Source of the DNA: Escherichia coli
GTDB lineage: Bacteria; Pseudomonadota; Gammaproteobacteria; Enterobacterales; Enterobacteriaceae
Length of the DNA stretch: 64,000 nucleotides
NCBI RefSeq assembly: GCF_003334335.1
Contig: NZ_QOWQ01000021.1
Reading direction: 5' to 3' (one strand)
Part shown: one piece after another, positions 1-64,000 of the stretch
How positions within the stretch are numbered: position 1 is the stretch's first letter
How the letters are laid out: the number at the start of each line of letters is the position of its first letter
Position numbers and translations under genes: made by a program
Notes under the pieces: generated by a model
Told to the model about the DNA's origin: nothing
The model's database searches: none
What the model saw: only the letters and a program-made list of their open reading frames with translations

Positions 1-131
1 GAAGTACAGCATCACCTGATGAACAAATGTCATAGTTTCTTACCGTTATGGTTGACAATGAGAACTGTTTTCATTTAGAAATGATTGATGTCGAAAGCAT
101 CCTTTCGTTAGATTCTCCATTGGGATTACCT

Positions 132-168
132 CCGCCAGCTTCCGTTCCTGCCGCTGGCGGCTTTTTTT
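132..168 (+). terminator. Rho-independent terminator-like hairpin
   Basis: 8-bp stem CCGCCAGC/GCTGGCGG followed by C and T7 on the + strand; convergent with the 3' end of nanS-p. Confidence 0.45.
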
Positions 169-212
169 ATCATGCCGCGGCATCCGCGTTGTTCACTTCC
201 ACCTTCACACTG

Positions 213-2132
213 TCAATCAGCAGCGTATATGTCGCCGCCTTTGATATGCCTGTCAGTTGCAGTTTGTCCGCCGCCCCTGATGCCGGAGATTTCACCAGTG
301 TGAACGGCGTCCCCCCGTTTCTCATCCAGTACCGGCGTCACCTGAATGCTGTTGTTTCCGGCAAACTCAAAAGCCAGTGTGTGCCATCCGTTATCAAAGA
401 CCCCGAACGTATCCAGCTTCGCATTCGGCTTCTTGTGGTACATCGCGTTCAGGTTCGTCGCATCCGTCTGCAGGAAGAAGGACATCAGCATGTCGTTGCC
501 TTCCTCTGCCAGCGTCACTCCCTCCGGCAGGGACGACAACTGCCAGTAAATGCCCAGGGCAAACCGATTCGGCACCAGTGAACCCGGCAACTTAAACCGT
601 ACGCTCACACGTCCCCCCTTCTTCAGTAACTCCACTCCCTGTCCGGCTGCATCATGCTCCAGAAACCAGATGTGGTTTTCCGGTTTATTCAGTTGCAGGG
701 CCTTACCTCCCGTAGCCCCCGCATCACTGACCACCGCTTCAGCAATGTTTTTGTTAACATTGTCTCCACTCGCCGGTTTGTGATAATAGCGCCAGCCCTG
801 TGATGCCAGGTCTTCGCCGGACGCCAGCAGACTCATCAGGGTTCGGTTACTGACCGGGGCTTCCGGCTCTCTCTCCGTACCTTCACCGGAAGGTCCGGTG
901 GGCTTCACCGTATCAGGCTGTTTTCCGGTAATGAATTCAGCGGTTCTCCCGGCATGCACAAGAATCGCCGTTGCCAGACGGTCGGAAATAATCCCACGAC
1001 GTGCCCATGATCCAAAATGCGTTTTACGGTCGGCCGTCGTCCAGGTTTTGGCGTCCGTTCGACCACCGGCTCCGTAATACCCAATATCCGCAACATCCGG
1101 ATCTTCTGACGGCTCGTTGGTACCCACATTTCGCCCGTTTTCATCCGTCATAAACGGCACAAAGAAGATTTTTTTTGCGGATTTCGTCTTGTATGCACCA
1201 TACACCGCATCGTATTGCGAAGAATAAGTCTGCTTCCAGTAGTAGGTCGTGTCGCCACAAATCCAGGGAACCGATGACGGAGAGCCCCCGAGACACTGAC
1301 CTCCGAATTCCGACAGGTCAGAACGATATTTTTCCACCATGGAATCAAACAGCCCCGGCTGAGTGGCGTATGCACCCTGTTTCAAATCAAACTCGCCCTG
1401 CATCCAGACCACTACAAGCAGAATATTTTTAGGGTTGGCCTTCAGTGCGGCCTGAGTACGGGTAAGCAGGTCCTTGTACAGTGGCTTATCTACACCCCAA
1501 CGTGCCGAGGTCTCGCTTGCGCCGGTGGATTCGCTGAAGGTACCTTCATCGCCCGCCAAAAATGCAGAACCACCACGGCAGCACGGAACCAGAAGAATAC
1601 CGGCATTCGCCGGAATAAACGGCAACAATTTCTTCGCGATATGTAATCCCTGCCCCACGCATCCATACTGAGCTGCGCTGGCTTTCGGGTGTGAAAACTT
1701 ACTCAAATCCTGAACATCATGCAGGCAGTGGTCCGCAGGAATAATGTCATTGTAGTTACAGGACGCACCACCCGGCGTGACAGTGCTGCGACGCGCCAGC
1801 TGTTTAATACGCGGGTCCGGACGGTCATATGTCTCCGGCAGCGGAAGCCCTTCACCATACGCCATGCCGTTTGACTGCCCGGCCAGCGCAATGACAAAGT
1901 AATATTCCGGTTCGCTGGTGGTGCTGATAACAGCGCCACCATCACCCGACGGTTGCACCACCACCGGTGTGGTGACATCACCTTCCGCCGCAATGGCCTG
2001 CATCAGGGTATAGGGCGTGATGGCCACCGGACTGCCAAATGGCTGCCACCCCTCCTTCAGTTTTTGTGTCAGTCGCTCCGCAAGGTCTGACGGCGACGCC
2101 GCCCTGACCACATCGTAGTGTTTAAATGTCAT
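213..2132 (-). CDS. nanS-p: Prophage sialate O-acetylesterase NanS-p family (DUF1737-like N-domain plus SGNH/SASA esterase core)
   Basis: 639-aa ORF. The N-terminus MTFKHYDVVRAASPSDLAERL and the block IALAGQSNGMAYGEG match, from memory, the esterase family found downstream of stx in Stx phages. Its position after Q and the phage tRNAs fits. Confidence 0.8.
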   Translation of the reverse strand: MTFKHYDVVRAASPSDLAERLTQKLKEGWQPFGSPVAITPYTLMQAIAAEGDVTTPVVVQPSGDGGAVISTTSEPEYYFVIALAGQSNGMAYGEGLPLPETYDRPDPRIKQLARRSTVTPGGASCNYNDIIPADHCLHDVQDLSKFSHPKASAAQYGCVGQGLHIAKKLLPFIPANAGILLVPCCRGGSAFLAGDEGTFSESTGASETSARWGVDKPLYKDLLTRTQAALKANPKNILLVVVWMQGEFDLKQGAYATQPGLFDSMVEKYRSDLSEFGGQCLGGSPSSVPWICGDTTYYWKQTYSSQYDAVYGAYKTKSAKKIFFVPFMTDENGRNVGTNEPSEDPDVADIGYYGAGGRTDAKTWTTADRKTHFGSWARRGIISDRLATAILVHAGRTAEFITGKQPDTVKPTGPSGEGTEREPEAPVSNRTLMSLLASGEDLASQGWRYYHKPASGDNVNKNIAEAVVSDAGATGGKALQLNKPENHIWFLEHDAAGQGVELLKKGGRVSVRFKLPGSLVPNRFALGIYWQLSSLPEGVTLAEEGNDMLMSFFLQTDATNLNAMYHKKPNAKLDTFGVFDNGWHTLAFEFAGNNSIQVTPVLDEKRGDAVHTGEISGIRGGGQTATDRHIKGGDIYAAD

Positions 2133-2234
2133 GAATCCTCCCGGTCGGGATAATGTTGTGAGTCAGATGAGGGGCGGGCTGAAGTCCGGAAGTTACAGGA
2201 CAATGGCAGGAGGAAGACTACAGCCCGCAATACG

Positions 2235-2259
2235 AAAAAGGCCGCGCAGTTGCGCAGCC
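2235..2259 (-). terminator. Rho-independent terminator-like hairpin upstream of nanS-p
   Basis: On the minus strand: GGCTGCGC-AACT-GCGCGGCC (one G-U pair) followed by T5. Confidence 0.5.
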
Positions 2260-2314
2260 TTATGAATTCTGGTTAAAATCCATTCGATTATAAAAATGTA
2301 TATCTCATGCTGTT

Positions 2315-2371
2315 GCCCGAACCCACTCGGGCTTTTTTTTGCCCACAAGAAAGCCCCTCCGGAGAGGGGCT
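2315..2371. terminator. Back-to-back hairpins forming a bidirectional terminator module
   Basis: GCCCGA-ACCCAC-TCGGGC plus T8 on the + strand (2315-2340). AGCCCCTC-CGGA-GAGGGGCT followed by TTCTT on the minus strand (2341-2371). Confidence 0.5.
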
Positions 2372-2583
2372 AAAGCCGCGTATCTGTATCATCATGCACA
2401 TGGTGCCGGGTGCCTCCCGGTGAGTTCAGCCCGGTGCCACTAAACCCGCGTCATTCTCGTTTTGATAATCAGAGATTATACCGTCACCAGTCGCCCCTCC
2501 GCTCAGGGGGATTCACCATGCAGGATTTTTTTAACAAAATCCCTGACAGCCAGACAATCATCAACTTGCTGAATTGTGAGGTA

Positions 2584-2618
2584 TTTAAAAATTTAGCAGG
2601 GTAACGGATACCCTGCTA
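2584..2618 (-). terminator. Terminator-like hairpin just downstream of the phage tRNA cluster
   Basis: 10-bp stem TAGCAGGGTA/TACCCTGCTA with a 5-nt loop, followed on the minus strand by AATTTTT. Confidence 0.45.
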
Positions 2619-2684
2619 ACCACCTGGTGTTTTCTTTTTCAGCAACTAAAAGGCCCGCCGAAGCAAGCCAGAAAAAAATAAGTG

Positions 2685-2761
2685 TGGCGCGTTGTACTGG
2701 AGTCGAACCAGTGACCGATTGCTTAGAAGGCAATTGCTCTGTCCGGCTGAGCTAACAACGC
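2685..2761 (-). tRNA. argO: Phage tRNA-Arg (anticodon UCU)
   Basis: The reverse complement folds as a 77-nt cloverleaf: acceptor GCGTTGT/ACAACGC, anticodon loop CT-TCT-AA, T-loop TTCGACT, encoded CCA. Its position matches the ileZ-argN-argO cluster of Stx phages. Confidence 0.85.
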
Positions 2762-2775
2762 AGAATGCCGATAAA

Positions 2776-2852
2776 TGGACCGCCATCGAGGACTCGAACC
2801 CCGCGCAACCAGCTTCGAAGGCTGGCGCTCTATCCTGATGAGCTAATGGCGG
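2776..2852 (-). tRNA. argN: Phage tRNA-Arg (anticodon UCG)
   Basis: The reverse complement folds as a 77-nt cloverleaf: acceptor CCGCCAT/ATGGCGG, anticodon loop CT-TCG-AA, T-loop TTCGAGT, encoded CCA. Confidence 0.8.
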
Positions 2853-2859
2853 TATGTGA

Positions 2860-2931
2860 TGGTGGCCCTTGCTGGATTTGAACCAGCGACCTGGCGATTA
2901 TAACTCGCTCTCATCATTTAGCTAAAATGGC
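2860..2931 (-). pseudogene. Degenerate tRNA-Ile(CAU)-like gene (ileZ-like remnant)
   Basis: The 3' half (GGTCGCTGGTTCAAATCCAGCAAGGGCCACCA) is intact and ileX/ileZ-like. The 5' acceptor strand GCCATTT mispairs with AAGGGCC at two positions. The anticodon arm is about 4 nt short, reading GAGTTATAATCGCC. Total length is 72 nt. Confidence 0.6.
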
Positions 2932-3056
2932 TGGGGGAGTGATGATACATCAGTCACATTAAACATGAAAACAAATCGTTTTAGGTGAAATACAAAAAGA
3001 ATAGTGATTAAATATCAAATGGATATGCTTTAAATCTAACCACAGTAAAGACGAGT

Positions 3057-4001
3057 ATGATTTTTCTCAAGAATGGCGAAAGTTTTATTCGCGTGAATGA
3101 CTGGGCAGAAATTCAGGCGAGAGAGTCTTACTATCCCAAATTAGAGTTAAATGATCAGCAACTCTCTGACGTTTTTGGTTACTACGATGACCTACCAGAG
3201 GAAATTCCATGTGGAAAATCAAATTGCCGCAAAGGGCATAAAAAGGGATTTCTGGTAGTTACGAAAGAAGGATTTGAAACGAATATCGGCCATGTATGTG
3301 GAACTAATGTTTTTGGTATAGCATTTGATAATTTAGCAATAGAACTTTGCCGAAAAGCAGATTTCCATCGCTTACTTACCGCACTTAAAGAGGCAAAAGA
3401 TGATATTTTTAGCTATTACAAACTCAAAGCCAAAATCGAATCTGGGCGTCCATCACTAACTGAGGTTGCTCATAGAATACTTGACATGAAAGACCCTAAA
3501 ATCATCGGGCGTGCGGCTTATCAAACATTGAAAAAGATGGCTGCTTCTGGTGATGGGCGTGTTTTCCGCTCAAGATTAAAAAATACAGAAGAGCTAGAAC
3601 TGGACGAAATTATGTCCCAGAAGCAAACAAGCGACTCAGCTCCAAAAGTTAACAACAAAAACAAAACCGTAAATGAACTTATTGGGGTAATACAATACCC
3701 TGAATGCTTGCTGAATGATTATGACATTGCTCTTCTTTATGAAAGAGATATAAAAATGGTTCTGGAAAAATTAAACAAATGTACCCCAGATGAATTGACT
3801 GAAAGAGAGGTGTTGTCTTTTGGAATAAAGGTTTCAAGATTAAGAGAACGCTTTAACTTTGCTCAGGAACGCTTAGAAAAATCCAGGGTTTTTGCAACAA
3901 GAGAAAACCTTAAACCTTTACGTGCATTACTTAACATTCAGAAATCTGTAAGCAATAAAGACAAATTACTATTTAAGAAATTTATGGAAAATTTACCATA
4001 A
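3057..4001 (+). CDS. Hypothetical 314-aa protein with an N-terminal Cys/His knuckle; AT-rich moron antisense to the late operon
   Basis: Single long ORF in a visibly AT-rich block. Carries the motif CGKSNCRKGH...GHVCG, and the remainder is K/E-rich and helical. The stop is 2 nt before a strong hairpin. No family recognised. Confidence 0.7.
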   Translation: MIFLKNGESFIRVNDWAEIQARESYYPKLELNDQQLSDVFGYYDDLPEEIPCGKSNCRKGHKKGFLVVTKEGFETNIGHVCGTNVFGIAFDNLAIELCRKADFHRLLTALKEAKDDIFSYYKLKAKIESGRPSLTEVAHRILDMKDPKIIGRAAYQTLKKMAASGDGRVFRSRLKNTEELELDEIMSQKQTSDSAPKVNNKNKTVNELIGVIQYPECLLNDYDIALLYERDIKMVLEKLNKCTPDELTEREVLSFGIKVSRLRERFNFAQERLEKSRVFATRENLKPLRALLNIQKSVSNKDKLLFKKFMENLP

Positions 4002-4002
4002 T

Positions 4003-4028
4003 TAAAAAACCCGCTATAAAGCGGGTTC
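4003..4028. terminator. Bidirectional hairpin: tR'-like terminator for the PR' leader (minus strand) and terminator of the 314-aa ORF (plus strand)
   Basis: AACCCGC-TATAAA-GCGGGTT, with A6 on the plus-strand 5' side, which is T6 after the stem on the minus strand. Confidence 0.6.
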
Positions 4029-4068
4029 CGTGTTAATTTTTATATTGGCGCTAAACCCCATAATTAAA

Positions 4069-4098
4069 ATGATACAAGACAATTTTATGCAAAGTCAA
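4069..4098 (-). promoter_or_regulatory. PR'-like late promoter downstream of Q
   Basis: On the minus strand: TTGACT, 18 nt, TATCAT. It is located 40 nt after the Q stop and about 45 nt before the tR'-like hairpin. TTGACT and ATAAAATTG resemble lambda PR' as I recall it. Confidence 0.5.
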
Positions 4099-4137
4099 GT
4101 CGGTTGCTCAAAAATCTCTCCGCCAAAGCTGTTCAGA

Positions 4138-4953
4138 TCAGTAACTCGTTGCCTTCTCAAATTCTCTAGCCGCATGCCGCTCACCTTGATGCAGGATATC
4201 AATCAATTTTTCATAGAATGGTTTCCAATTGCGCGACCATGAAGACTGGTGCAGATCGGGAATGTATATTTGAATAGCTCGATGAACATTAGCTGATTTG
4301 ATAGATACGAATCCCTTTCCACTACAACGCTCGCAGATTTTAAACACTGGCACACCACGCTCGCTTGTGGCTTTGCGGTCCAGTACCTCTCCCTTTCCAC
4401 CACAACGACACCTGGCACTTATCACTCCCTTCCCTTTACATACATCGCAAACGACTGGTACAACTTCCGTTACCTCTGTCCATCTTTCCCAGTCTGACGG
4501 TCGAACAGCACGGGAGCGACTGGCCCAATATGGTGCTTTACCCCATGGGTATGAAACCTTACGAATGACCTGCTTACGGGGTGTTAGTCCGGTACCACTG
4601 CAACTATGGCATGTTACGCTGGTGGCCGCCGATCGGGAATACTCAGCAAAAGCAAACTGAGCCAGTACCAGCATACACCAGCCAAATTCACCACCAGCTG
4701 CTTTACGCACATTCTTCGGTGCAATTTCCATCGCGTGACGCGCCAGCGCCTGGACTGCCATCTGCTCATCAGTCTTGCTGATACCGGCCTTCCCGAAGAA
4801 GGCCGCCAGGCCAAACCGCTCACGATTACTGGTGGTACCAATAGCCGCCATAACATCGGTGCCTGTAAGACGTTCCGGAGAGGTTCCTTTCACATCGTCG
4901 CCGATATACATTCCCTGAGGACTGAAGTATTTTAGCGATGCCTCAAGCTTCAT
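4138..4953 (-). CDS. Late antiterminator Q, QuuQ/YdfT type (DnaJ-like CxxCxGxG zinc fingers)
   Basis: 271 aa. Contains MKLEASLKYFSPQ and four CxxCxGxG-type motifs (CHSCSGTG, CDVCKGKG, CRCGGKG, CERCSGKG), as in the Qin prophage Q homologue from memory. It is the last gene before PR'. Confidence 0.75.
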   Translation of the reverse strand: MKLEASLKYFSPQGMYIGDDVKGTSPERLTGTDVMAAIGTTSNRERFGLAAFFGKAGISKTDEQMAVQALARHAMEIAPKNVRKAAGGEFGWCMLVLAQFAFAEYSRSAATSVTCHSCSGTGLTPRKQVIRKVSYPWGKAPYWASRSRAVRPSDWERWTEVTEVVPVVCDVCKGKGVISARCRCGGKGEVLDRKATSERGVPVFKICERCSGKGFVSIKSANVHRAIQIYIPDLHQSSWSRNWKPFYEKLIDILHQGERHAAREFEKATSY

Positions 4954-5810
4954 TATTCACACTCCCCAACCAGATTGAGAATGACCGCTGCACCATCGTC
5001 TTCCATGCATTCACCCTTACCACTTGCCAGAAACCAGCGGCACACCTCCACGGCTTCAGCGCGTGTCACCGGTTTGATGGTTGCCAGCAATTTTTCAAGG
5101 TAGCGCTCCCGGTCATATACCGATTCGTGATGCTCAGAGTAACCAAACTCATCGCCCTGTTCTTTAGTTGCAGTGTGGCGAACACTGTAGAGCCAGTCCC
5201 AGTAAACGAACTCGCGAACAACATCAGACAGCGTATAAGGCTCAGGCAGCACATCGCGATATCCATCAACAAATGCCCGACGCTGTTCATCAATTTCGTT
5301 CATGCGGCTGCCGCCAATGCTTCCGGCTTTTTTCTCTGCCGCAGTCCAGCCCCAGAGATGATCGTTGATAAATTTCTGGGAAGACCTGATGACCCGCTCT
5401 GCTTCCACATCTTCGAGCGCTGCTTCATAGCTACCAAACGTAGCCCTGACTGATGCCGCTTTTTTGATGTTCTCCCGGGCGTTCCTGATAACCTGCGCAG
5501 GGTTATCCATGCCGATGATGCCGAACGCAACCTGGAAAGGTTCGTAACCATTCGCCAGCAGATAACGCGAATAGCGTTCCTGAGCCTCTTTTGGGGAAAT
5601 TTTAATTTTCACCAGCGCAGCCTCAGCAGCATCCAGATGTGCGGGTTCGTTCAGACGGATAACCTCCAGCACCCAAAGATAAGCATCAGTCTGCTTATGC
5701 CCGGTGATTCTCCGTTGCTCTGGCAGGGGCTTGATGTTTGCGAGGGCGGAGCTGTACGCTGCCGTCGGGATGGTGAATAGTGCTTTATGTTCGTTATTAT
5801 CAGTACGCAT
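4953..5810 (-). CDS. Hypothetical phage protein (285 aa) between primase and Q
   Basis: ORF track. Start and stop overlap both neighbours by 1 nt (translational coupling). No domain recognised. Confidence 0.7.
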   Translation of the reverse strand: MRTDNNEHKALFTIPTAAYSSALANIKPLPEQRRITGHKQTDAYLWVLEVIRLNEPAHLDAAEAALVKIKISPKEAQERYSRYLLANGYEPFQVAFGIIGMDNPAQVIRNARENIKKAASVRATFGSYEAALEDVEAERVIRSSQKFINDHLWGWTAAEKKAGSIGGSRMNEIDEQRRAFVDGYRDVLPEPYTLSDVVREFVYWDWLYSVRHTATKEQGDEFGYSEHHESVYDRERYLEKLLATIKPVTRAEAVEVCRWFLASGKGECMEDDGAAVILNLVGECE

Positions 5811-6778
5811 TACGCAACCGCCTTTTTCTTATGGAAAACCAGCTCTCGAACCTGATCACCGTTCATGAGCATATTGTTGAAATCATCGTGATCCGGCCAG
5901 TACACGCTCACGCGCTGCAGGTCATTCTTTGCCATCAGATTGGCATGAGCACATTCGCAAGCCGCAGCCAGCCCGGTGGCGCTGTTCTCGTCACGGTCGG
6001 CAAAAATAATCAGGTGCAGAACACCAGCTGGTACGCGAAACTTTTTCATAAAGCCGCTGTTAATGGTTGCCCAGGTGTTCACGTTATAAATCTGGTGCGC
6101 TGACAGCGCTGTTTCGATGCCTTCGGCGATACCCAGAGTGCTGGCGACAGGAAACATGCGGATAGCTACAGAACGAGCGTGATCCAAATAGTTATCTTCC
6201 TGCAGGGATTTGAGGCGCTTTGCACTGCTACCGATATCTGCTTTTTTATCACCATCAAGCAGAGTCTGGTGCAGATAGCACAACTCCCCTTTATCGTCCG
6301 TAGCAAGTGAATAAAGAGACTGGAACACACTCCCGTTGTGTCTCTGCCTGGCATTGAACCGGATCGCCTCAGCAGGAAGACTGAATATTCCACGAGAATT
6401 AAGATACGCTGCGCCGGATGTACCACGCAGTGCCTCCAGTTTTGAAAACTTGCTCAATACCCGTTTGCGTAAGCTGGTGGCGCTGCTGGTTACCGGGATT
6501 TTAACCCGTTGGTAATCATTACCGATCAGGCGGTCTATTTCGGTACAAATCTCGTTAAATGGCTTCGCCTGTGTCAGGGTGACAAGTTTCATACCATCGC
6601 CACTACCACATACACAGATCCACGTTCCTGCACCGTCGCGGTCGTCAATTCGGAACTTGCCACGTGCACCGCATACCGGGCATTCACCCTTGAAGTGATT
6701 TTTTCCGGTTATCGGCGGCAGACCGAAGTGCTCTAATATTTCAGGCCAGCGGCCTTTCGCTGCATCTGCTGTTTTCAT
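5810..6778 (-). CDS. Phage DNA primase (N-terminal Zn-ribbon plus Toprim domain)
   Basis: 322 aa. Contains GRWPEILEHFGLP...CPVCGARGKFRIDDRDGAGTWICVCG (primase zinc ribbon) and C-terminal IAEGIETALS...IFADRD (Toprim). Confidence 0.8.
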   Translation of the reverse strand: MKTADAAKGRWPEILEHFGLPPITGKNHFKGECPVCGARGKFRIDDRDGAGTWICVCGSGDGMKLVTLTQAKPFNEICTEIDRLIGNDYQRVKIPVTSSATSLRKRVLSKFSKLEALRGTSGAAYLNSRGIFSLPAEAIRFNARQRHNGSVFQSLYSLATDDKGELCYLHQTLLDGDKKADIGSSAKRLKSLQEDNYLDHARSVAIRMFPVASTLGIAEGIETALSAHQIYNVNTWATINSGFMKKFRVPAGVLHLIIFADRDENSATGLAAACECAHANLMAKNDLQRVSVYWPDHDDFNNMLMNGDQVRELVFHKKKAVA

Positions 6779-6779
6779 C

Positions 6780-8438
6780 TTACTGACTCAGACTGTTTAT
6801 ATTTTTCTGGAGTTGGTGCTTTGCCTGCATGATGCGCCAGGCCTCACTGCCTGCCGGTATCTCACGTCGTTCATCACGTTCCTGAGATAAATCAATCGTT
6901 GTTTGTGCGTTTTCAGTGACCTTCTGAACCCGCTGGTGGCCTTTGGCAAACCGGATCAGTTTGTGTCTGATGTAGTTATTTACCTCAGGGGTAATTTCCA
7001 TCGGAAAGTTACTCAGTCCGTCAGGCCACTCACCGAACTTTTCCCGGAAAGTGTGAGCACACCATCCGTCACTGACTGGACGCCCCAGCGAAGCACGCTG
7101 GCGCTGATAAAATTTGATCTGACTCCACCAGGACTGTTTCTCTGCCTTCGTCGACTGATGCTGATTTTTACCCAGCTTATTAAGTTTGCGGCTAGTGTCA
7201 GTATCAACGTCTTCACCTCGCAGCGGCTTGTGTCCACATTTCGGGCAAACATAGACGCCTGCTGGCTTCATGTAGTGGCATTGAGGGCATTCATGTGGCA
7301 GTTTTTCGGCCCGTTCCTCAACTGCCCGGCGCGCGCTTTCCTCCATGCCGTCAGACTTACCGGGAAGCTCGTCGTACTCGATTGAATCCGGATAACCCAA
7401 ACGGTGCACGGTGCCGCTGTGATCGAAGATAAGGCAGGACTCTTTACCCGGTGCGGTGCGCAGCCCACGCCCGAGAGCCTGCAACCAGCGAATTTCGCTT
7501 TTTGTTGGCCTGGCGTAGATGATGCAACGAACGTCACTATCAAAGCCGGCCACCAGAACGCCCACACTAACGATGATTTTCGTTGCACCGGTTTCAAAGC
7601 GGTGAATGATGGTCTGGCGCTCATCTACCGGAGTGTCGGCGGTCATTACCTCAGCGTTAACACCCGCCAGGTTAAACTGGATTGTCAGATAATTGGCGTG
7701 AGCTACGTTGACGCAGAAAGCGATGGTAGGTAAATCCCGACCATTCTCCAGCCAGTTCTGTACGATGTCGCCCACCAGCGTAGAGCCGCACATGATTTCA
7801 GCCAGCTGTGTTTCGTTGTAATCGCGGCCGTACTCAAGCGAAGATGTGGTTTTAACACCTTTCAGATCCGGCTTAGTTGGCGCGTAAAATTCGTATTTAC
7901 TCAGATCGCCACGCTGGATTAACTCGCCGATGGTGGTCGGCTTAATCAGTCGGTCATAGTATTTGCCCAGGAACGGAGAAAACGGAGTACCCGACAGGCC
8001 AATCACCTTTACGCCTTTGCCGCGCAGACGTTCGATATCCTTCAGGATGCGTTTTTTACGCAGGTGCGCTTCGTCGATAATCAGCAGATCGATATTTTCA
8101 GGAAAAACACGACGAATAAGCGTGTCAGCGCTGGCAATCTGAATTTTCCGGTCCGGATCGTAGTTCGGGTGATCCGCCCAGATATAACCGATTTCATCTC
8201 CAGGTAAACCATACTGCACGAACCGATTAGCCGTCTGACCAATCAGGATGGTGTACGGAACACAGAACAGAACACGCATACCACGGCTGACAAAACCAGC
8301 AACTATGAAGGCTGCCAGACCCGTTTTACCGCTACCTGTTGGCGAGTAAACCATGAAGGTGTCGTTTGCCTTCCAGTCACGGCGCAACATGTTTAACGCT
8401 CGTTCCTGTGCAAAATTCGGCGTGATCGTCAGCTCCAT
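6780..8438 (-). CDS. Phage SF2 (DEAH) replicative helicase with a C-terminal zinc ribbon
   Basis: 552 aa. Walker A SPTGSGKT, motif II IIDEAH, motif VI QALGRGLR, and CPQCHYMKPAGVYVCPKCGH. Confidence 0.85.
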   Translation of the reverse strand: MELTITPNFAQERALNMLRRDWKANDTFMVYSPTGSGKTGLAAFIVAGFVSRGMRVLFCVPYTILIGQTANRFVQYGLPGDEIGYIWADHPNYDPDRKIQIASADTLIRRVFPENIDLLIIDEAHLRKKRILKDIERLRGKGVKVIGLSGTPFSPFLGKYYDRLIKPTTIGELIQRGDLSKYEFYAPTKPDLKGVKTTSSLEYGRDYNETQLAEIMCGSTLVGDIVQNWLENGRDLPTIAFCVNVAHANYLTIQFNLAGVNAEVMTADTPVDERQTIIHRFETGATKIIVSVGVLVAGFDSDVRCIIYARPTKSEIRWLQALGRGLRTAPGKESCLIFDHSGTVHRLGYPDSIEYDELPGKSDGMEESARRAVEERAEKLPHECPQCHYMKPAGVYVCPKCGHKPLRGEDVDTDTSRKLNKLGKNQHQSTKAEKQSWWSQIKFYQRQRASLGRPVSDGWCAHTFREKFGEWPDGLSNFPMEITPEVNNYIRHKLIRFAKGHQRVQKVTENAQTTIDLSQERDERREIPAGSEAWRIMQAKHQLQKNINSLSQ

Positions 8439-8851
8439 TGTGCAGCTCCCGTGCTGATGAGATAATAATTTTGTGATGTGGTTTTCATGGATTCCCCCTC
8501 ACATGGCTGGTGGCCTCCCCAAAGGCTGCCAGCCTCCCTTCTGATTCAGCTCCTCTGAAAAATCACTCTTCCAGGAAGAACCCTTTTCGTTTCTCAGCGC
8601 CTGAGCGCTTTGTACTACCTTGCTGATACGGGCGTTTTTTTAAATTGCGCCCTTAAGACAGTGATCTACTTAACCAATGGATCTCTCCTGTTGGAAAAGA
8701 CCCTATTCCTGCCCCAACACCCAATCCCCCCTTACCCCCCTTACCCTCTTCCCCATAAAAACGTACTACTTCCCTAGTACACATGAGGAGTTGGGTCAGT
8801 TGGTTGCCAACCTGAACAGGCACCTTTAAGCCTGCTTCTGTTCGGGTACCT
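8439..8851 (-). other. 413-bp non-coding early-right segment (candidate ori or structured leader) with a C-rich/G-rich tract
   Basis: No ORF of 60 aa or more on either strand. Contains the direct repeats CCCCCCTTA CCCCCCTTA CCCTCTT CCCC (8701-8754) and several short hairpins (GTACTA-N6-TAGTAC, GGGCG-N14-CGCCC). A 19-codon ORF overlaps the helicase start. Confidence 0.4.
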
Positions 8852-9160
8852 TTAAACCCGAAACAATGAGGAGCGCGATTGCGATCCAGCCAGGGGAGGT
8901 TCGGCTGTATACCCCTGTAAAGCTCTGCCCTGATTTCTTACAAACAGGCGGAGCCTTGTGTTTGCTTCGTGCCTTGCTCTGTTCTCCTTGCGGAATGAAA
9001 CAGGCTCAGCGTCAAAAGTGATTTCGTATACCTCCGCATATTTCAGGGCGACCTTCCGTCTCAGTGACGGAGGCAGCCCCTGTAACTGCTGCTGAATCCA
9101 CTCTTCGTCTGCCTGGCAGTACCTAGCTGGCATTTCAACCCTGACTAAATCCTGTTGCAT
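8852..9160 (-). CDS. Hypothetical early-right protein (102 aa, cII/O position)
   Basis: ORF track; co-oriented with cro-like gene; no domain recognised. Confidence 0.6.
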   Translation of the reverse strand: MQQDLVRVEMPARYCQADEEWIQQQLQGLPPSLRRKVALKYAEVYEITFDAEPVSFRKENRARHEANTRLRLFVRNQGRALQGYTAEPPLAGSQSRSSLFRV

Positions 9161-9163
9161 GGC

Positions 9164-9283
9164 TTACTCTTCCCGCTTCGCTATGAGGTTATAAACCCCG
9201 CTGATCGGGTCATACCATATGCTGCGTGGCAGCAGCTTCTGGAAGTAGCGCGGATCTGGCATTACGGTTGACTGTTGTGACAT
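9164..9283 (-). CDS. Small early protein (39 aa from the internal start MSQQSTVMPDP)
   Basis: The ATG at 9283 is preceded by AGGTG and follows the cro-like stop. The longer form in the ORF track overlaps the cro-like gene. Confidence 0.45.
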   Translation of the reverse strand: MSQQSTVMPDPRYFQKLLPRSIWYDPISGVYNLIAKREE

Positions 9284-9290
9284 GTCACAC

Positions 9291-9491
9291 CTAACTATTT
9301 GTTTTCCGTAATGGAGAAAAAATGAGGCTCTCTTTAGATAATTTGAGGGTTGGTGAAACTTTAGATACCGCTTCCTCAATTCTTTCAGCCATTGCAACTG
9401 AGGGGCGCCTAAAACCCAGAGCCATCTGGTTCAGGTATGCAACGCTAGTCCCAGATAACTGTGCCAGCCGCCTCCATTCATCCGCGCTCAT
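9291..9491 (-). CDS. Cro-like HTH regulator (YdaS/Cro family), 66 aa from MSADEWRRLAQL
   Basis: HTH segment LSGTSVAYLNQMALGFRRPS. AGAGGAG Shine-Dalgarno before the ATG at 9491. Divergent from the cI-like gene. Confidence 0.75.
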   Translation of the reverse strand: MSADEWRRLAQLSGTSVAYLNQMALGFRRPSVAMAERIEEAVSKVSPTLKLSKESLIFSPLRKTNS

Positions 9492-9629
9492 GACTCCTCT
9501 GATTGAGAGCAATACACTGGACATAAAAAACCCCATACTGTATTGGTTATTAGCAACGTGCTAACATTAGCACATGAGATCACAATACAGCAATACGCTG
9601 TAAAGCATTTAGCTAACAATGAGACAAGC
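9492..9629. promoter_or_regulatory. Divergent immunity promoter/operator region (OR-like)
   Basis: Inverted repeat TTAGCA-ACG-TGCTAA at 9550-9564. Extra TTAGCA half-site at 9567-9572. TTAGCTAA at 9609-9616. Outer inverted repeat ACTGTATTG...CAATACAG. Confidence 0.55.
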
Positions 9630-10085
9630 ATGGAAATCAAAGATATTCGCTTAAAAAATCTACAGACGGTAATCCAACGCAGCGGCTTAACCCAGACAGA
9701 TCTGGCGTTAAAATGTGAGATATCACCCTCACTTATAAGCCAAATAATGACTAAGCGCAGAAATATGGGAACTGCTCTCGCTAGAAAACTCGAGGGGCGA
9801 CTGAGCCTATCAGAAGGATGGTTTGACATCCCCCACTCATTGCTGGATTCCCCATGGCATCTAGCTAAAATGAGGGAAAAGACTGGTGAGACCACTATTG
9901 ATGAACAGCAACTAACTAAAAGAGAGACTCGACTTATTGAGTTATTCAGACAAATGCCTGAAAGCGAAAAAGACAGGATAATCAGTGAGTTATCTGAAAA
10001 GAAACGTAATTTTGACAAACTACTTGATGAGCTAATGGCTGTTAAAGCATCAAGAATGCCGATCGACAAAGACGAAAATGAATAA
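9630..10085 (+). CDS. cI-like immunity repressor (XRE HTH, no S24 peptidase domain), 151 aa from MEIKDIRLKNL
   Basis: HTH segment LTQTDLALKCEISPSLISQIMTKRRNMG. The C-terminal half is helical and acidic, without Ser/Lys protease motifs. Position and orientation match lambda cI. Confidence 0.7.
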   Translation: MEIKDIRLKNLQTVIQRSGLTQTDLALKCEISPSLISQIMTKRRNMGTALARKLEGRLSLSEGWFDIPHSLLDSPWHLAKMREKTGETTIDEQQLTKRETRLIELFRQMPESEKDRIISELSEKKRNFDKLLDELMAVKASRMPIDKDENE

Positions 10086-10119
10086 TAAATACAACGCACT
10101 ATAAAAAAAACAGCAAACA

Positions 10120-10162
10120 TTAGCATTTTGCTATTGTCAAGAATAACGCATAGCGCTACATT
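10120..10162 (+). promoter_or_regulatory. PL/OL-like promoter-operator
   Basis: TTAGCA-TTT-TGCTAT (5/6 match to the OR half-site) abuts TTGTCA, 17 nt, TACATT, placed 27 nt upstream of the next ORF. Confidence 0.55.
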
Positions 10163-10188
10163 CACCTCAGCAAGTAAAAACAAGTGAG

Positions 10189-10641
10189 GTGAATGTAATG
10201 TTAAATGATAAACATGACTCTTATTCCGTAAACTCTCTGTTGATTTGTGCTCAAGCGGCACTATTAGGCGGTACCGCTTCAAACCATGACGTCATCAACC
10301 TCTTAGATGTTGCACAAGACATCATCTCTTCAACTATGAATTCCTTTACAGATAGTAGCGCTCCCGGCGCTAATGTTGATTTATTTACCAAAGAAGTTAG
10401 CGCTAGTAATTCCCCAGCATTATCTTTCGGTCAACGTATTCTCCAAGCGCGTAAATCAGCAAGTCTTCAACAACATCATATTGCCAGCGGTGCTGGAGTG
10501 ACTGTTCAGGCTGTTTCGTTATGGGAAAATGACTCAGCAATTCCTACTTGCGACAAAATTATCCCATTGGCAAATCTTCTTGGCTGCGATCCAATGTGGT
10601 TACTGACTGGTGCTTATAAACAAAATCAGGAGGAAGCATAA
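10189..10641 (+). CDS. First early-left gene: 150-aa protein with a unique N-domain and a C-terminal XRE HTH
   Basis: GAGGTG before the ATG. C-terminal segment FGQRILQARKSASLQQHHIASGAGVTVQAVSLWENDSAIP is an XRE-type HTH. Confidence 0.7.
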   Translation: MNVMLNDKHDSYSVNSLLICAQAALLGGTASNHDVINLLDVAQDIISSTMNSFTDSSAPGANVDLFTKEVSASNSPALSFGQRILQARKSASLQQHHIASGAGVTVQAVSLWENDSAIPTCDKIIPLANLLGCDPMWLLTGAYKQNQEEA

Positions 10642-10642
10642 G

Positions 10643-10834
10643 ATGAAAATGTTCAAAGGCCTCACCAACGAACCGGAGACAGCTTTTCATCACATTGCCG
10701 TACTGCTTGAAGCGGGGTTAATCATTTCGGCTTCCGGTGATGAAGAATGTGATGAACTTTCGGATGATATCTTTTTACTGGCACAACAATACGCCAGAAG
10801 CGCATGCGATGCATTTAAGGAGCAAAGAACATGA
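10643..10834 (+). CDS. Small acidic helical protein (63 aa), paralogous to the N-domain of the preceding ORF
   Basis: AGGAGG lies 14 nt upstream of ATG 10643. See the finding for the alignment. Confidence 0.6.
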   Translation: MKMFKGLTNEPETAFHHIAVLLEAGLIISASGDEECDELSDDIFLLAQQYARSACDAFKEQRT

Positions 10835-11022
10835 TAACTCCATTAAATATTCTTGAGGAAGTGGCGGCACAAATAAAAGAGAATACATCAATGCTTGAAT
10901 TTATATTTAAGAATTCGCCCGACCAAGGAGAGACAGACGATTATTTATGCTGTCTCATTCGCTCCATGAATAAGACCTGTGAAATGGCTTACGAGTATAT
11001 AGAAACACTACGCAACGAATAA
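10831..11022 (+). CDS. Small acidic helical protein (63 aa), third member of the paralogous set
   Basis: ATGA start/stop overlap with the previous ORF. Confidence 0.6.
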   Translation: MITPLNILEEVAAQIKENTSMLEFIFKNSPDQGETDDYLCCLIRSMNKTCEMAYEYIETLRNE

Positions 11023-11206
11023 AGAACACTCAGTAAAAAATCACACATAAAAACATGACGGCCTCTGGTCGTGGATTTCCACAACCAGAAAATAATGGTG
11101 ATGCATGAAAAATAGAAACGCTTATAAAACCGCATTATTAATGGCTAATGCAGGATACTGGTCAGTTGCAATACTGTTTCTCAGAAAAGCATACGGGAAA
11201 TAACAA

Positions 11207-11566
11207 ATGGCATGTACAACCATTTATAAAGATCGTCGCCGCATGGTAACAGCGGCACTCCGGCGGATGCAACGTAAAACAGGTAGTAATCTGCTCGTCG
11301 TTGACCTCCCGGACGGAGAAATAACAACGATAGAAATAACTGAACAGTTCATGAACCAGTTGTTATTACGATTTGAGGGTCTTACCCGTGTTGAATATGG
11401 ACGGACGGAAGGAGAAGCAACAATCCGTACCGCATACCAGAATGCCATCGGTATTAATCAACACACGGAATATCTCACTGAATCAGGGAAACTGATAGTG
11501 GACGGCCTTTTAAAAGAGGTTGTTGACTACGTAAAAGAGAAATATATCAGTGGAGGAATTAACTGA
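11207..11566 (+). CDS. Hypothetical early-left protein (119 aa)
   Basis: ORF track; co-oriented; no domain recognised. Confidence 0.55.
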   Translation: MACTTIYKDRRRMVTAALRRMQRKTGSNLLVVDLPDGEITTIEITEQFMNQLLLRFEGLTRVEYGRTEGEATIRTAYQNAIGINQHTEYLTESGKLIVDGLLKEVVDYVKEKYISGGIN

Positions 11567-11775
11567 TGTCTGATTTATCCCCTCTTATACACGAAAAAGT
11601 ACAGATCATTATGACGATTGAAAATGGCCAAGTCACAGGTGTCTGCAAAGTCCGCGATGGCTAGCTGATTGCCAGCATGGATACATTCATACGGCTGGCA
11701 GAAAGAGCGGGGTATCAGATAACAGCACCAGCTCAGGAGGAAACCAGTGGCATTAACAGCAACACGCATTCCTGA
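11566..11775 (+). pseudogene. Small ORF split by an in-frame amber codon (32 plus 36 codons)
   Basis: The sequence reads MSDLSPLIHEKVQIIMTIENGQVTGVCKVRDG-TAG(11662-11664)-LIASMDTFIRLAERAGYQITAPAQEETSGINSNTHS in one frame. Confidence 0.4.
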
Positions 11776-11965
11776 GCGGATCCACCGGCAGGCATTGCAG
11801 GTCCTGTTGTTGTACCGATGCCGACGGATATTTCCGCATCGGATACAGCGCACCGGATATCTCAGTCTGAAGGTTAACCGTCGCTGGCGGCTGTTATCGA
11901 AAGACGACGGCCGGAACTGGGAAGTAATGAGTCATGAACGTTATTCGGGAGAAATAAAGAAATGA
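11747..11965 (+). CDS. 72-aa basic protein with a HigB/RelE-like C-terminal motif
   Basis: The segment KVNRRWRLLSKDDGRNWEVMSHERY resembles the E. coli HigB C-terminus (LRVVAM...IREVMTHKEYD, from memory). A paralogue lies at 61966-62193. Confidence 0.5.
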   Translation: MALTATRIPERIHRQALQVLLLYRCRRIFPHRIQRTGYLSLKVNRRWRLLSKDDGRNWEVMSHERYSGEIKK

Positions 11966-12360
11966 TCGACAACCGCACCGCCAGCGCCAGCGCCATTAAC
12001 CAGGCATTACAGAAACATGATACACCCGTCGGCCCGTTATTTTTTGTAACACGCCACGGAAGAACAAAAAAATGCCTCACTCGAAAAACGGCAATTCGTT
12101 ACCTGGCCTTCTTTATGACCACCCGCGCTTTTGAACGTTCAGGATTCCGACAACGCCATCCTGACAAGCGTTTTATCTTCAACGGGAATGAAATATGGAA
12201 ACGTGGAGAATCAACCACAGAGTATACCCGCGCACACCAGCGAACAATCAGACGACTGCGCAGACTCATCGCCAGGAAACAGTATACAGAAAAATGGTTC
12301 AGAAAATATGACACATGGAGCGCCGGATATTACGAACTGATGGCAACAAAACCATTCTGA
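11962..12360 (+). CDS. Hypothetical basic protein (132 aa)
   Basis: ATGA overlap with the preceding ORF; no domain recognised. Confidence 0.55.
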   Translation: MIDNRTASASAINQALQKHDTPVGPLFFVTRHGRTKKCLTRKTAIRYLAFFMTTRAFERSGFRQRHPDKRFIFNGNEIWKRGESTTEYTRAHQRTIRRLRRLIARKQYTEKWFRKYDTWSAGYYELMATKPF

Positions 12361-12420
12361 CGTAAACGAAATTAACCATGACGCAATTAAATAAGGCAAG
12401 CCGAATACATCAGGAGGACC

Positions 12421-12609
12421 ATGAACATTTATTTCAGAATAGTTATATCACTGGCAATTATCACATGTATTTACGGATTAATCGTTCCGGCCCTCATATC
12501 AATGAAGGATACGGTAGCAGTGATTTCTGGCTTTGCTCTGGCGTGTCTGACCCCGCCCTGCATTTATGCCATTTATAAGGGTCTTTCTTTTTCTAAGGAT
12601 AAAAGATGA
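12421..12609 (+). CDS. Small two-TM membrane protein (62 aa)
   Basis: AGGAGG before the ATG. Two hydrophobic helices (IVISLAIITCIYGLIVPALI and VAVISGFALACLTPPCIYAIY). ATGA overlap with the SPFH gene. Confidence 0.65.
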   Translation: MNIYFRIVISLAIITCIYGLIVPALISMKDTVAVISGFALACLTPPCIYAIYKGLSFSKDKR

Positions 12610-13433
12610 AAAAATTACTTTTTGCTTTAGCCCTTGTTCTGCCGACCATTGGCCTTGTCGGTTGCGATCGCGTTGAGCCTGGTAATGTGGGCATCAAAGT
12701 AAACAAACTGGGCGACGATAAAGGCGTCGGTGAAGTGGTCGGTGTTGGGCGCTACTGGACGGGATGGAACACTGAGGTTTACATCTTCCCGACCTTTAAG
12801 CAGATGAAGACCTACGATGATCCATTCAGTTTCCAGATGAGTGACGGTACAACCATCGGCTATCACATCGGCGTGGCCTACAAAGTTGATCCATCCAAAG
12901 TTACCACAGTCTTTCAGACCTACCGCAAAGGCGTGGACGACATTACCGACACCGACCTGCGCCAGAAGATAGCCGACGCACTCAACCGACTGGCCAGCAA
13001 AATGACCACCGACAAATTTATCGACGGCGGCAAGTCTGAGCTGCTGGATGCAGCTCTTAAAGACATTCAGGAAGAAATGACGCCCATCGGTATTCAGGTA
13101 ATGAGCCTCTCATATGTGGGTAAGCCGGAGTACCCGCCTACTGTTATCGACAGCATTAATGCCAAAGTCACGGCGAACCAGAAAACCCTGCAACGCGAGC
13201 AGGAAGTAAAACAGCGCGAAGCGGAAGCCAACATGTTGCGCGCGGAAGCTGCCGGACAGGCAGATGCGATTCGCACAAAAGCCCAGGCCGAAGCCGATGC
13301 TATTCGTTTACGCGGTGAAGCTCTGCGCCAGAACCCCGGTGTTATGGAGCTGGAAGCCATCAACAAGTGGAACGGTACACTGCCGCAATACATGACCAGC
13401 GGTGCCAACACACCATTTATTCAGGTTAAGTAA
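12606..13433 (+). CDS. SPFH/band-7 (prohibitin-like) lipoprotein
   Basis: Signal peptide plus lipobox LVGC. SPFH core followed by an Ala/Glu/Gln-rich coiled coil (REQEVKQREAEANMLRAEAAGQADAIRTKAQAEADAIRLRGEA). Confidence 0.8.
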   Translation: MKKLLFALALVLPTIGLVGCDRVEPGNVGIKVNKLGDDKGVGEVVGVGRYWTGWNTEVYIFPTFKQMKTYDDPFSFQMSDGTTIGYHIGVAYKVDPSKVTTVFQTYRKGVDDITDTDLRQKIADALNRLASKMTTDKFIDGGKSELLDAALKDIQEEMTPIGIQVMSLSYVGKPEYPPTVIDSINAKVTANQKTLQREQEVKQREAEANMLRAEAAGQADAIRTKAQAEADAIRLRGEALRQNPGVMELEAINKWNGTLPQYMTSGANTPFIQVK

Positions 13434-13476
13434 TACATATGCCCGGTATTACACGCCGGGCTGTCTGGAGATAAAA

Positions 13477-14226
13477 ATGAATATTGTAACCATCAACAAC
13501 AAACAGTTTCCGGTAATCGAATATCGCGGTCAGCGTGTTGTGACATTTGCAATGATTGATGACGTCCACCAGCGCCCGGAAGGTACCGCCCGTGCTGCGT
13601 TTAACCGCAACCGTTCTCACTTTATCGAAGGGGTGGATTTTCTTGAAATGACTGCGGACGTAATACGTACGGAGTCACTTTCTGATGCCTTTGCCGCGCG
13701 AACTGCCAAAGGGATCATTCTTTTCGAGTCTGGTTACCTGATGTTGACGAAGCCTTTTAACGATGCTCTTGCATGGCAGGTTCAGCGCGAACTGGTTAAC
13801 AGCTATTTCCGAACTCATGCGCCGCTGACGGAAATGGAGATGATCGCTGCAATGGCCGCCGATGCCGTTCGCCAGCAGAAGCGCCTGAGTCATGTTGAAG
13901 AGAAGATCGAAACGGTCACCAAAGCTGTGGAGAACATCAAACGCGGCACAATGCGCACTGGATATGTCGGTTACCGCCAGGTGGTAGCCAAAAGCGGAAT
14001 GAGTGACGCCAAGTGTCGGAATCTGGTCAACGCCTACCACATCCCTACCGACACGCACGAATTTATGACTCCGGACGGTCTGTTGTCTCGCAGGGCTGTC
14101 GTCGAGCTTGAGACATTTATGGCGGCGTTCCACCAAATGATGTCAGAGGCTGAACCACGCGGCACACGCTGGTATCACCCGAAGATGGGGCTTTTCCAGG
14201 TAATCGGATGGGAGGATAAAGCATGA
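13477..14226 (+). CDS. Antirepressor-like protein (ORF6N-type N-domain, KilA-C/ORF6C-like C-domain), 249 aa from MNIVTINNKQF
   Basis: The segment FPVIEYRGQRVVTFAMIDDVHQRPEGTARAAFNRNRSHFIEGVDFLEM is typical of ORF6N/Ant N-domains. TGGAGA lies before ATG 13477. Confidence 0.65.
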   Translation: MNIVTINNKQFPVIEYRGQRVVTFAMIDDVHQRPEGTARAAFNRNRSHFIEGVDFLEMTADVIRTESLSDAFAARTAKGIILFESGYLMLTKPFNDALAWQVQRELVNSYFRTHAPLTEMEMIAAMAADAVRQQKRLSHVEEKIETVTKAVENIKRGTMRTGYVGYRQVVAKSGMSDAKCRNLVNAYHIPTDTHEFMTPDGLLSRRAVVELETFMAAFHQMMSEAEPRGTRWYHPKMGLFQVIGWEDKA

Positions 14227-14792
14227 TCATCCAGTCAAAACTTATTCGCGCCGCTCTGGTGTGCGCTGCTAAAAACGACGTTCGTTATTACCTGAACGGT
14301 CTTCACATCACGCCAAAACATATTGAGGCAACCAATGGTTCCGTGGCACTGCGCATGACTCACGGCATCCGGACGAAGAAAAACATCATTGTCCAGTTCG
14401 AAGGTGGCGTCCCGGCCAAAGCCGAAACGACAGAGCTGATTTTTAGTAAAGAGCCGATCGCTGTTCATCGCGACCAGTTTCAGCGCCGACTGTCCATTAC
14501 CGGCATTAAATTGGTGGACGGTTGTTTTCCGGATTTGGAACGCATCATTCCGAAAAAATTTGACCTCTGTACACACCCGGTGATCCAGGCGGGTTACCTG
14601 AGTTATCCAGAGAAGATGTTTGGTCGTGAGCGTAAATTTATTCCCGTCCAGTTACGTCCCTCCGGTGACGGGCAAGCGGTCAGAATTCAGTTTGATTCCA
14701 TCATCAACTCAATGTATGGCAATCCTGAATTTGTTGTGATGCCTTGTCGTGATCATGGCGATTTCAATGTGGCTCAGGAGCATCCGGAATGA
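14223..14792 (+). CDS. Truncated DnaN (DNA polymerase III beta-clamp) homologue, 189 aa
   Basis: NDVRYYLNGLHI...EATNGSVALRM aligns with DnaN QDVRYYLNGMLFE...VATDGHRLA. KLVDGCFPDLERIIPK aligns with KLVDGRFPDYRRVLPK. C-terminal FVVMPCR aligns with YVVMPMRL. DnaN sequence is from memory. Confidence 0.7.
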   Translation: MIIQSKLIRAALVCAAKNDVRYYLNGLHITPKHIEATNGSVALRMTHGIRTKKNIIVQFEGGVPAKAETTELIFSKEPIAVHRDQFQRRLSITGIKLVDGCFPDLERIIPKKFDLCTHPVIQAGYLSYPEKMFGRERKFIPVQLRPSGDGQAVRIQFDSIINSMYGNPEFVVMPCRDHGDFNVAQEHPE

Positions 14793-14827
14793 AAATCGAA
14801 TACCAGGACGCCGCAGGAGGTGAATCA

Positions 14828-14911
14828 ATGAGCTGGCCTGATGCAATCGTAACTCTGGGGATGGTATTCGCAGTAGCGTTTGTTGTGTACTCGATTTGTC
14901 GATGGGGATAA
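14828..14911 (+). CDS. 27-aa single-TM peptide (alternative coupled start at 14789 gives 40 aa)
   Basis: Sequence MSWPDAIVTLGMVFAVAFVVYSICRWG. AGGAGG lies 7 nt upstream. The upstream in-frame ATG overlaps the clamp-like stop (ATGA). Confidence 0.5.
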   Translation: MSWPDAIVTLGMVFAVAFVVYSICRWG

Positions 14912-14915
14912 CCAC

Positions 14916-15158
14916 ATGTTCGCTTTGATTCAACGCGGGCAGATATACACCGATAGTGCTGGCTACCCGATAAAAATTGTTCGCTGCATAAACAACACTG
15001 TGTTGTACAGAAGAATGGATGGGCGAACACAGTCAGTAAAAATAAACGATTTCAATGAACTGTTTGAACGGATTGATCACCAGGAATACCGACAAATTCT
15101 GGCAGAAACAGAGCAGGAAGCTCATCTGAAAAAATTACGGGCCATGAAAAGGAAGTAA
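14916..15158 (+). CDS. Hypothetical protein (80 aa from MFALIQRGQIY)
   Basis: ORF track, trimmed to the first ATG after the preceding stop. Confidence 0.5.
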   Translation: MFALIQRGQIYTDSAGYPIKIVRCINNTVLYRRMDGRTQSVKINDFNELFERIDHQEYRQILAETEQEAHLKKLRAMKRK

Positions 15159-15161
15159 AGA

Positions 15162-15308
15162 ATGAATAAAGCATTTGAACAATGGGTCCACCAGCGTTAC
15201 GGCAATCGCTATGACCTGACACGAGATGTTGACGGTTTCTACTGTCGTGAAATTGTGAAACGAATGTTTGAAGTGTGGTGCCACTGCCGTGGGCTGAGTG
15301 TTGTGTGA
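15162..15308 (+). CDS. Small Cys-containing protein (48 aa)
   Basis: Sequence MNKAFEQWVHQRYGNRYDLTRDVDGFYCREIVKRMFEVWCHCRGLSVV. It starts 3 nt after the previous stop. Confidence 0.45.
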   Translation: MNKAFEQWVHQRYGNRYDLTRDVDGFYCREIVKRMFEVWCHCRGLSVV

Positions 15309-15316
15309 GGTAATGC

Positions 15317-15553
15317 ATGGGCAATGTGATTCAACTGGCTCCCAATGAATGGGTTTGTGAAAGCGTTCTAATCGCAATTACCGGGCTCAAACCAGGCACA
15401 ATTCTTCGGGCCCGGAAAGAATGCTGGATGGTTGGAAGAGAGTATATTCACGTATCACCAGACGGTAATCCAAAGCCTTCCAGTGAATGTATGTATAACA
15501 GAAAAGCAATAGATGCCTGGGTCGCTTCAATGAAAAACAAACAACCTGGGTGA
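15317..15553 (+). CDS. xis: Excisionase (lambda Xis-like)
   Basis: RARKECWMVGREYIHVSPDG resembles lambda Xis VRECRIF...DGREYLFH. Lies immediately upstream of int. Confidence 0.7.
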   Translation: MGNVIQLAPNEWVCESVLIAITGLKPGTILRARKECWMVGREYIHVSPDGNPKPSSECMYNRKAIDAWVASMKNKQPG

Positions 15554-15608
15554 TTTAATGCCATGAAGTATGTAAGCTCGTATCGCTCTTGGGCGTCTGG
15601 AGGTATCA

Positions 15609-16922
15609 ATGGATAAAGTCAAATATCCAACAGGCGTCGAAAACCACGGCGGCACATTACGCATCTGGTTTAATTTTAAAGGTAAACGTGTCAGGGAAAA
15701 TCTTGGTGTCCCTGACACTGCCAAGAACAGGAAGATCGCCGGGGAACTGCGGACATCGGTATGTTTTGCCATCCGCACAGGAAGCTTTGATTATGCTGCA
15801 CAGTTCCCTGACTCCCCCAACCTTCAGGCTTTTGGGGTAAGTAAAAAAGAAATTACGGTGAAGGAACTTGAAGAAAAGTGGCTGGATCTGAAACGAATGG
15901 AAATCTCTGCAAATGCATTCAATCGCTATGAATCCGTTGCAAGAACGATGGTTTCGAAAATTGGAGGCAGTAGACTGGTGTCATCGGTAACCAAAGAGGA
16001 ATTGCTGTATATCAGGAAAGATTTGCTAACCGGGTATCAGAATTCAACGAAAAACAAAGCAGCAGCAAAAGGACGGAGCGTCGTTACTGTAAATTATTAC
16101 ATGACGACAATCGCTGGAATGTTTCAGTTTGCTGCAGATCACGGTTACTTAGAAGCAAATCCCTTCCAGGGAATTAAGCCTCTTAAAAGAGCCAGGGCAG
16201 AGCCAGATCCGCTAACTCGTGACGAATTTATTCGCCTGATAGATGCTTGCCGACATCAGCAGACGAAAAACCTGTGGTCATTGGCTGTGTACACAGGAAT
16301 GCGTCACGGTGAACTGGTCTCCCTGGCCTGGGAAGATATCGATCTGAAGGCAGGAACAATTACCATCAGGCGCAATTATACGAAACTTGGTGAGTTCACT
16401 CTACCGAAAACTGAAGCAAGCACAAACAGGGTTGTGCACCTTATCCAGCCCGCTATCAGTGTCCTGAAAAATCAGGCTGAAATGACAAGACTGGGTAAGC
16501 AGTACAACATCAAGGTGCAACTACGTGAATATGGACGTTCAGTGAACCATGAATGTACTTTCGTGTTTAACCCTCAAGTGGTTAGAAAAAGCGAACAGGT
16601 AGGTTTTGTCTACAAAGTCGATTCTGTAGGTGACTCATGGGAAACAGCCATTAAGCGTGCAGGGATCAGGCATCGAAAGGCATACCAGTCACGACACACT
16701 TATGCGTGCTGGTCATTATCTGCCGGAGCAAACCCAAGCTTCATTGCCAGCCAGATGGGCCATGCAAGTGCCCAGATGGTATTCAATGTATACGGAGCAT
16801 GGATGACTGACAGCAATGCAGAACAGATCGCAATGCTGAATCAGAAGCTGACAGATTATGTCCCAATGATGCCCCATAGTCACCAAAGTGACACCAGAGG
16901 CTTATTAAAATCAGTAAGTTAA
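15609..16922 (+). CDS. int: Tyrosine integrase (IntR/IntE-like, N-terminal arm-binding domain)
   Basis: 437 aa. N-terminus KYPTGVENHGGTLRIWFNFKGKRVRE. Catalytic residues R...HxxR...Y (RHGELVSL, SRHTYACW, VYGAW). Last phage gene before yecE. Confidence 0.9.
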   Translation: MDKVKYPTGVENHGGTLRIWFNFKGKRVRENLGVPDTAKNRKIAGELRTSVCFAIRTGSFDYAAQFPDSPNLQAFGVSKKEITVKELEEKWLDLKRMEISANAFNRYESVARTMVSKIGGSRLVSSVTKEELLYIRKDLLTGYQNSTKNKAAAKGRSVVTVNYYMTTIAGMFQFAADHGYLEANPFQGIKPLKRARAEPDPLTRDEFIRLIDACRHQQTKNLWSLAVYTGMRHGELVSLAWEDIDLKAGTITIRRNYTKLGEFTLPKTEASTNRVVHLIQPAISVLKNQAEMTRLGKQYNIKVQLREYGRSVNHECTFVFNPQVVRKSEQVGFVYKVDSVGDSWETAIKRAGIRHRKAYQSRHTYACWSLSAGANPSFIASQMGHASAQMVFNVYGAWMTDSNAEQIAMLNQKLTDYVPMMPHSHQSDTRGLLKSVS

Positions 16923-16948
16923 TCCTTAATACCCGTCATGTTAACTGC

Positions 16949-17674
16949 GTGGAGGGCAACACCACGCTTTACGCCCTGCCGAAACCCGAGGTTGTCCTGC
17001 GCTGGCGTGAACAGACCACAGATGACTTCCGCTTCTGTTTTAAGTTTCCGGCGACCATTTCGCATCAGGCAGCATTACGGCATTGCGATGATTTAGTGAC
17101 TGAATTTTTGACCCGCATGTCACCGTTGGCTCCGCGCATTGGGCAATACTGGCTGCAACTGCCTGCCACATTCGGCCCACGGGAGCTGCCTGCGCTTTGG
17201 CATTTTCTCGATTCTCTCCCTGGCGAATTTAATTATGGTGTGGAAGTCCGCCATCCACAGTTTTTCGCCAAAGGGGAAGAGGAACAAACGCTTAATCGCG
17301 GTTTACATCAGCGCGGCGTTAATCGGGTGATTTTAGACAGCCGCCCGGTTCATGCAGCATGTCCACACAGTGAAGCTATTCGCGACGCTCAACGAAAAAA
17401 ACCTAAAGTTCCGGTACATGCTGTACTGACGGAGACAAATCCGCTGATCCGTTTTATCGGTAGTGATGATATGACGCAAAACCGGGAATTATTTCAGGTC
17501 TGGTTACAGAAATTAGCGCAGTGGCATCAGACCACTACGCCTTATCTTTTTTTACATACGCCAGACATTGCCCTGGCCCCGGAACTGGTACATACCCTGT
17601 GGGAAGACTTACGTAAAACGCTTCCAGAGATCGGAGCAGTTCCGGCTATTCCACAGCAATCTTCTCTTTTCTGA
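16949..17674 (+). pseudogene. yecE: yecE (DUF72), 5'-truncated by the prophage insertion
   Basis: The ORF begins VEGNTTLYALPKPEVV, about residue 32 of K-12 YecE (272 aa, from memory). The upstream sequence is phage DNA. Confidence 0.85.
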
Positions 17675-17726
17675 ATTTGCCACCTATCATAGACAGGTGC
17701 CATCGGCCATTTTAAAGGGAGTTTGT

Positions 17727-19874
<2,148 letters not shown>

Positions 19875-19888
19875 AGGTCTGGTATTAC

Positions 19889-19987
19889 TGCCGGATGCGG
19901 CGTGAATGCCTTATCCGGCCTACAAACCCTTGCTAATTCAATCTATTGCAGGGACTATGTAGGCCTGATAAGCATAGCGCATCAGGC
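19889..19987. repeat. REP/BIME elements
   Basis: GCCGGATGCGGCGTGAATGCCTTATCCGGCCTAC and GTAGGCCTGATAAGCATAGCGCATCAGGC are typical E. coli REP units. Confidence 0.85.
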
Positions 19988-20038
19988 AGTTTTACGTTTG
20001 CATAACCTCAGCGCCCGTTTCCGGGCGCTATTCACTTC

Positions 20039-22468
20039 TTACGCCTGAACAGCAGGCTTATCAAATGCCGTTAACTTCGGTGCGTTACCCGTATATTTTT
20101 CGATATACACCAGCGCAGAGTTACCGGCACAGGCATTTGCCAGCTGCGAGCTGGGGATATCCGCCGTTAACACGTTCGCACTGCCGTTTTTACATAAGCC
20201 ATTTTCCAGATCTGGCCATGCACCTTCATGCACGCATACCACGCCTTTTTTGATCCCGTCAGTCACCACCGCGCCTGTCAAAATCTGACCACGTTTGTTC
20301 CAGACACGCACCAGATCGCCATTCGCAATACCAAATCGAGCAGCATCTTCGGTGTGAATAGTGATCGGTTCACGATCGGCAACCGCATATTTTTTACGCA
20401 GTTCCGCATAGTTAAGCTGACTGTGTAAACGGTGTGCCGGATGTGCGGTCAGAAGCTGCAACTGCTTCTCGTCGGCGGTACCCTTCCACTCATCAGGCGC
20501 AAGCCAGGTTGGGTGTGCCGGGCAATCCTTATAGCCAAATTTTTCCAACGTTTTGGAGTAAATCTCAATTTTGCCACTTGGCGTACCCAGCGCATTTTTC
20601 ACCGGATCGGCGCGGAAATCACCATAACGAACGTACTGTTCGTTCTTCTCGCTGCGGCGCATTTCGATCAGTTTATTTTGCTGCCAGAAGACATTAAACA
20701 TTGGCATAATGACGCGTTGCGCACGGGCCCCTTTCTGAGCGGCATCATAGAAAAATTTCAGCCACGCCATTTCATCTTTACCTTCGGTATAGATCTCTTT
20801 TCCGCCAGGTTTGAGTAATTCCGCAAGATCGGCAAACACATCAAAATCGTTTCGCGCTTCAAATTGCGGAGCAACAGCCTGCTTCATCGGCACAATATGC
20901 TGGTTGCTGTAATCACCGGTCATCGTCAAGTCATTGCGCTCAAACGATGTGGTGATCGGTAATACGATATCTGCATGTTTAGCAGCTGCGGTCCAGTAGC
21001 ATTCAGAAACGACGATCATCTCCGGTTTCTGCCATGCTTTAATCAGACGATTAGTATCCTGGTGATGGGTAAAGTTACCGCCACCCGCCCACCAGATCAT
21101 TTTGATATTCGGATACGTTTGCTCTTTACCGTTATGCTGATATTTGCCGCCAGGATTTTCCAGCGCATCGACGATACGGGCAACAGGAATCGCCCTCATT
21201 CCGCCATCATCAGCGGCCTCGCTGGCCTGTCCGGCAATCGCCGCAGACATTTCCGGCAGCACGCCGCCAACACGTGTCGGGTTGCCACCATTTGAGTAAT
21301 GATAAGAGAAACCAAAACCGCCGCCCGGTGTACCAATCTGCCCTAACATCGCCGCCAGCGTCACCAGCATCCAGTGTTTCTGTTCACCATATTGCTGGCG
21401 CTGAATTCCCCAGCCTGCCATCAGCATTGTGCGATTCGCCGCCATCAGTTCAGCGAGTTTGACTATCTGCGCTTCCGGTACGCCAGTAATTTCCGCCGCC
21501 CAGGCCGCGCTCTTCGGCGTATTATCGCTCTTACCTCTCAGATACTCTTCAAACTGCGGATACCCGGTAGTGTATTTTTCAAGGAACACTTTATCGTGTT
21601 TGCCTTGTGTCATCAGGGTATGCGCAATCCCTAACATCAGTGCCACGTCGGTGCCCATATTCGGCGCGATCCAGGTGGCATTATCGCCAAAGAAGTCGAT
21701 GGTTTCGGAGCGGATAGGATCAATGGCAATCACTGGTTTGCCAGATTTTTTCAGCTGATGGAAGTATTCCAGCCCTTGCTCATCGGTACTGCTCCAGGCA
21801 ATTTTTAAGGTATTCAGCGGGTTCATCCCCCACAGCACCACAACCTGGCTGTTTTCCAGAATCAGCGGCCAGGAGGTCTGCTGTTCATACACCTCTACAG
21901 AACCGACCACATGCGGCATGATCACCTGTGCCGCCCCGGTTGAATAATCGCCGCTATGCCCGGAATAACCGCCCGCCAGGTTCATATAACGTTGCAGTAA
22001 GGTTTGCGCTTTATGCAACACGCCAGAAGAGCGCCAGCCGTATGATCCGGCAAAAATAGCCGATGGTCCGTTAGCTTTGCGAATGCGATCGTGTTGCTCA
22101 TGAATCAGTTTTAATGCTTGTTCCCAGCTCACCTGTACATAGGTATCTTCGCCACGACCTTTCGTCGGTTGCAGTGGATTATCGAGATAGCTTTTTCTCA
22201 CCATCGGATGCTGAATACGCGTCGTGGTGTGTACCTGATCCGCCGCCGTAGACTGTAAGGAATTCGGTATGGTTTTCGCCAGCGCGCCTGTTGAAGAAAC
22301 AATCTTGCCGTCCTTCACTTCTACGTTCATCGCTCCCCAACGTCCCGCGGTGAGGATTTTACCGCCCTTCTCTTCTGCCCATGCGGGGAGCGGTGCTGCC
22401 GATGTCACCACCAGCGCTCCAGCGGCAATACCGCTGTGTTTAATAAATTCACGTCTTGTTAATGTCAT
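20039..22468 (-). CDS. torZ: TMAO/biotin sulfoxide reductase catalytic subunit TorZ (BisZ)
   Basis: 809 aa from [21 protein letters not shown] (Tat signal); molybdopterin oxidoreductase; synteny. Confidence 0.95.
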
Positions 22469-22492
22469 AACTTCCTCCCTGATCAACGAGGA

Positions 22493-23593
22493 TCACTGTT
22501 TCTCGGTAATATCTTTGGCGTTGTACTGGAAATACCGCGTTAAAATGTCCAGTTCGTTTTCGCTCATGCTGGTTCGTGCCCCCATTCCTTTGGCAATGGA
22601 CGGCCACGCATTGACGGTGTAATGGTCGGCGGCAATAGGGGCATGACAACCAGCGCAATAGGTATCGTCAAGTTTTTCAGCGTATTGCCATAGCGGTTTA
22701 CGGTCCGCTAATGCGGGGACGGTAAGCGCACCCTGTAAAGACGCCTGACGCCATTGATTGCCGTATTCGTCAGCCTGCCATTCCCCGTTTACCGTGAGCG
22801 CCTTGATACCTTCTTCACTTAATGTGGCTAGCGCCAGCCGTTGACCTGCCGCCAGGTAGAGCGTGTTTTCACTGCCCTGCATTTGATAACCCTGCAACAG
22901 AACGATCGGCTGTTTGCCACTGGCATCAACGACGGTGAGATCGGTACCAGGATTCACGGTAGCCAGCTCGCCTATGCGAGAAGTTTTGAAAGGATAAATA
23001 TGTGCGCCATTAGTCACTGAAGTAGCGGCCTGACTTTCCAGCTCATGCGCCGCGTTGTCATCCATTTTTATTTCTGGCGGAAAATGGGCAATGCCTTTAT
23101 GACAATCGATACAGGTTTCGCCGCCCTTTTGTGCTTTGTTATGCATTTTCTGCGCAGATTCACTTTGCGAGGCAATATCCATGGCATCAAAAGAATGGCA
23201 ACTACGGCACGTTGCAGAGTCAGTTGCTTTTAATTCTTTCCATACTGTTTCGGCCATTTCCTGGCGATGAGTTTCGAACTTATCGTCACTGTCTATTTTG
23301 CCGCTAACAAATTCATGATAAATATCTTTAGATGCTTTTAATTTAGCAAATAAATAATCCATCCCTGACTTTGGAATATGGCAATCTGCACATTCCGCAC
23401 GTATCCCTTTCTGGTTCGAAAAGTGGACAGTTCCCTGATATACCTCAAAAGGTTTACTCATCGAGTGGCAGGAAAGGCAAAATGCTGTATCCGACGTTTT
23501 ATGTAAGGCTTTTTGCGCCAGCAATAACCCGCCGCCACCAACCACAACCGCTATCAGCAAAAACAATAACCCAATGCGTTTTTTCCCTCGCAT
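22493..23593 (-). CDS. torY: Pentahaem c-type cytochrome TorY
   Basis: 366 aa; multiple CxxCH motifs (CLSCH, CADCH, CRSCH, CIDCH, CAGCH). Confidence 0.95.
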
Positions 23594-23980
23594 AGATTCC
23601 TCTAAATAAATTCCAGAACACCGAAATCATTGTATAATTAAATACACAACGAATTAACCGCTTGCATAACTCGGCACAACACTGCCTGAAATAATCGATA
23701 AAGAATATGATTTATTACAATGTAATCATTAATTGCTAAGGAATAACCCAGTTGCTATTTAGAATATATATTTATCAGTTTTAGCAATTTAAATCCCATA
23801 ATCAATGTGAATATAAAAAATATTATTAGCACAACGCTATGTTCACTGTCACCCGCTCAACAGATCACGGTTATCGTTCGTTTTTTATACTGCTCAGGGA
23901 TAAAAAAAGGCCCCTGTTGAAATTGCAGGGGCCTGGTACGAGCAAGCATCATATTGGGCGACATGATGCAACGGTAAAAA

Positions 23981-24736
<756 letters not shown>

Positions 24737-24740
24737 TTAA

Positions 24741-25307
24741 TTACGCTGACTGCTCGCTGGCAACGATCTCTTCAATGGACCACGGATGAAACTTAATAGT
24801 TGTTTTGCCATCGGTGACCGCCAGCGTCGGATTCGGTAATCGCTCATGCTCACCTTTTGGTGAACTGGTTTTAACTGAGATCCCCGGTAGGCTGAGTCCT
24901 TCATCAGAAAGCAATGCCAGCGCACGGGCATTCAGCGTTTCTGGATCACCCGGCAGAACGATTTCAATATGTTCCCAACCTTCGTGTGGGTAACGTTTTT
25001 CCCCGGGCCACGGTAGCTCCACAATAGAAAACTGCCAGTGCGCAACCTGTACCGGTTCATGCAATTTAAACAGACAAATCGGTCTGCCATTGATCATATT
25101 TTCTGACAAAAGCTCGCCACACTGTTCAAACCCGCGACGCCAGCGTTCAGCAGTGGCGTTTTGATGGCAACGCAAAGAAATGTGATCGGCAGTCAGCGGA
25201 GTGATATTCAACCCCAGACGGAGGGAAAGTTCATCTAATGCGTGGGTAAATCGCGGTAAATCCGATGCAATATCCTGCAGCTCGTCGATAGATTGCCAGT
25301 TCGCCAT
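24741..25307 (-). CDS. yecM: YecM (glyoxalase-fold protein)
   Basis: 188 aa from MANWQSIDELQDIASDLPRF. Confidence 0.9.
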   Translation of the reverse strand: MANWQSIDELQDIASDLPRFTHALDELSLRLGLNITPLTADHISLRCHQNATAERWRRGFEQCGELLSENMINGRPICLFKLHEPVQVAHWQFSIVELPWPGEKRYPHEGWEHIEIVLPGDPETLNARALALLSDEGLSLPGISVKTSSPKGEHERLPNPTLAVTDGKTTIKFHPWSIEEIVASEQSA

Positions 25308-25522
25308 AATCACTCTTCGTCTTTCAGTAAAAGCGTTAATTTACCCTGTTGCCCTGCGCCAACCAACCGCTGATTTCACGCCGCTTCTGATGCAATAGTG
25401 AAAACGGCAATACGCCACGCGCACGTTGCTGACGAAAACAGCCATTTGCAGTATACTCCCGCCCTAATTTCTTTAACTGGTGCGGGCAATTTTTGCTCGC
25501 TTCATCAATGTAAGGTATTCCG

Positions 25523-27256
25523 GTGAATATTCAGGCTCTTCTCTCAGAAAAAGTCCGTCAGGCCATGATTGCGGCAGGCGCGCCTGCGGATTGCGAACCG
25601 CAGGTTCGTCAGTCAGCAAAAGTTCAGTTCGGCGACTATCAGGCTAACGGCATGATGGCAGTTGCTAAAAAACTGGGTATGGCACCGCGACAATTAGCAG
25701 AGCAGGTGCTGACTCATCTGGATCTTAACGGTATCGCCAGCAAAGTTGAGATCGCCGGTCCAGGCTTTATCAACATTTTCCTTGATCCGGCATTCCTGGC
25801 TGAACATGTTCAGCAGGCGCTGGCGTCCGATCGTCTCGGTGTTTCTACGCCAGAAAAACAGACCATTGTGGTTGACTACTCTGCGCCAAACGTGGCGAAA
25901 GAGATGCATGTCGGTCACCTGCGCTCTACCATTATTGGTGACGCAGCAGTGCGTACTCTGGAGTTCCTCGGTCACAAAGTGATTCGCGCAAACCACGTCG
26001 GCGACTGGGGCACTCAGTTCGGTATGCTGATTGCATGGCTGGAAAAGCAGCAGCAGGAAAACGCCGGTGAAATGGAGCTGGCTGACCTTGAAGGTTTCTA
26101 CCGCGATGCGAAAAAGCATTACGACGAAGATGAAGAGTTTGCCGAGCGTGCACGTAACTACGTGGTAAAACTGCAAAGCGGTGACGAATATTTCCGCGAG
26201 ATGTGGCGCAAACTGGTCGACATCACCATGACGCAGAACCAGATCACCTACGATCGTCTCAACGTGACGCTGACCCGTGATGACGTGATGGGCGAAAGCC
26301 TCTACAACCCAATGCTGCCAGGAATTGTGGCGGATCTCAAAGCCAAAGGTCTGGCAGTAGAAAGCGAAGGGGCGACCGTCGTATTCCTTGATGAGTTTAA
26401 AAACAAGGAAGGCGAACCGATGGGCGTGATCATTCAGAAGAAAGATGGCGGCTATCTCTACACCACCACTGATATCGCCTGTGCGAAATATCGTTATGAA
26501 ACACTGCATGCCGATCGCGTGCTGTATTACATCGACTCCCGTCAGCATCAACACCTGATGCAGGCATGGGCGATCGTCCGTAAAGCAGGCTATGTACCGG
26601 AATCCGTACCGCTGGAACACCACATGTTCGGCATGATGCTGGGTAAAGACGGCAAACCGTTCAAAACCCGCGCGGGTGGTACAGTGAAACTGGCCGATCT
26701 GCTGGATGAAGCCCTGGAACGTGCACGCCGTCTGGTGGCAGAAAAGAACCCGGATATGCCAGCTGACGAGCTGGAAAAACTGGCTAACGCGGTTGGTATT
26801 GGTGCGGTGAAATATGCGGATCTCTCCAAAAACCGCACCACGGACTACATCTTCGACTGGGACAACATGCTGGCGTTTGAGGGTAATACCGCGCCATACA
26901 TGCAGTATGCTTACACGCGTGTATTGTCCGTGTTCCGTAAGGCAGAAATTAACGAAGAGCAACTGGCTGCAGCTCCGGTAATCATCCGTGAAGATCGTGA
27001 AGCGCAACTGGCAGCTCGCCTGCTGCAGTTTGAAGAAACCCTCACCGTGGTTGCCCGTGAAGGCACGCCGCATGTGATGTGTGCTTACCTGTACGATCTG
27101 GCTGGTCTGTTCTCTGGCTTCTACGAGCACTGCCCGATCCTCAGCGCAGAAAACGAAGAAGTGCGTAACAGCCGTCTGAAACTGGCACAACTGACAGCGA
27201 AGACGCTAAAGCTGGGTCTGGATACGCTGGGTATTGAGACAGTAGAGCGTATGTAA
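25523..27256 (+). CDS. argS: Arginine-tRNA ligase
   Basis: 577 aa, GTG start, [21 protein letters not shown]; HVGH motif. Confidence 0.97.
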
Positions 27257-27275
27257 TCGATTTTTCGTGAGAGTA

Positions 27276-27310
27276 AAGCCTGATCAGGGTTACCTGATCA
27301 GGCTTTTTTA
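27276..27310 (+). terminator. argS rho-independent terminator
   Basis: AAGCCTGATCAGG/CCTGATCAGGCTT stem followed by a T-run. Confidence 0.8.
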
Positions 27311-27411
27311 TTGCCATCTAAATGTATTCTGAAAATGGACATGCCATTGTTTTCTGACTGTTGGATAAGAGGCCAGAAGCGTAATATCCGGCCCCAGGGA
27401 AACGATAACGG

Positions 27412-27921
27412 TTGAATTTAAGGAATACCGCAGTGTTTAAATTTCTTGTATTAACATTAGGCATTATCTCTTGCCAGGCTTACGCAGAAGATACGGTTAT
27501 AGTAAACGACCATGACATTTCAGCCATCAAAGATTGTTGGCAAAAAAATTCAGATGATGATACTGACATTAACGTGATCAAATCATGCCTGCGACAAGAA
27601 TACAATCTCGTCGATGCGCAATTAAATAAAGCCTATGGTGAAGCTTATCGTTATATAGAACAAGTGCCACGCACAGGTGTAAAAAAACCTGATACCGAAC
27701 AACTTAACTTGCTTAAAAAATCACAGCGAGCCTGGCTGGATTTTAGGGACAAAGAATGTGAATTAATCCTTTCAAATGAGGACGTTCAGGATTTAAGTGA
27801 CCCTTATTCTGAATCAGAATGGCTCTCATGTATGATCATACAGACCAATACGCGAACTCGCCAGTTGCAGCTATACCATAACTCTGAAGATTTTTATCCA
27901 AGCCCTTTGACAAGAGGATAA
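27412..27921 (+). CDS. yecT: Periplasmic DUF1311 (LprI-like) protein YecT
   Basis: 169 aa with signal peptide; K-12 synteny. Confidence 0.85.
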   Translation: MNLRNTAVFKFLVLTLGIISCQAYAEDTVIVNDHDISAIKDCWQKNSDDDTDINVIKSCLRQEYNLVDAQLNKAYGEAYRYIEQVPRTGVKKPDTEQLNLLKKSQRAWLDFRDKECELILSNEDVQDLSDPYSESEWLSCMIIQTNTRTRQLQLYHNSEDFYPSPLTRG

Positions 27922-28040
27922 TTCACATCTTTTTGGCATGTTTTGTTGCAAGCTATTCCTGATAAATAATTGCAACAAGACATCGAGCCTTTTTCACTGA
28001 GTTATTAAACATACTCGCGAGCGCGTAATTTTTTTGTCCT

Positions 28041-28433
28041 TCAGCGATAATTCACAATCACTTCATTACGTTGTACCTTTAGCGGTGGAATTAACCGCCC
28101 ACCGCCTGGCACTTCCCAGATAAATCGCAACGGTTCTGCTGCCGCTATACCGGAAAAGGCCACGGTGGTTCCGCTCTGCCCCTCTAATTCGACACAACGA
28201 GATTGCGAACACAAGCGAACCCGCAGTCCTGAAGGTGTCGGGCCGATAAGCTGATAACGCCACGCTACCAGCGTCATCAATCCTGAAGCAGGTTGTCGCG
28301 TAGAAAGAGGCGCAGACGACATCGACTCACCGCGATGATTTAGCGTAATTCCTACACTACTTGCCTGCCACATCCCCTCCCCGGCGGCTTGCACCAGCAG
28401 CGGAAACAATAATATTGCTAATAAGGTTCTCAT
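28041..28433 (-). CDS. flhE: Flagellar protein FlhE
   Basis: 130 aa, MRTLLAILLFPLLVQAAGEGMWQ. Confidence 0.95.
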   Translation of the reverse strand: MRTLLAILLFPLLVQAAGEGMWQASSVGITLNHRGESMSSAPLSTRQPASGLMTLVAWRYQLIGPTPSGLRVRLCSQSRCVELEGQSGTTVAFSGIAAAEPLRFIWEVPGGGRLIPPLKVQRNEVIVNYR

Positions 28434-30511
28434 TATTTGCCGCCAATTGTCGCCGTCATGCGGATATGTCGGTTATCAGACAGTTCCAGATTCGACAGGA
28501 CCACTAACTGCGGCAAGCTGCGGCGCAGGAAGCGAGACAATAATGGTCGCAGCGCGTGGTTCACCAACAATACTGGCGGCGCACCCAGCATCTCCTGACG
28601 GGATAGCGCTTCCTGAGTTTGCGCCAGTAAACGATCCGCCAGCCCTGGCTCCAGTCCTCCCCCGCCCTGCAGCGCCTGTAGTAACAAACGTTCCAGCGGT
28701 GTATCGAGGCCAATAACATGGACTTCATCTTTGCCAGGAAACCACTGCTGGGTAATCGCCCGTCCCAACGCCACGCGCACGACGGCGGTTAATTCATGTG
28801 GATCGCTTTGGATGGGCGCATGTTCCGCCAGCGTTTCGAGAATGGTGCGCATATCGCGAATCGGTACTTTTTCATCGAGGAGATTTTGCAGCACTTTATG
28901 CAGTGTGGTGAGCGTGACGACGCCAGGAACGAGATCTTCCGTCAGCTTTGGCATCTCCTGGGCGACGCGATCCAACAGCTGTTGCGCCTCCTGACGACCA
29001 AACAGCTCTGCGGCATGCTGGCTAATGAGGTGGTTAAGATGCGTTGCTACCACCGTGCTGGCCTCAACCACTGTGTACCCCTGAATCTGCGCCTGTTCTT
29101 TTAGCGCACTTTCAATCCAGATAGCATTCAGGCCAAATGCCGGATCGACGGTCGCCTCACCAGGTAACGTCCCGGCAGCGGTTCCAGGGTTAATCGCCAG
29201 CCAGCGCCCCGGATAAGCATCACCACTGCCAATCTCCACGCCTTTCATCAAAATGCGATAGCGGGCAGGTTGCAGATCCATATTGTCGCGAATGTGCACC
29301 ACTGGCGGCAGAAATCCCATCTCCTGGGCAAATTTCTTGCGGATACTGCGTATACGGCCCAACAACTCACCATCCTGCTGGAAATCGACCATCGGGATCA
29401 GTCGATAACCCACTTCCATTCCCAGAGAATCTTCCAGTTGTACATCGTTCCACGTCGCTTCGACAACGGTATTATTCTCTGCCATTTTTACCGGTTTGGG
29501 TTCGGCAGGCGCTTTTTGTTCGCGTCCGCGTATCCACCAGGCCAGCCCCAGCAATCCGGCAGTGAACAGCAAAAATACCAGGTTCGGCATTCCAGGCACC
29601 AGGCCGAGTAAACCGAGCACGGCGGCGCTTAACAACATAACGCTTGGGTTACTGAAAAGCTGATTCACCATCTGCTCGCCAACATCCTGATCGGTGCTGA
29701 CACGCGTAACGATGACCCCCGCGGCGGTAGAAATCACCAGCGCCGGAATTTGTGCCACCAGACCGTCGCCAATGGTCAATAGCGTATAACTTTCCGCCGC
29801 GTGTCCCATGCTCATGCCATGTTGCAGCACGCCGACCAGCAACCCGCCGACAACGTTAATGACCATGATGAGGATCCCGGCGATGGCATCGCCGCGAACA
29901 AACTTACTTGCCCCGTCCATTGAGCCGTAAAAATCGGCTTCCTGAGTCACTTCGGAGCGGCGTTTTTTCGCCTCATCTTCACCAATCAATCCAGCGTTAA
30001 GGTCGGCGTCAATCGCCATCTGCTTACCCGGCATACCATCGAGAACAAAGCGCGCACCCACTTCTGCGATACGCCCGGCACCTTTGGTAATGACCATAAA
30101 GTTGATGATCACGAGAATGACAAACACCACGATACCGATAGCGAAATTGCCACCAACGAGGAAGTGACCGAACGCTTCGACCACCTTCCCAGCCGCCGCC
30201 GCGCCGGTATGCCCTTCCATCAAAATGATACGGGTTGAAGCCACGTTAAGTGCCAGACGCAACAACGTAGTAAACAACAGAATGGTCGGAAACGCAGCAA
30301 ACTCAAGCGTGCGCTGGGTAAACATCGCCACCAGCAACACCATGATCGACAAGGCAATATTGAAGGTAAACAACAGGTCGAGTATGAATGCGGGCAGTGG
30401 CAGCACCATCATCGACAAGATCAACAGGATCAAAATCGGTCCGGCAAGGATCTGCCATTGTGTCGATTTCAGGTTTGCGGGCAGGCGCAGCATCGCGGCC
30501 AGATTACTCAT
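28433..30511 (-). CDS. flhA: Flagellar export apparatus protein FlhA
   Basis: 692 aa from MSNLAAMLRLPANLKSTQWQ. The ORF track adds 25 upstream codons. Confidence 0.97.
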   Translation of the reverse strand: MSNLAAMLRLPANLKSTQWQILAGPILILLILSMMVLPLPAFILDLLFTFNIALSIMVLLVAMFTQRTLEFAAFPTILLFTTLLRLALNVASTRIILMEGHTGAAAAGKVVEAFGHFLVGGNFAIGIVVFVILVIINFMVITKGAGRIAEVGARFVLDGMPGKQMAIDADLNAGLIGEDEAKKRRSEVTQEADFYGSMDGASKFVRGDAIAGILIMVINVVGGLLVGVLQHGMSMGHAAESYTLLTIGDGLVAQIPALVISTAAGVIVTRVSTDQDVGEQMVNQLFSNPSVMLLSAAVLGLLGLVPGMPNLVFLLFTAGLLGLAWWIRGREQKAPAEPKPVKMAENNTVVEATWNDVQLEDSLGMEVGYRLIPMVDFQQDGELLGRIRSIRKKFAQEMGFLPPVVHIRDNMDLQPARYRILMKGVEIGSGDAYPGRWLAINPGTAAGTLPGEATVDPAFGLNAIWIESALKEQAQIQGYTVVEASTVVATHLNHLISQHAAELFGRQEAQQLLDRVAQEMPKLTEDLVPGVVTLTTLHKVLQNLLDEKVPIRDMRTILETLAEHAPIQSDPHELTAVVRVALGRAITQQWFPGKDEVHVIGLDTPLERLLLQALQGGGGLEPGLADRLLAQTQEALSRQEMLGAPPVLLVNHALRPLLSRFLRRSLPQLVVLSNLELSDNRHIRMTATIGGK

Positions 30512-31652
30512 GGGTCGGTTTCTCGTTAATAAAATCCAGGGCTTCCGGCACCGGAAGATGAGTAGGTTGTACAGGGCGCTGTCCACCAGCCAGACGCCAG
30601 CGTTTCAGTTGCCAGACCCAGGCCAGCACTTCCGCCACCGCGGCGTACAGTTGACCCGGGATTTGTTGACCAATCTCCGCATGTCGATACAGCGCTCGCG
30701 CCAGCGGCGGCGCTTCAAGCGTCGGGACGTTATTTTCAGCGCCAATTTCACGAATGCGCAGCGCGACCAGCCCTGCACCTTTAGCGACCACTTTCGGTGC
30801 GCTCATTTTGTTTTCGTCATACTGCAACGCTACCGAATAGTGGGTCGGGTTATTGACAATGACATCCGCTTTCGGCACATCGGCCATCATCCGACGCCGT
30901 GCGGCAGCTCGCTGCATCTGACGGATCCGTCCTTTAACATGGGGGTCGCCTTCGCTTTGTTTGAACTCATCACGAATATCCTGCCGCGACATTCGCAGCT
31001 TTTTCAGGTGGCTGAATATTTGGAAAAAGACGTCAAATCCCACCATTGGAATGACACCAAGCACCACCAGCAGTGCGCATAGCCCTACCAAATCCATCGC
31101 ATTACCCATGGCGGTAATCGGAGACTCGGCCATTAAGCGCATCATCTGCGGCCAGTGATGCCAGAGATAAAACCCCGTCACGCTGCCAACCAGGATGTTT
31201 TTCAAAATTGCTTTAAGCAACTCCGCGCCAGTCTGAGCCGAGAACATCCGTTTAATGCCCGGTAGCGGGTTGAGTTTGGAAAACTTCGGCTGCAAGGATT
31301 TGCCGCTAAATACCAGCCCTCCCAGCATGACCGGAGAAATGAGCGCCACCAGCACCACGCCGCTAATCAGCGGCAGCAGCGCCAGCATGGCTTCTCTGAT
31401 CAGCAGAATAATCTGCCCGAGGATCAGATTCGGGTCATTGATAATACTGTGATCAAAATGCAGCCCAGCGGAGAGCATGCCCGACAATCGACGGGCCAGC
31501 GACACACCGCCAAACCAGATAACACTAACGCCCACCAGCAAAATCAGCAGTGAGGTCAGTTCACGGGAACGCGGGATTTGCCCCTCTTCCCGCGCTTTTT
31601 CTAGTCGGTGAGGTGTGGGGGCTTCTGTTTTGTCGTCGCTCTCGTCAGACAC
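30504..31652 (-). CDS. flhB: Flagellar export switch protein FlhB
   Basis: 382 aa, MSDESDDKTEAPTPHRLEKAREEGQIPRSREL; NPTH autocleavage site present. Confidence 0.97.
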   Translation of the reverse strand: MSDESDDKTEAPTPHRLEKAREEGQIPRSRELTSLLILLVGVSVIWFGGVSLARRLSGMLSAGLHFDHSIINDPNLILGQIILLIREAMLALLPLISGVVLVALISPVMLGGLVFSGKSLQPKFSKLNPLPGIKRMFSAQTGAELLKAILKNILVGSVTGFYLWHHWPQMMRLMAESPITAMGNAMDLVGLCALLVVLGVIPMVGFDVFFQIFSHLKKLRMSRQDIRDEFKQSEGDPHVKGRIRQMQRAAARRRMMADVPKADVIVNNPTHYSVALQYDENKMSAPKVVAKGAGLVALRIREIGAENNVPTLEAPPLARALYRHAEIGQQIPGQLYAAVAEVLAWVWQLKRWRLAGGQRPVQPTHLPVPEALDFINEKPTHE

Positions 31653-31782
31653 GTCGCCAATCCTGGAAAGAGTATTAAGCGTGAATGATGCCAGAGCGCA
31701 AAGCGTTCAATGGTTTGAGTAAGGGGCAAAACAGGCGGGATTTAGGGCTTTTGCTGCCACACATCAAGCATAGTGTGCGTTT

Positions 31783-31845
31783 GTCGGATGCGGCGTCATC
31801 GCCTTATCAGACCGCCTGATATGACGTGGTCACGCCACATCAGGC
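31783..31845. repeat. REP elements between flhB and cheZ
   Basis: GTCGGATGCGGCGTCATCGCCTTATCAGACC and GCCTGATATGACGTGGTCACGCCACATCAGGC. Confidence 0.75.
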
Positions 31846-31853
31846 AATACAAA

Positions 31854-32498
31854 TCAAAATCCAAGACTATCCAACAAATCGTCCACCTGATCCTGACTGG
31901 CTACCACGCCGGCTTTGCTGGTATCGACCTGAGGTCCATTAAGCAAACTCTGGTTTTCACGTTTTGGACGCGACTCCTGTTCCGGGATGTTTTCCAACAG
32001 CACCATCAGCAACTGGCGTTCGATCTCCTGAATGACATCCATCATCCGCTTAATGACCTGCCCGGTGAGATCCTGAAAATCCTGCGCCATCATGATTTCC
32101 AGCAGTTGCGCGTTAGTAAAGCTGGTATGCGCGGGTACATCTGCCAGAAATTGTCGTGTATCTGTTACCAGTTCACGGGCGTCGGCAAGGTCAATCGGAT
32201 CGGCAAACCAGTCATCCCAACGTTGGGTTAACGCTTTTGCTGATTTCTCCATTTGATCCTGATGCGGTTGTGACGCCTCAACACTGTTCAGCGCCCGCTC
32301 CGCAGCCTGGGCGGTCATCTGCACAACATAGTACAAACGATCGCGCGCATCGGGGATGGCTTCCGCCGCTTCGGCAATGGCCTGATCCAGCCCCAGTTCC
32401 CGCAAACTGTCGCGCAGCATACGCGTCAGGCTGCCGATGCGCGCAATGATATCGCCAGCTGAATGCTCGTCAGCAGGTTTGATTGATGGTTGCATCAT
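31854..32498 (-). CDS. cheZ: CheY-P phosphatase CheZ
   Basis: 214 aa from [22 protein letters not shown]. Confidence 0.97.
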
Positions 32499-32508
32499 AG
32501 TCGCATCC

Positions 32509-33962
<1,454 letters not shown>

Positions 33963-33964
33963 CG

Positions 33965-34825
33965 TTAATCCTTACTTAGCGCATACACCGTCTGACCACG
34001 CAGCGTGAAGCGGCGCTCAAGGTGGCTAAAGTTTTCAGAGTGACCCGCAAACAGCAATCCGTCGGGTTTAAGGAGCGGAACAAAGCGGCGCAAAATCTCC
34101 TGCTGGGTATTTTGATCGAAGTAGATCATGACGTTACGACAGAAGATCGCATCAAACGGCCCCGGCACGGTGTACTGTTTCTCCAGTAGATTCAGCGGGG
34201 CAAAATCAACATAGTTCGCCAGCTCCTGACGCACGCGTACCAGCCCTTCATGCGGTCCCGTCCCTCGCATGAAATACCGTTGCAGTTGCTGCGGCGTCAG
34301 GTTTTTCAACTCTTCATGGCGATAAATACCGCTTCTGGCTTTTTCCAGCACTTCGGTGTCGATATCACTGGCAAACACTTTCCAGCGTCCGGGCGCGGTG
34401 CCCAATGTGTCAGCCAGCGTCATCGCAATGCTGTACGGCTCTTCGCCGGTCGAAGCCGCCGCGCTCCATACGCGATACTCGCCAGAACGGCGACGTGCGT
34501 GATCCGCGAGCAGAGGGAAATGGTGTGCCTCACGGAAAAATGCCGTCAGATTCGTGGTCAGCGAATTGATAAACGCCTGCCACTCACCGCTGTGCTGATT
34601 AGATTCCAGCAAGTTCAGATAATGACCGAAATCCGTCAGTCCCAGCGAACGCAAACGACGAACCAGTCGGTTGTAAACCATGTCGCGTTTATGGTCAGCC
34701 AGAACGATCCCGGCTCGTTGATAGATCAATTGACTTATCCGCCGAAAATGCGCGTCGGAAAGCGCCAGGCGCTCGGTCATCTGTAACAATAAAGACGTTT
34801 GCCCACAGGGCAGAGATGAAGTCAT
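33965..34825 (-). CDS. cheR: Chemoreceptor methyltransferase CheR
   Basis: 286 aa, [30 protein letters not shown]. Confidence 0.97.
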
Positions 34826-34843
34826 AGCGCCTTCTCAATCACT

Positions 34844-36445
34844 TCAGGATACCACTGGCGCAATTTGTAACTGCGCCGACTCATGTCGTGCTACTTCATG
34901 TTCTTCAAGGGTAAATACCGCCACACGCGACGAAAGATGGTCGGCCTGATTCGCCAGTTGTTCCGTTGCCACCGCCGCTTCTTCTACCAGCGAGGCGTTC
35001 TGCTGAGTCACCTGATCCATCTGGCTGACAGCCTGTGCAACCTGCTCAATCCCCCGCTGTTGTTCTTCCGACGCAGAGGCAATTTCTCCCATAATGTCGT
35101 TCACGCGGGTCACCGAACTGACAATATCGATCATGGTCGCGGCGGCGTTATTCACCAGTTTCGAACCCTGCTGGACACGATTGACTGACTCTTCGATCAG
35201 CCCTTTGATCTCTTTTGCTGCCTGCGCGCTACGGCTGGCAAGATTGCGCACTTCACCTGCCACTACCGCAAAACCACGCCCCTGCTCTCCGGCGCGAGCC
35301 GCTTCCACTGCCGCATTCAGGGCCAGAATATTGGTCTGGAAAGCAATTCCGTCGATAACGCTGATAATGTCGCCAATTTTTTGCGAGCTGGTGGCGATCT
35401 CCTGCATGGTGTGAGTCATGGTACTGACCTGAACACCGCCCGCCTGCGCCGTTGTCGCGGCATTTTTTGCCAGTTCCGACGCCTGTCGTGCGTTATCGGC
35501 GTTTTGCCCTACCGTGGCGGTTAATTGCTCCATACTGGCGGCCGTTTGTGCCAGCGATGCCGCCTGCTGTTCGGTACGACTTGAGAGATCGTTATTGCCT
35601 GCGACAATCTCCGCGATCCCAATGTGCATCTCATGGCTTCCCTTACGCACATCACTCACCGTCCCACGCAAAGCCTGCTGCATGGTCTTCAGGCTGGCAA
35701 AAATGGCGGTGATCTCATTACGACCATATACCGCAATCGGACGCGCCAGATTACCCGCAGCAATGCTGTCAAAATGGCTACCAATAATGGCCAGTGGTTG
35801 AACAATCATCTTGCGCGTCCACCACAGCGCACTGCTGATGTAGATTGCCGCAACAATAATCATGCTGATAAACACCAGCGCCGAAATCTGATAGTTACGC
35901 TGACTTTGCGCACTGGCGGCTTCCAGCACATGGTTGATCTCCAGCTGCCAGGCCTCAAAGTTAACGTCAAACGCATTCTGTGATCCCTGCACCGGCGCAG
36001 TGAGGAAATCCGAAAGTTGATTACTTTCAAGCCAGGTCGCCTGATGTTCGAGATCGTTGTGCCAGCGGGCAAAACTTTTCTCCGTCTCTTTTTGCAATGC
36101 CCTGACGTGCTCGTTGCCCGCAGTCATCGCCATAAAACTTTTAAACAGCGTGGTGGATTGCGTCAGACTGGCGCGCGCCGTCGTCATCAACGTTTTAATG
36201 TCATCCGCCGGATAGCTAAGTGCCGTCAGAGTGCCCGCTTTGTTCAGCGCGGTACTGGCCTGTAACATTACCGCCCGAGTTTGCGCTAATGCCGCACGTT
36301 GCTGATTGCTCTGCTCGACCTGATTCAGTCGTTGCAAATCGTCGCGAAATGCCCAAAAAGACATGCCGTTACTGCCAATCTGCAAGATCCCGCAGAGAAT
36401 CAAAATTAAAAACAGCGTGGTCGAAATTCGAATACGATTAAACAT
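34844..36445 (-). CDS. tap: Methyl-accepting chemotaxis protein IV (dipeptide/pyrimidine)
   Basis: 533 aa from MFNRIRISTTLFLILILCGILQ. Confidence 0.96.
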   Translation of the reverse strand: MFNRIRISTTLFLILILCGILQIGSNGMSFWAFRDDLQRLNQVEQSNQQRAALAQTRAVMLQASTALNKAGTLTALSYPADDIKTLMTTARASLTQSTTLFKSFMAMTAGNEHVRALQKETEKSFARWHNDLEHQATWLESNQLSDFLTAPVQGSQNAFDVNFEAWQLEINHVLEAASAQSQRNYQISALVFISMIIVAAIYISSALWWTRKMIVQPLAIIGSHFDSIAAGNLARPIAVYGRNEITAIFASLKTMQQALRGTVSDVRKGSHEMHIGIAEIVAGNNDLSSRTEQQAASLAQTAASMEQLTATVGQNADNARQASELAKNAATTAQAGGVQVSTMTHTMQEIATSSQKIGDIISVIDGIAFQTNILALNAAVEAARAGEQGRGFAVVAGEVRNLASRSAQAAKEIKGLIEESVNRVQQGSKLVNNAAATMIDIVSSVTRVNDIMGEIASASEEQQRGIEQVAQAVSQMDQVTQQNASLVEEAAVATEQLANQADHLSSRVAVFTLEEHEVARHESAQLQIAPVVS

Positions 36446-36490
36446 CAACGCTCCCCATCAGGCGGCAATGACCGCGTTAGTAAATACTCG

Positions 36491-38152
36491 TCAAAATGTT
36501 TCCCAGTTTGGATCTTGTTCAGCAATTCGCAGTCGTGGCTGTGCCGGTGGTTGCTCACTGGCAGGACGGGATGGTGTTTGCGGTTTATTGGTGAGTGGGC
36601 TGGCTGCCAGACGGAACGCGGAAACCGCTTGCGTTAAACGACTCGCCTGTTCTTCCAGCGCAGCGGCGGCGGCAGCTGATTCCTGCACCAGCGATGCGTT
36701 CTGTTGCGTGACGCGATCCATTTCCGAAACCGCCAATGCGACTTGATCGATGCCACGGCTCTGTTCATCCGATGCCGATGCAATCTCGCCCATAATGTCA
36801 GTCACGCGAGTGACAGCATTGACGATATTGTTCATTGTTTCCCCGGCGCTTTCGACCAGCACCGAACCGGTATCAACGCGTGAGACGGAGTCTTCAATGA
36901 GGGCTTTGATCTCTTTTGCCGCCTGGGCGCTGCGACTGGCAAGATTACGCACTTCACCCGCCACCACGGCAAAACCACGGCCCTGTTCACCCGCACGCGC
37001 GGCTTCAACCGCGGCATTCAGCGCGAGGATATTAGTCTGGAAGGCAATACCGTCGATAACGCTGATAATGTCGGCAATTTTCTTCGAACTATCGGCGATC
37101 TCATGCATCGTTTTCACTACGCCATCCACCACTTTGCCGCCGTGCTGGGCGGTGTCGGAGGCACTTTGCGCCAGTTGCGAGGCCTGGCGGGCGTTATCGG
37201 CGTTTTGCTTCACTGTCGCGGTGAGCTGCTCCATGCTGGCGGCAGTTTCTTCCAGCGCGGATGCCTGCTGTTCAGTACGGGAGGAAAGATCGGTGTTGCC
37301 CGCCGCAATTTCACGGGTACCGGCATAGATGGCATCTGAACCTTCGCGGACATGAGTGACGGTGTCAGTCAAAGAGCGTTGCATATGTGAAACGCTCTGC
37401 GCCAGGTCGCCCATTTCACTGCGCCCGTCAATGGTCAGGGTATTCGCCAGGTTACCACCGGCGATTTCGCGAATGTGAGCAATAATTTTTGCCAGCGGAG
37501 TAAGCAACATACGGCGAATGCCGTACCACGCCACCAGCAGAATCAATACCACCACCAGCGCGATAACCGCCAGTTGCCACTGGGCAAATCGGTAATCATC
37601 TGCGTTGTCAGTGACGATATCGCGATACAGTTTTTCACTGCTGAGGGCGTACTGAGCAAACGCTTCGCCCATTGCATTTTGCATTCCCTGGGTTGGCTGA
37701 GCGAAATAAGCTCCAGTATTGCCATAATCTAGATAATCAATCAGTTCAGTTAACGCTGTGTAATAGTTTTTATATTTTTCATCAATATTACGACTGGTAG
37801 CGACCATTTCAGGTAACGGTGCCATGCTTTTGAATTTTTTATAATGCGTCGCTGCCTGCGCCAATGTTTTCCTGGCGCTATCGAGCAATTCAACTTTGGC
37901 GTTACTTTGTTGATTGGAGGAATCCATCATCATCCGTACCGCTGAACGACTCAGGTTAATGCGCGTTTGCAGCATTAAATCCCAGGTTGACGTCAGCTCG
38001 CCCTGCTGTTCCCGTAATTGATTGGAAACCACAAAGCTCTTCTGGCTATGGTGAAGGGAAGAAAAAAACAGACTGCCGGAAATAAGCTGTAACAGTGCGA
38101 ATACCCCCAGCACCATTACCAACAGCGTGACTACGCGGATACGGTTAATCAT
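36491..38152 (-). CDS. tar: Methyl-accepting chemotaxis protein II (aspartate/maltose)
   Basis: 553 aa from [22 protein letters not shown]; C-terminal NWETF pentapeptide. Confidence 0.97.
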
Positions 38153-38296
38153 AAGGCACCTTCCTGAAAACAAGTTGATCTCGTTATCGGCAAGAAGGGG
38201 GGAAACTTTATTGCTGATGCCACCCGCCGCGAAATTGAAATAAAAAACCCGATGCGCAGATCATCGGGTTCATTTCAATTGAGGAAATCGGGAGAA

Positions 38297-38800
38297 TTAC
38301 GCCACTTCTGACGCCGCGCTATCTAACAGCGCCATCTCTTCGCTGTTCAGCAGTTTTTCGATGTTCACCAGAATCAACATACGGTCGCCCAGTGCGCCCA
38401 GTCCAGTGAGATATTCTGTTGAAAGCGTCACGGCAAATTCTGGTGCCGGACGAATTTGCTCCGCCGTCAATGAAAGCACGTCTGAAACGCCGTCAACCAC
38501 GATGCCAACCACCCGTTGTCCGAGATTCAGGACGATAACTACCGTGTTGTCGTTATAGTCCACATCCACCTGGCTGAACTTAATTCGTAAGTCAACAATC
38601 GGCACAATAACCCCGCGCAGATTCGTGACGCCTTTGATAAACGCTGGCGTGTTCGCAATCCGTGTTACCTGATCGTAGCCACGGATCTCCTGCACTTTCA
38701 GGATATCAATACCGTACTCTTCATCACCAAGGGTAAATACCAGAAATTCCTGGCCTGACGGCTCGCTGGCCAGCTTTGTTACATTCGTCATACCGGTCAT
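38297..38800 (-). CDS. cheW: Chemotaxis coupling protein CheW
   Basis: 167 aa, [42 protein letters not shown]. Confidence 0.98.
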
Positions 38801-38820
38801 ATTGTTACCTTTTTACTCAT

Positions 38821-41712
<2,892 letters not shown>

Positions 41713-41716
<4 letters not shown>

Positions 41717-42600
41717 GCTTCCTCGGTTGTCGTCTGTTGTTGCGGATTTTTCACCGCACGCACATGCTCTTCCAGTTCAATAAACGACGGACGTTCGCTG
41801 GAATAGAGCGTTTTGCGACCAAACTCAACGGCGATAGGCGGTGCGTAACCGTTCAGATTAGAAAGCAGAGTGACTTTGACGCACTGCATCATTTTGCTGG
41901 TTTCGGCGCTTTTCTGACGTAAAACACTCGCTAATGGGGAAATAAATCCGTAAGCCAATAAAATGCCGAGGAAAGTCCCCACCATCGCATGTGCGATAAG
42001 CGCACCCAGCTCGGCGGCAGGACGATCGGCTGAACCTAACGCGTGAACGACCCCCATTACAGCCGCGACAATACCAAACGCCGGAAGTGAGTCCCCGACC
42101 AGCGCCAGACTGTTCGCCGGGACTTCTGCCTCGCTTTCGTGCGTCTCAATCTCTTCATCCATCAGGGCTTCGATTTCGAAGGTGTTCATATGACCGCTGA
42201 TAATCAGACGCAGATAATCGACGATAAAATCAAGCATGACGCTATCCGCGAGGATGCGTGGGTAGCTGGCGAAGATCTCGCTCTCACGGGGATTTTCAAT
42301 ATCACGTTCCAGCGAAAACATCCCCATCTGCCGCGATTTCGCCATCAACCGATAAAGCAGAGCCAGCAGATCCATATACATTGCTTTGGTGTATTTGGAG
42401 CGACGAAACAGCAACGGCAGCGCCTTCAGCGTGCCTTTAATCGCTTTGCCATTATTGCCGACGATAAACGACCCAATCCCTGCACCGGCAATAATCACCA
42501 GTTCAGCGGGTTGATAGAGTGCTCCAAGGCTTCCACCGGTCATCAAATAACCGCCGAAAACTGTACCGAGAACAACCAGGTAACCTAATAAGATAAGCAC
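41713..42600 (-). CDS. motA: Flagellar stator protein MotA
   Basis: 295 aa, [31 protein letters not shown]. Confidence 0.97.
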
Positions 42601-42726
42601 GACATCATCCTTCCACTGTTGACCATGACAGGATGTTCAGTCGTCAGGCGTTAACGCGCGATTGGGGCAAAAAAAAGCAGCGGTACGTCGTTACCGCTGC
42701 TGGAATGTTGCGCCTCACCGTATCAG

Positions 42727-43305
42727 TTAAACAGCCTGTACTCTCTGTTCATCCAGCAGTTGTGGGATAATATCGGCAGGATTCTGGGAAAGTTTACGTC
42801 TTTTTACTGCCCGGGATGGCGGTTGACATAAGCTGCAGGCAAAGCTGCCAACAGGCTGGTGAGCGTGGGTAATAAAATTGCCGCCGCAGCAGTTGCAGCT
42901 GGAAAGTTGCAGTAATCCACTTTCAACAAACCGCACCAATGTCCAGGCACGGGTTAATGCCAGCAGTGGTCCTTCTTCTGCTTGTGGGCACTGTTCAAGG
43001 TATAAACGGTAGGCTTTGATCACCGCATCGACGCCATTACACAAACCGGTTTTCAGTAAAAACTGCCATGCATTACAGAACATCGAAGCATGAACGTTTT
43101 GTTCCCAGGTCATAAACCAGTCGGTTGAGAATGGCAGCATGCCTTTCGGCGGTGGGCTTCCGCGCAGTTCTTTATAAAGTTTTATCAGGCGTCCGCGACT
43201 TAACTGTGTTTCGCTTTCCAGCATCTGCAAACGAGCGCCCAGGGTGATCAATTCCATTGCCAGCTGAATATCCCGCGCTTCCTGAACAATGCTTTTTTCA
43301 CTCAT
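42727..43305 (-). CDS. flhC: Flagellar master regulator FlhC
   Basis: 192 aa, [33 protein letters not shown]. Confidence 0.97.
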
Positions 43306-43307
43306 GA

Positions 43308-43658
43308 TCAGGCCCTTTTCTTGCGCAGCGCTTCTTCAGGCTGATTAACATCATTCAGCAAGCGTGTTGAGAGCATGATGCCGGTATGAATTTGCTGGAG
43401 ATCGTCAACGCGGGAATCTTGCGTCAACTGAGTAATCGTCTGGTGGCTGTCAAAACGGAAGTGACAAACCAGTTGATTGGTTTCTGCCAGCTTAACCATT
43501 TGCGGAAGAGTCAGTGCCGCTAACGTTGTCGCCATTTCTTCATTTATGCCGAGACGAAACATAGCGGACGCTTTGTCCTGAACAATCAAACGCTGTGCAA
43601 GTAGTAAATATGACAAGTTGATGTCATAAATGTGTTTCAGCAACTCGGAGGTATGCAT
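43308..43658 (-). CDS. flhD: Flagellar master regulator FlhD
   Basis: 116 aa from [25 protein letters not shown]. The ORF track adds 3 codons. Confidence 0.96.
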
Positions 43659-43667
43659 TATTCCCAC

Positions 43668-44438
43668 CCAGAATAACCAACTTTATTTTTATGCGGTTTC
43701 ACCGCACCCCGTGATGTCGCCGGGAAGCCCCGGTAAAAAATAATTAGCATTAGAATAGTTGCGATAAGCTGCAATAAGCAGAACCACCTTTTTTGGTTTA
43801 ATATGTCCTTACAAATAGAAATGGGTCTTTACACTTATCTAAGATTTTTCCTAAATCGACGCAACTGTACTCGTCACTACACGCACATACAACGGAGGGG
43901 GGCTGCGATTTTCAATAATGTGTGATGCAGATCACACAAAACACTCAATTACTTAACATAAATGTATAAGTCATACTTTTGTTTTGGGTGTATTTCAATC
44001 TGTTAAAAAGTTTTTCGCTACGCTAGCAAGCAAAAATGAAACAGGAATAATCGAAATGGGATGCTGCGCACAGTTAAAATAACTCACCGTAAATAATCAT
44101 CTGCTATAAATAATCACTTTCATGCAATACCAGATAAGCTATTTTTAAACAGACACTTACCGCACAACAAACTAATTAAATACAAAGAAAGGCAACAATC
44201 AACTTAATGTTAATGAAATGTTTTACATATATTAACCACTTATTTAATGCGGAGAATCAGTACACTATTTTCTTATAATTACATTTGAAATTATATGATC
44301 ACCGGGAGTGATTGATTAATTGTCTTTACTAATAATCAGACTAATATTTACCTGTTTGACCGAGTTGGGATTGCGTCGTTTCTCCATTAGGAGTAAAGCT
44401 TTAATGTCACCTGAAGTTCACAGAATAAGGAACAGGTT
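43668..44438. promoter_or_regulatory. flhDC promoter/regulatory region and uspC upstream region
   Basis: AT-rich 770-bp intergenic region upstream of flhD. No transposase ORF or IS terminal repeats seen. Confidence 0.6.
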
Positions 44439-44867
44439 ATGAGCTATAGCAATATTCTTGTCGCTGTTGCGGTTACACCGGAAAGTCAGCAACTGCTGGC
44501 AAAAGCGGTATCTATCGCCAGGCCAGTAAAGGGACACATCAGTTTAATTACTCTCGCTTCCGACCCGGAAATGTACAATCAATTAGCCGCGCCGATGCTT
44601 GAAGATTTACGCAGCGTGATGCAAGAAGAAACGCAAAGCTTTCTTGATAAGTTAATTCAGGATGCGGGGTATCCCGTTGACAAGACGTTTATTGCCTACG
44701 GTGAGTTAAGCGAACATATTCTGGAAGTATGTCACAAACATCATTTCGATTTGGTGATTTGCGGTAATCACAATCACAGTTTCTTTTCGCGAGCATCCTG
44801 CTCGGCGAAAAGAGTGATTGCCTCAAGTGAGGTCGATGTGCTGTTAGTTCCACTTACGGGTGATTAA
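44439..44867 (+). CDS. uspC: Universal stress protein C
   Basis: 142 aa, MSYSNILVAVAVTPESQQLLAKAVSIARPV. Confidence 0.95.
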   Translation: MSYSNILVAVAVTPESQQLLAKAVSIARPVKGHISLITLASDPEMYNQLAAPMLEDLRSVMQEETQSFLDKLIQDAGYPVDKTFIAYGELSEHILEVCHKHHFDLVICGNHNHSFFSRASCSAKRVIASSEVDVLLVPLTGD

Positions 44868-44873
44868 CCGCTC

Positions 44874-48226
<3,353 letters not shown>

Positions 48227-48240
48227 CATACTCTCCTTAC

Positions 48241-49755
48241 TCAGGCAACTGCCTGGCTGACTTTAGGCATCGCAAGGCTCAGTGCCTGACGCTCATCTGC
48301 CTGCTCGTGTAACAATTCACCGGCGATTTCACCTTCCCGCATCACCACAATCCGGTCGGCAACGCCGAGGACTTCAGGTAAGTCGCTGGAGGCAAACAGC
48401 ACCGCCACACCCTGCGCCGCCAGCGCATAAATTACGTTATATATTTCGTGCTTAGCACCAACATCAATGCCGCGCGTAGGTTCATCCAGCAAAATGACCT
48501 TCATCTCTTCCGATAACCAGCGGCCCAGAATGGCTTTTTGCTGATTTCCGCCTGAGAGATTCATGATCAGTTGCTCAGCGCCCGGCGTTTTGATGTTGAG
48601 CGAACGAATGTGGTGATCGGCATTGTTTTCTTCCCAACCGTTGTTGATTACACAACCGCCGAGCACATGTTTACGTCTGGCACTGATGTTGATATTGTCG
48701 CGAACGGAGTGCACGGGAATAATGCCTTCCGCTTTGCGATCTTCCGGGCAGAGCATCATGCCTGCGGCAATGGCGTGGCTCGGTTTACGAATATCGATCG
48801 GCTGTTGGTCGATATAAACCTGACCGGCGGTGATTTGCGTCCCGCCAAACAAGCCTTTCATTAATTCGCTACGCCCCGCCCCTACCAGACCAAACAGCCC
48901 AACAATTTCACCACTGCGAACCGCCAGACTTATTGGCGTACGCACGCCTGGTGCTTTCACAGCATCAAGACGCAGGCGCTCCTCGCCATAACTACGAGGT
49001 TGCCAGCCGTAGATATCGCCAATGTCGCGCCCGACCATCGCCTGCACCAGCGCGTCGTGGTCAACCTGCTGCATATCGGTAAAGGTTTTGACATAACGTC
49101 CATCTTTAAAGACAGTGATGGCATCGCTGAGGGCAAATATTTCTTCCATACGGTGAGAAACGTATAAGATCACCCGCCCCTCTTTTCGCAGTTCACGAAT
49201 AACGCGGAAAAGATTGTCGATTTCGCGGGCAGAAAGGGAGCTGGTTGGCTCATCAAAGGCGATAATTTTAGCGTTACGCGCCAGCGCCTTGGCGATTTCA
49301 ACCATCTGCCACTGACCAATGGAGAGATATTTCAGCGGCGTGTCCGGGTCAATATCCATACCAAGATGTTTAAGTTGTAAACCCGCCTCATAATTCAGCA
49401 ATGAGCGATTCACAATGCCGCCTTTATGCGGCAGCTGGCCGAGATAGATGTTTTCCGCGACGGTCATTTCCGGCACGAGATGCAGTTCCTGGTAAATAAT
49501 CGCCACACCCGCGTTAAGTGCTGCGGTCGTGTCGGAAAAGGACATTTCCTGCCCATTAATCACTACAGAACCCGTGGTTGGCGCATAGTTGCCGCTGAGG
49601 ATTTTTAAGAGAGTTGATTTTCCTGCGCCATTTTCACCCATCAACGCATGAACCTGACCGGCATAGCAGTCAAAACTAATATCCGTCAGCGCCTTAACGC
49701 CGGGAAACGTTTTACCGATGCCGCGAAATGAGAGATACGGGGTAGACTGTTGCAT
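48241..49755 (-). CDS. araG: L-arabinose ABC transporter ATPase
   Basis: 504 aa from [23 protein letters not shown]; two Walker A motifs. Confidence 0.97.
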
Positions 49756-49824
49756 AACGTCTCCGTGAATCACTGGTCGTTCACACCCCCTCTGCATCAT
49801 GCAGAGGGGAATTTTTCCGGCAAA

Positions 49825-50814
49825 TTACTTACCGCCTAAACCTTTTTTCTCCAGTTCTTCTTTAAAGTTGTCACGCGTGATCAGCACCACGTCGGTAACT
49901 TCGGTAAATTTTGGCGGTTCAACGTCTTTTGCTACCCAGTTGTAAAGCATTTCGCTGGATTTATAGCCATGTACGTCCGGGCTTGGCAGCAGGGAACCGT
50001 AGAAGCCGGTTGCCTGTGCTTTAGACAGTTCGCTCACCGCATCCACACCGTTAATGCCAATGCCGATGATATCGGCAGCTTTAAAGCCCTGACCTTCCGT
50101 CGCGCGTACGCCGCCCAGCACGGTGCTGTCGTTCATACCGACGATCAGCCAATGTTTAACTTCCGGATGTTGAACCAGCATTGAGTTGGCAGCGTCAAAT
50201 GCCCCCGGGATGTCGTTAGATTTGGTAGGTACCTGATAAATTTGTTTTTCCGGGAATCCGGCCGCTTTCAGCGCATCCATAGAACCCGTTGTACGGCGAC
50301 GTGCCGTATCCAGTTCGTTGGCGGTAATCGCCATCACCGCGCTTTCTTTGACATCCCAGCCACGTTTCTGCATCTCTTTATACAGTTCCTGACCCTGACG
50401 TTCGCCAATTTTAGTCGCCGCCATCATCACCAGCGGAACGGTATCCATTGGCTTACCTTTGGCGTTAACAAACTGGTCATCCACGGCAATGACTTTCATA
50501 TCGTAGCCACGCGCTTTCGCGACGATGGCAGAGCCGAGTTTGGGGTCCGGAGTACAAATAACGAAACCTTTTGCGCCACTGGCAGCCAGGCTGTCGATCG
50601 CGTTCAATGTTTTTTCGCCATCCGGCACGGCAATCTTAATAACCTCAAACCCTAAATCCTTCCCGGCTTTATCGGCAAACTTCCATTCGGTCTGGAACCA
50701 CGGCTCTTCCGGTTGCTTCACCAGGAAACCGAGCTTCAGGTTCTCCGCCATAGCGGATTGTGACATAACGGCTGCCAGACCAATGGCTGCCAGGGCTTTA
50801 GTAAATTTGTGCAT
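49825..50814 (-). CDS. araF: L-arabinose-binding periplasmic protein
   Basis: 329 aa from MHKFTKALAAIGLAAVMSQSAMAENLKLGF. Confidence 0.97.
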   Translation of the reverse strand: MHKFTKALAAIGLAAVMSQSAMAENLKLGFLVKQPEEPWFQTEWKFADKAGKDLGFEVIKIAVPDGEKTLNAIDSLAASGAKGFVICTPDPKLGSAIVAKARGYDMKVIAVDDQFVNAKGKPMDTVPLVMMAATKIGERQGQELYKEMQKRGWDVKESAVMAITANELDTARRRTTGSMDALKAAGFPEKQIYQVPTKSNDIPGAFDAANSMLVQHPEVKHWLIVGMNDSTVLGGVRATEGQGFKAADIIGIGINGVDAVSELSKAQATGFYGSLLPSPDVHGYKSSEMLYNWVAKDVEPPKFTEVTDVVLITRDNFKEELEKKGLGGK

Positions 50815-51610
50815 GGTTCTCTCCAGCTTTAGTGTCGTTTTGTGTAGGGCAAAAACGAATGACATTCGTTAAATTAATCGGAAAACAAAGCATTACCTTT
50901 TAACTAAAAGATAAGTGACTGTGTTGACATAGTTTTAGCGAGAAATTAATTCTCCATAGGAGAGCAATATCACATCGCAGAATTACAGTGAGAACGTGCA
51001 TAAATTTAGCGGGAAAAGACATAAGGGAAAGCCAATTTGTCAGACAAATTGTCGAATGCACAGCAGATTAATCCATAAGATTAGCCTGGAAATCCTTGTT
51101 GTCTTTGGTACCCATGCGGGATGTCTTCTTTTTAACCAGTCAATAGGCCGCATTACCTGGCGTTGAGTTTTTGAAATGGTGTAATAACCACAACTCAAAG
51201 ATGTGGAAAATGCGCGTCATTCATTTCGCCATTAATTATCACCGTGCTCATTAATTAACAGAACACGTATAATGAGAGCCATCTCGCAAAAATGAAAAAA
51301 CGTTTTATAAAATCATCATTTCATCATGAATTCAAATTAATCGTTTAATATCAACAAGATACAAAAAGCACTATCATTAAAATTCATTGCAGTTACATTG
51401 ATTTCATCAATGAAATGTAAAAATATATAAACTTGATGATTTAAGCATTTTCTTATACCCGTTCAGACGTTATTCTTATTTCAGATCATCGTCAGAATTG
51501 ACTCCACGATCACATTTCGGACCGGCAGAAAGGAATTATTCTGCAAACAGTAATTATGGTGTTTTGATTTATCTTGCACCTCTCCACTTCTGGATATAAG
51601 GATATTAGGT

Positions 51611-52114
51611 ATGGCAACCGCTGGAATGCTTCTCAAACTCAACTCTCAAATGAACCGCGAGTTTTACGCATCCAATCTCTACCTTCACCTGAGTAACTGG
51701 TGTTCTGAACAGAGTCTGAACGGCACCGCCACTTTCCTTCGCGCCCAGGCACAGAGTAATGTGACCCAAATGATGCGCATGTTTAACTTTATGAAGAGTG
51801 TCGGCGCTACCCCCATCGTTAAAGCCATTGATGTTCCCGGTGAAAAACTGAACTCTCTGGAAGAACTGTTCCAAAAAACGATGGAAGAATACGAGCAACG
51901 TTCAAGCACGCTGGCGCAGTTAGCCGATGAAGCGAAAGAACTGAATGATGATTCAACCGTCAATTTCCTGCGCGATCTTGAAAAAGAACAGCAGCATGAT
52001 GGCCTGTTGCTGCAAACCATTCTTGATGAAGTGCGCAGTGCGAAACTTGCGGGTATGTGCCCTGTGCAGACCGACCAACATGTTCTGAATGTCGTGTCAC
52101 ACCAGCTGCATTGA
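51611..52114 (+). CDS. ftnB: Ferritin-like protein FtnB
   Basis: 167 aa, [31 protein letters not shown]. Confidence 0.95.
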
Positions 52115-52157
52115 TCATCATCGGCGCTAATGCATTGCGCCGATGAAGGTTTTGAGA

Positions 52158-52194
52158 AACCGCTGCCTCATCTGTTTGAAGCAGCGGTTTTTTT
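52158..52194. terminator. Bidirectional terminator between ftnB and yecJ
   Basis: AACCGCTGC/GCAGCGGTT stem followed by T7 on the + strand. Confidence 0.7.
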
Positions 52195-52444
52195 AATGGG
52201 ATTCACCCTGTGGGGTAAACTTGAGTTCAATAAGCGCGATGGCTTTTTGGATTGCCCGCATGGTGACCGGGTCTGCGGCGGCGGGATGGTTAGTAAAGTC
52301 GATATTCTTCAGCTGACTGGACATTTTTTCACGAACTTCAACGGGCGCGATTACATCGAGAACATCCAGAATTTGTTTGATAACCAACTGGCAAGCAACC
52401 ACATCAGAAACCAATTCCTGATCGGCATTCAGCGGCTGGGACAT
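52193..52444 (-). CDS. yecJ: DUF2766 protein YecJ
   Basis: 83 aa; K-12 synteny. Confidence 0.9.
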
Positions 52445-52558
52445 CGTAAACTCCTGATAGCATTTTGAAAGCCGTTATAGTAGCGACTTCACATCTTCAG
52501 CGATAGTCACATCCACCGTCATCAGGACACAAAAAAACCTGCCGGAGCAGGTTTTTTG

Positions 52559-52645
52559 TTATCGGAACATATTGCCTGGCGGTACGTCTTTGAACGTCTT
52601 GCAATAGTTATTGAACATACTTTTCAGGATTTTGCGCAGTTTCAT
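52559..52645 (-). CDS. azuC: Small amphipathic protein AzuC (28 aa; isrB/azuCR transcript)
   Basis: The reverse complement encodes MKLRKILKSMFNNYCKTFKDVPPGNMFR, matching AzuC from memory. Not in the ORF track because it is under 60 aa. Confidence 0.85.
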   Translation of the reverse strand: MKLRKILKSMFNNYCKTFKDVPPGNMFR

Positions 52646-52907
52646 CGCGGCACTCCGACCATTTGTTATACAGGTGTTATTGTCTTTGCGCTTATAATAT
52701 GACAACCATCACAAAAATCAATCTTTATGTGATACAAATCACATAAATACCCCTTTAATGTTATAAAAATGATAATCAAAAAACAGCCCCCCTATTTCTG
52801 ACACCTACAGATGGCAAGAAATAGCGCCTGCCAGGCGTCTTTTCCGGCCATTGTCGCAGCACTGTAACGCGTAAAATAGTGCTTTCTCTTACTCTTCTGG
52901 CTGGACC

Positions 52908-53231
52908 ATGAGACTTCTGATTCTGACTCTTTCATTAATAACGCTGGCGGGGTGTACGGTTACTCGCCAAGCCCATGTGAGCGAAGTTGACGTGGCAACA
53001 GGTATTGTACGGTTAGTTTATGACCAGGCTTTTTTGCAGCATGCCCATACCGATCGTTATGTCAGTCGCGGGATCGCCGATCGCGCATGCCAGCAGGAAG
53101 GCTATACCCACGCGGTCCCCTTTGGTCAGCCAGTAGGCAACTGTAGCCTTTTTGCGGGTTCCTTATGTTTGAATACGGAATTCACTTTGTCATATCAGTG
53201 CCATCATTCCGCCTTCCCTGTCTTTCTCTAA
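52908..53231 (+). CDS. yecR: Lipoprotein YecR
   Basis: 107 aa; lipobox LAGC. Confidence 0.9.
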   Translation: MRLLILTLSLITLAGCTVTRQAHVSEVDVATGIVRLVYDQAFLQHAHTDRYVSRGIADRACQQEGYTHAVPFGQPVGNCSLFAGSLCLNTEFTLSYQCHHSAFPVFL

Positions 53232-53401
53232 ATATTTTAATCAGCGAGGGGATCTTCGCTGATTAAAGAAATAGCGGTAATGCGTTTTATTCCCATTCGT
53301 ATTTTTAATAATTGAAGTTTATATTTTACCTTTTGCAAATAATAAAATAACAAATTATAGTGACGCCACAGCAACAAATATAACCTTTGTGGAGCACTAT
53401 C

Positions 53402-53899
53402 ATGCTGAAACCAGAAATGATTGAAAAACTTAATGAGCAGATGAACCTGGAACTGTACTCTTCACTGCTTTATCAGCAAATGAGCGCCTGGTGCAGCTAT
53501 CATACCTTCGAAGGTGCTGCCGCGTTCCTGCGCCGTCACGCCCAGGAAGAGATGACGCATATGCAGCATCTGTTTGATTACCTGACTGATACCGGCAATT
53601 TACCGCGTATTAATACCGTTGAATCTCCGTTTGCTGAATATTCCTCACTTGATGAATTATTCCAGGAAACCTATAAACACGAACAATTAATCACCCAGAA
53701 AATTAACGAACTGGCTCATGCTGCAATGACCAATCAGGACTACCCAACATTTAATTTCCTGCAATGGTATGTTTCTGAGCAGCATGAAGAAGAGAAACTG
53801 TTCAAATCGATTATTGATAAATTAAGCCTGGCAGGCAAAAGCGGCGAAGGTCTGTATTTTATCGACAAAGAACTCTCTACCCTCGACACACAAAACTAA
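53402..53899 (+). CDS. ftnA: Ferritin FtnA
   Basis: 165 aa from [31 protein letters not shown]. Confidence 0.97.
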
Positions 53900-53936
53900 T
53901 GCTCTCCGGCGGCAGGTTTACTGCCGCCGTTTCAAA

Positions 53937-54176
53937 TCAGTGACGGCAAATCTTACTCTGATCGGTCGAAAAACCGTCTTCCGAAGGTATAAATTTGCCT
54001 TTTGCTGCCAGAAACGCTACCAGCTCTCCCGCAGTCATCCCTTCTGCCGAGCAGGTGTGAAAACGTGCCTGTTCACCAAAACGCGCTTTAATCGCAGCTT
54101 CCAGACTGGCATGCGTATATTGCTCGCCTGATTCAATCATCATATTTAACACTTCATGACCGTGAATAGAGTCCAT
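53937..54176 (-). CDS. yecH: DUF2492 protein YecH
   Basis: 79 aa; K-12 synteny. Confidence 0.9.
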   Translation of the reverse strand: MDSIHGHEVLNMMIESGEQYTHASLEAAIKARFGEQARFHTCSAEGMTAGELVAFLAAKGKFIPSEDGFSTDQSKICRH

Positions 54177-54366
54177 CGTTCCTCCTCAAAAAAAAGCCTA
54201 GCGTAGCGATTACCGCTTATGAAGACTTTGCGCCAGCGCAGGACTGAATGCTTTTATTGTACATTTATATTTACACCATATGTAACGTCGGTTTGACGAA
54301 GCAGCCGTTATGCCTTAACCTGCGCCGCAGATATCACTCATAAAGATCGTCAGGACAGAAGAAAGC

Positions 54367-55578
54367 GTGAAAAACAGAACCCTGGGAAGTGTTTTTATCG
54401 TGGCGGGAACCACAATTGGCGCAGGCATGCTGGCAATGCCGCTGGCTGCGGCAGGTGTTGGTTTTAGCGTCACGTTAATCTTGTTGATTGGGCTTTGGGC
54501 GTTGATGTGCTACACGGCGCTATTACTGCTGGAGGTGTACCAGCATGTTCCGGCAGATACCGGTCTTGGCACGCTGGCAAAACGCTATCTGGGACGCTAC
54601 GGTCAGTGGCTGACGGGCTTCAGTATGATGTTCTTAATGTATGCTCTGACTGCGGCATACATCAGCGGTGCCGGTGAATTGTTGGCCTCCAGCATCAGCG
54701 ACTGGACAGGTATTTCAATGTCGGCAACCGCTGGCGTGCTGTTGTTCACTTTTGTTGCCGGTGGCGTGGTTTGTGTCGGGACATCGCTGGTCGATTTGTT
54801 TAACCGTTTTCTGTTCAGCGCCAAAATTATTTTTCTGGTGGTGATGCTGGTATTGCTGCTACCGCATATTCACAAAGTGAATCTTTTAACCCTGCCGTTG
54901 CAACAGGGGCTGGCTCTGTCAGCAATCCCGGTGATTTTTACCTCATTTGGTTTTCACGGTAGCGTGCCGAGTATTGTCAGCTATATGGATGGCAACGTTC
55001 GTAAGCTACGCTGGGTGTTTATAACCGGTAGTGCGATCCCCCTGGTGGCATATATTTTCTGGCAGGTGGCAACGCTTGGCAGCATTGATTCAACAACCTT
55101 TATGGGATTGCTGGCTAATCATGCTGGATTAAACGGGCTGTTACAGGCGTTACGCGAAATGGTGGCCTCTCCGCATGTTGAGCTGGCAGTGCATTTATTT
55201 GCTGATTTAGCCCTCGCCACGTCATTTCTCGGCGTTGCGTTAGGCTTATTTGATTATCTGGCTGATTTATTTCAGCGTTCAAATACCGTTGGTGGACGGT
55301 TGCAAACTGGTGCAATTACCTTTCTGCCGCCGTTGGCGTTTGCACTGTTTTATCCACGAGGATTTGTGATGGCGCTGGGTTACGCCGGTGTGGCGCTGGC
55401 GGTACTGGCATTGATTATCCCTTCGCTGTTGACCTGGCAAAGCAGAAAGCACAATCCTCAGGCGGGTTACCGGGTGAAAGGTGGTCGTCCGGCGCTGGTG
55501 GTGGTGTTTCTCTGTGGTATTGCTGTGATTGGCGTGCAATTTTTGATTGCGGCAGGGTTGTTACCAGAAGTGGGGTGA
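54367..55578 (+). CDS. tyrP: Tyrosine-specific transport protein
   Basis: 403 aa, GTG start, [30 protein letters not shown]. Confidence 0.96.
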
Positions 55579-55639
55579 TCAGATAGCCTCAAATTCCTTA
55601 TTGGGTGCCAGAATTAACGCTGACACCCAATTTGACCTC

Positions 55640-56305
55640 TTAATGCAGGCAGCACTGCTTAAATTTCTTACCACTACCGCACGGGCAAGGATCGTTACGC
55701 CCCGGTTTCTCTTCTGCTTTGATCGGTTGCTGAACAGCTTTTTCCTGCGGATGCGCCATCCAGTACGCATGTAGATCAAGCGCCGCCAGTCGAATGGCAT
55801 CTACGCTCTCTTCAAACGCTTCTGGCGACATTTTCTCTACCCGCTCGAAGTTTTCCTCAGTACCGTGCAGCGCAATCGCCTCCAGCGCTGGTTTTAACGA
55901 ATCGGGCAACGTTGACCAGTCAGAAAGTGCCACGCCCCGCATATAGCCAAAGCACCACTCCTCAACAATCGTCAGCTCGCTGCCATCAACTTCTCGCAAG
56001 CCGAATAACGGCTCAAACTGCTCCGGGAATTCGTTCAGACGCTCTGCGGTATCGGCCATATGTTGAAAAGCCAGATTCATAAAGCGCGTCATCTCTTTCT
56101 CTGACGCCCAGCGCGGCACATAGTCAGCCCCACCCCACACGGCAACCAGCCACTGTTCCGGTTCAATCTCTTGCGGAGAACTCAACACCGCCGTCAATAA
56201 ACCGTCCAGCTCCGCCACATCAAGGATGGCGTGGTCAGTGTTGTATTTGGTCAGAATATCGTCCAGCCATTCCAACTCACTTTCGTTTAACGGTCCCGTT
56301 TTCAT
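55640..56305 (-). CDS. yecA: UPF0149/SEC-C motif protein YecA
   Basis: 221 aa; C-terminal [18 protein letters not shown] motif. Confidence 0.95.
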
Positions 56306-56433
56306 ACGCTTTTCCTTGTGGATCTCAACTCGCCAGCACCTATCTTACATGCCGGTCCGTATCAGAGATACTTTTTGAGTGGCTTTGCTGGTGATTAAAA
56401 ATTAGGGAGGGTGTAACGACAAGTTGCAGGCAC

Positions 56434-56457
56434 AAAAAAACCACCCGAAGGTGGTTT
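56434..56457 (-). terminator. Terminator of the glyW-cysT-leuZ tRNA operon
   Basis: On the minus strand: AAACCACC-TTCG-GGTGGTTT followed by T7. Confidence 0.8.
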
Positions 56458-56500
56458 CACGACACTGCTTATTGCTTTGATTTTATTCTTATCTTTCCCA

Positions 56501-56555
56501 TGGTACCCGGAGCGGGACTTGAACCCGCACAGCGCGAACGCCGAGGGATTTTAAA
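56501..56555 (-). other. leuZ: 3'-terminal 55 nt of tRNA-Leu(UAA) leuZ, forming the chromosome/prophage att junction
   Basis: The reverse complement TTTAAAATCCCTCGGCGTTCGCGCTGTGCGGGTTCAAGTCCCGCTCCGGGTACCA equals leuZ from the anticodon loop to CCA (from memory). The 5' half is replaced by prophage DNA. Confidence 0.85.
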
Positions 56556-56575
56556 AACTATCAACCACCATTTAT

Positions 56576-56595
56576 AAATCATAACGTTATGATTT
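56576..56595. repeat. Perfect 20-bp palindrome in the att arm
   Basis: AAATCATAAC/GTTATGATTT, lying between the tRNA junction and the int stop. Confidence 0.7.
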
Positions 56596-56661
56596 TATTA
56601 AGTATACAGATAAAGCAATATGGCGCTATTTGATGCTTTTGTTACTTTTCATCGCCACTTT

Positions 56662-57663
56662 TTACCCTCTATTGTCAAAGGGATTCAGTTCAACAGCAGC
56701 CTCTAAATGACCCGGCGCAAAGTGTGCATAACGCATAGTCATTTTTATATCGCTATGCCCCAGTATTTTTTGCAACACAAGAATATTTCCTCCCCGCATC
56801 ATAAAATGGCTGGCAAACGTATGACGTAGCACATGAGTTAATTGTCCGTCAGGAAGTTCGATCTTTGCTCTCTTAATAGCGGCGTCAAAAGCCTCATAAC
56901 ATGGTGAAAAAAGCGCCCCGCGTTTTTTAGGAAGCATGGCCTGCAATTGAGGTGAAATAGGTACAGTGCGGTTCTTCTTTCCTTTGGTTTTAACAAATGT
57001 GATTCGTCCAGGCAGTATTTGAGATTGCTTTAATCCCTCTGCTTCACTCCACCTGGCACCAGTCGCAAGCCCAATACGGACGACAACACCCAAATCTTTA
57101 TTCCGTGACTCATCACATGCAATCAGAAGGCGTTCAATCTCATCTGCATACAGAAACGCCTGTTCCTTTTCTTCCTCACGAAACTTGCGAATACCTGTCA
57201 ATGGATTTTCACCAGACCACTCCCCAAGGCGCTTCAGTTCAGCAAAAACAGCATGTAAATATGACTGTTCGCGATTAACGGTTGCTTCACTAAGTTTTTT
57301 CTTCCCCTTTGGATTCCATTCACCTGATAACCGCCGCTCCCTGTAGATGGCAAACATATTTTTATCAAATTGAGAAGCAAACGGATCACCCAACCTAGAA
57401 CAAATCGCCTCAAGTTTAGCCTTGCGCTCTTCACCGGAAGACAACGTTTTACCGTACATTTCAAACCAGCGAGCAACCAACTCGGAAAGACGGGGGCCAG
57501 AACCATCCTGAAACTCGCCCCCTAAATTACCGTTCATTAAACGGCGCTCATAAGAGAGCGCCTCACCTTTAGTAGCAAACTGCTTACGAATGCGTTTTCC
57601 TGCTGCTCCGTAGGGATAGCATTCACAGAGCCATTTACCAGTAGATAGTTTACGAACAGACAT
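56662..57663 (-). CDS. int: P2-family tyrosine integrase
   Basis: 333 aa from MSVRKLSTGKWLCECYPYGAAGKRIRKQF. Catalytic motifs LATGARWSEA, HVLRHTFASH and MRYAH. The ORF track adds 25 upstream codons. Confidence 0.9.
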   Translation of the reverse strand: MSVRKLSTGKWLCECYPYGAAGKRIRKQFATKGEALSYERRLMNGNLGGEFQDGSGPRLSELVARWFEMYGKTLSSGEERKAKLEAICSRLGDPFASQFDKNMFAIYRERRLSGEWNPKGKKKLSEATVNREQSYLHAVFAELKRLGEWSGENPLTGIRKFREEEKEQAFLYADEIERLLIACDESRNKDLGVVVRIGLATGARWSEAEGLKQSQILPGRITFVKTKGKKNRTVPISPQLQAMLPKKRGALFSPCYEAFDAAIKRAKIELPDGQLTHVLRHTFASHFMMRGGNILVLQKILGHSDIKMTMRYAHFAPGHLEAAVELNPFDNRG

Positions 57664-57697
57664 ATTAAAAAGTGCACACCAAGGAAAATTTTCGTGA

Positions 57698-57955
57698 TTA
57701 AGATGGTTGCTCAACCCGCATAAAGAGCTTTTCATCAACTAACTGCTCCCATTCATCGGGATCAAGCTCCCAAGAAGGAGCCGACATATCATCCTCATCC
57801 CCCTCATTTACAAAAGTAACCAAATAGAAAGGAAGATCTCCGGGCTCATCGTCATCGTCCTTGACAATATGAACATTAGTAACAACTATACGATTAGATG
57901 GATTAACTTTAGATACATATAAACCAATTAATGGAATTTGCGGATTAGTTACCAT
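57698..57955 (-). CDS. Highly acidic 85-aa protein
   Basis: AGAGGT SD. 19 Asp/Glu versus 5 Lys/Arg by my count, concentrated in the C-terminal half (DDDDEPGD, EGDEDD, ELDPDEWEQLVDE). Confidence 0.6.
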   Translation of the reverse strand: MVTNPQIPLIGLYVSKVNPSNRIVVTNVHIVKDDDDEPGDLPFYLVTFVNEGDEDDMSAPSWELDPDEWEQLVDEKLFMRVEQPS

Positions 57956-58153
57956 AATTCATTTACCTCTTTGGACTTCCTCATGAACAAAGACTTACTT
58001 TTCTTTAAGACCATAACAAGTAATTCACACCATTTCTTACATCACTAGTTGCCCCCTCCCACCTTTGTCAGCTCGCTTAATTTATCTTTTTCATTTCTTT
58101 TAAAGTCGGTAAAGCAAGCTTTTGTCACAATATCTTTCTCCAACAACTATCTA

Positions 58154-58798
58154 TCAGAAAAGAACACTGCCTAATAAAACACCAACAACGAAACACATTC
58201 CTGTTTCTTTCGGGTATTTTCTAATTATTTGCTGAAAATTCATCTGTAATTGACTACCGGCAGAATTGTTGGCAGTTAATTTCTTTTCTCCTTCCACTGA
58301 TTGTTGGTCTAACCAGGAAAGAGCCATCTGAAGCTGAGAACGAGTAAGATCGTTTAAGCGACCCGTTCCGAAATTGATATGGCAATAGCGGATAAGTTTT
58401 TGACGAAGCACTCCATCTTCACTATTACGAAGTAAAATACTTACAAGCGCCTTACGCGCATCATGATCTTTACATCGTTCAAGCATCGCACACAGAAAGC
58501 TCTCTGCGGTCTTATATTGATTCATTGTTATATCATCAATACTGTCTACACCAATCTCTGCATGCAATTTTTGCCAAATAATAAACGCCTCGGTATTGCT
58601 GGCATCTACAATAGCAGCAACTAATCTATTTAATGCCTTCCGTTGCCCCTTAAGTAAGGGGCGTGGATCACTGTTATTGCTCGAAGGAATTGCGATATTG
58701 ACGGTATGAGAGCCATCATATCGCCCTATCTGAATATTCTTTTCTTGGTAATCTCGCCCAGCAATACGATTATCTGAACCGTTTGAGTTGACCGTCAT
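58154..58798 (-). CDS. 214-aa tail-anchored membrane protein with an N-terminal NRIAGRDY motif and two internal ~55-aa repeats
   Basis: AGGAGG SD lies 15 nt after the repressor stop. C-terminal hydrophobic segment MCFVVGVLLGSVLF. Repeats QRKALNRLV...ESFL and ARKALVSIL...LSWL. AT-rich. Confidence 0.75.
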   Translation of the reverse strand: MTVNSNGSDNRIAGRDYQEKNIQIGRYDGSHTVNIAIPSSNNSDPRPLLKGQRKALNRLVAAIVDASNTEAFIIWQKLHAEIGVDSIDDITMNQYKTAESFLCAMLERCKDHDARKALVSILLRNSEDGVLRQKLIRYCHINFGTGRLNDLTRSQLQMALSWLDQQSVEGEKKLTANNSAGSQLQMNFQQIIRKYPKETGMCFVVGVLLGSVLF

Positions 58799-58813
58799 GC
58801 CACCTCCTTGCTA

Positions 58814-59218
58814 TCACTTACCCTTTGTTTCGTTATAGTCACGGCCTGCGATGCGGTTATTCCCGCCAGAGATATTTAACCCTCCCCCTGATGACTGACT
58901 CTCCTTTTCAGTGACTGCACCTTTCAAAGCACCAATCACCGCGTTTTTCACATCTAGTGAGGCACTCCGAAAACGTGTGATCAACTCCTGCTCATCATCG
59001 TTATAAGTTTCAGGTGAATGAATTCCCAACACGACATACTGAACATCAAGGCCAAAACGCGACAACGCTGATAAGTACGCCGCATCAGGAAAGCTATCCC
59101 CTTTCTCATATCTAAGTTGGGTTAACTTTTTAACCCCACCAATATCACTCATAGCGACTTGGCTAAGACCCAGCCGTTCCCTTTCCTCACGCAACCGTTG
59201 GCCAATATCATTTTTCAT
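58814..59218 (-). CDS. Immunity repressor (XRE HTH) with a C-terminal NRIAGRDY tail
   Basis: 134 aa. HTH segment LGLSQVAMSDIGGVKKLTQLRYEKGDSFP. Divergent from the early operon across a promoter/operator region. Confidence 0.8.
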   Translation of the reverse strand: MKNDIGQRLREERERLGLSQVAMSDIGGVKKLTQLRYEKGDSFPDAAYLSALSRFGLDVQYVVLGIHSPETYNDDEQELITRFRSASLDVKNAVIGALKGAVTEKESQSSGGGLNISGGNNRIAGRDYNETKGK

Positions 59219-59227
59219 ACAAAAACC

Positions 59228-59256
59228 TTGACAGGTATCTTTTTTGATACCAAAAT
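59228..59256 (+). promoter_or_regulatory. Early (lytic) promoter with an embedded operator
   Basis: TTGACA, 17 nt, CAAAAT. The spacer is the perfect inverted repeat GGTATC-TTTTTT-GATACC. Confidence 0.6.
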
Positions 59257-59293
59257 ACTTTCATGAGCCATTAGATGAACACAATATACCACT

Positions 59294-59512
59294 ATGAAAC
59301 AAGTTGTTCACGACACCAGATCACGGATTCCGCGTAACACAGCTACAGGACCGCGACTGGCACTTCGATTGTCAGCAGAAGAGCGAGCCGTCATTGATGA
59401 AATGGCAACTAAAGAACAGCGCTCATCCTCTAACATGGCACGCATGATCTTCCTTCGTGGCCTTGAGATTATCCAGAAAGAGCAAAACCAATCTTCATGC
59501 TCAGGAGGTTAA
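59294..59512 (+). CDS. Ribbon-helix-helix (CopG/Arc-like) early regulator
   Basis: 72 aa. The segment PRLALRLSAEERAVIDEMATKEQRSSSNMARMIFLRGLE follows an RHH pattern. It is the first gene of the rightward operon. Confidence 0.65.
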   Translation: MKQVVHDTRSRIPRNTATGPRLALRLSAEERAVIDEMATKEQRSSSNMARMIFLRGLEIIQKEQNQSSCSGG

Positions 59513-59516
59513 CGGG

Positions 59517-59720
59517 ATGCAAGGTATAACAATAAACATCAACGTTAATGCCCCTTACGTATCTCTGAAGAAATACGCCGAGATAACAGGCATTCCTCTT
59601 AACACATGCAAAAAGATGTTGGCTGACGGTCGAATTATTATCCGCCCCAAACGCGCCAAAATGGAAAAACCAGAAGTAAACCTTATAGCTATGTTAAAAG
59701 ACGCAATAGCCAACAGCTAA
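59517..59720 (+). CDS. Cox/Apl-like HTH (excisionase-type) protein, 67 aa from MQGITININ
   Basis: AGGAGG SD. The segment YVSLKKYAEITGIPLNTCKKMLADGRI is an excisionase-type HTH. Confidence 0.6.
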   Translation: MQGITININVNAPYVSLKKYAEITGIPLNTCKKMLADGRIIIRPKRAKMEKPEVNLIAMLKDAIANS

Positions 59721-59787
59721 ACAATGAAGCGAGCATAACTATGAAGAAAACGTTTCATTAAAAACATCAAGATTTGAAGGTGTTGAC

Positions 59788-59982
59788 ATGACTGACTCCA
59801 CTCAAACAAAAGACTTATACAGCGATTTACGATTCATCATCATACAACAGCAATCAGGCAGACTGGATCCAACACGTGCAAGCAAGGCCTGGAAAGAAGC
59901 ACTTACCGATCAGGGGATCGATGTAATTAGCGAAGTCATGGCTGAAGTGATTTTTAAGCTAACAAGAGACGAATCACTGTAA
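59788..59982 (+). CDS. Hypothetical early protein (64 aa)
   Basis: ORF track; co-oriented. Confidence 0.5.
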   Translation: MTDSTQTKDLYSDLRFIIIQQQSGRLDPTRASKAWKEALTDQGIDVISEVMAEVIFKLTRDESL

Positions 59983-60007
59983 TCATCGCATAAGGACCGA
60001 GTGAAGA

Positions 60008-60331
60008 ATGAAGCAACAACGAAATGCACGCATCAATAACAACACCGAACGCCACGTTGCACGCCAGCACTTCCGTAAAAATAGTGCGACCGCAACCACT
60101 GAAATCCATACCACACCAGACGGTCATCAGATAAAACAAACCGGAAAGCACACCTGGGCGATTGGCGACACTGGCATCGTTATTCACAAAAGTTTTCGTA
60201 GCCCTGTTACTGGCAGAATTAATTTTACCCTGACTCGCGGAGATGATTACTTCGGACAGGACTTCACATTTTTTGAAGCCTTAAGAACGGTCGATCGGTT
60301 AATGACTGGTCGTAATTTTCACGCTAAATGA
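60008..60331 (+). CDS. Hypothetical early protein (107 aa)
   Basis: ORF track; co-oriented. Confidence 0.5.
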   Translation: MKQQRNARINNNTERHVARQHFRKNSATATTEIHTTPDGHQIKQTGKHTWAIGDTGIVIHKSFRSPVTGRINFTLTRGDDYFGQDFTFFEALRTVDRLMTGRNFHAK

Positions 60332-60344
60332 TACAGATGAAAAC

Positions 60345-60560
60345 ATGGAAACATACAAAATTAAAGATATTGAACACCATGACGGTTTTTTCAGCGCTGA
60401 ACATGTTGCTTGTGTTGTCAGGATTTTCAATGAAGTAGATGTGATTTTGAAGCAAAACATAAAGCTTGAAATCATCGCAAAAAGCGAAGCAGACGCCATT
60501 GAAATAAAAAAAGCTATTGAACGTCAGATAATACAGTTGACAAGTACCATTGTATTTTAA
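60345..60560 (+). CDS. Hypothetical early protein (71 aa)
   Basis: ORF track; co-oriented. Confidence 0.5.
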   Translation: METYKIKDIEHHDGFFSAEHVACVVRIFNEVDVILKQNIKLEIIAKSEADAIEIKKAIERQIIQLTSTIVF

Positions 60561-60578
60561 GCAACAGGAAAAATAACC

Positions 60579-60818
60579 ATGACCAGAAATTACAAAGAAA
60601 TCGTCAATCAGATCATTAAGGCTTACAGCCACCGCATTGCAAAATTACCCGAGTTCATACGCATAATGGAGACGCATTCATTAATGCAAGGACTGAACGG
60701 GTTGGCACTGGCCGCATTGGCAGCTAACGATATTGATGCCACCATCGAAATAAACAACCTGTTATTAGACATTGAAAAAGGCGGAAACATAGAACCCTAC
60801 AATCTGGAGGCCGCATGA
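60579..60818 (+). CDS. Hypothetical early protein (79 aa)
   Basis: ORF track; co-oriented. Confidence 0.5.
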   Translation: MTRNYKEIVNQIIKAYSHRIAKLPEFIRIMETHSLMQGLNGLALAALAANDIDATIEINNLLLDIEKGGNIEPYNLEAA

Positions 60819-60940
60819 GCGTATTTCTTTCATGGCTAATTCTGATTATCTCCGTACTTATGGCAATCGGCATTATGCGAATTATCCACACACTGAAGGA
60901 TATCGAATTATTCTTTACCGGCGATAAACGCCGTAAATAA
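60815..60940 (+). CDS. Small single-TM protein (41 aa)
   Basis: Sequence MSVFLSWLILIISVLMAIGIMRIIHTLKDIELFFTGDKRRK; ATGA overlap with the previous stop. Confidence 0.45.
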   Translation: MSVFLSWLILIISVLMAIGIMRIIHTLKDIELFFTGDKRRK

Positions 60941-60952
60941 AGCGAAAACGTT

Positions 60953-61048
60953 ATGAAGAATGTAAAAGCAATACTCACCATTGCCAGTGTGTGGCTGATA
61001 TTTCAGGTGTGTGCGCTTATCTGGTTAGCCCTGAAGATCTGGGAATAA
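60953..61048 (+). CDS. Small single-TM protein (31 aa)
   Basis: Sequence MKNVKAILTIASVWLIFQVCALIWLALKIWE. Confidence 0.4.
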   Translation: MKNVKAILTIASVWLIFQVCALIWLALKIWE

Positions 61049-61153
61049 CCTTAAGCTTCAAATAAGAACGCAATAACACCAGAAAACATACGAACAATTA
61101 ATTAAGGCATTCATGCCATCGGGTTCCCTTTGTCTTTTTTCAGGAGTCAACAA

Positions 61154-61378
61154 ATGAGAACAGTCGAATCACCCGCAACCGCCAGACCAGTTAACCATCA
61201 TGCACATATCAGCATGGCCGCGAGAAAAGCCGAGCGTGCGCATATCTGCGAATTGCTCCGAGACCTGGTTAACACGGCGAAAGAGAAGCACTCCTCCCCG
61301 CTGGAAACCTGTTCAGCCATTGAACGACTGATTGCAACGCTCACGAACAACACCGAACTGAAGGGGTCAGCGCAATGA
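61154..61378 (+). CDS. Hypothetical protein (74 aa from MRTVESPATARP)
   Basis: CAGGAG SD; ATGA overlap with the exonuclease gene. Confidence 0.55.
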   Translation: MRTVESPATARPVNHHAHISMAARKAERAHICELLRDLVNTAKEKHSSPLETCSAIERLIATLTNNTELKGSAQ

Positions 61379-61956
61379 ACCATCTCATGATTGACACCGA
61401 AACACTGGGTAACGGACCGGACGCAGCCATATTCGCGATCGGGGCGGTGTTTTTCGACCCGTTCACCGGAAAGCTGGGCAAGCAGTTTGAGAAATTCATC
61501 GACCCGGTAGATTCAGAACGCAACGGCGGAACCGTCAATGCAGCCACCGCTGTATGGTGGGCCGGACAATCCGTGGAGGCCAGATCCTGCCTGCGCAACG
61601 CAGAGGGAACAGAGCTTGCGGCAGTAACCGAATTTCTGGCGTTCATTTCACGCAATATGCATGACGAAAGCACGGGCAATTCACTGACCATATGGTGTAA
61701 GGGCGCATCCTTCGATTTCCCGATCCTGAAATCCGCCATAACACGCACAGCCGGAGAAAAAAGCATCCCCTGGTGCTACTGGAACGAGCGCTGTATGCGC
61801 CCGCTTATCGCCATGGCTGAATCAACTGGATGGAAAATGCCAGGCAGATCAGGAAAAGAGGCCATTGCTCACACCGCGCTGGGCGACGCCATTTACCAGG
61901 CAAAGGTCGTGTCAGAAATCTGGCAGCGCTTCACAACACCATTCCTGAACATATGA
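61375..61956 (+). CDS. DEDDh-type 3'-5' exonuclease
   Basis: 193 aa. MIDTETLG (Exo I), FDFPIL (Exo II) and HTALGDAIYQA (Exo III, H-x4-D). Confidence 0.75.
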   Translation: MNHLMIDTETLGNGPDAAIFAIGAVFFDPFTGKLGKQFEKFIDPVDSERNGGTVNAATAVWWAGQSVEARSCLRNAEGTELAAVTEFLAFISRNMHDESTGNSLTIWCKGASFDFPILKSAITRTAGEKSIPWCYWNERCMRPLIAMAESTGWKMPGRSGKEAIAHTALGDAIYQAKVVSEIWQRFTTPFLNI

Positions 61957-61965
61957 GGTGAAGCC

Positions 61966-62193
61966 ATGGTCGCCATCCTGAATGTGTGTTGCTGCCCCCC
62001 CCTGAACGTGGAAAGAAAAGCCCGCGCATCGCTGCGTTTATTCCGCGACGGCGTGCGGAATTTTTCACGCATAAAACCCCACGACTACCTGGTAATAAGA
62101 ATCGGTTTCCGCTGGCGATTACTGAGCAAAAACAACGGGGCGTCATGGGATTTATTAACGCACGAAACCTATAACAAAGAGGCCGCGTTATGA
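61966..62193 (+). CDS. 75-aa protein with a HigB/RelE-like C-terminal motif (paralogue of 11747-11965)
   Basis: The segment IRIGFRWRLLSKNNGASWDLLTHETYNKE aligns with KVNRRWRLLSKDDGRNWEVMSHERYSGE. Confidence 0.5.
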   Translation: MVAILNVCCCPPLNVERKARASLRLFRDGVRNFSRIKPHDYLVIRIGFRWRLLSKNNGASWDLLTHETYNKEAAL

Positions 62194-63170
62194 GCAAAGA
62201 ACTGTTATCCGGTACGCCACTGAAATGGGTGGGCGGAAAAAGCCGCATCATGAACACACTGAAGGCGCACCTGCCAGAAGCCGACTGTCTGGTTGAGCCG
62301 TTCGTGGGCGGCGCATCGGTATTCATGAACACCAGTTACAAGCGTTACATCCTGGGTGATTCCAATGGTGCGCTGATTAATTTCTACCGGCAAGCTAGGG
62401 ACAACACCGACAGCCTGATCGACGAGGCGAAAACCCTGTTCCTGAACCACAACAACAGGGGTGACTATCTCATCATTCGCGAAACCTTTAACGCAGAGAA
62501 TCATGCCTTCCTGAACAGCAGAACGGGAATAAGCGACCGCCGTGAACTGCGACTGGCCGCCATGTTTTTGTACCTGAACCGACACAGCTTTAACGGTTTG
62601 TTCCGCGTGAACGGAAAAGGCGATTTTAACGTGCCTTTCGGCTGCTACCGCAAGCCCTACTTCCCTGAGCGTGAAATCCGCGCATTTGCAGACAAGGCAA
62701 ACAGCACCCGAACGCTGCTTATCCACGCAGATTTTAAGGATACGCTGAACTCTGCCAGTCACCTGTTCGGCATGGGCAACACGCTTTGCGTGTACTGCGA
62801 TCCCCCTTACCTGCAATTCAGTGGCCGGGACAATTTTACCGCCTACGGAAAACCATTCGATGAAGACGAGCACGTTCGTCTGAGGGCAGCGCTTGACCGC
62901 CTTTCACAGGAAACGGGCGGCATGACCAGCATCACCATCTCCAATTCCGACACACCGGAAACACGACGCATTTATCGGGGTTACCGGATGAACTGCATAC
63001 AGGCACCACGAAGCGTTGGCGCAAGAACCCGGGAATCAGCACCGGAGGTTATCGCCACCCTGAGACAGTGCGACGCCTGCGGTCACCATGGCGGTGGCTA
63101 CTGCCCGGACTGCGGACCTGTAACGGGAGATGCAACTTACAGCGTGATGTTTACCCCTGCCAGTACGTGA
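62190..63170 (+). CDS. dam: Dam-type N6-adenine DNA methyltransferase with a C-terminal zinc-ribbon extension
   Basis: 326 aa. LKWVGGKSRIM, EPFVGGASVF (SAM binding), DPPY. C-terminal CDACGHHGGGYCPDCG. Confidence 0.85.
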   Translation: MSKELLSGTPLKWVGGKSRIMNTLKAHLPEADCLVEPFVGGASVFMNTSYKRYILGDSNGALINFYRQARDNTDSLIDEAKTLFLNHNNRGDYLIIRETFNAENHAFLNSRTGISDRRELRLAAMFLYLNRHSFNGLFRVNGKGDFNVPFGCYRKPYFPEREIRAFADKANSTRTLLIHADFKDTLNSASHLFGMGNTLCVYCDPPYLQFSGRDNFTAYGKPFDEDEHVRLRAALDRLSQETGGMTSITISNSDTPETRRIYRGYRMNCIQAPRSVGARTRESAPEVIATLRQCDACGHHGGGYCPDCGPVTGDATYSVMFTPAST

Positions 63171-63205
63171 ATAAACAGATGAATCAGTAACACCGGAGTC
63201 AGGAA

Positions 63206-63442
63206 ATGAATAGCGAAAACAACAAAGAGCTTTTGCGGGAATTGCGTCTCATCGCCCGTGCACATGAGGAAGCAGCAAAAGTTATCGCTGCTGCTGGAAG
63301 ACCAGAGCTCGTTATCGCTTCAGCAATCTCACTGAGGATCACCATGGAAGCAATCCGGGTGATTCAGGATCAGGAAAGTGAAATCGCCACCCTTAAAAAG
63401 CAGCTCAACGAGAAATCTGCCGGGCAAAGGAGTCAGCAATGA
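63206..63442 (+). CDS. Hypothetical protein (78 aa, coiled-coil-like C-terminus)
   Basis: ORF track; co-oriented. Confidence 0.5.
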   Translation: MNSENNKELLRELRLIARAHEEAAKVIAAAGRPELVIASAISLRITMEAIRVIQDQESEIATLKKQLNEKSAGQRSQQ

Positions 63443-63657
63443 TCCAGGAATCAACCGTTATCCGGTTCACAGCCAACGGCCGTCAGTACGAGGTAGACGA
63501 AGCCCTGATTGATTACAGCATGACCCGCCAGAGCTCACGCTTTCAGGACATGTACCACATCCGGCTAATCAACGGTTCGTCTTTCAACGCCACAAACGTG
63601 GAAGAAGTACGCGTGCTGACAGCAACACGCAACACGGGAGGTAAAGCGTGGCAGTGA
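63439..63657 (+). CDS. Hypothetical protein (72 aa)
   Basis: ATGA overlap with the previous ORF. Confidence 0.5.
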   Translation: MIQESTVIRFTANGRQYEVDEALIDYSMTRQSSRFQDMYHIRLINGSSFNATNVEEVRVLTATRNTGGKAWQ

Positions 63658-63998
63658 TTTATATCGCCGGCCCCATGACCGGATACGAAGACTGCAATAG
63701 AACGGCGTTTTGCCTGGAGGATCTGAAGCTTCGGTGCGCCGGAAACATCGTTCTTAATCCTGCCGTACTGCCTGACGGATTAAGCCAGCAGCAGTACATG
63801 AGTATTTGTATTCCGATGCTCATGTGTGCCGATGCCATTTACTTACTGGATGGATGGGAAGAATCCGCTGGCGCACGGGCTGAGTACGCAATGGCGCTCA
63901 AACTGAACATGCCAGTGTCATTCCCGGAAAACCGGGCAGCCGTCGAAACCGTCGCGCAGCTGCTTCACAAATCAAAAGCCACACAGGCGACTGAGTAA
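63648..63998 (+). CDS. DUF4406 (nucleoside 2-deoxyribosyltransferase-like fold) protein
   Basis: 116 aa, GTG start. Contains VIYIAGPMTGYEDCNRTAF...LNPAVL...ADAIYLLDGWEESAGARAEYAMA. Confidence 0.65.
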   Translation: MAVIYIAGPMTGYEDCNRTAFCLEDLKLRCAGNIVLNPAVLPDGLSQQQYMSICIPMLMCADAIYLLDGWEESAGARAEYAMALKLNMPVSFPENRAAVETVAQLLHKSKATQATE

Positions 63999-64000
63999 CC

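Follow-up and report, generated by a model that had tools for sequence, protein, structure and literature searches.

An antisense gene in the late leader of an Escherichia coli prophage belongs to a widespread protein family and is a candidate anti-phage factor

Organization of the locus

The window, a stretch of 64,000 nucleotides of Escherichia coli DNA (contig NZ_QOWQ01000021.1), carries on its minus strand a prophage gene for the late antiterminator Q, followed by a promoter, an intrinsic terminator and a tRNA cluster. The interval between terminator and tRNAs is occupied by an open reading frame (ORF) on the plus strand. The features are as follows.

2685 to 2761 and 2776 to 2852, minus strand: two tRNA-Arg genes (tct and tcg), called by ARAGORN, with Rfam scores of 68 and 56 bits
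2863 to 2931, minus strand: degenerate third tRNA-like element, with an Rfam score of 32.6 bits and no ARAGORN call
3000 to 3056, plus strand: upstream block conserved in alignment, with a candidate extended −10 promoter and a ribosome-binding site
3057 to 4001, plus strand: protein-coding ORF of 314 amino acids, from the ORF list
3057 to 3326, plus strand: N-terminal beta-rich, putatively zinc-binding domain (about residues 1 to 90), delimited by column conservation
3210 to 3299, plus strand: putative zinc site C52-x4-C57-x3-H61-x19-C81, from conservation of the ligands
3327 to 3998, plus strand: C-terminal region, mostly helical with two short beta strands, from the secondary structure of the AF2 model
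4006 to 4029, minus strand: tR'-like intrinsic terminator hairpin with a U6 tail, from a terminator scan and RNA folding
4069 to 4098, minus strand: PR'-like late promoter TTGACT-18-TATCAT, from a promoter scan (10 of 12 consensus positions)
4138 to 4953, minus strand: late antiterminator Q of 271 amino acids (PF03589, E = 4.6e-51, and a PHROG match), with DnaJ-like CxxCxGxG fingers

A preliminary description of this DNA had reported an AT-rich ORF of this length, a Q gene ending at 4138, a PR'-like promoter and a tR'-like hairpin with a T6 tract, and each was recovered at its site. The GC content of the ORF is 36.5% (GC3, 30.5%), compared with 50.6% for Q, 49.2% for the window and about 50% for the flanks. 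Q and the ORF are convergent and 137 nt apart, with the promoter and the terminator in between, and on its other side the ORF lies head-to-head with the tRNA cluster of the late unit (2685 to 2931, minus strand). The cluster had been said to start at 2931; the two tRNA-Arg genes stand, and the third, which would mark that start, is only the weak element listed above. Downstream, the source genome carries lysis genes.

Promoter matches resting on the consensus alone were at chance level in the scan, with 5 found and 4.6 expected. The −35 and −10 elements of the PR'-like promoter, however, were kept in most of seven aligned related and distant loci. Moreover, the minus-strand hairpin RNA, a 10-bp stem followed by U6 (−20.6 kcal/mol; z = −2.9), was present in all seven, with its stem held by compensatory changes. 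Given this conservation, we conclude that the predicted promoter and hairpin are more than chance matches. The succession of a PF03589 Q, a promoter and an intrinsic terminator with late genes beyond, which characterizes a Q-dependent late unit, is likewise conserved across loci, and the unmodified PR' transcript is predicted to be about 60 nt long and to stop at the hairpin. Rfam matches to Trp and Phe leaders at 4001 to 4131 fell below the gathering scores and were read as a mere terminator-like hairpin.

The hairpin begins 5 nt past the ORF stop codon, and it had been proposed to double as the ORF's own terminator. That proposal is weak, as the plus-strand hairpin is followed by UUCCGUG instead of a U tract and should therefore be a poor intrinsic terminator in the direction of the ORF. 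Upstream of the ORF, a consensus promoter scan returned no plus-strand promoter. Alignment of loci whose proteins are just 62% identical revealed a conserved block, GTGATTAAATATCAA...TGnTTTMAATCTAACCA...AAGGG, which in the window contains a candidate extended −10 element (TG at 3026-3027 and TTTAAA at 3029-3034, plus strand). We infer that this block may serve as the promoter of the ORF.

Among 5426 complete E. coli genomes, 22 carry the ORF over its whole length (100% coverage), and it is intact in each of them. When compared with the allele of a Stx2e prophage, it has a dN/dS of 0.06, with 27 synonymous and 7 nonsynonymous differences. Broken copies do occur through nonsense or frameshift mutation, as in L091 (W16*), the E. 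coli M8 lineage (E11*) and phi467, and one of them lies in a degraded prophage. We conclude that the ORF is a real gene under strong purifying selection.

A survey of the interval in related prophages, proposed in the preliminary description, indicated that occupancy varies. The related prophage L071 lacks the gene, and elsewhere the same slot holds alternative alleles, two of which are just 25% identical to each other. A family member sits in the slot in 37 of 40 E. coli genomes with this Q type. The slot had also been said to carry stx in related phages; in Stx2e and Stx2f prophages stx is indeed found downstream of the ORF, but as an addition to it and not as a replacement. In prophages of STEC and EHEC, the gene has stx and nanS-p-type genes as neighbors. 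Deviating base composition and variable presence among relatives are the marks of a moron, and the ORF has both. Because of its low GC content, its polymorphic presence and its own conserved upstream block, the ORF looks like an acquired, moron-like accessory gene.

A large protein family with a conserved N-terminal domain

The ORF encodes a protein of 36.2 kDa with a computed pI of 8.8 and no transmembrane segments. The protein matched PHROG 7003 (phrog_7003) over its full length (E = 4.1e-118), with residues 1 to 313 aligned to profile positions 1 to 308 of 309. PHROG 7003, the sole hit when the protein and 127 family members were compared with Pfam, PHROGs, PADLOC and NCBIfam, carries no functional annotation, and membership explains nothing. 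At 50% identity (E <= 1e-3), the family resolves into no fewer than 550 clusters from Beta- and Gammaproteobacteria, and its hosts include soil and water Burkholderiales, Lysobacterales and Pseudomonas. The genome scan for the spread of the family used a subclade alignment, and a second, profile-based word-indexed search for homologues contributed almost no new members.

The protein had initially been described as not assignable to any family, and sensitive profile and structure searches bore this out. The best Pfam match of the ORF protein had an E value of 0.12, and no Pfam family was common to 127 family members; the same 127 gave no NCBIfam match. PADLOC (2.0) returned nothing for the window protein at E <= 10 and nothing for the 127 members. 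When the PDB was searched by sequence profile, the whole protein retrieved just a designed repeat protein and coiled coils, and the N-terminal domain alone gave E >= 0.8. An AF2 model built from the 127-sequence alignment reached a pLDDT of 96 and a pTM of 0.86, and supersedes an earlier prediction made with 14 close sequences (pLDDT 57). The model had no significant fold match in the PDB by Foldseek (E >= 0.76) and none in BFVD (E >= 0.025). Searches of the literature by protein accession, PHROG identifier and topic found no paper on this gene. One family entry bears the name "Transcriptional regulator" in an automated source. Searches of the ORF protein and the 127 members detected neither a helix-turn-helix nor any other regulator domain, and a domain search of those members together with the protein properties found no nuclease, NTPase, TIR, transmembrane or other effector signature. 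We conclude that the family is large, widespread and stand-alone and that it matches no known family or fold in the databases searched.

Conservation by column, computed family-wide over 127 sequences, lies almost entirely within the N-terminal domain (about residues 1 to 90), and a separate 44-sequence alignment of that domain gave the same pattern. Residues C52, C57 and C81 are conserved in 100% of the 127 sequences and H61 in 99%; Y43, G64, G78 and G82 are also invariant, and G53, G72, N76, F86 and F90, like H61, are nearly so. The preliminary description had noted a zinc motif made of CGKSNCRKGH and GHVCG. Both elements are present, at residues 52 to 61 and 78 to 82, but they are separated by 16 residues and not 27, and the histidine of the second, H79, is variable across the wider family and is often K or N. 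The likely metal ligands are thus C52, C57, H61 and C81, a pattern that suggests zinc binding by an N-terminal Cys3-His domain.

The two parts of the protein differ in charge and in rate of change. Residues 1 to 100 are acidic (pI 5.3) and residues 101 to 314 are basic (pI 9.4). The C-terminal region evolves fast, with only E179 and N284 near-invariant.

Placement of the gene across the family

The preliminary description had set out an antisense ORF behind Q, a PR'-like promoter and a terminator, and this layout is real and recurs in many prophage lineages. The family gene was convergent with Q in 25 of 27 enterobacterial viral contigs, and the distance from the Q stop to the ORF stop was steady at 108 to 145 nt, with PR' and tR' between them, though the ORFs ranged from 22 to 100% identical. 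The partner at that position is not always the same Q. A relative 59% identical is paired with a nonhomologous Q (PF06323), and one 26% identical is paired with a DUF1133 gene, which has been interpreted as Q-like by HHpred (PMC8136144). A further member is convergent with Mor, and another is head-to-head with an Ogr/Delta-type gene. In every prophage context inspected, whether enterobacterial or Hollowayvirus, the family gene ran opposite to the phage operon beside it. Within Q, the C-terminal 57 residues (about 4138 to 4309) covary with the ORF allele, and in an identity table ORF identity followed this part better than it followed the N-terminal part.

Other members are placed differently. 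At nine Pseudomonas loci the family gene lies directly downstream of, and on the same strand as, a CI-like repressor with HTH_3 and Peptidase_S24 domains. Further members, one in a Klebsiella phage and one in L013, adjoin the repressor region, and some lie near lom. The Pseudomonas relatives, being downstream of a CI-type repressor on the same strand, independently support expression of the ORF in the lysogen. At the locus in the window, the order of PR', tR' and antisense ORF means that Q-dependent late transcription, and with it stx transcription in Stx2e and Stx2f phages, would have to cross the ORF antisense, and may thereby silence it.

Carriers of the family comprise prophages, a conjugative element and integrative islands, and several members outside prophages have defense genes as neighbors. 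A Type ISP restriction-modification system and AbiJ neighbor the member on the conjugative element, and TacAT toxin-antitoxin genes are found elsewhere. Other neighbors outside prophages include GajA and GajB, CBASS cyclases with 4TM and 2TM effectors, a Type I restriction enzyme and the PDC-M30B, PDC-M41B and PDC-M66B candidates; another GajB and a Type IIG restriction-modification enzyme were found in addition. A family tied to defense islands, in the sense of Doron et al. 2018, is one around which known defense genes are enriched in diverse genomes. By a rough count with no matched background, a known defense system lies within two genes at about 10 of some 50 nonredundant loci (about 20%), a fraction that is modest compared with classic defense-island families.

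No conserved partner gene accompanies the family. A two-gene system was rejected, as no cluster of neighboring proteins appeared at more than 7 of 67 loci. A late-strand anti-gene inside the ORF was also rejected, as no overlapping late-strand ORF is conserved.

Possible functions of the ORF family

The closest analog that we find is BstA, the abortive-infection protein of prophage BTP1, which is usually encoded immediately behind the prophage repressor (Owen et al. 2021; PMC8585504). Self-immunity to BstA comes from a cis-acting anti-BstA (aba) element. Like the ORF product, BstA is a two-domain, stand-alone single protein, about 300 amino acids long, and like the ORF family it occurs in prophages, on some plasmids and at prophage-independent sites of Gram-negative bacteria. 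The position of BstA behind the repressor is the layout of the Pseudomonas relatives. BstA is expressed in lysogeny and has no recognizable enzymatic domain; the ORF protein likewise has none, and its expression in lysogeny would be a further likeness. The two differ in that the N-terminal domain of BstA is KilA-N-like whereas that of the ORF protein is a Cys3-His, putatively zinc-binding domain, and in that the window ORF lies antisense after Q whereas BstA lies after cI. Homology was rejected. An hhalign comparison with BTP1 BstA gave a probability of 0.3%, and PADLOC model PDLC02356, which scores BTP1 BstA at 1.9e-124, matched none of the 127 family members. The PADLOC BstA model also found no match among the alleles from L070 and L004, and Pfam detected no KilA-N domain in the ORF protein or the 127 members.

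Three other systems resemble the ORF in part. Morons such as stx, bor, lom and nanS-p are, like the ORF, extra cargo of deviating GC content at a transcription-unit boundary of a lambdoid prophage, and their presence differs among relatives; stx and nanS-p, however, are in the sense orientation and expressed from PR', whereas the ORF is antisense to PR'. The rexAB genes of lambda lie directly downstream of the repressor, as do some family members, but the ORF encodes one protein without a membrane component, in which RexB differs. Tab of Pseudomonas phage JBD26 is a prophage defense gene that runs opposite to the surrounding late operon and is expressed in lysogens from its own promoter (PMC10884400). 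Tab and the ORF are both embedded in a late operon on the opposite strand, but Tab lies between terminase genes and is accompanied by a late-strand anti-Tab gene (gp30), for which the ORF has no conserved overlapping counterpart.

The defense-system neighbors and the analogies with BstA, RexAB and Tab make a circumstantial case for a role in defense or exclusion. The reading that we favor, and consider somewhat probable, is that the ORF encodes a lysogen-expressed, stand-alone anti-phage or exclusion protein that is analogous but not homologous to BstA. The ORF would be a functional, horizontally acquired moron of a lambdoid prophage that is on in the lysogen and off once the prophage enters lytic growth. 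Its soluble 36-kDa product would shield the lysogen from other phages, whether through superinfection exclusion or through abortive infection, and may do so by stoichiometric binding rather than as an enzyme, in a BstA-like manner. Against this reading stand the lack of any effector signature that could account for a killing or blocking step, the negative PADLOC searches of 127 members, the modest fraction of defense neighbors and the negative plus-strand promoter scan upstream of the ORF. In Enterobacterales, Q-modified RNA polymerase that has passed tR' would collide with transcription of the ORF and run antisense through it; in Pseudomonas prophages, the family gene would be cotranscribed with the upstream CI repressor.

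The steady spacing between ORF and Q with PR' and tR' between them, the 37 of 40 genomes of this Q type that have a member in the slot and the covariation with the Q C terminus could point instead to a role in regulating the late switch of the phage itself. Either the protein, or convergent transcription that enters PR' and Q through the weak plus-strand terminator, would hold the late genes, and with them the stx genes of Stx2e and Stx2f phages, silent during lysogeny or tune the timing of lysis, akin to lambda's antisense control of Q. That family members adjoin other late activators, namely, Mor, the PF06323 and DUF1133 genes and, head-to-head, the Ogr/Delta type, fits the same idea. Nonetheless, the relatives that pair with nonhomologous Q types make Q itself an improbable target, many members are located well away from late activators (behind CI, near lom, on the conjugative element and in islands by Gabija or CBASS), and the covariation would be expected anyway from linkage and a recombination breakpoint inside Q. 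We therefore regard a late-switch regulator as unlikely. We also give little weight to a factor for lysogenic conversion or host modulation that has nothing to do with defense, for example, a nucleic acid-binding regulator that alters physiology, fitness or virulence. The moron-like position, the low GC content, the automated name, the company of stx and nanS-p-type genes in STEC and EHEC prophages and a basic helical region with the potential to bind nucleic acid would suit such a factor, but the search for regulator domains was negative and the neighbors are mobile-element and defense genes rather than metabolic or virulence operons. Moreover, a host- or virulence-specific role is unlikely for a family that reaches soil and water Burkholderiales, Lysobacterales and Pseudomonas.

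Carriage by prophages, a conjugative element and integrative islands, sometimes beside restriction-modification, Gabija or CBASS, is also what one might see if the protein inhibited a host defense system or blocked rival plasmids or satellites to the benefit of its carrier element. Such counter-defense or competition is quite improbable, as expression predicted to be on in lysogeny and off in lytic growth is the reverse of what a phage needs from an anti-defense gene, and a basic 36-kDa protein does not resemble typical anti-restriction proteins, which are small acidic DNA mimics. A spurious ORF or decaying relic without function, to which the occasional nonsense and frameshift copies might point, is in practice refuted by the conservation data: the low dN/dS, the intact copies in complete E. 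coli genomes, the hundreds of clusters with invariant cysteines and a near-invariant histidine and the fold predicted with high confidence.

Whatever its function, the family is a well-defined target, with a high-confidence model, a site of three invariant cysteines and a near-invariant histidine, reproducible placements and natural null alleles available for comparison. In Shiga toxin phages the late promoter is separated from stx2e or stx2f by the gene, whose transcription could affect toxin and late-gene expression. If the ORF encodes a defense factor, it would represent a new single-gene system with hundreds of family members across Proteobacteria, mechanistically opaque in that a zinc domain is joined to a variable helical region and neither bears the signature of an enzyme. 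A broader proposal, which we hold to be possible but doubtful, is that the family is a widespread form of single-protein anti-phage immunity with an undescribed zinc-domain fold that is confined to lysogeny by gene placement alone. Placement would act either through cotranscription with CI or through an antisense position in the late leader, where Q read-through shuts the gene off and self-immunity is achieved by transcriptional interference; as part of the same proposal, the convergent unit between PR' and stx of Stx2e and Stx2f phages could also damp basal toxin expression. A defense function would make the family a clean case of self-immunity set by the place of a gene in the prophage transcription map.

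The ORF and the flanking late switch

The ORF and the late antiterminator gene Q are convergent in the window, and the 137 nt separating their stop codons hold a PR'-like promoter site and a tR'-like hairpin.

Features of the ORF locus
3057-4001, plus strand: ORF, 314 aa, ATG start (ORF list)
4138-4953, minus strand: Q antiterminator, 271 aa, DnaJ-like CxxCxGxG fingers (Pfam PF03589, E = 4.6e-51; phrog_127)
4098-4069, minus strand: PR'-like, sigma-70-like site TTGACT-18-TATCAT (promoter scan)
4029-4006, minus strand: tR'-like hairpin, 10-bp GC-rich stem followed by six U, -20.6 kcal/mol (terminator scan, RNA fold)
2863-2931, minus strand: third tRNA-like element (Rfam, 32.6 bits only; no ARAGORN call)
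2341-2550, minus strand: sRNA STnc100 (strong Rfam match, 158.7 bits)
2285-2337, plus strand: prophage sRNA AsxR (Rfam, 63 bits, exactly the gathering score)
213-2132, minus strand: nanS-p-type prophage esterase, 639 aa (DUF1737, SASA esterase and DUF6645 domains)
4953-5810, minus strand: 285-aa ORF directly upstream of Q, sharing base 4953 with it; without a Pfam family

The promoter scan found 5 sigma-70-like matches of PR' quality in the region versus 4.6 expected, which is chance level. Despite that count, the site at 4098-4069 and the hairpin at 4029-4006 were accepted as the putative PR'/tR' pair on the strength of an alignment of seven loci, related and distant: most of them preserve the -35 and -10 elements, and compensatory changes in the stem maintain the hairpin in every one. 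The location of the ORF, its convergence with Q, the promoter and the hairpin are thus as the preliminary description had placed them, and the ORF is indeed AT-rich (36.5% GC; Q has 50.6% and the window as a whole 49.2%). The same description had the hairpin serve as the ORF's own terminator, but on the plus strand the sequence after the hairpin is UUCCGUG, so that it would terminate ORF transcripts poorly. In composition and polymorphism the ORF has the character of a moron, an independent accessory transcription unit; a promoter and terminator of its own are unproven candidates.

On the late strand downstream of PR'/tR' are two tRNA-Arg genes and a third tRNA-like element, and in the source genome the esterase gene and a lysis cassette come after this cluster. 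The cluster reported to start at 2931 was therefore recovered as to its two tRNA-Arg genes, with the third member marginal. The third copy looks degenerate, given its weak Rfam score, the lack of an ARAGORN call and an annotated tRNA-Ile at the equivalent position in a related prophage (L071). The esterase gene is the first late gene past the tRNAs, and the STnc100 and AsxR matches sit in between; the Rfam score for AgvB beside them is below threshold. The 285-aa ORF, variously annotated as hypothetical or HTH containing, is conserved in all related prophages examined.

An undescribed family with a conserved N-terminal domain

A scan of 5426 complete E. coli genomes recovered the full-length ORF DNA from 22, and the exact protein occurs on hundreds of contigs, named "hypothetical" every time. 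Neither the ORF protein nor any of 127 relatives matched Pfam, NCBIfam or PADLOC, and PDB sequence profiles returned nothing for the whole protein or the N-terminal domain alone. The sole family match was PHROG 7003, which has no annotated function, and a literature search by accessions and PHROG identifier found no mention of either. The prophage protein BstA was tried as a possible family for the ORF protein and rejected. We conclude that the protein lies outside every described family or fold among those searched, in line with the preliminary description, which could assign it to no family.

A profile search over 1.84 billion representative proteins defined a family of 550 clusters (50% identity) at E <= 1e-3 and 292 at E <= 1e-10, most of them about 300 aa long and matching end to end. 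In a 127-sequence alignment, seven positions never vary (Y43, C52, C57, G64, G78, C81 and G82), and H61 is conserved at 99%. Nearly all conservation falls within residues 1 to 90, and the C-terminal two thirds has just two notable positions, E179 and N284. The Cys-His motif had been described with a 27-residue gap between its halves, which is actually 16 residues, and H79 of its GHVCG half is unconserved in the family. An AlphaFold2 model built from the same alignment was confident (pLDDT 96, pTM 0.86) and predicts that the Cys and His residues sit in a beta-rich N-terminal domain, after which the chain forms long helices and two short strands. The computed properties are those of a soluble, basic protein (pI 8.8) without a transmembrane segment, in which the N-terminal domain is acidic and the C-terminal region basic. 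No enzymatic or membrane signature was found.

Compared with a 96.4%-identical allele from an Stx2e prophage, the ORF has 27 synonymous and 7 nonsynonymous differences (dN/dS = 0.06), and the conservation data rule out a nonfunctional ORF. Null alleles do occur: an IMG/VR copy of the window-type allele (L091, 4001-4945, plus strand; 95% identical) is intact except for a premature stop, W16*; and two copies of the 25%-identical Stx2f-prophage allele (see below) are also broken, one by E11* in mouse E. coli of the M8 lineage (L069), where the prophage is degraded, and the other by a frameshift in phi467 (L005). Four other mouse-derived strains match at the same 99.2% identity as the M8 copy, at the DNA level.

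Genomic placement of the family

In prophages, enterobacterial copies at 47 to 100% identity occupy the interval from the late activator to the lysis genes, on the opposite strand. This antisense slot is occupied in E. coli prophages, those encoding Stx2e included, and in three further lineages whose replication and lysis modules differ. A PF03589 Q follows convergently in 25 of 27 enterobacterial IMG/VR loci, with stop-to-stop gaps of 108 to 145 nt where measured. The proposed survey of the Q-to-tRNA interval in related prophages found the slot filled in 37 of the 40 E. coli genomes carrying the window Q type, a figure reached because a 25%-identical allele, that of Stx2f prophages, occurs there in 15 E. 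coli genomes; in one such prophage (L070, 3779-4699, plus strand) it lies antisense between Q and stxA2f. The slot is also kept with other partners: the Ewingella copy adjoins a PF06323 Q, nonhomologous to PF03589 Q; copies of about 22% identity pair with a Q of about 40% identity; a DUF1133 Q-like gene is the partner of a 26%-identical copy; another is convergent with a Mor activator; and in one lineage the gene is head-to-head with an Ogr/Delta-type gene. At L110, the gene just before a family member, on the same strand, encodes a 216-aa protein (3287-3937, plus strand) that has two CxxCxGxG motifs but matches nothing in Pfam; this is possibly a divergent Q-like protein whose arrangement is different.

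Elsewhere in prophages, the gene has the early-left operon on one side and the repressor on the other (a Klebsiella phage and another prophage), is found near lom at a prophage end, or sits among early genes on the opposite strand (Pseudomonas Hollowayvirus phages). At nine Pseudomonas loci from genomes and viral contigs (L061, L062, L065, L066, L068, L119, L120, L122 and L125) it comes immediately after an HTH_3 and Peptidase_S24 (CI/LexA-like) repressor gene and is read in the same direction. Pseudomonas agarici LMG 2112 has four copies on four contigs (L064 to L067), and their shared flanking small genes suggest a repeated element or several related prophages. Outside prophages, a genome scan yielded 50 loci, distributed over Burkholderiales, Lysobacterales, Pseudomonas and a Pectobacterium plasmid, with integrases, resolvases and repressors within two genes. 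Recognized defense systems lie equally close at about 10 of about 50 loci by our rough count, namely, GajA and GajB (Gabija), CBASS cyclases with 4TM or 2TM effectors, type I, IIG and ISP restriction-modification enzymes, AbiJ, TacAT toxin-antitoxin genes and PADLOC candidate systems. No neighbor family recurred in more than 7 of 67 loci, and therefore the gene stands alone.

Proposed expression and function

The recurrence of two placements, behind a CI repressor and antisense in the late unit, points to a gene that would be on in the lysogen and off upon induction. We infer from the gene architecture that the hairpin would end unmodified PR' transcripts at about 60 nt, leaving the convergent ORF undisturbed, and that Q-modified polymerase would cross about 0.95 kb of antisense ORF to reach the tRNAs, nanS-p and lysis genes, and also stx in Stx2e and Stx2f phages. 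Such read-through would silence the ORF by collision and antisense pairing. Both placements have precedents. In lambda, rexAB lies behind the CI repressor, and RexAB resembles the family in placement only. Tab of JBD26 is antisense inside a late transcription unit (PMC10884400), again a likeness of placement only. The closest analogue is BstA, whose gene lies behind a prophage repressor (PMC8585504), a layout shared by the nine Pseudomonas loci above.

The main alternative is that the ORF acts in the phage's own late switch, as the constant ORF-Q geometry and the weakness of the terminator in the ORF direction would allow. ORF identity agrees more closely with that of the final 57 residues of Q than with that of the remainder: Q is mosaic with a breakpoint near 4310, 18 E. 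coli genomes match only its N-terminal ~214 codons (4310-4953), and in these the last 57 codons (4138-4309, minus strand) differ and co-vary with the adjacent ORF allele. Linkage, from which it is expected anyway, could explain the co-variation, as could a specificity module that ties Q to its promoter. Against Q as the target, close relatives have nonhomologous activators as partners, and many members lack a nearby activator. Host modulation and counter-defense are less probable roles, given how the family is distributed and oriented.

Protection of the lysogen from other phages is the most likely function, on circumstantial evidence: the gene stands alone, is carried by several kinds of mobile element, undergoes allele replacement in a fixed slot and has defense systems nearby. 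The earlier interpretation is supported for architecture and accessory-gene status, but only circumstantially for function. Because enzymatic and membrane signatures are lacking, a binding mechanism is favored; we speculate that, as in BstA, the conserved putative zinc domain would bind a partner that is itself conserved (nucleic acid or core host machinery), and the variable basic helical region would supply specificity or nucleic-acid contact. The ORF would belong to a known kind of gene, the prophage-borne accessory or defense gene expressed in the lysogen; it departs from that kind in its protein family and fold, both undescribed, and in its antisense position after a late activator, which is conserved to an unusual degree. 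The family is well defined, widespread, uncharacterized and directly testable, and the position of the ORF upstream of stx2e and stx2f gives it added relevance.

Follow-up and report, generated by a model that had tools for sequence, protein, structure and literature searches.

The best analogy for the possible function of the three phage genes considered here, A, B and C, is offered by the modular hairpins of the SinR/SinI (SlrR/SlrA) system of Bacillus subtilis. SinR, like A in its AF2 model, combines an XRE helix-turn-helix (HTH) and a two-helix hairpin in one polypeptide, and the system includes small free proteins made of the homologous hairpin only. The DNA-binding domain of SinR (3zkc, 3qq6) superposes on the HTH of A with a TM-score of 0.79–0.87, and sister alleles of A with hairpin types T4 and T5 are accompanied by a free hairpin gene of the B family in the same operon. 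However, the domain order is reversed, the hairpin of A being N-terminal and its HTH C-terminal, and the SinI/SinR hairpin family gives no match to A, B or C in a Pfam scan with E up to 1. Small proteins consisting only of a hairpin homologous to that of the HTH protein occur here only with alleles T4, T4b, T4c and T5, whereas in the window (the whole 64-kb stretch of Escherichia coli DNA that was analysed) the free hairpins are neither detectably homologous to the hairpin of A nor co-varying with it.

By position, A, B and C correspond to N, cIII, Kil and Ral of phage lambda, which also lie downstream of PL/OL and toward xis/int. The lambda early-left proteins are 50–110 aa long, mostly helical and expressed immediate-early, and small helical proteins (lambda cIII, Kil, Ral) are frequent in early-left operons. 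None of these lambda proteins shows sequence similarity to A, B or C, and none has an HTH, whereas A does. An antiterminator of the lambda N type is a protein of roughly 100 aa with an N-terminal Arg-rich motif, a description that fits none of A, B and C; all three are acidic or neutral and without an Arg-rich stretch or a match to an N-family Pfam profile, in agreement with a preliminary description of the sequence that had found no N-like protein at this place. Some relatives are reported to be without N, CII and CIII (PMC8044961, PMC8951638), and Eru1 relatives of this phage type are reported without homologues of the three (PMC8044961).

An XRE-family gene beside genes for proteins of 30–80 aa, close to a repressor gene, is also seen in the TF-smORF modules (Silpe et al. 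2023, PMC10432266) and in AimX-AimC (bioRxiv 10.1101/2025.11.23.689978), where small helical proteins prevent a repressor from oligomerising and thereby inactivate it. The small gene of those systems runs counter to the transcription factor gene, whose product activates it, whereas A, B and C are co-oriented within a repressor-controlled PL operon, contrary to the orientation typical of TF-smORF modules (PMC10432266), and B and C are not tied to one immunity type. The HTH of A has the signature ...W-E...LA.AL.C.P.WLL.G in common with P22 C2, 434 cI and 434 Cro, but it is located at the C-terminus, is not joined to an S24 domain and differs in net charge (+4 to +9 in these proteins, as against 0 for the window allele and -4 to -9 for the majority of alleles). 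A matches phrog_4836, labelled 'CII-like regulator', over its full length, although the label is annotation only: A has no Pfam Phage_CII match, its gene lies in the PL operon rather than after cro, and its architecture differs from that of lambda CII. The gene family is not described in the literature on Eru-type and Stx phages, Gifsy antirepressors, Rem/DicA or TF-smORF modules.

The early-left operon and its first three genes

The window contains an N-less lambdoid prophage that is equipped with a replication module of the helicase/primase kind and with a Q antiterminator. Its early-left (PL) operon opens, behind the PL-like promoter, with A, B and C. The operon extends to the integrase gene (15609–16922), and a host DUF72 gene adjoins the prophage integrase. 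The three ORFs follow one another on the plus strand (10189/10198–10641, 10643–10834 and 10831–11022), and each is conserved, with dozens of occurrences among IMG/VR loci and E. coli genomes and a PHROG match of its own (A to phrog_4836, E 3e-57; B to phrog_4587, E 2e-33; C to phrog_6882, E 7e-40). They are three genuine genes. Gene A (10198–10641, plus strand) starts at ATG 10198, as in RefSeq WP_000930865 and all homologues, and the GTG at 10189 is unused; its product therefore has 147 aa (MLNDKH...) instead of the 150 assigned to it at first, whereas the 63 aa given for both B and C are correct. The Shine-Dalgarno sequence AGGAGG of gene B (10643–10834, plus strand) exists, but at 10628–10633 it precedes the stop codon of A (10639–10641) and does not follow it, as had been stated. 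Gene C (10831–11022, plus strand) does overlap the stop of B as ATGA (ATG of C at 10831–10833, TGA of B at 10832–10834), and the two are translationally coupled. B and C are found in 72 E. coli genomes, always together.

According to the AF2 model, A consists of an N-terminal hairpin, a disordered or flexible linker and a C-terminal XRE HTH of the P22-C2/434 type, as the earlier reading of a helical module fused to an HTH had anticipated. The hairpin, designated type T1, comprises residues 8–51 (10219–10350, plus strand), with helices H8-24 and H29-51 and a pLDDT of about 70. The HTH, allele 'Hq', comprises residues 77–137 (10426–10608, plus strand), with five helices and a pLDDT above 90. Only A among the three has such a domain, and its profile match to XRE/HTH_3 (PF01381; residues 85–138) scores 33.4 bits against a cut-off of 23 bits, with a second match to HTH_19 (31.6 against 30.2). 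In Foldseek comparisons the HTH model resembles the P22 C2 DNA-binding domain with a TM-score of 0.94, an rmsd of 0.9–1.2 Å and 30% identity, and it also matches 434 Cro and SinR, so that residues 77–137 show the five-helix fold of the 434/P22 type. The net charge is less typical of this fold, since the value of 0 for the window allele and of -4 to -9 for most other alleles compares with +2 to +9 for P22 C2, 434 cI, 434 Cro, SinR and the repressors of three of the loci themselves; the pI of A is 4.7. Because the HTH is neutral in the window and strongly acidic in most alleles, DNA binding by A is doubtful, and it is uncertain for the family as well. The window allele does have a plausible recognition helix, TVQAVSLWE.

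Directly upstream of A lies the gene for the candidate immunity repressor, type R1 (9630–10085, plus strand), which has an N-terminal HTH and a C-terminal helical region (HTH_3, 25.2 bits; phrog_5736 'transcriptional regulator', 6e-60) and, in a Pfam scan, no peptidase S24 (autocleavage) domain. An R1 repressor gene is invariably found directly upstream of A genes of the T1 type. A small HTH ORF of 81 aa occupies the cro position (9291–9536, minus strand), divergent from the repressor gene. Its HTH_3 match is weak (E 5e-4, below the Pfam cut-off) and it is unannotated in a RefSeq relative, but locus L097 has a 79-aa counterpart in the same place. A ParE-like ORF is also located near A, B and C.

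Hairpin families in the window and in sister prophages

The B protein belongs to a hairpin superfamily that is named HPB in this analysis and includes phrog_4587. Its consensus is a helix-loop-helix of roughly 55 residues, ..GL...P.DA..NI..L..AG.LL.SSN.E..ELG.EIL.FA.EYA.SA. The AF2 model of B is a confident free-standing two-helix hairpin (H11-29 and H34-62, pLDDT 85). Sister prophages carry HPB in three settings: other A alleles have it as their N-terminal module, a neighbouring protein of 121 aa has it as its C-terminal half, and it is also encoded by free-standing genes in tandem. The B family is homologous to the N-terminal modules of alleles T4, T4b, T4c and T5 (BLAST E 2e-8 to 2e-12), and BLAST links across HPB range from 1e-8 to 1e-13, with Smith-Waterman z values of 9–16. 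A jackhmmer search started from B converges on these same four modules and on the C-terminal half of the 121-aa protein, and it matches zero reversed or shuffled decoys. The hhalign comparisons give probabilities of 98.6% (P 1e-15) for B with T4, 96% for B and 97% for T5 with the C-terminal half of the 121-aa protein, and 96–99.9% overall for the membership of B, to which the phrog_4587 match (1.6e-33) adds. As an independent cross-match, phrog_4587 recognises the hairpin of one T4 allele at 1.8e-7. Searches of PDB sequences and Pfam with the HPB profile return no relative, only spurious matches to designed repeats, and the best PDB match of the B model in Foldseek, at E 4.8, is to generic hairpins.

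The preliminary description took the N-terminal domain of A, B and C for three paralogues, one of them fused to an HTH. That reading does not hold for the window. BLASTP aligns A with B at E 1.2, in the HTH rather than in the N-terminal domain; it yields zero alignments between A and C and E 4.1 between B and C. Smith-Waterman scores compared with shuffled sequences are equally ordinary for the N-terminal domain of A with B (z 0.6, p 0.26), for the same domain with C (p 0.43) and for B with C (p 0.46). The register in which A and B had been aligned is indeed the optimal Smith-Waterman one, yet its score is at chance level. Searches by jackhmmer from the N-terminal domain of A and from C, against harvested modules with reversed and shuffled decoys, both stay within their own families. 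Profile-profile alignment by hhalign, all-against-all among 14 and then 15 module families, leaves T1, B and C unlinked after multiple testing, with chance-level P values of 0.04–0.29 among the three modules of the window and of 0.29 for C against HPB; the links that survive are those internal to HPB and the one between families X69 and X70, and that between T3 and X69 is suggestive (P 0.0017). What stands of the original observation is the series of three real, coupled genes; the motif pattern said to unite them does not rise above chance, and A, B and C are not a detectable paralogous triplet.

The affinities of the individual modules differ. C belongs to a family of its own; it also matches phrog_27579 (2e-20, in the N-terminal half of the latter) and, to judge by its sequence, may fold as a hairpin. 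The T1 hairpin of A falls outside HPB, although it shows a weak similarity to it (hhalign P 0.011–0.04; Smith-Waterman p 0.02 against T4), and these weak hints suggest that a very distant homology of the A hairpin to B may exist. A free-standing T1 module was found neither with patterns in IMG/VR nor in an exhaustive phmmer search of 1.84 billion protein representatives; the module is always N-terminal in HTH proteins, and T1 is an orphan hairpin type. A profile scan of genome contigs with the A alignment gives 2 weak, irrelevant loci only.

The proposed layout of an HTH protein accompanied by free copies of its other domain is nevertheless real in sister prophages with alleles T4, T4b, T4c and T5, as judged from these alignments; it is the T1 allele of the window that has no free copy. 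In locus L048, for example, the N-terminal module of the HTH protein is 42% identical to the B-like protein encoded downstream (E 1.5e-8), and the same arrangement is found in L007, L008, L019, L035 and L047.

Linkage of the hairpin to immunity type and possible roles

In ten immunity types A is the first gene behind PL, and its hairpin is transmitted as a component of the immunity block, with one hairpin type per repressor type. The correspondence between hairpin type and upstream repressor type is one-to-one for 10 types in about 87 loci, with zero exceptions. T1 DNA is present in 20 of 5,426 E. coli genomes, and the totals for the R1 and T1 block are identical to those for T1 alone (20 genomes, 21 places). 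The three HTH alleles and the B and C pair recombine freely relative to the hairpin: R1/T1 is seen with all three HTH allele types, and the same B and C (about 94–100% identical) follow hairpin types T1, T3, T4b, T5 and T6. The linkage could be pure hitch-hiking, since the PL intergenic regions of different immunity types have no mutual homology and recombination cannot separate the hairpin from the repressor. The idea that the hairpin is a copy of the cognate repressor sequence was rejected (diagonal mean 23.9, off-diagonal mean 25.1, no enrichment).

The best explanation, given a probability of about 0.5, is that A would be an immediate-early regulator whose hairpin serves oligomerisation, while B and C would form a pair acting on a target that is not immunity-specific. 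The hairpin would then be an oligomerisation and specificity module that pairs two HTH domains. B and C would act jointly and independently of immunity type, akin to the small early-left proteins of lambda and not as titrators of A. The system as a whole might represent a toolkit of shuffled helical hairpins in the style of SinR/SinI, with the domain order reversed.

A different role for A, as an immunity-specific modulator of the lysis-lysogeny decision that works as an antirepressor or commitment factor, is unlikely, though it survives better than the other alternatives. The hairpin would dock on the cognate repressor or Cro, the acidic or neutral domain of HTH fold would block or mimic a DNA-binding surface, and A, made first from PL, would lock derepression. 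Such a role would suit the perfect match of hairpin and repressor types beside an HTH segment that recombines freely, HTH domains that are atypically acidic for DNA binders, the place of A first after PL with an elaborate translational gate, and an R1 repressor without S24 autocleavage domain; precedents exist in AimX (bioRxiv 10.1101/2025.11.23.689978) and the TF-smORF modules (PMC10432266), whose small helical antirepressors keep a repressor from oligomerising. However, missing homology within the immunity block accounts for the linkage just as well, the hairpins have no cognate-specific sequence similarity to the repressors (23.9 against 25.1), and the HTH allele in the window is neutral, with a plausible recognition helix. 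A slightly less likely extension would make the A hairpin the determinant of immunity specificity, reading the cognate repressor or Cro, with the free and fused HPB hairpins forming a hetero-oligomerisation network that tunes A. If true, this would add an undescribed layer to the lysis-lysogeny decision in N-less lambdoid phages, many Shiga-toxin phages among them.

It is quite improbable that A, B and C are unrelated, moron-like accessory genes (an XRE antitoxin-like protein with small toxins, or anti-defence or host-takeover functions) whose helical similarity is generic. Their assignment to three separate PHROG families of unknown function, a weak MqsA_antitoxin match (Pfam scan, E 0.037), the ParE-like ORF nearby and the commonness of small helical proteins in early-left operons would fit, but A keeps a constant first position in ten immunity types, unlike a sporadic moron, the HPB module is common to A alleles and downstream genes, and no toxin-like domain was found. 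Least probable of all is the circuit first suggested, in which the N-terminal domain of A, B and C are paralogues and B and/or C heterodimerise with the A hairpin as SinI does and titrate or antagonise A: all three appear to be helix-loop-helix modules of about 50 residues in one translationally coupled operon, the L048 pair sets an example and the T1-HPB hints (P 0.01–0.04) point the same way, but the three proteins of the window are alike at chance level only, no free T1 module turned up in IMG/VR or the 1.84 billion proteins, and the same B and C behind five hairpin types argue against titration, which predicts co-variation with the A hairpin.

The immediate-early position of lambda N is occupied by the A family across a large group of prophages of enterobacteria, among which are Stx1- and Stx2-converting phages; little is understood of the components that make up the switch in these phages. 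A single protein combines a hypervariable, immunity-linked hairpin with a nearly invariant HTH C-terminus, and homologous hairpins are also encoded free nearby; together, these features point to a modular code of protein-protein interactions near the genetic switch. Should the hairpin indeed read the immunity type, this would be relevant to how prophages are induced, to cross-talk between prophages resident in the same host and to the expression of Shiga toxin. Otherwise, the locus is still a clean case of domain-boundary recombination in phage mosaicism.

Predicted promoter, operator-like palindromes and leader of the operon

The genes lie, as first described, directly after a PL/OL-like element at the position of N. 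A PL-like sigma-70 promoter, TTGTCA-17-TACATT (10134–10162, plus strand), is predicted from its consensus match, and its position is that of the type-specific promoters upstream of A in other immunity types. The operator-like palindrome TAGCATTTTGCTA (10121–10133) abuts its -35 hexamer, and a second one, TAGCAACGTGCTA, on the OR side (9551–9563), lies in the gap that separates the cro-like gene from the repressor gene. Exact matches to TAGCAnnnTGCTA in the 64-kb window are these two only. There is no LexA box near PL, the sole CTGT-N8-ACAG in the window being at 42616, and an Rfam scan of 8400–12700 gives zero matches.

An RNA hairpin (10151–10203, plus strand) is predicted over the Shine-Dalgarno sequence and start codon of A, with a dG of -23.1 kcal/mol and a z of -5.7. 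In its 5' arm the hairpin overlaps both the -10 hexamer and the predicted transcription start. A transcript beginning near 10169 is predicted to be unstructured, the sequestering hairpin being confined to read-through RNA. Because read-through RNA would bury the ribosome-binding site of A, the protein is perhaps translated mainly from PL-initiated mRNA. Hairpins that are not homologous to one another are found at the equivalent leader position in 6–7 of the 10 immunity types.

Genes at the head of the PL operon

Within the window lies a lambdoid prophage's early region, which shares 96% identity with a prophage from E. coli VR50 and 93% with a part of phage phi467. The Q antiterminator (4138-4953), a toprim primase, a DEAD-box helicase and an HTH ORF at the cro position are all on the minus strand. 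The plus strand carries the repressor candidate R1 (9630-10085; 151 aa, with an HTH) and a tyrosine integrase (15609-16922), which terminates the long leftward-type operon and adjoins the host DUF72 gene. R1 has no peptidase S24 domain and no LexA box lies near its gene; its C-terminal helical motif, L.x.F..LP..EK, recurs in R6, R8 and R9, which are likewise short repressor types (L005, L021, L048). Between the repressor gene and A, the first of three genes (A, B and C, 10189-11022) heading the PL operon, there is a promoter-like site, TTGTCA-17-TACATT (10134-10162), abutted by a perfect palindrome, TAGCAnnnTGCTA (10121-10133). The only other exact copy of the palindrome in the 64 kb is located between the cro-like and repressor genes (9551-9563). 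The promoter-like site and the two palindrome copies therefore confirm the preliminary description in placing these genes at the N position, directly 3' of a PL/OL-like element.

All three ORFs are real and are annotated in RefSeq as 147, 63 and 63 aa, with A starting at the ATG at 10198 rather than the GTG at 10189. B and C share an ATGA overlap. The AGGAGG of B (10628-10633), thought to follow the stop codon of A, is in fact 5' of it. Each protein has one strong PHROG match (A, phrog_4836; B, phrog_4587; C, phrog_6882). In several homologues of B (P0035, P0037, P0038, P0040; L006 4461-4637) the reading frame is shifted or cut short past about residue 44, indicating that B decays in some resident prophages.

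A strong RNA hairpin (10151-10203; dG -23.1, z -5.7) pairs the PL -10 and start-site region with the Shine-Dalgarno sequence and start codon of A. RNA initiated at the predicted start of PL is missing the 5' arm and is left unstructured, so that translation of A may be possible on PL mRNA but not on read-through RNA from the repressor gene. Non-homologous hairpins are present at the same spot in 6-7 of the 10 immunity types.

Folds and relationships of the three proteins

AF2 modelling of A with an 18-sequence alignment gives two N-terminal helices (8-24 and 29-51, pLDDT about 70), a disordered linker and a five-helix domain at residues 77-137 (pLDDT above 90). The P22 C2 DNA-binding domain superposes on the latter with a TM of 0.94 and an rmsd of about 1 Å at 30% identity, and 434 Cro, DdrO, C.AhdI, SinR and ImmR are further structural matches. 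B is a confident two-helix hairpin (H11-29 and H34-62, pLDDT 85) whose model has no meaningful structural neighbours, and C is, judging from its sequence, probably a helix-loop-helix.

The preliminary description was right about three coupled small-module genes with an HTH confined to the first, but its claim that they are paralogues finds no support by any of four methods. BLASTP aligns A and B only within the HTH (E 1.2), gives E 4.1 for B and C and aligns nothing between A and C. The alignment of the A N-terminus with B that had been put forward is the optimal Smith-Waterman one, yet it is no better than shuffled sequence (z 0.6, p 0.26), with p 0.43 for the A N-terminus with C and 0.46 for B with C. 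In jackhmmer searches from each module against the full set of modules from related loci, with reversed and shuffled sequences added as decoys, the A hairpin and C each stay within their own family. Profile-profile comparison of the hairpin type of the window, T1, with the superfamily that includes B (HPB) gives a probability of 1-4% (P 0.011-0.04) over 12 columns, with P 0.29 for T1 against C and 0.054 for C against B; no link among T1, B and C survives correction for the 91 comparisons.

Relatives of B (63-88 aa) do exist elsewhere. The B family is homologous to the N-terminal modules T4, T4b, T4c and T5 of other A alleles, to the C-terminal half of a 121-aa protein that substitutes for B in many loci, and to tandem free copies in L142. 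BLAST in the local set (E 1e-8 to 1e-13), convergent jackhmmer searches with zero decoy matches and Smith-Waterman z values of 9-16 all link these members, as does hhalign for B with T4 (98.6%, P 1e-15), B with the 121-aa C-terminal half (96%, P 4e-9) and T5 with that half (97%). The phrog_4587 profile likewise matches the 121-aa C-terminal half at 5.5e-29 and the hairpin of one T4 allele at 1.8e-7; no Pfam or PDB relative of HPB was found. The architecture proposed for the window, in which an HTH protein is accompanied by a free copy of its non-HTH domain, is therefore real in six sister loci (L007, L008, L019, L035, L047, L048) and fails for the T1 allele, which has no free counterpart. A free-standing T1 module is absent from IMG/VR, and among 1.84 billion representatives the significant matches are N-terminal in proteins of 105-248 aa, every intact one with an HTH domain, the sole others being a pair of repeat-rich proteins, each about 1,150 aa long.

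A second hairpin superfamily may exist (L003_d3, L042_d4, L138, L141 and T3-type A alleles). Free 64-74-aa proteins (...ISSDI..WM..EE..R) are related to a 70-aa family (hhalign 58%, P 1e-4), and their match to the T3 N-module is suggestive (P 0.0017, 48 columns).

Hairpin, repressor and possible function

The A family was compared across the loci of its homologues, 80 IMG/VR loci recovered through the conserved HTH C-terminus and 42 through C. It is a mosaic whose members are always first 3' of the repressor gene. Its C-terminal HTH helices are near-invariant (...IPLANxLxCDPMWLLTG), the helix 2-3 region has three alleles (Hq, VTVQAVSLWE, in the window; Hd, LDEEIIIQWE; Hy, TYSDHISDWE), and the N-terminal hairpins fall into at least 10 types (T1 to T7 and subtypes) that are unrelated or barely related. 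Repressor and hairpin types pair one-to-one (R0-T3, R1-T1, R2-T4b, R3-T4, R4-T6, R5-T5, R6-T4c, R7-T2, R8-T3', R9-T7) with 0 exceptions in about 87 loci; the hairpin belongs to the immunity block. The HTH allele and downstream genes are shuffled relative to it: R1/T1 is found with all three HTH alleles and with B plus C, the 121-aa protein, a B-like variant or others downstream. Of 5,426 complete E. coli genomes, 20 have T1 DNA, the repressor-T1 block has equal totals (20 genomes and 21 places, each at least 99% identical), and 72 have the B-C pair, which is never split. Linkage and shuffling together place the recombination joints at the hairpin end and inside the conserved HTH.

Some family members have a tandem double HTH past the hairpin (219-248 aa; L016, L029, L037, L042, L080; P0054, P0055) and may be the 'CI clade VIII with an additional HTH domain' of Stx phages (PMC8951638). 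In some related phages (L137-L142, from IMG/VR) the PL operon lacks the HTH gene and hairpin proteins come first; L142 opens with two HPB paralogues in tandem (63 and 62 aa), followed by a C-like protein and another hairpin. L139 encodes a 129-aa protein in which an N-terminal hairpin is joined to a C-like module, and in L003 and L138 a C-like module is fused to another hairpin in a protein of 137 aa.

Beyond the demonstrated gene order, coupling, folds, HPB homology and linkage pattern, A would be an immediate-early regulator and its hairpin an oligomerisation and specificity module. That A works in this way as a modular hairpin-HTH regulator, and that B and C form an independent pair without immunity specificity, has in our estimate a probability of about one half. 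The unusually acidic HTH domains of the family complicate a simple DNA-binding reading: those of Hd and Hy carry net charges of -4 to -9 (pI about 4.1-4.6) and the Hq domain of the window (10426-10608) has 0, against +2 to +9 in P22 C2, 434 cI, 434 Cro and SinR and in the HTHs of three repressors from the compared loci. In the acidic domains (homologues in L014-L088) Asp or Glu opens the 'recognition' helix, DEEIIIQWE.

Acidic or neutral HTHs would suit an immunity-specific antirepressor or commitment factor, a tentative and rather improbable alternative, and the strict association of the hairpin with immunity type, a second complication for the DNA-binding reading, is what a module reading an immunity-specific partner should give. 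A neutral account of that association is equally good, however, since the PL regions of different immunity types have no mutual homology and nothing permits recombination between repressor gene and hairpin; nor do the hairpins show cognate-specific sequence resemblance to their repressors. It is somewhat less probable still that A, B and C are simply unrelated accessory genes. The proposed titration or anti-regulator circuit is the least likely for the T1 allele, as A, B and C are not detectably paralogous and, which is the main argument, the same B and C occur behind five hairpin types (T1, T3, T4b, T5, T6), whereas a SinI-like antagonist specific for the A hairpin should co-vary with it.

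SinR/SinI, in which an XRE HTH protein with a helical hairpin is opposed by a free hairpin antagonist, is the closest working analogy. A falls outside that system: its domain order is reversed, its hairpin has no sequence relation to that of SinI, and the window lacks a free homologue of it. TF-smORF modules (PMC10432266) and AimX (bioRxiv 10.1101/2025.11.23.689978) show that a small helical protein encoded close to a repressor gene can act as an antirepressor, but their gene arrangement differs from that of A, B and C. A was rejected as an N antiterminator (no arginine-rich motif) and as lambda CII (no Phage_CII match, wrong operon); its PHROG name, 'CII-like regulator', is no more than a label. 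In the literature on Eru-type, non-lambdoid Stx phages, some relatives are reported to be without N, CII and CIII and CI to be highly diverse, with no description of an A-type gene (PMC8044961, PMC8951638); no paper on the A family was found. A shuffled toolkit of helical hairpins heading PL operons, one of them joined to an HTH and tied strictly to immunity type, is a real and apparently undescribed pattern.

Genes downstream of C

The next annotated gene past C (11207-11566) encodes a conserved 119-aa protein (phrog_1737, function unknown; no Pfam match) with an arginine-rich N-terminus, YKDRRRMVTAALRRMQRKTG (YRRRIA.AAL.R..RKTG in relatives), which loosely resembles the arginine-rich motifs of N proteins. 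The 184-nt gap before it contains a 32-aa ORF (11105-11203; MKNRNAYKTALLMANAGYWSVAILFLRKAYGK), whose counterpart in many related loci is a conserved 48-58-aa ORF (...KASYKTACLIAQHGDSYLHIANLYLRKAYGR). A 72-aa ORF (11747-11965) overlapping the end of the gene before it is called 'ParE family toxin-like protein' in the annotation of RefSeq relatives, and relatives match Pfam ParE_like.

What the first reader, a model, noticed from the sequence alone, without database searches (positions are those of the whole stretch)
12421..13433. Phage-encoded 2-TM peptide plus periplasmic SPFH (band-7) lipoprotein operon
A 62-aa two-helix membrane protein with a strong AGGAGG SD overlaps (ATGA) a 275-aa protein. 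That protein has a lipoprotein signal (lipobox LVGC), an SPFH core and an Ala/Glu/Gln coiled-coil tail. The arrangement mirrors cellular NfeD-SPFH operons but is minimal and sits in a phage early-left operon. SPFH scaffolds organise membrane microdomains and proteases. In a phage they could remodel the envelope for superinfection exclusion, control lysis timing or protect against membrane-acting abortive systems.
Basis: partly seen in the sequence, partly recalled or inferred. Interest (0 to 1): 0.5.

Follow-up and report, generated by a model that had tools for sequence, protein, structure and literature searches.

The report
Phage SPFH lipoprotein with two-helix partner
An E. coli prophage carries a two-gene membrane-scaffold cassette, a lipid-anchored SPFH protein and a tiny two-helix membrane partner, which matches phage N4 genes 19 and 20, is widespread in phages and some bacteria, and has no known function.

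Summary
A 62-aa two-helix membrane ORF (12421-12609) overlaps by ATGA a 275-aa ORF (12606-13433). The second ORF has a lipobox (LVGC, Asp at +2), a Band_7/SPFH domain (Pfam E=8e-31) and a 65-residue helix. It sits between the repressor and the integrase of a lambdoid prophage integrated next to a DUF72 (yecE-type) gene.

The genes are not new. Related DNA occurs in 535 of 5426 complete E. coli genomes, in phiP27, in Stx2 phages and in P1-like phage-plasmids. The pair corresponds to N4 gp19/gp20 (63% identity to gp20).

Among 42 diverged SPFH clusters, 37 keep the small partner on the same strand upstream, 34 of them with its stop inside or beside the SPFH start. P23, S27 and G37 are invariant in the 38 aligned partners. 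At least four in-frame fusions exist. No other neighbour is conserved. The pair is also chromosomal in Dyella and Leptospira, and probably Caulobacter.

The partner is not NfeD, and the SPFH protein is neither HflK nor HflC. The AlphaFold model matches the cage-forming HflK/C, prohibitin and erlin protomers.

[quoted passage not shown] The client is unknown. Published N4 rapid-lysis mutants argue against a lysis-timing role. Interest is moderate.

The parts
12412..12417 (+). Shine-Dalgarno AGGAGG for ORF A, 3 nt before the ATG
   Evidence: Read directly from the sequence.
12421..12609 (+). ORF A: a 62-aa two-helix inner-membrane hairpin, inferred N-in/C-in. It belongs to phrog_1130, the family of N4 gp19.
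   Evidence: ORF list and translation. phrog_1130 at E=1.5e-23. The N4-type gp19 of phage AL25 is also phrog_1130. Hydropathy gives two segments. Family-wide charge bias: N-tail +55/-22, loop +14/-40, C-tail +99/-48.
12487..12531 (+). Conserved turn motif of ORF A, P23-A-L-I-S27 ... G37. P23, S27 and G37 are invariant in the 38 aligned partners, which average only 23% identity.
   Evidence: Alignments.
12594..12599 (+). Shine-Dalgarno-like TAAGGA for ORF B, inside the 3' end of ORF A
   Evidence: Read directly from the sequence.
12606..12609 (+). ATGA start/stop overlap, indicating translational coupling of A and B
   Evidence: Sequence. The same 4-nt overlap occurs in 112 of 171 surveyed loci.
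12606..13433 (+). ORF B: a 275-aa SPFH/Band 7 lipoprotein (phrog_200), homologue of N4 gp20
   Evidence: Pfam Band_7 at E=8e-31. phrog_200 at E about 1e-114. 63% identity to N4 gp20. AlphaFold2 pLDDT 84.5. Foldseek top hits are HflC, HflK, prohibitin and erlin.
12606..12668 (+). Lipoprotein signal peptide, lipobox L17-V-G-C20 (Cys codon at 12663-65) and Asp21 at +2, an inner-membrane retention signal in E. coli
   Evidence: Sequence. C-D-R is present in all 94 close homologues that have a detectable lipobox. The Lol avoidance rule is described in PMC9595528.
12669..13229 (+). SPFH (Band 7) domain, residues 22-208. Its first strand starts about 3 residues after the lipidated Cys.
   Evidence: Pfam envelope. 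AF2 strands begin at residue 19. The Cys-to-GxVG spacing is fixed at 6 residues in 204 of 207 homologues.
13137..13331 (+). One long helix, residues 178-242, rich in Ala/Glu/Gln. It corresponds to the wall helix of SPFH cages.
   Evidence: AF2 secondary structure. Full-length Foldseek alignments to HflK/C, prohibitin and erlin.
13368..13385 (+). C-terminal family motif W255-N-G-T-L-P260. W, G and P are invariant.
   Evidence: Alignments.
13441..13461 (+). 7-bp GC-rich hairpin just after the stop of ORF B. It has no U-tract and is not a canonical terminator. Whether it belongs to the cassette is uncertain.
   Evidence: RNA fold -14.4 kcal/mol, z=-2.2. The terminator scan does not call it.

Best explanation
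The locus is a self-contained two-gene membrane-scaffold cassette, the counterpart of phage N4 gp19-gp20.

**Shown.**
- ORF B is an SPFH/Band 7 protein with a lipoprotein signal peptide. Its fold begins a few residues after the lipidated Cys. It continues into one ~65-residue helix and a conserved C-terminal W-x-G-x-x-P motif. This is the same overall protomer layout as HflK/C, prohibitin, erlin and stomatin.
- ORF A is a 62-aa two-helix hairpin with three residues (P23, S27, G37) invariant in the 38 aligned partners, at the turn between the helices.
- The two genes are translationally coupled, co-inherited across very distant phages and bacteria, and fused in frame several times.

**Inferred.**
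- B oligomerises into a closed HflK/C-like cage.
- A is made 1:1 with B and lies beneath the cage as the ring of transmembrane helices that ordinary SPFH proteins supply with their own N-terminal anchor. The pair is thus a 'split' SPFH protein. The natural fusions recreate the unsplit form.

**Function (least certain).**
- The cassette appears to be expressed during lytic development. It lies co-directionally downstream of the repressor region here, and among genes outside the lysis cassette in N4.
- I propose that it fences off a patch of inner membrane and controls access to, or by, a resident membrane client.
- By analogy with HflK/C and prohibitin, the first candidate client is the FtsH quality-control protease.
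- The role would be a general one in the infected cell, not a lysogeny-specific one.
For: **Identity.**
- Pfam Band_7 matches at E=8e-31. PHROG hits are phrog_200 and phrog_1130.
- N4 gp18, gp19 and gp20 are annotated 'superinfection exclusion', 'membrane protein' and 'lipoprotein'. B is 63% identical to gp20.

**Fold.**
- AF2 pLDDT is 84.5: SPFH 19-175, helix 178-242.
- Foldseek gives full-length hits to HflC and HflK (7vhq, 7wi3), prohibitin (8rrh), erlin, stomatin, flotillin and QmcA (8z5g), all at E<=1e-7.

**Pairing.**
- Of 42 SPFH clusters (75% identity), 40 have a lipobox and 37 have the partner on the same strand upstream. In 34 the partner's stop lies inside or beside the SPFH start; the other three sit about 150 nt (two) and about 800 nt (one) away.
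- In-frame fusions: L101 (the same protein as P0171, Rhodopseudomonas), L113, P0002 (enterobacterial P1-type), and L211, L212, L213 and L231.
- The AF2 model of fusion P0002 has three TM helices followed by the SPFH domain.
- No other neighbouring gene is shared across clusters.

**Topology.**
- Charge bias places both tails of A in the cytoplasm and the acidic loop in the periplasm.
- The fusions are only topologically possible with that orientation.

**Anchor.**
- C-D-R is present in all 94 close enterobacterial homologues with a detectable lipobox. Non-enteric relatives mostly have Ser at +2.
- PMC9595528 reports that Asp or Glu at +2 and hydrophilic residues at +3 block entry into LolCDE.
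- The Cys-to-first-strand spacing is fixed at 6 residues in 204 of 207 homologues.

**General rather than lysogeny-specific role.**
- The pair occurs in the N4-like phages N4, AL25 and QDWS595 (Schitoviridae) and in SSE121, OLIVR5 and UFV-P2. That N4-like phages are strictly virulent is my own knowledge.
- Chromosomal copies have conserved flanks in Dyella (22-25 of 38 loci) and in Leptospira (next to the same conserved flanking genes in 6 of 6 loci, which I read by eye as succinate dehydrogenase subunits without running a domain search).
Against: - No oligomer, localisation or A-B contact was tested. The available tools model single chains only.
- Most non-enteric homologues have Ser at +2, which in E. 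coli would send a lipoprotein to the outer membrane. PM0222, a prophage HflK/C-like protein of Pasteurella whose homology to ORF B I could not verify, was found in outer-membrane vesicles (PMC9872710).
- The +3 Arg could weaken the Asp signal. This rests on my recollection of Tokuda-lab work and was not checked.
- Similarity to HflK and HflC is remote: about 17% identity, and 25 bits against cut-offs of 134-159. No FtsH-contact residues were examined.
- Distant SPFH relatives occur in haloarchaeal viruses, whose hosts, to my knowledge, lack FtsH.
- Co-variation of partner and SPFH divergence is weak (r=0.15, Mantel p about 0.02).
- No promoter or terminator evidence fixes the time of expression.
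Confidence: 0.5

Rival explanations
1. Superinfection exclusion. The cage and hairpin sit at the periplasmic face of the inner membrane and block genome entry by other phages, for example by occupying or fencing off the membrane proteins used for DNA translocation. This would protect the infected or induced cell.
For: - The position is that of an accessory gene with inferred early or middle expression.
- The pair lies next to a gene annotated 'superinfection exclusion' in N4 (gp18) and in AL25 (phrog_1510). In PhiSH19 the SPFH gene lies next to such a gene (PMC3220722); I did not check that phage for the small partner.
- It is a mobile cassette with no fixed neighbours.
- Membrane-anchored exclusion lipoproteins are known, for example Ltp of TP-J34 and Llp of T5 (my own knowledge).
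Against: - Vertical chromosomal inheritance with conserved synteny in Dyella and Leptospira points to a cell-autonomous role.
- No PADLOC model matches.
- Papers from 2021 and 2026 still call the role of phage SPFH proteins unclear.
- The neighbouring exclusion-annotated genes are separate transcription units in AL25, with predicted terminators between them.
Confidence: 0.2
2. HflK/C mimic that sets the lysis-lysogeny decision. The phage cage binds or displaces host FtsH/HflKC and so changes the stability of cII/cIII-type regulators. It would be a functional analogue of lambda cIII, which lies in the same operon position.
For: - The best structural matches are HflC and HflK in complex with FtsH.
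- It has the same periplasmic-side topology as HflK/C (inference from the lipoprotein signal).
- It lies between the repressor and the integrase.
- The idea has been raised in genome papers (PMC8540360, PMC4936722).
Against: - The same pair is present in N4-like phages (Schitoviridae), which are strictly virulent (my knowledge) and make no lysogeny decision, and in SSE121 and OLIVR5.
- It also occurs in bacterial chromosomes.
- HflK and HflC equivalog scores are far below cut-off.
- There is a single SPFH gene, not a K/C heteropair.
Confidence: 0.12
3. Lysis-timing control. The SPFH scaffold holds a holin or pinholin (or ORF A itself, which has holin-like size and topology) inactive, giving delayed lysis of the kind seen in N4 lysis inhibition.
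For: - ORF A has two TM helices, an N-in/C-in orientation and a basic C-tail, as class II holins do.
- In the Staphylococcus Kayvirus JA1, a distant SPFH homologue follows the endolysin gene.
- N4 shows lysis inhibition (bioRxiv 10.1101/2025.11.12.688109).
Against: - A selection of more than 60 N4 rapid-lysis mutants gave four classes: the lysis cassette (gp61, gp63), gp50, the terminal repeat, and miscellaneous one-off changes. The terms gp19 and gp20 do not occur in the paper's text. Its Table 1 is an image I could not read, so a single allele in the miscellaneous class cannot be excluded. Null mutations in a 1-kb antiholin target should have been common.
- In the identical E110019 prophage the holin, lysozyme and lysis-protein genes lie about 11 kb away, on the other side of the immunity region.
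- The Kayvirus partner is a different protein (phrog_3667).
- The pair is chromosomal in non-phage contexts.
Confidence: 0.07
4. Lysogenic-conversion lipoprotein. The protein is made in the lysogen, reaches the outer membrane or vesicles, and benefits the bacterium, for example through virulence or immune stimulation via TLR1/2. This has been reported for the prophage-encoded HflK/C-like PM0222 of Pasteurella multocida.
For: - PM0222 lies on a lambda-like prophage, is detected in normally grown cells and in vesicles, and its deletion attenuates virulence (PMC9872710).
- The cassette is common in pathogenic E. coli prophages, including Stx2 phages.
- Most non-enteric homologues lack Asp at +2.
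Against: - Homology of PM0222 to this subfamily could not be checked.
- The enterobacterial proteins all carry the inner-membrane retention residue Asp at +2.
- There is no own promoter, terminator or GC anomaly of the kind typical of morons.
- It is present in N4-like phages, which are strictly virulent (my knowledge).
Confidence: 0.08

Closest known systems
Phage N4 gp19 (membrane protein) and gp20 (lipoprotein); PHROG families phrog_1130 and phrog_200
   Same: - Same two families, same order, and overlapping start and stop codons.
- ORF B is 63% identical to gp20.
- ORF A and the gp19 homologue of the N4-like phage AL25 (annotated by BLAST to N4 gp19) both match phrog_1130.
- Neither N4 protein has a described function in the literature I could search.
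   Different: - N4 is a virulent podovirus in which the pair is a small unit flanked by predicted terminators (shown in its relative AL25). Here the pair is embedded in the leftward operon of a temperate lambdoid prophage.
- The +2 residue is Tyr (C-Y-D) in the N4 type and Asp (C-D-R) here.
- The two small partners are too diverged for BLASTP to detect.
E. coli HflK/HflC-FtsH complex (PDB 7vhq, 7wi3, 9cz2)
   Same: - Same protomer layout: a membrane-proximal SPFH domain, a long wall helix and a C-terminal tail.
- Best Foldseek hits, E about 1e-13 over the full length.
- Same side of the inner membrane (periplasmic), by inference from the lipoprotein signal.
   Different: - About 17% identity, and NCBIfam equivalog scores of 25 bits against cut-offs of 134-159.
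- Lipid anchor instead of an N-terminal TM helix.
- One SPFH gene instead of a K/C heteropair.
- A separate two-TM partner.
- FtsH binding is untested.
SPFH-NfeD operons, e.g. E. coli QmcA-YbbJ (PDB 8z5g) and archaeal stomatin PH1511 with PH1510
   Same: - An SPFH gene is co-transcribed with a small multi-TM partner.
- QmcA is the best sequence-profile match in the PDB (E=1.6e-6).
- The partner presumably sits in the membrane patch under the cage.
   Different: - The partner has no NfeD OB-fold domain and no detectable similarity to NfeD or YbbJ.
- At 62 aa it has no soluble domain at all.
- The QmcA SPFH domain faces the cytoplasm (my own knowledge), whereas this one is exported.
Prohibitin, erlin and stomatin cages of eukaryotes (PDB 8rrh, 9o9u, 9oh9)
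   Same: Full-length structural similarity, E about 1e-12 to 1e-10. RefSeq names some bacterial members of this subfamily 'prohibitin family protein'.
   Different: These are eukaryotic organelle or plasma-membrane proteins with hairpin or TM anchors, without a lipoprotein signal and without a PxLIS-type partner.

Membership tests
SPFH / Band 7 superfamily (Pfam PF01145) | Band_7 profile match above the curated cut-off | tested here: met
   107.9 bits against a cut-off of 23.6, E=8e-31, residues 22-208.
SPFH / Band 7 superfamily (Pfam PF01145) | Alpha/beta SPFH fold followed by a long helix and a C-terminal tail, as in cage-forming members | tested here: met
   AF2 pLDDT 84.5 with helix 178-242. 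Foldseek full-length hits to HflK/C, prohibitin, erlin, stomatin, flotillin and QmcA.
SPFH / Band 7 superfamily (Pfam PF01145) | Assembly into a large homo-oligomeric ring or cage on a membrane | not testable with these tools
   Only single-chain prediction is available. Multimer modelling, native PAGE or cryo-EM would be needed.
HflK / HflC (FtsH modulators) | Match to the HflK or HflC equivalog models above cut-off | tested here: not met
   TIGR01932 gives 25.4 bits (cut-off 134.4) and TIGR01933 gives 23.4 bits (cut-off 159.4).
HflK / HflC (FtsH modulators) | Two adjacent paralogous SPFH genes (K and C), each with an N-terminal TM anchor | tested here: not met
   There is one SPFH gene, anchored by a lipobox, and the adjacent gene is a 62-aa hairpin.
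HflK / HflC (FtsH modulators) | Physical enclosure or regulation of FtsH | not testable with these tools
   No interaction data. Pull-down or cryo-EM would be needed.
NfeD-SPFH operon | Partner carries an NfeD (PF01957) OB-fold domain | tested here: not met
   No Pfam hit for ORF A at E<=0.1. None of six family members hits NfeD at E<=10. No PDB hit, including YbbJ of 8z5g. At 62 aa there is no room for the domain.
NfeD-SPFH operon | Small membrane partner adjacent to and co-oriented with the SPFH gene | tested here: met
   ATGA overlap. The partner lies on the same strand upstream in 37 of 42 clusters, 34 of them at the SPFH start.
N4 gp19-gp20 type cassette (phrog_1130 + phrog_200) | SPFH lipoprotein of phrog_200 homologous to N4 gp20 | tested here: met
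   phrog_200 at E about 1e-114. 63% identity over the full length to N4 gp20.
N4 gp19-gp20 type cassette (phrog_1130 + phrog_200) | Upstream two-TM partner of phrog_1130 with the P...S...G turn motif, overlapping or abutting the SPFH start | tested here: met
   phrog_1130 at E=1.5e-23 for ORF A and 3.3e-20 for the AL25 (N4-like) gp19 homologue. P23, S27 and G37 are invariant in the 38 aligned partners.
Bacterial lipoproteins (Lgt/LspA/Lnt substrates) | Signal peptide ending in a lipobox [LVI][ASTVI][GAS]C | tested here: met
   MKKLLFALALVLPTIGLVGC. A lipobox is present in 40 of 42 clusters. Lipidation itself was not tested.
Bacterial lipoproteins (Lgt/LspA/Lnt substrates) | Inner-membrane retention (Lol avoidance) signal, Asp at +2 | tested here: met
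   C-D-R here and in all 94 close homologues with a detectable lipobox. The rule is described in PMC9595528. Actual localisation was not tested, and the effect of Arg at +3 is uncertain.
Known anti-phage defence systems (PADLOC-DB v2) | Match of either protein to a defence-system model | tested here: not met
   No hits at E<=0.1 for A, B or four neighbouring proteins.
Class II holins / pinholins (considered for ORF A) | Two TM helices, N-in/C-in, charged C-tail | tested here: met
   Hydropathy and charge bias. This is topology only.
Class II holins / pinholins (considered for ORF A) | Membership of a holin family and a place in the lysis cassette | tested here: not met
   No holin family match for ORF A; one of six relatives gives 0.04 to Phage_holin_3_6. 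In the identical E110019 prophage the holin, lysozyme and lysis-protein genes are about 11 kb away.

The most novel reading that the evidence does not exclude
The pair defines an unrecognised, ancient two-component SPFH system: a lipid-anchored cage protein plus a PxLIS-motif hairpin that supplies the transmembrane ring. It is native to several bacterial phyla and has been captured repeatedly by phages of every lifestyle. In phages it would serve as a general takeover or conflict device at the inner membrane. For example, it might wall off FtsH, DNA-entry proteins or membrane-depolarising abortive-infection effectors early in infection.
Probability: 0.25. Interest if true: 0.7.

Novelty: new variant of a known kind. 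Interest (0 to 1): 0.4.

Why it matters
SPFH proteins (HflK/C, prohibitins, stomatins, flotillins) are now understood as membrane cages. Several phage genome papers note that phages carry them and that nobody knows why (PMC8540360 in 2021; PMC13239085 in 2026).

This analysis shows that the phage protein comes as a fixed two-gene unit with a conserved hairpin partner. The unit is shared by N4, P1-like plasmids, Stx2 and phiP27-type prophages and many uncultured phages, and it has chromosomal relatives in Dyella, Leptospira and Caulobacter.

That turns a vague annotation into a defined and tractable system. Two small genes can be deleted from N4 or a prophage, or expressed alone. There are three obvious point mutants (P23, S27, G37) and a clear structural prediction, a split SPFH cage.

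If the client is FtsH or a phage-entry component, the system would reveal a common way for phages to reorganise the host inner membrane. If deletion and expression give no phenotype, it remains one more conserved accessory gene pair.

Tried and rejected
- **NfeD identity of the partner.** No Pfam match and no PDB match, including YbbJ. Rejected.
- **Known defence system.** No PADLOC hits.
- **HflK or HflC orthology.** Equivalog scores are far below cut-off. Rejected as membership and kept as an analogy.
- **Moron signature.** No sigma-70-like promoter on the + strand between 10162 and 15766. No canonical terminator after ORF B. GC content is unremarkable (0.41-0.54). Promoter counts are below shuffled expectation.
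- **Guilt by association.** Clustering all flanking ORFs of 42 diverged loci found no third conserved gene.
- **Lysis-inhibition role.** The N4 rapid-lysis mutant classes named in the paper's text do not include gp19 or gp20.
- **Mirror-tree co-evolution of A and B.** The correlation is weak (r=0.15, Mantel p about 0.02) and is not used as strong evidence.
- **AF2 of the natural fusion P0002 as a proxy for the complex.** It gives three TM helices followed by the SPFH domain. Small-partner sequences also misaligned when mixed into that alignment.
- **First viral-contig scan with the window protein listed first.** It returned only near-identical prophages. Re-ordering the alignment fixed this.
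- **Two genome contigs attempts.** They failed because no stretch was conserved enough. A tighter alignment worked.
- **Literature.** Ten searches found no functional study of a phage SPFH protein. The homology of Pasteurella PM0222 to this family could not be checked because its sequence was not retrievable.
Full report

Yes. ORF A (12421-12609, +, 62 aa) and ORF B (12606-13433, +, 275 aa) are both present and overlap in ATGA.
- AGGAGG lies at 12412-17, only 3 nt before the ATG of A. The motif is strong but the spacing is short.
- TAAGGA lies 6 nt before the ATG of B.
- A has two hydrophobic segments.
- B begins MKKLLFALALVLPTIGLVGC|DR, a lipoprotein signal with lipobox LVGC.
- B matches Pfam Band_7/SPFH at E=8e-31 (107.9 bits against a cut-off of 23.6), residues 22-208.
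- The AlphaFold2 model, built on 94 sequences with mean pLDDT 84.5, shows an SPFH alpha/beta domain (19-175), one long helix (178-242), a short helix and a flexible tail.

**2. Context**

The 1.2-kb region is 100% identical to several E. coli chromosomes. In E110019 it is annotated inside a lambdoid prophage. In window coordinates the + strand carries, in order:
- two HTH genes (9543-10085 and 10189-10641);
- small ORFs;
- a ParE-like ORF (11747-11965);
- a 132-aa unknown ORF (11962-12360);
- the pair;
- an ORF6N antirepressor-like gene (13477-14226);
- a 189-aa ORF;
- a DUF4222 ORF;
- an excisionase (15317-15553);
- an integrase (15609-16922);
- a DUF72 (yecE-type) gene.

The 'early-left operon' placement fits gene order and strand. 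I found no own promoter, canonical terminator or GC anomaly for the pair. It therefore does not look like a classical moron. Its expression time is inferred, not shown.

**3. How common is it?**
- Related DNA is found in 535 of 5426 complete E. coli genomes. In 215 of them the match covers at least 80% of the query, and 198 places are on plasmids.
- Protein homologues of B occur in 780 of 50,697 phage records. These include phiP27, a P1-type phage-plasmid, N4-like phages, Vequintavirinae, Pseudomonas, Erwinia, Agrobacterium and Caulobacter phages. More remote relatives occur in Staphylococcus Kayvirus, Enterococcus phages, crAss-like and Lak phages and haloviruses.
- tblastn finds A in only 25 phage records. 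That reflects fast divergence, not absence (see section 4).

**4. The pair is a conserved unit**

In N4 itself, gp19 ('membrane protein', 8057-8263) overlaps gp20 ('lipoprotein', 8256-9092).
- B is 63% identical to gp20.
- A and the gp19 homologue of the N4-like phage AL25 (annotated by BLAST to N4 gp19) both match phrog_1130, although BLASTP cannot align A with N4 gp19.

I collected 171 loci from phage records and IMG/VR contigs and grouped them into 42 SPFH clusters at 75% identity. An iterated HMM of the small protein gave these results:
- 40 of 42 clusters have a lipobox Cys directly before the first SPFH strand.
- 37 of 42 have the partner on the same strand upstream.
- In 34 of these, the stop of the partner falls inside or just before the SPFH start.
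- Two have a gap of about 150 nt and one a gap of about 800 nt.
- Two clusters are in-frame fusions.

Across the 38 aligned partners, mean identity is only 23%, yet P23, S27 and G37 are invariant. Charge counts are N-tail +55/-22, loop +14/-40 and C-tail +99/-48. This puts both tails in the cytoplasm and the conserved acidic turn in the periplasm.

Independent fusions exist in several lineages:
- a Rhodopseudomonas protein (P0171, 354 aa);
- an enterobacterial P1-type protein (P0002, 347 aa);
- four bacterial-genome or MAG loci, two of them labelled Eubacteriaceae and Iamiaceae and one Bacteroidales.

All fusions keep the order hairpin, basic linker, signal-peptide helix, SPFH. That order only works with the topology inferred above. 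AF2 of P0002 gives three TM helices followed by the SPFH domain. No other flanking gene is shared among the 42 clusters. The two genes therefore move as a self-contained cassette.

**5. It is not only a phage module**
- In Dyella and other Rhodanobacteraceae the pair sits in the chromosome with conserved flanks in 22-25 of 38 loci. In the one annotated Dyella locus these flanks are Penicillinase_R-type and ribonucleotide-reductase genes.
- In six Leptospira species the SPFH gene lies next to the same conserved flanking genes, and five of the six loci have a detectable partner. By eye the flanking genes look like succinate dehydrogenase subunits; I did not run a domain search on them.
- In Caulobacter a divergent two-TM ORF (GPLWGSGTD) precedes the lipoprotein SPFH gene in 10 of 13 loci.
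- Xenorhabdus, Morganella, Pantoea, Salmonella and Bacteroidales also carry the pair.
- A narrow profile of the enterobacterial partner finds 99 representatives of 50%-identity clusters, all 36-91 aa long.

**6. What it resembles and what it is not**

Foldseek aligns the whole model to HflC and HflK (7vhq, 7wi3), prohibitin (8rrh), erlin, stomatin, flotillin and QmcA in the QmcA-YbbJ complex (8z5g). E-values run from 3e-13 to 1e-7 at about 14-18% identity. The best sequence-profile match in the PDB is QmcA at 1.6e-6. So B has the protomer layout of cage-forming SPFH proteins.

It is not HflK or HflC. Equivalog scores are 23-25 bits against cut-offs of 134-159, there is a single SPFH gene, and the anchor is lipid rather than a TM helix. 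The partner is not NfeD. No Pfam or PDB match exists for any of six family members, and 62 aa leaves no room for the OB fold. No PADLOC defence model matches.

**7. Which membrane?**

The lipidated Cys is followed by Asp-Arg.
- All 94 close enterobacterial homologues with a detectable lipobox have C-D-R.
- The N4 type has C-Y-D.
- Non-enteric relatives mostly have C-S.

In E. coli, Asp at +2 with suitable +3 residues is the Lol avoidance signal. Asp or Glu at +2 and hydrophilic residues at +3 block entry into LolCDE (PMC9595528). I recall, without checking, that Tyr at +2 can also retain lipoproteins.

The strict Asp in the one clade where the +2 rule is established suggests that inner-membrane retention matters. 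An alpha-helical partner and the fusions also require the inner membrane. The Cys-to-first-strand spacing is fixed at 6 residues in 204 of 207 homologues. The SPFH domain is therefore held flat against the membrane, as in HflK/C. Localisation was not tested. The Ser-type relatives and the vesicle location of Pasteurella PM0222 (PMC9872710; homology unverified) are caveats.

**8. Mechanism**

Shown:
- fold family;
- lipobox;
- coupling;
- co-inheritance;
- fusions;
- conserved turn motif;
- charge bias.

[quoted passage not shown] A, made 1:1 with B, provides the ring of transmembrane helices that other SPFH proteins carry themselves. The system is thus a split SPFH protein.

Function is open. 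SPFH cages typically enclose or regulate membrane proteases or channels, so FtsH is the first candidate client. The pair occurs in N4-like phages, which are strictly virulent (my own knowledge), and in bacterial chromosomes. This argues for a general inner-membrane role in the (infected) cell, not a lysogeny switch.

Rivals:
- **Superinfection exclusion.** The pair neighbours exclusion-annotated genes in N4 and AL25, and the SPFH gene does so in PhiSH19. Chromosomal vertical inheritance and the lack of any test count against it.
- **Control of cII through FtsH.** The virulent phages argue against it.
- **Lysis timing.** More than 60 N4 rapid-lysis mutants fell into the lysis cassette (gp61, gp63), gp50, the terminal repeat and a miscellaneous class of one-off changes. 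The paper's text never mentions gp19 or gp20, though its Table 1 was not readable to me.
- **Lysogenic-conversion lipoprotein of the PM0222 kind.**

**9. Novelty and verdict**

The genes are long annotated: N4 gp19/gp20, phiP27 L05 as 'putative serine protease', and RefSeq 'SPFH domain-containing protein'. Genome papers state that the role is unclear (PMC8540360; PMC13239085). In ten literature searches I did not find any description of three things:
- the fixed pairing with a non-NfeD hairpin partner;
- the recurrent fusions;
- the chromosomal relatives.

I class it as a variant of a known kind (SPFH scaffolds). It is common and uncharacterised. It is of moderate interest because it gives a concrete, easily tested system for the question of why phages carry SPFH proteins.

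Noticed in passing
window 11747-11965 (+): A 72-aa ORF with a ParE-like toxin domain (PF24732, E=3e-17) overlaps the start of the next ORF (11962-12360, phrog_1886, unknown function). I identified no antitoxin partner.
   Followed up: no
window 14223-14792 (+): A 189-aa ORF has a weak match to the beta-clamp central domain (PF02767, E=0.005). It also matches phrog_3007 (labelled RusA-like resolvase) and phrog_947 (processivity factor). The same gene is annotated as frameshifted in E. coli E110019.
   Followed up: no
window 15317-17674: The prophage end consists of a DUF1233 excisionase, a 437-aa integrase (same length as phiP27 L01) and then a DUF72 (yecE-type) gene. One Stx2 phage carrying the same pair is named for integration at yecE, and phiP27 has a similar integrase end.
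   Followed up: partly
window 13441-13461: A 7-bp GC-rich hairpin lies immediately after the SPFH stop codon (-14.4 kcal/mol, z=-2.2). It has no U-tract. It might be a cassette boundary or an mRNA-stabilising element.
   Followed up: partly
L216 and L217 (E. coli ECMA0423, Shigella flexneri SFBU1023): The small ORF and the SPFH gene are separated by about 0.8 kb, and the small ORF has an altered C-terminus. This suggests that an insertion has split the pair in these genomes.
   Followed up: no
L003 (P1-type phage-plasmid MH445380, 31.5-40.3 kb): A 126-kb P1-like element carries the pair between the dmt methylase and the ban helicase, which I recall (not checked) to be a variable accessory slot. 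A related protein (P0002, 8 member sequences) is an in-frame fusion of the two genes.
   Followed up: partly
L010 (Staphylococcus phage JA1, Kayvirus): A distant SPFH homologue (25% identity) with an N-terminal TM anchor directly follows the split endolysin gene. It is preceded by a different, single-TM 102-aa protein (phrog_3667). This may be an analogous but non-homologous partner in Gram-positive phages.
   Followed up: no
L218-L240 (Leptospira) and L234-L252 (Caulobacter): Chromosomal copies of the pair. In Leptospira the SPFH gene lies next to the same conserved flanking genes in 6 of 6 species; by eye these look like succinate dehydrogenase subunits, which I did not confirm by a domain search. 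In Caulobacter the upstream two-TM ORF is so diverged (GPLWGSGTD) that the HMM misses it.
   Followed up: partly
window 9543-10641 (+): Two consecutive HTH_3 genes follow the divergent cro-like region. A promoter-like site (TTGTCA-17-TACATT, 10134-10162) lies between them and could be the leftward early promoter.
   Followed up: no

Follow-up and report, generated by a model that had tools for sequence, protein, structure and literature searches.

The window, a 64,000-nucleotide stretch of DNA, is a segment of the Escherichia coli chromosome whose positions 13400–15000 are 100% identical to NZ_CP053234. It contains a lambdoid prophage, inserted at yecE(DUF72)/yecN, that carries a gene for a 189-aa homologue of the beta clamp, DnaN. 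The operon to which this gene belongs is long. It opens with a LexA-family repressor, followed by an HTH protein, small ORFs, a ParE-like gene, an SPFH lipoprotein and an ORF6N protein, and continues with the 189-aa clamp, a small ORF, DUF4222, a 48-aa protein, an excisionase and, at the end, the integrase. No sigma-70-like promoter or plus-strand terminator was found between 10372 and 15766, and the simplest reading is therefore that of a single PL-type transcript expressed on induction. The RNA families sought in this region were not found, and a defence-system role for its proteins was dropped because none of the eight proteins matched the PADLOC defence-protein models. The features of the region are as follows:

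13477–14226, plus strand: gene for the antirepressor-like protein, 249 aa; its stop codon overlaps the clamp start (ATGA)
13477–13827, plus strand: ORF6N N-domain, residues 1–117 (Pfam ORF6N, E=3e-13)
13828–14223, plus strand: shared C-terminal "AntC" domain, residues 118–249 (matches phrog_6610 and phrog_63)
14210–14215, plus strand: Shine-Dalgarno (SD)-like GGGAGG, 7 nt before the clamp ATG, as read from the sequence
14223–14792, plus strand: gene for the short beta-clamp homologue, 189 aa, identical to WP_000586690.1
14223–14564, plus strand: residues 1–114, corresponding to DnaN domain II (DnaN ~132–253), from profile alignment and AF2 secondary structure
14565–14753, plus strand: residues 115–177, corresponding to the C-terminal half only of DnaN domain III (DnaN 314–366), from half-domain scoring
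14754–14789, plus strand: residues 178–189, an acidic, poorly conserved, low-confidence tail (pLDDT 51, net charge -3, alignment columns mostly gaps)
14789–14911, plus strand: 40-aa ORF, chimeric, joining the first codons of a deleted 77-aa gene to a 27-aa peptide gene, from comparison with a sister prophage
14803–14809, no strand: deletion junction with CCAGGAC microhomology, from blastn of the window against the sister prophage
14815–14911, plus strand: SD AGGAGGTG (14815–14822) and 27-aa membrane micro-protein gene (14828–14911, MSWPDAIVTLGMVFAVAFVVYSICRWG)
14916–15158, plus strand: DUF4222 protein (Pfam DUF4222, E=9e-16; PGAP coordinates), the true neighbour of the 27-aa micro-protein gene

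An earlier, sequence-only reading of this DNA had described three genes here, for an antirepressor-like protein, a truncated clamp and a membrane peptide, and had proposed that they form a translationally coupled module. All three plus-strand ORFs (13477–14226, 14223–14792 and 14789–14911) are present, as are the ATGA overlaps at both 14223–14226 and 14789–14792.

The 189-aa protein is named "beta clamp domain-containing protein" by the current PGAP. As a single sequence it matched PF02767 (E=0.005, 17.4 bits versus a cut-off of 27) and TIGR00663 (E=5e-4, 19.1 bits versus a cut-off of 137.65) weakly, below the curated thresholds for both, and it matched beta clamps in the PDB at E~0.002–0.003, with query residues 5–114 aligned to DnaN 136–253. 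Comparisons that draw on the family were stronger. The hhalign probability against DnaN was 98.3%, a profile of 189 family sequences scored 78.5 bits against E. coli DnaN, and beta clamps made up all of the top 50 matches in a Foldseek search of the PDB. These data uphold the earlier identification of the protein as a DnaN homologue, and the DnaN motif matches quoted for it were correct. The protein has the beta-alpha-beta-beta-beta repeat fold of clamps, and AF2 modelled the monomer as compact and with confidence. It does not have the three domains (I, II and III) of a ~366-aa clamp; counterparts were found for DnaN 132–253 and 314–366 only.

That domain I is absent had been recognized from the sequence. 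The shortening of domain III, which had been put at ~45 residues, is better described as the loss of ~50 residues that make up its N-terminal half (DnaN ~254–313), a region equal to one beta-alpha-beta-beta-beta unit. What remains at the C-terminus (~115–177) is likewise a single unit of this type, and its comparison with each of the six DnaN half-domains gave 26.2 bits for 310–366 versus 4.7 bits for 250–313. A shallow alignment in hhalign had put this module at the first half of domain III; the deeper profile shows its true counterpart to be the second half. The family consensus over the domain III match is EIGFNxxYL...VVMPMRL. Within domain II, a conserved G-x-[IV]-P loop (residues 60–68), in which P64 is invariant in the family, stands in place of the second inner helix. 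The 189-aa protein thus comprises half of a clamp protomer's six beta-alpha-beta-beta-beta units, three in one contiguous arc, and the central junction of that arc, between domain II and the domain III half, corresponds to the clamp-binding-motif (CBM) pocket. In DnaN, the dimer interface sets Ile78 and Phe106 of domain I against Ile272 and Leu273, together with Glu298–304 ion pairs and a continuous sheet (PMC11139829). Both sides of this interface fall in regions that have no counterpart in the 189-aa protein. The fragment is therefore unable to form the normal head-to-tail ring, as had been proposed, and the accompanying suggestion, that it might act on host beta as a cap or a poison by way of the ring interface, is disfavored because neither side of that interface is there.

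The pocket has fared differently from the interface. In DnaN, its subsite I is formed by R152, L155, T172, G174, H175, R176, L177, P242, R246, V247, V360 and M362, and its subsite II by H175, N320, Y323, V344, M362, P363, M364 and R365 (PMC11139829). The pocket residues of the window protein are R21, L24, T37, G39, P103, R107 and I108 in the domain II part, and Q122, Y125, V171, M173, P174 and R176 in the domain III part. Among 189 diverse members of the family, the weighted mean frequency of the top residue was 0.72 at the 18 pocket positions versus 0.37 at the other 159, and the family consensus was the same as E. coli DnaN at 15 of the 18, compared with 27 of the 124 remaining aligned positions. 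No other feature of the short clamp family is as well conserved as the pocket, although some of its Gly and Pro residues may be conserved for structural reasons instead. This conservation is consistent with the earlier suggestion that the protein sequesters clamp-binding proteins. The window protein itself agrees with DnaN at 11 of the 18 positions. At the position of His175, the residue that links the two subsites, this E. coli lineage has Ser, Phe or Cys (Ser in the window protein), and the equivalents of Arg176, Leu177, Val344 and Met364 also differ from DnaN; as a result, the specificity of the pocket may be altered.

The short clamp is one of a very large family. A profile search of 1.84 billion representatives returned 1,073 clusters at 50% identity (E<=1e-10), nearly all of them of 170–210 aa, and 253 phage records were found to encode a homologue, including those of virulent siphoviruses such as Kagunavirus, Skatevirus and Serratia phage Eta-like phages. 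Many phage proteins of 163–250 aa in BFVD have the same compact fold (TM 0.7–0.8), and the dN/dS of homologues in enterobacterial prophages, relative to the window gene, was ~0.07. These three observations (the low dN/dS, the number of clusters and the shared fold) indicate that function has been retained, and the protein is under purifying selection. The family is also basic. The pI of the window protein is 9.08, or 9.48 without the tail, and the family median is 8.76, with 69% of members above 7.5 and ~12% acidic; the values for DnaN and for the equivalent DnaN fragment are 5.25 and 5.81, respectively.

Several observations show that the clamp gene does not depend on particular neighbors. 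Distant homologues lie next to a ParB-like protein and a helicase, to methylases, or to structural genes, and some homologues are situated within the replication modules of virulent phages. One and the same Klebsiella clamp protein was found in prophages with DnaB/DnaC-type and in prophages with DEAD-helicase/Toprim replication modules. A tie to one type of replisome was rejected on this basis, and the same finding disfavors the idea that the protein is an adaptor for the helicase/primase replisome. Because both its neighbors and the associated replication modules differ, the clamp fragment is a stand-alone gene, and in this prophage it is an accessory gene of the early-left (PL-type) operon.

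The arrangement downstream of the clamp gene was clarified by a sister prophage in E. coli, L016, which encodes an identical clamp protein. There, a 77-aa gene (phrog_1001) comes directly after the clamp gene and overlaps it by ATGA; beyond it lie an ead/Ea22-like gene, a DUF551 remnant, a 27-aa ORF preceded by a strong SD of its own, and DUF4222. In the window, ~1.14 kb is absent at the junction, comprising the 77-aa gene, the ead/Ea22-like gene and the DUF551 remnant. This has left the 77-aa gene's opening ~6 codons (MKIEYQD) fused in frame with the leader of the peptide gene, and the 40-aa ORF that had been taken for the third member of the module is the product of that fusion. We surveyed the neighborhoods of 80 related IMG/VR loci, all of them close relatives, and found the 77-aa gene directly 3' of the clamp in 68; the other 12 had the same deletion. 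The 27-aa peptide was present in 22 of the 80 loci, every time 8 nt before DUF4222, and it abutted the clamp solely in the 12 loci with the deletion. The peptide belongs to a family (M[SDN]WP.., 22–27 aa) that is conserved in E. coli-type and Klebsiella-type prophages, where it accompanies DUF4222 or p48. An SD-like purine-rich motif precedes these peptides, in the strong form GGAGGTGA in E. coli-type and some Klebsiella-type loci and in weaker forms elsewhere. The 27-aa micro-protein gene is thus probably real; it is no partner of the clamp. The 77-aa protein was also considered as an obligate partner of the clamp and was rejected: its gene is deleted here and in 11 other loci, distant homologues do not have it nearby, and Stx phages carry it at sites without a detected clamp.

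The gene upstream of the clamp is of the ORF6N/antirepressor type, as had been read from the sequence. In addition to the Pfam match to its N-domain, the 249-aa protein matched PHROG 1726 ("anti-repressor") at E=1e-70. Its AntC domain is also found joined to pRha or Bro-N N-domains (Klebsiella, Limnobaculum). An antirepressor-like gene, with an ORF6N, pRha or Bro-N domain and the shared C-domain, was upstream of the clamp in ~74 of the 80 related loci, and in ~45, those with the high-identity form of the C-domain, it directly abutted the clamp through ATGA. In E. coli-, Salmonella- and Klebsiella-type loci, this high-identity form extends exactly to the clamp ATG. The AntC variant of Bro-N-type loci is only ~30% identical and ends ~45 nt before the clamp ATG, and the Bro-N gene of Limnobaculum is non-adjacent, lying three genes upstream. 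As the 80 loci are close relatives, the adjacency of antirepressor-like gene and clamp reflects shared ancestry. Clamp-free prophages of Enterobacter and Atlantibacter encode ORF6N proteins with 85–93% full-length identity that share the C-terminal domain and the tail RGTRWYHPKMGLFQ. The sequence "KMGLF" at the end of the ORF6N protein was considered as a possible CBM-like ligand for the clamp fragment. This candidate was rejected because the tail, RGTRWYHPKMGLFQ[AV]IGWE, is equally conserved in prophages without a clamp gene and is therefore not clamp-specific. AF2 modelled the ORF6N protein with low confidence (pLDDT 38, shallow alignment).

These findings bear directly on the proposal that the antirepressor-like protein, the clamp fragment and the membrane peptide form a conserved set of three linked by translational coupling. 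In favor of this proposal are the ATGA overlaps seen in the window and the frequency of an antirepressor-like gene upstream of the clamp. Set against these are the origin of the peptide's adjacency in a deletion, the association of the peptide family with DUF4222 or p48, the existence of ORF6N-AntC proteins, tail included, where there is no clamp, and the occurrence of distant clamp homologues without any of these neighbors. As regards the peptide, the proposal is already largely refuted, and we consider it highly improbable as a whole. The apparent module is largely an accident, in that a deletion brought the membrane peptide beside the clamp, and it is a product of mosaic prophage evolution. 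We infer that the ORF6N protein and the peptide are neighbors that stand outside the mechanism of the clamp.

What, then, might a clamp without an interface do? The reading that we prefer, with a probability of roughly 0.4, is that the 189-aa protein is a non-ring, loader-independent, DNA-associated module that docks CBM-bearing host proteins in the manner of UL42/UL44. Such a short clamp would not encircle DNA and would require no clamp loader; its contact with DNA would be made by its positive surface and by a retained DNA-contact loop (K-N-D-V-R-Y-Y). Its conserved pocket would bring CBM-bearing host proteins to phage DNA at an early stage of the lytic cycle, the most plausible of them being Pol III core or another polymerase, and its mode of action would be like that of herpesvirus UL42/UL44 and unlike that of a ring clamp. 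High positive charge sets non-ring, directly DNA-binding viral clamps apart from acidic ring formers (PMC3201878, PMC9690074), and the 189-aa protein combines the clamp fold with high positive charge. Observations against a docking module are the changes at the equivalents of His175 and of the other pocket residues named above, the possible structural reasons for the conserved Gly and Pro, the acidic members of the family (~12%), and a simple regular-expression scan of the replication proteins (polymerase, helicases) of a Kagunavirus with a homologue, in which no canonical CBM was found. In addition, the benefit of an extra tether is not obvious, as lambdoid phages already use the complete host holoenzyme. 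We are more tentative in extending the idea to the whole short beta family, as a DNA-bound non-ring tether that would capture host CBM polymerases or repair proteins for phage DNA synthesis; it is possible, if rather doubtful, that the family is the bacterial-virus counterpart of UL42/UL44, derived by trimming DnaN to the pocket arc.

The same pocket could serve a different end. As a soluble decoy or inhibitor, the protein might present a free beta pocket that titrates CBM-bearing host proteins off the real clamp; the targets might include the clamp-loader delta subunit, Hda, MutS/MutL, translesion polymerases and Pol III alpha, and the outcome in lytic growth might be host-replication shut-off, de-regulated initiation or less mismatch repair. 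That the pocket is the most conserved feature fits this possibility, as does the position of the gene in the early-left operon, where lambdoid phages typically carry host-takeover genes. With the dimer interface lost, the protein resembles monomeric beta, to which delta binds ~50-fold more tightly than to the dimer (PMC11139829), and phages are known to target the clamp system, one example being Twort Gp168 (PMC8565349). A decoy would not obviously need the basic pI seen across the family or the retained DNA-contact loop, however, and lambdoid phages rely on the same Pol III and loader that it would titrate. The presence of homologues within the replication modules of virulent phages also argues against titration, and we regard it as somewhat less likely than docking, of which it is the main rival. 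Less probable again is a true ring clamp built from more subunits, i.e., a closed 12-unit ring such as a D2 tetramer, in which two C-terminal half-domains would pair to complete a domain and which would serve the phage as its sliding clamp. Here the reasoning is geometric: three units in each of four chains give the 12 units of a clamp ring. The half-domain face and sheet edge left exposed also need a partner of some kind. Nevertheless, one inner helix is lost, the strands and helix of the natural interface are absent, the basic pI is atypical of ring formers, and the AF2 monomer is compact and confident; the pockets would also face both sides, a poor fit to a loader, and no phage clamp loader was seen in the loci examined.

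The window gene belongs to a type that is known, already named, and uncharacterised. Short phage polIII-beta homologues were reported in 2011 by Kazlauskas and Venclovas (NAR 39:8291; PMC3201878), who had five examples, in phages without a clamp loader, and the function was then unknown. The 189-aa protein falls in this class as a domain-I-less phage or prophage DnaN homologue of ~170–210 aa. Features not resolved in that report are the half-only domain III, the lost interface with the kept pocket, and the basic charge, and the family now numbers >1,000 clusters. Genome papers name such short genes sliding clamps, and our literature search found no functional study of the family. The statement in the sequence-only reading that no function has been described therefore stands, with the addition that the class itself was reported in 2011 and that NCBI now names the protein.

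Comparison with better-known proteins brings out what is particular to the short clamp. Relative to E. coli DnaN (PDB 2POL/1MMI), it is 189 rather than 366 aa long, lacks domain I and DnaN 254–313 and with them the dimer interface, is missing one inner helix, has a pI of 9.1 rather than 5.25, and is below the Pfam and TIGRFAM thresholds. Also comparable is E. coli beta*, a UV-induced 26-kDa form of DnaN that Skaliter, Paz-Elizur and Livneh reportedly described in 1996 as arising from an internal start; beta* (domains II and III) is reported to function as a clamp, probably in trimeric form. Like the short phage clamp, it starts at about DnaN 135 and is without domain I, but beta* keeps all of domain III, whereas the phage protein is without the interface half. 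The herpesvirus proteins UL42, UL44, BMRF1 and PF-8 have no detectable sequence relationship to the short clamp, and they differ from it in having two full domains and a dedicated viral polymerase; the partner of the short clamp is probably encoded by the host. The likeness to Twort Gp168 (PDB 7EVP), as early phage proteins acting on the beta-clamp network, is relevant only if the protein is a decoy. Phage G1 ORF240 and N4 gp8, which targets delta, are further phage inhibitors of the host clamp system. Such inhibitors are small proteins, unrelated to the short clamp, whose binding target is the clamp or delta, and none is a clamp fragment.

New in our analysis are the half-domain anatomy, the loss of the interface as against the keeping of the pocket, the basic charge, and the taking apart of the supposed module. 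Most bacterial replication and repair proteins converge on the peptide pocket of the beta clamp, which is also an antibiotic target, and a very large phage family that keeps this pocket on a non-ring basic scaffold implies a manipulation of the hub that is not yet described. Either outcome, a loader-free tether or titration from the host clamp, would, if true, be a new mode of replisome hijacking, and either would provide a minimal, monomeric carrier of the pocket that could be used to screen for inhibitors.

One consequence for annotation concerns PHROG 3007, whose "RusA-like" label has been copied into many phage records. A RusA-like Holliday junction resolvase was rejected as an identity for the 189-aa protein, as it had no RusA Pfam match at E<=0.1 and its fold is that of a clamp, and the label appears to be wrong. 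In E. coli itself the clamp fragment is rare: the block of AntC domain and clamp gene was present in 62 of 5,426 complete genomes.

The 189-aa clamp protein belongs to PHROG 3007, a family labelled "RusA-like Holliday junction resolvase", and this label has been carried into many phage GenBank records. Both the fold and the profiles show a beta-clamp fragment, so the RusA-like name appears to have been assigned in error.

Comparison of the related IMG/VR loci (L017-L096) revealed variation around the equivalent of the clamp-binding-motif pocket of beta, where His175 bridges both subsites.
14340-14342: codon 40 of the clamp gene, equivalent to beta His175, compared across L017-L096
In the E. 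coli lineage, whose members are otherwise at least 97% identical, this position was Ser in 11 loci (TCC), Phe in nine (TTC) and Cys in one (TGC); the other lineages had His in 50 loci, Arg in five and Tyr in one. The most variable site within the 188-aa group was position 101, which adjoins the equivalent of Pro242. This variation near the pocket could mean that constraint has been relaxed there or that the specificity of the pocket is being tuned.

The antirepressor-like ORF6N protein encoded upstream of the clamp gene shares its C-terminal domain with proteins of other prophages.
13828-14223: shared C-terminal domain, in the window
7303-8004 of L012, 6317-7072 of L011 and 6664-7416 of L008: comparison loci with the same domain
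This domain corresponds to phrog_6610 and to the C-terminal part of phrog_63 "Ant", and across genera it was found fused to three N-terminal DNA-binding domains (ORF6N, pRha and Bro-N). Its tail is nearly invariant, RGTRW[YF]HPKMGLFQ[AV]IGWE, and resembles a clamp-binding motif minus its Gln, although the tail occurs both with and without an encoded clamp fragment.

A second C-terminal sequence was observed in a Kagunavirus that has a short clamp homologue.
19505-21712 and 16601-17842 of L110: Escherichia phage fBC-Eco01
In this phage, the replicative helicase ends in ...EEDLE, as does a DUF2800 protein, and the two may share a C-terminal docking peptide. These ends can be compared with EEDLL of a phage polymerase, a motif that has been aligned to the beta-binding motif (PMC3201878).

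Downstream of the clamp gene, comparison with the sister prophage L016 (2890-4130), which encodes an identical clamp protein, revealed a ~1.14-kb deletion at 14803-14809 with 7 bp of microhomology. Lost with it were the gene for a 77-aa protein (phrog_1001), another resembling ead/Ea22 and the remnant of a DUF551 gene, and its product is an in-frame, 40-aa chimeric ORF that PGAP calls a gene. The same deletion was present in 12 of the 80 related loci.

This region also encodes one of a conserved set of membrane micro-proteins (M[SDN]WP[DTE]A...), which are 22-27 aa long, consist of a single helix and have no family assignment.
14815-14911: micro-protein gene with a Shine-Dalgarno-like motif
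~9210-9278 of L012-L015, and several IMG/VR loci: further family members
In prophages of the E. coli and Klebsiella types, family members lie in the early-left operon, directly 5' of DUF4222 or the 48-aa gene. Each is preceded by a purine-rich, Shine-Dalgarno-like motif. Its strong form, GGAGGTGA, occurs in loci of the E. coli type and in some of the Klebsiella type, with weaker variants elsewhere.

Other genes of the early-left operon included two further pairs.
11747-12360: ParE-like toxin-family gene, then a 132-aa protein (phrog_1886)
12421-12609: 62-aa, two-helix membrane protein
12606-13433: SPFH/Band-7 lipoprotein (PHROG 200)
The ParE-like assignment is based on the PGAP name and on Pfam ParE_like in relatives, and the two genes also occur together in prophages of Klebsiella, Enterobacter and Atlantibacter. 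The 62-aa gene and the start of the lipoprotein gene overlap by 4 nt, and the two products, encoded in one operon with the clamp gene, could constitute a membrane-scaffold pair. Among the loci examined, this pair was mostly confined to E. coli-type prophages (22/80), with copies of 84-85% identity in a few Klebsiella-type (pRha) loci.

The integrase (15609-16922, 437 aa) is intact in the window. The prophage of strain JNEC-KY204 is otherwise nearly identical, but its integrase gene (L001, 18210-19523) has an internal stop and carries a pseudogene annotation.

Rfam searches located several RNA genes.
2285-2931, mostly - strand: three tRNA genes, STnc100 and an AsxR-like sRNA
4558-4914: prophage Q antiterminator gene, placed by offset from L001
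23902-24209: MicL, in the flanking chromosome
The tRNA genes, STnc100 and the AsxR-like sRNA sit near the Q antiterminator gene, an arrangement typical of Stx-type lambdoid late regions. C0465 and ES036 also lie within the flanking chromosome.

Follow-up and report, generated by a model that had tools for sequence, protein, structure and literature searches.

Small membrane-associated exclusion proteins such as Sie2009, Ltp and SieB are encoded in the interval between repressor and integrase and are expressed in the lysogen; none of them is known to have a peptide in common with its own repressor. The phage lambda repressor CI makes contact with RexB, a membrane protein (10.1101/2021.04.19.439022), and the Rex proteins touch CI in two-hybrid assays, modulate the switch and exclude other phages (PMC11077077). 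Flk is a protein that binds and inhibits a membrane machine (PMC13344023). A terminal motif common to the products of adjacent genes is found in the Bab/Agp system of E. coli prophages, where the motif (BASS11) serves Abi (10.1101/2024.11.07.622273), and BASS motifs link Bell/NLR gene pairs as well (Dyrka et al., 10.1101/2020.01.06.895854). Repressors, HTH proteins and Flk are absent from the BASS papers, and our literature search returned nothing relevant for the peptide strings considered here and no description of a repressor-partner motif pair.

Here we describe a prophage locus in a 64-kb stretch of E. coli DNA (the window), in which the immunity repressor and the protein encoded directly downstream carry the same short peptide. 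The features of the locus are the following.

59517-59720, plus strand: Cox-like excisionase/repressor (phrog_575, E 6e-27)
59294-59512, plus strand: Arc-like repressor (phrog_3431, E 2e-28)
59283-59310, minus strand: Pc-like sigma-70 promoter 5' of the repressor gene (TGAACA-16-TATATT, extended TG; from a consensus scan only)
59228-59256, plus strand: Pe-like promoter of the divergent early genes (from a promoter scan)
58814-59218, minus strand: immunity repressor, 134 aa, XRE-type HTH, ending LNISGGNNRIAGRDYNETKGK
58817-58897, minus strand: C-terminal tail of the repressor, residues 108-134, disordered (pLDDT 40-50)
58829-58879, minus strand: motif copy of the repressor, LNISGGNNRIAGRDYNE, residues 114-130 (core NRIAGRDY at 58858-58835)
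58803-58808, minus strand: AGGAGG ribosome-binding site of the partner gene in the 15-nt gap (read from the sequence)
58154-58798, minus strand: partner protein, 214 aa, Flk_N family/phrog_5825, beginning MTVNSNGSDNRIAGRDYQE/MTVNSNGSDNRIAGRDYQEKNIQ
58742-58792, minus strand: motif copy of the partner, VNSNGSDNRIAGRDYQE, residues 3-19 (core NRIAGRDY at 58771-58748)
58271-58666, minus strand: Flk_N helical body of the partner, residues 45-176, two tandem ~60-aa repeats, each a small helical bundle
58157-58213, minus strand: C-terminal membrane anchor of the partner, residues 196-214 (AF2 helix 196-213, model m19ee1ff315c1)
57698-57955, minus strand: acidic 85-aa ORF, DUF8087/phrog_17127, in the variable cargo slot of the partner-int interval
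56662-57663, minus strand: P2-type integrase (int), Int_N and Phage_integrase; identical E. coli loci are annotated likewise

Gene order, coordinates and sequences (repressor, 15 nt with AGGAGG, 214-aa ORF, acidic ORF, int) proved to be as given in a preliminary description of this DNA. The 15-nt gap before the partner gene begins past the TGA TAG stops of the repressor gene, which is divergent to the Arc-like/Cox-like early genes; int is the last gene of the leftward operon and adjoins the host gene yecA. A consensus-level scan found no minus-strand terminator-like site from the Pc-like promoter to int, which fits one operon comprising the genes for repressor, partner, DUF8087 protein and integrase and upholds the proposed position of the partner gene in the lysogenic operon. 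The partner gene is co-directional with and downstream of the immunity repressor gene, and the evidence for their co-transcription is at the consensus level only. The 214-aa gene is no variable moron but encodes the conserved partner of the repressor; it is the gene after it that occupies the variable cargo slot. The acidic DUF8087 ORF is outside the conserved repressor-partner pair, and the slot holds elsewhere DUF2511, 244-292-aa proteins, lipoproteins or a TIR_2 protein.

The likeness of the two termini extends past the eight residues of the core: the motif copies of repressor and partner score 61 against each other, compared with 22 +/- 4.5 for shuffled tails (z = 8.6). In a six-frame scan, the rest of the 64 kb contained no further copy of the motif; the 'GRDYNET' of a 552-aa helicase (6780-8438), considered as a third copy, was taken as a coincidence. 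The eight shared codons had been described as fully recoded, and indeed they differ at the third position in 8/8 cases (p ~0.02 under random synonymous choice in the window). However, this is allele-specific: in nine loci pooled, 37 of 62 codons for the same amino acid (60%) differ at the third position, with ~63% expected. Directed recoding against repeat-mediated deletion was ruled out, since the pooled differences correspond to the neutral expectation, and the pooled rate argues for old divergence with selection on the peptide. In the monomer models, both motif copies are disordered (pLDDT 40-51). The motif of the partner lies within a disordered N-terminus (residues 1-44, nt 58798-58667) that contains further beta-like segments (NIQIGRY, HTVNIAIP); among 20 homologues spanning genera, N10, R11, D16 and E19 are invariant and G14 and R15 nearly so. 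The motif is rich in G (15.5%), V (9.4%), N (9.2%), Q (7.2%) and I (7.2%), with putative short strands that are punctuated by Gly. The curated amyloid-motif models in Pfam (RHIM/HET-s/Ses_B) gave no match, and a RHIM-like reading of the 'IQIG' in the 214-aa ORF was ruled out, because its Gly is not kept across the family.

The repressor matches HTH_31, HTH_3 and HTH_19, all below the Pfam cut-off, as well as PHROG repressor families. Its five-helix HTH (residues 5-64, nt 59206-59027) is followed by two more helices (74-106; AF2 model mc0c8ffcc251d) and by the tail, in which a Gly/Ser linker precedes the motif and the motif precedes a basic end (KGK). Neither the domain search nor the AF2 model revealed a peptidase domain in these repressors. 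The tailed XRE HTH repressors have 127-155 aa, and the tails of all 47 distinct viral homologues carry at least two K/R within the last 8 residues. The repressor homologues (n = 208) sort into many tail classes, with the same tail as in the window present in 50 among the best 120.

The 214-aa protein, which the preliminary description did not recognise, is assigned by profile matches to phrog_5825 (E 6e-92) and Flk_N (PF27202, precomputed), and is related to the tail-anchored flagellar regulator Flk. Its match to NCBIfam Flk (E 1e-15, 58 bits) is far under the 353-bit cut-off, and its residues 38-168 align with Flk 21-151. Other traits read earlier from the sequence were borne out, namely two tandem repeats of ~55-60 aa (first given as ~55 aa; local alignment z = 6.9 vs shuffles), a single C-terminal hydrophobic anchor (the modelled helix) and the AT-richness of the ORF (40.3% GC vs 52.8% over 61-64 kb). 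The anchor contains G206-x-x-x-G210 with both Gly invariant; GxxxG is present in 24/29 motif-led short forms vs 1/23 true Flk proteins, and 18% is expected from shuffling. No toxin or pore fold is recognisable in the partner bodies, and searches with the partner against Pfam, NCBIfam and PADLOC gave no toxin match. In PADLOC, the 214-aa ORF, the acidic ORF and nine alternative partners gave no defence-family match beyond coiled-coil noise.

The same arrangement recurs in ~70 distinct P2-like or Mu-like prophage loci, so that the module is not P2-specific. In these loci, the repressor homologue has a G/N/Q-rich tail, the next gene on the same strand is motif-led, and the N-terminus of the latter's product is the same variant as the repressor tail. 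All intact orthologous loci, from nine genera, have both copies of the motif, and in a degenerating symbiont prophage the motif has decayed in both genes. For each tail class that was tested, the product of the next gene opens with the corresponding variant, e.g., (tail/N-terminus) FNGDISGQFAGNQIIN / FNGTAQGQFSSRDIIN; QQFNGPVGTVTTGDVVN / QQFHGAVEQVAAGDIKN; QSGGGVQVGHSSGPVTV / QSGSGTQIGQVRGNVYV; QVIHGDVLGNVIKGDVTM / QTVNGDVGNVVSGDVTI. None of 200,000 permuted pairings of 10 classes reached the cognate score, and an independent viral-contig set with 13 classes gave 0/100,000. In the latter set, z is >= 3 in 43 of the 47 distinct pairs. Over all the pairs aligned, three to four (L015/L066, L093, L094) align weakly. 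Co-occurrence and co-variation in orthologous pairs had been named beforehand as the test of the earlier proposal, i.e., a short linear motif under selection that ends one protein and opens its neighbour, serving for homotypic docking or as a decoy; the ~70 loci and both permutation sets strongly support it. In a 186-like prophage with a tail-less homologous repressor, no neighbouring protein is motif-led or of the Flk_N type.

The motif is portable and is carried by unrelated bodies (Flk_N with anchor, small 2-TM proteins, zinc ribbon with 2 TM, coiled coil with TM). At the locus L020, one tailed repressor is followed by two motif-led membrane proteins, the second of which is the only additional copy of the motif among 15 loci whose flanks were scanned. 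A few partners, among them those of L024 (116 aa) and L025 (137 aa), have no obvious TM segment, which means that membrane output is not universal. The gene junctions elsewhere range from -4 to +34 nt, and ATGA/GTGA overlaps in several of them imply that translational coupling is frequent. Phages of the single host genus Gilliamella have several motif classes, which makes it doubtful that a conserved host factor reads the motif. Up to about 10% of the complete E. coli genomes (524/5,426) have a match, and the family is also found in many Enterobacterales, Gilliamella and other Proteobacteria; a genome scan with the single 214-aa protein as query gave no match, and an alignment-based rescan of genomes returned 9 loci only. 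Among isolated phages, the partner gene was found in one record (phage 520873), where it is seemingly disrupted and thus appears not to be phage-essential.

Of the described systems, the BASS pairs have several traits in common with this module: a motif of ~17-30 aa that is C-terminal in one and N-terminal in the other of two adjacent gene products; a diversity of motif families, with a match inside each pair; one membrane-directed partner; location in prophages; and a motif that is portable between effector bodies, with more than one effector per sensor possible. The motifs of BASS pairs are G/N/Q-rich short strands, punctuated by Gly and unstructured until they assemble, and the composition and the disorder of the monomer models may point the same way here. 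The L025 class, and only this class, has the G-phi-Q-phi-G signature of RHIM/BASS3 in both partners. In contrast to BASS pairs, the C-terminal copy is located on a small XRE DNA-binding repressor instead of an effector, an NLR/STAND, TPR or other oligomerising sensor is missing, and the membrane partner combines an N-terminal motif with a Flk_N body and a C-terminal anchor rather than having a Bell/HeLo domain. Furthermore, the curated amyloid-motif HMMs do not match, and the module is found in Proteobacteria, for which the BASS survey (10.1101/2020.01.06.895854) recorded few cases.

The resemblance to lambda cI-rexA-rexB lies in an accessory gene directly downstream of the repressor, on a predicted common lysogenic transcript, and in one product being an inner-membrane protein (predicted in our case). 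RexAB are, however, unrelated in sequence and architecture (no PADLOC match), there is one partner instead of two, and a duplicated terminal peptide as coupling device is absent from Rex/CI. Flk (PRK10715; PF27202) has homologous cytoplasm-facing helical Flk_N repeats and a single C-terminal anchor, but it is a chromosomal protein of 320-430 aa that starts MQP.SGP..., lacks the motif and rarely has GxxxG in its anchor (1/23), whereas the window protein is prophage-encoded, has 214 aa and a different N-terminus, and scores 58 bits vs the 353-bit cut-off. In type II toxin-antitoxin systems with an HTH-XRE antitoxin (HipBA, MqsRA-like), a small upstream HTH protein also has a disordered C-terminal tail, which would neutralise the product of a tightly coupled downstream gene under the same promoter. 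Here, however, the HTH protein is the master repressor of the prophage and faces the early lytic operon, no toxin family matches the downstream protein, and antitoxin tails normally do not carry a copy of a toxin peptide. With Sie2009, Ltp and SieB the locus shares a small (predicted) membrane-associated protein encoded between repressor and integrase, but no homology.

In our preferred reading, to which we give a probability of about 0.5, the repressor tail and the partner N-terminus are a cognate, co-evolving, homotypic motif of beta-strand type that couples the immunity repressor to a membrane-anchored, self-associating partner. As judged from sequence comparison, direct coupling of the two proteins appears well supported; we further infer that the tail binds the partner directly, and likewise the direction of control and the outcome at the membrane. 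The result of coupling would be either control of a membrane effector or sequestration of the repressor. For the former, the partner would self-assemble via its N-terminal motif and the GxxxG anchor, and the repressor tail, as a second copy of the motif, would cap this assembly (or, in an amyloid version, template it), so that the oligomeric state of the partner in the membrane would follow the state of the repressor. An abundant repressor would hold the partner; if the repressor is lost, titrated or attacked (during induction or by an incoming anti-repressor), the partner would assemble and act at the inner membrane, possibly in exclusion or in an abortive or induction-linked membrane activity. 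Homology gives no backing to an exclusion or abortive function (none in PADLOC). A repressor that serves an effector as sensor or cap has no known precedent. That the two proteins form a genuine amyloid or prion-like device, with a transcription factor as templating partner, seems rather doubtful to us. Such a device could work in two ways: the repressor tail would seed or cap the polymerisation of the membrane effector, the master repressor doubling as Abi/exclusion sensor, or assembly of the partner upon membrane/energetic stress or phage entry would co-polymerise and inactivate the repressor. The second way, if true, would mean SOS-independent induction of P2-like and Mu-like prophages.

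Control may also run the other way, which we regard as possible though clearly less probable than the preferred reading, although it fits the data nearly as well. The partner would then be a membrane-tethered modulator or anti-repressor, and tail binding or signal-gated co-assembly would sequester the repressor at the inner membrane, as Mlc is sequestered by PtsG and as has been proposed for lambda CI-RexB, and thereby tune or trigger the switch from lysogeny to lysis. Such a route would be needed because these repressors have no peptidase domain for LexA-type self-cleavage. Moreover, the repressor is the sole invariant 'other end', as the partner bodies vary and a few are without TM; the helical body resembles small peptide-binding modules and gives a weak match to the Ant anti-repressor PHROG (phrog_245, E 4e-4); Flk is a membrane-anchored inhibitor that acts through partner binding (PMC13344023); and in lambda, CI is a binding partner of the Rex proteins, which influence induction (PMC11077077). 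However, a constitutively and often coupled co-expressed anti-repressor requires an extra gating signal, and none is visible; the tiny 2-TM partners leave scant room for a sensor domain, simple sequestration requires no homotypic motif, and the conserved GxxxG indicates self-assembly of the partner.

A further possibility is that the two motifs do not touch each other but dock to one third factor, either a phage-encoded anti-repressor or protease adaptor or a host protease or chaperone, which would handle both proteins. Co-variation would likewise arise if such a reader were phage-encoded and co-evolving. Common clients of one binding protein often share short linear motifs, and disordered tails with a basic terminal cluster resemble many degrons, but we consider this explanation unlikely. 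The window lacks a third copy of the motif, and so do the flanks of the 15 loci apart from the second membrane partner of L020; tail and partner are gained or lost jointly, and the different motif classes among phages of one host genus rule out a conserved host reader. That the likeness has no function, whether left over from an ancient duplication at this site or due to chance between low-complexity termini, is already contradicted by the comparative data and has hardly any probability left, even if both regions are indeed low-complexity and G/N-rich and the genes in the window are in frame and 15 nt apart. The likeness stands out from shuffled sequences both in the window and in most other pairs, the peptide is kept though synonymous sites are saturated, variants co-vary over at least 13 classes, motif residues are invariant across genera, and joint decay is seen only in the degenerating genome.

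If the coupling of repressor and partner is real, a duplicated peptide that diversifies rapidly would wire the lysis-lysogeny switch directly to a membrane protein, and shared-motif (amyloid-type) signalling would extend from NLR/effector immunity pairs to a DNA-binding repressor. The motif classes act like specificity codes that can be swapped experimentally, and the idea is therefore directly testable. The pair would furthermore offer a long-missing handle on the control of the non-SOS-cleavable repressors of P2-like and Mu-like prophages, or on what these repressors guard, and would provide a working hypothesis for a family that occurs in as many as ~10% of the complete genomes of E. coli.

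The repressor and its partner lie in a P2-like prophage (56.6-64 kb of the window, adjoining yecA and tyrP) with the following layout.

59310-59283, minus strand: Pc-like (lysogenic) promoter, from the promoter scan
59218-58814, minus strand: XRE-type repressor, 134 aa
between repressor and 214-aa ORF, minus strand: 15-nt spacer with AGGAGG
58798-58154, minus strand: 214-aa ORF (partner)
57955-57698, minus strand: acidic 85-aa ORF, DUF8087
57663-56662, minus strand: integrase
divergent from the repressor: Arc-like and Cox-like early genes

Two annotations overlap next to the repressor. The 72-aa ORF at 59294-59512 (plus strand), preceded by a Pe-like (early) promoter, matches the Arc-like repressor family phrog_3431 (E 2e-28), and RefSeq/PGAP places a 45-aa hypothetical protein at 59308-59445 (minus strand; WP_001537127.1 in identical E. 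coli loci); the plus-strand Arc-like ORF is probably the real gene. In the early region (61375-63170, plus strand), three genes follow each other, encoding a 3'-5' exonuclease, a ParE-family toxin-like small protein (so annotated at identical E. coli loci) and a DNA adenine methylase of the Dam type; this stretch belongs to the GC-rich part of the prophage (52.8%, compared with 39-46% in the lysogeny operon).

The gene order, the coordinates and the shared octapeptide NRIAGRDY of the preliminary description were borne out: the repressor ends with LNISGGNNRIAGRDYNETKGK and the 214-aa ORF begins with MTVNSNGSDNRIAGRDYQEKNIQ. The alignable stretch of 17 residues scores 61, compared with 22 ± 4.5 for shuffled tails (z = 8.6), and scanning the full window in all six frames revealed no motif copies beyond these two sites. 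The complete recoding reported for the motif holds for the window, where third positions differ in all eight codons of the identical residues (p about 0.02), but does not generalize, as over nine pooled loci they differ in 60% of same-residue codons versus about 63% expected. Judged from the codons, the DNA is diverged to saturation and the peptide retained. Both genes share a reading frame in the window allele, separated by TGA TAG and three codons (58814-58798, minus strand); because in other genera the two genes are 8-11 nt apart and in different frames, a read-through fusion is not a conserved feature. A 552-aa helicase-like protein (6780-8438, minus strand) contains YGRDYNETQ, of which seven residues (GRDYNET) are identical to the repressor tail; located inside a folded domain and far from the prophage, this match was taken as coincidence.

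The structural model of the repressor comprises a five-helix HTH (residues 5-64), two further helices (74-106) and, at pLDDT 40-50, a tail (108-134); no peptidase domain was found in the protein. The partner, not recognized from any described defence family in the preliminary description, is no orphan: it belongs to phrog_5825 (E 6e-92), carries the precomputed Pfam family PF27202 (Flk_N) and aligns to Flk residues 21-151 (E 1e-15; 58 bits, below the 353-bit cut-off). Flk itself sits in the cytoplasm, is anchored by its C-terminus and inhibits the flagellar export gate (PMC13344023). In the partner model, a low-confidence N-terminus (1-44) precedes a confident all-helical body (45-176), a disordered linker and a terminal helix (196-213). 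Its other proposed features, namely the internal repeat (z = 6.9), the C-terminal hydrophobic helix and the AT-richness (40.3% GC versus 52.8% for 61-64 kb), proved real. When 1.84 billion representatives were searched exhaustively with a profile, only 138 clusters were found. The long forms (320-430 aa, starting with MQP.SGP...) are true Flk without the motif, whereas a motif variant heads nearly all short forms; GxxxG occurs in the anchor of 24/29 short forms and 1/23 Flk proteins (18% expected by shuffling).

Of 5,426 complete E. coli genomes, 524 contain a match to the region, in most cases with 80-90% identity. Both motif copies are present in a diverged E. coli allele (L002); at locus L003, where the immunity-type repressor is a different one, the tail is still ...HRIAGRDYNETKG, followed by ...DNRVSGRDYHEK. 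Among nine further loci (from Rosenbergiella, Mixta, Enterobacter, Izhakiella, Erwinia, Kosakonia and a Symbiopectobacterium symbiont), all eight intact ones possess the pair. In the degenerating locus of Candidatus Symbiopectobacterium endolongispinus (L012, 3605-4631), the partner lacks its N-terminus, the repressor motif reads NRVAGNNF and int is truncated; by sequence, both copies are decayed together. The neighbours of a tail-less homologous repressor (P0221, 186-like prophage) are neither motif-led nor Flk_N proteins.

The motif also co-varies. The NR[IV]AGRD[YF] tail is found in 50 of the best 120 of 208 repressor homologues; many others possess different G/N/Q-rich tails with a basic cluster at the end, and in every resolvable case checked among these the next protein starts with the matching variant.

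Tail variants and matching partner N-termini
Pectobacterium, L013: repressor tail FNGDISGQFAGNQIIN; partner N-terminus FNGTAQGQFSSRDIIN
Gilliamella, L016: repressor tail GEGQIAGGNIYT; partner N-terminus TAEQIAGRDIYN
L018: repressor tail QQFNGPVGTVTTGDVVN; partner N-terminus QQFHGAVEQVAAGDIKN
L019: repressor tail QIFHGSVGQVIKGD; partner N-terminus QSFHGDTGVVAGGD
L020: repressor tail PIGDIFGRDLV; partner N-terminus PVGDVAGRDII
L023: repressor tail QVFHGAVSGGVAARDIINN; partner N-terminus QEFQGNVDGGVAGRDIVNQ
L024: repressor tail ISVGGDMGG...GGNVTANV; partner N-terminus IDVQGDLGV...GGAINIHL
L025: repressor tail QSGGGVQVGHSSGPVTV; partner N-terminus QSGSGTQIGQVRGNVYV
L106: repressor tail QVIHGDVLGNVIKGDVTM; partner N-terminus QTVNGDVGNVVSGDVTI

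These loci are Mu-like transposable prophages (rve transposase, MuB-like ATPase, Ner-like HTH gene; holin and SLT downstream) and that of the window is P2-like; the module is thus not confined to one phage type. When each class is represented by one pair, the sum of the cognate scores is 443, a value reached in 0/200,000 permutations (permuted sums 274 ± 31). A second, independent set of 80 viral contigs, retrieved by means of the repressor alignment, yielded 47 distinct pairs; z was at least 3 in 43 of these and at least 5 in 36, and the cognate sum of 13 tail classes was reached in 0/100,000 permutations. Three or four pairs align weakly (L015/L066, L093, L094), with a resemblance visible by eye. 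Thus, both co-occurrence and co-variation, proposed earlier as checks, were found in orthologous pairs.

Furthermore, the motif heads unrelated bodies: anchored Flk_N repeats, two-TM proteins of 150 aa (L015, L062, L101), a zinc ribbon with two TM segments (L070), a coiled coil with a TM segment and a C-terminal domain (L020, L023, L093-95, L106) and, in rare cases, small proteins lacking an evident TM segment (L024, L025). In L020, one tailed repressor is followed by two motif-led membrane proteins, the second of which (3873-4265, plus strand; start taken at an upstream ATG instead of the gene caller's 4014) has 131 aa, the N-terminus MNRQDFHGPVSQVAGRDIINV and 2-3 TM segments. At almost every locus the gene junction measures between -4 and +34 nt, and several loci show ATGA/GTGA overlaps. 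In an Flk_N/anchor subgroup (P0283 at L107 264-944, relatives P0279, P0298, P0301, P0307), a ~45-aa helical extension (…RLAKLAE.L…) precedes the G/N-rich motif IKVKGAGNTINVGGTQVNL, and the upstream gene in L107 (partial, short contig) does not end with a G/N-rich tail; this subgroup may represent a different wiring of the same module.

The gene behind the partner varies by locus (DUF8087, DUF2511, 244-292-aa proteins, lipoproteins, TIR protein), which places the partner in the conserved core and makes the next position a cargo slot, situated before int in P2-like and before the lysis genes in Mu-like prophages.

Window, 57698-57955, minus strand: variable slot, acidic DUF8087 protein
L002, 2476-2823: variable slot
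L004-L011, ~4640-5540: variable slot
L018, 3597-4862: variable slot, TIR_2 protein

From its gene content, this slot looks like a moron/defence hotspot. Hardly any isolated phage genomes carry the partner gene; among sequenced phages, a close copy is present in Escherichia phage 520873 alone (NC_049344.1 / CP025923.1, about 2486-3065). As this copy aligns in three pieces and is unannotated, it is probably disrupted, which suggests that the gene is dispensable for phage growth.

Since both copies appear and disappear jointly and co-vary, the motif is portable and several classes exist within one host genus, we favour a direct, cognate, homotypic contact of two disordered termini, the repressor tail and the partner N-terminus (probability roughly 0.7), in line with the short-motif proposal of the preliminary description. 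In the direction preferred here, the partner would self-assemble through its N-terminal motif and GxxxG anchor, and the repressor tail would cap or template this assembly; the state of the membrane protein would then track repressor status, and loss of the repressor or an attack on it would let the partner act at the membrane. The main rival is the reverse direction, with the partner sequestering or co-assembling the repressor and so tuning or triggering induction. It accounts for partners without TM segments and for the inactivation of repressors without a cleavage domain, but leaves unexplained why the motif is homotypic and why an anti-repressor and its target should be produced in fixed proportion; we consider it rather unlikely. 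A shared host reader or chance fits the motif pair poorly, given this joint inheritance and the several classes within one genus: a common third reader binding both motifs is improbable, and a functionless relic very much so.

The overall architecture resembles that of amyloid-signalling motif pairs. Bell/NLR pairs carry BASS motifs (10.1101/2020.01.06.895854), and in Bab/Agp, an E. coli prophage Abi pair, the fibril-forming BASS11 is C-terminal in one protein and N-terminal in its neighbour (10.1101/2024.11.07.622273). Here, however, a small DNA-binding master repressor replaces the NLR/TPR sensor, an Flk_N/anchor protein replaces the Bell domain, and the orientation is reversed, with the N-terminal copy on the membrane protein. 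As curated amyloid-motif models gave no match and fibril formation is putative, we do not assign the pair to BASS. Lambda offers a functional precedent for a repressor in contact with a membrane protein of its immunity operon: CI contacts RexB and RexA, and these modulate the switch (10.1101/2021.04.19.439022; PMC11077077). In the literature searched, no paper was found that connects prophage repressors with Flk_N proteins and shared terminal motifs. By analogy, the pair appears to be shared-motif signalling of a known kind with a new cast. The pairing is widespread, statistically solid and directly testable, and if the amyloid reading is true, it would place a transcription factor inside a templating circuit.
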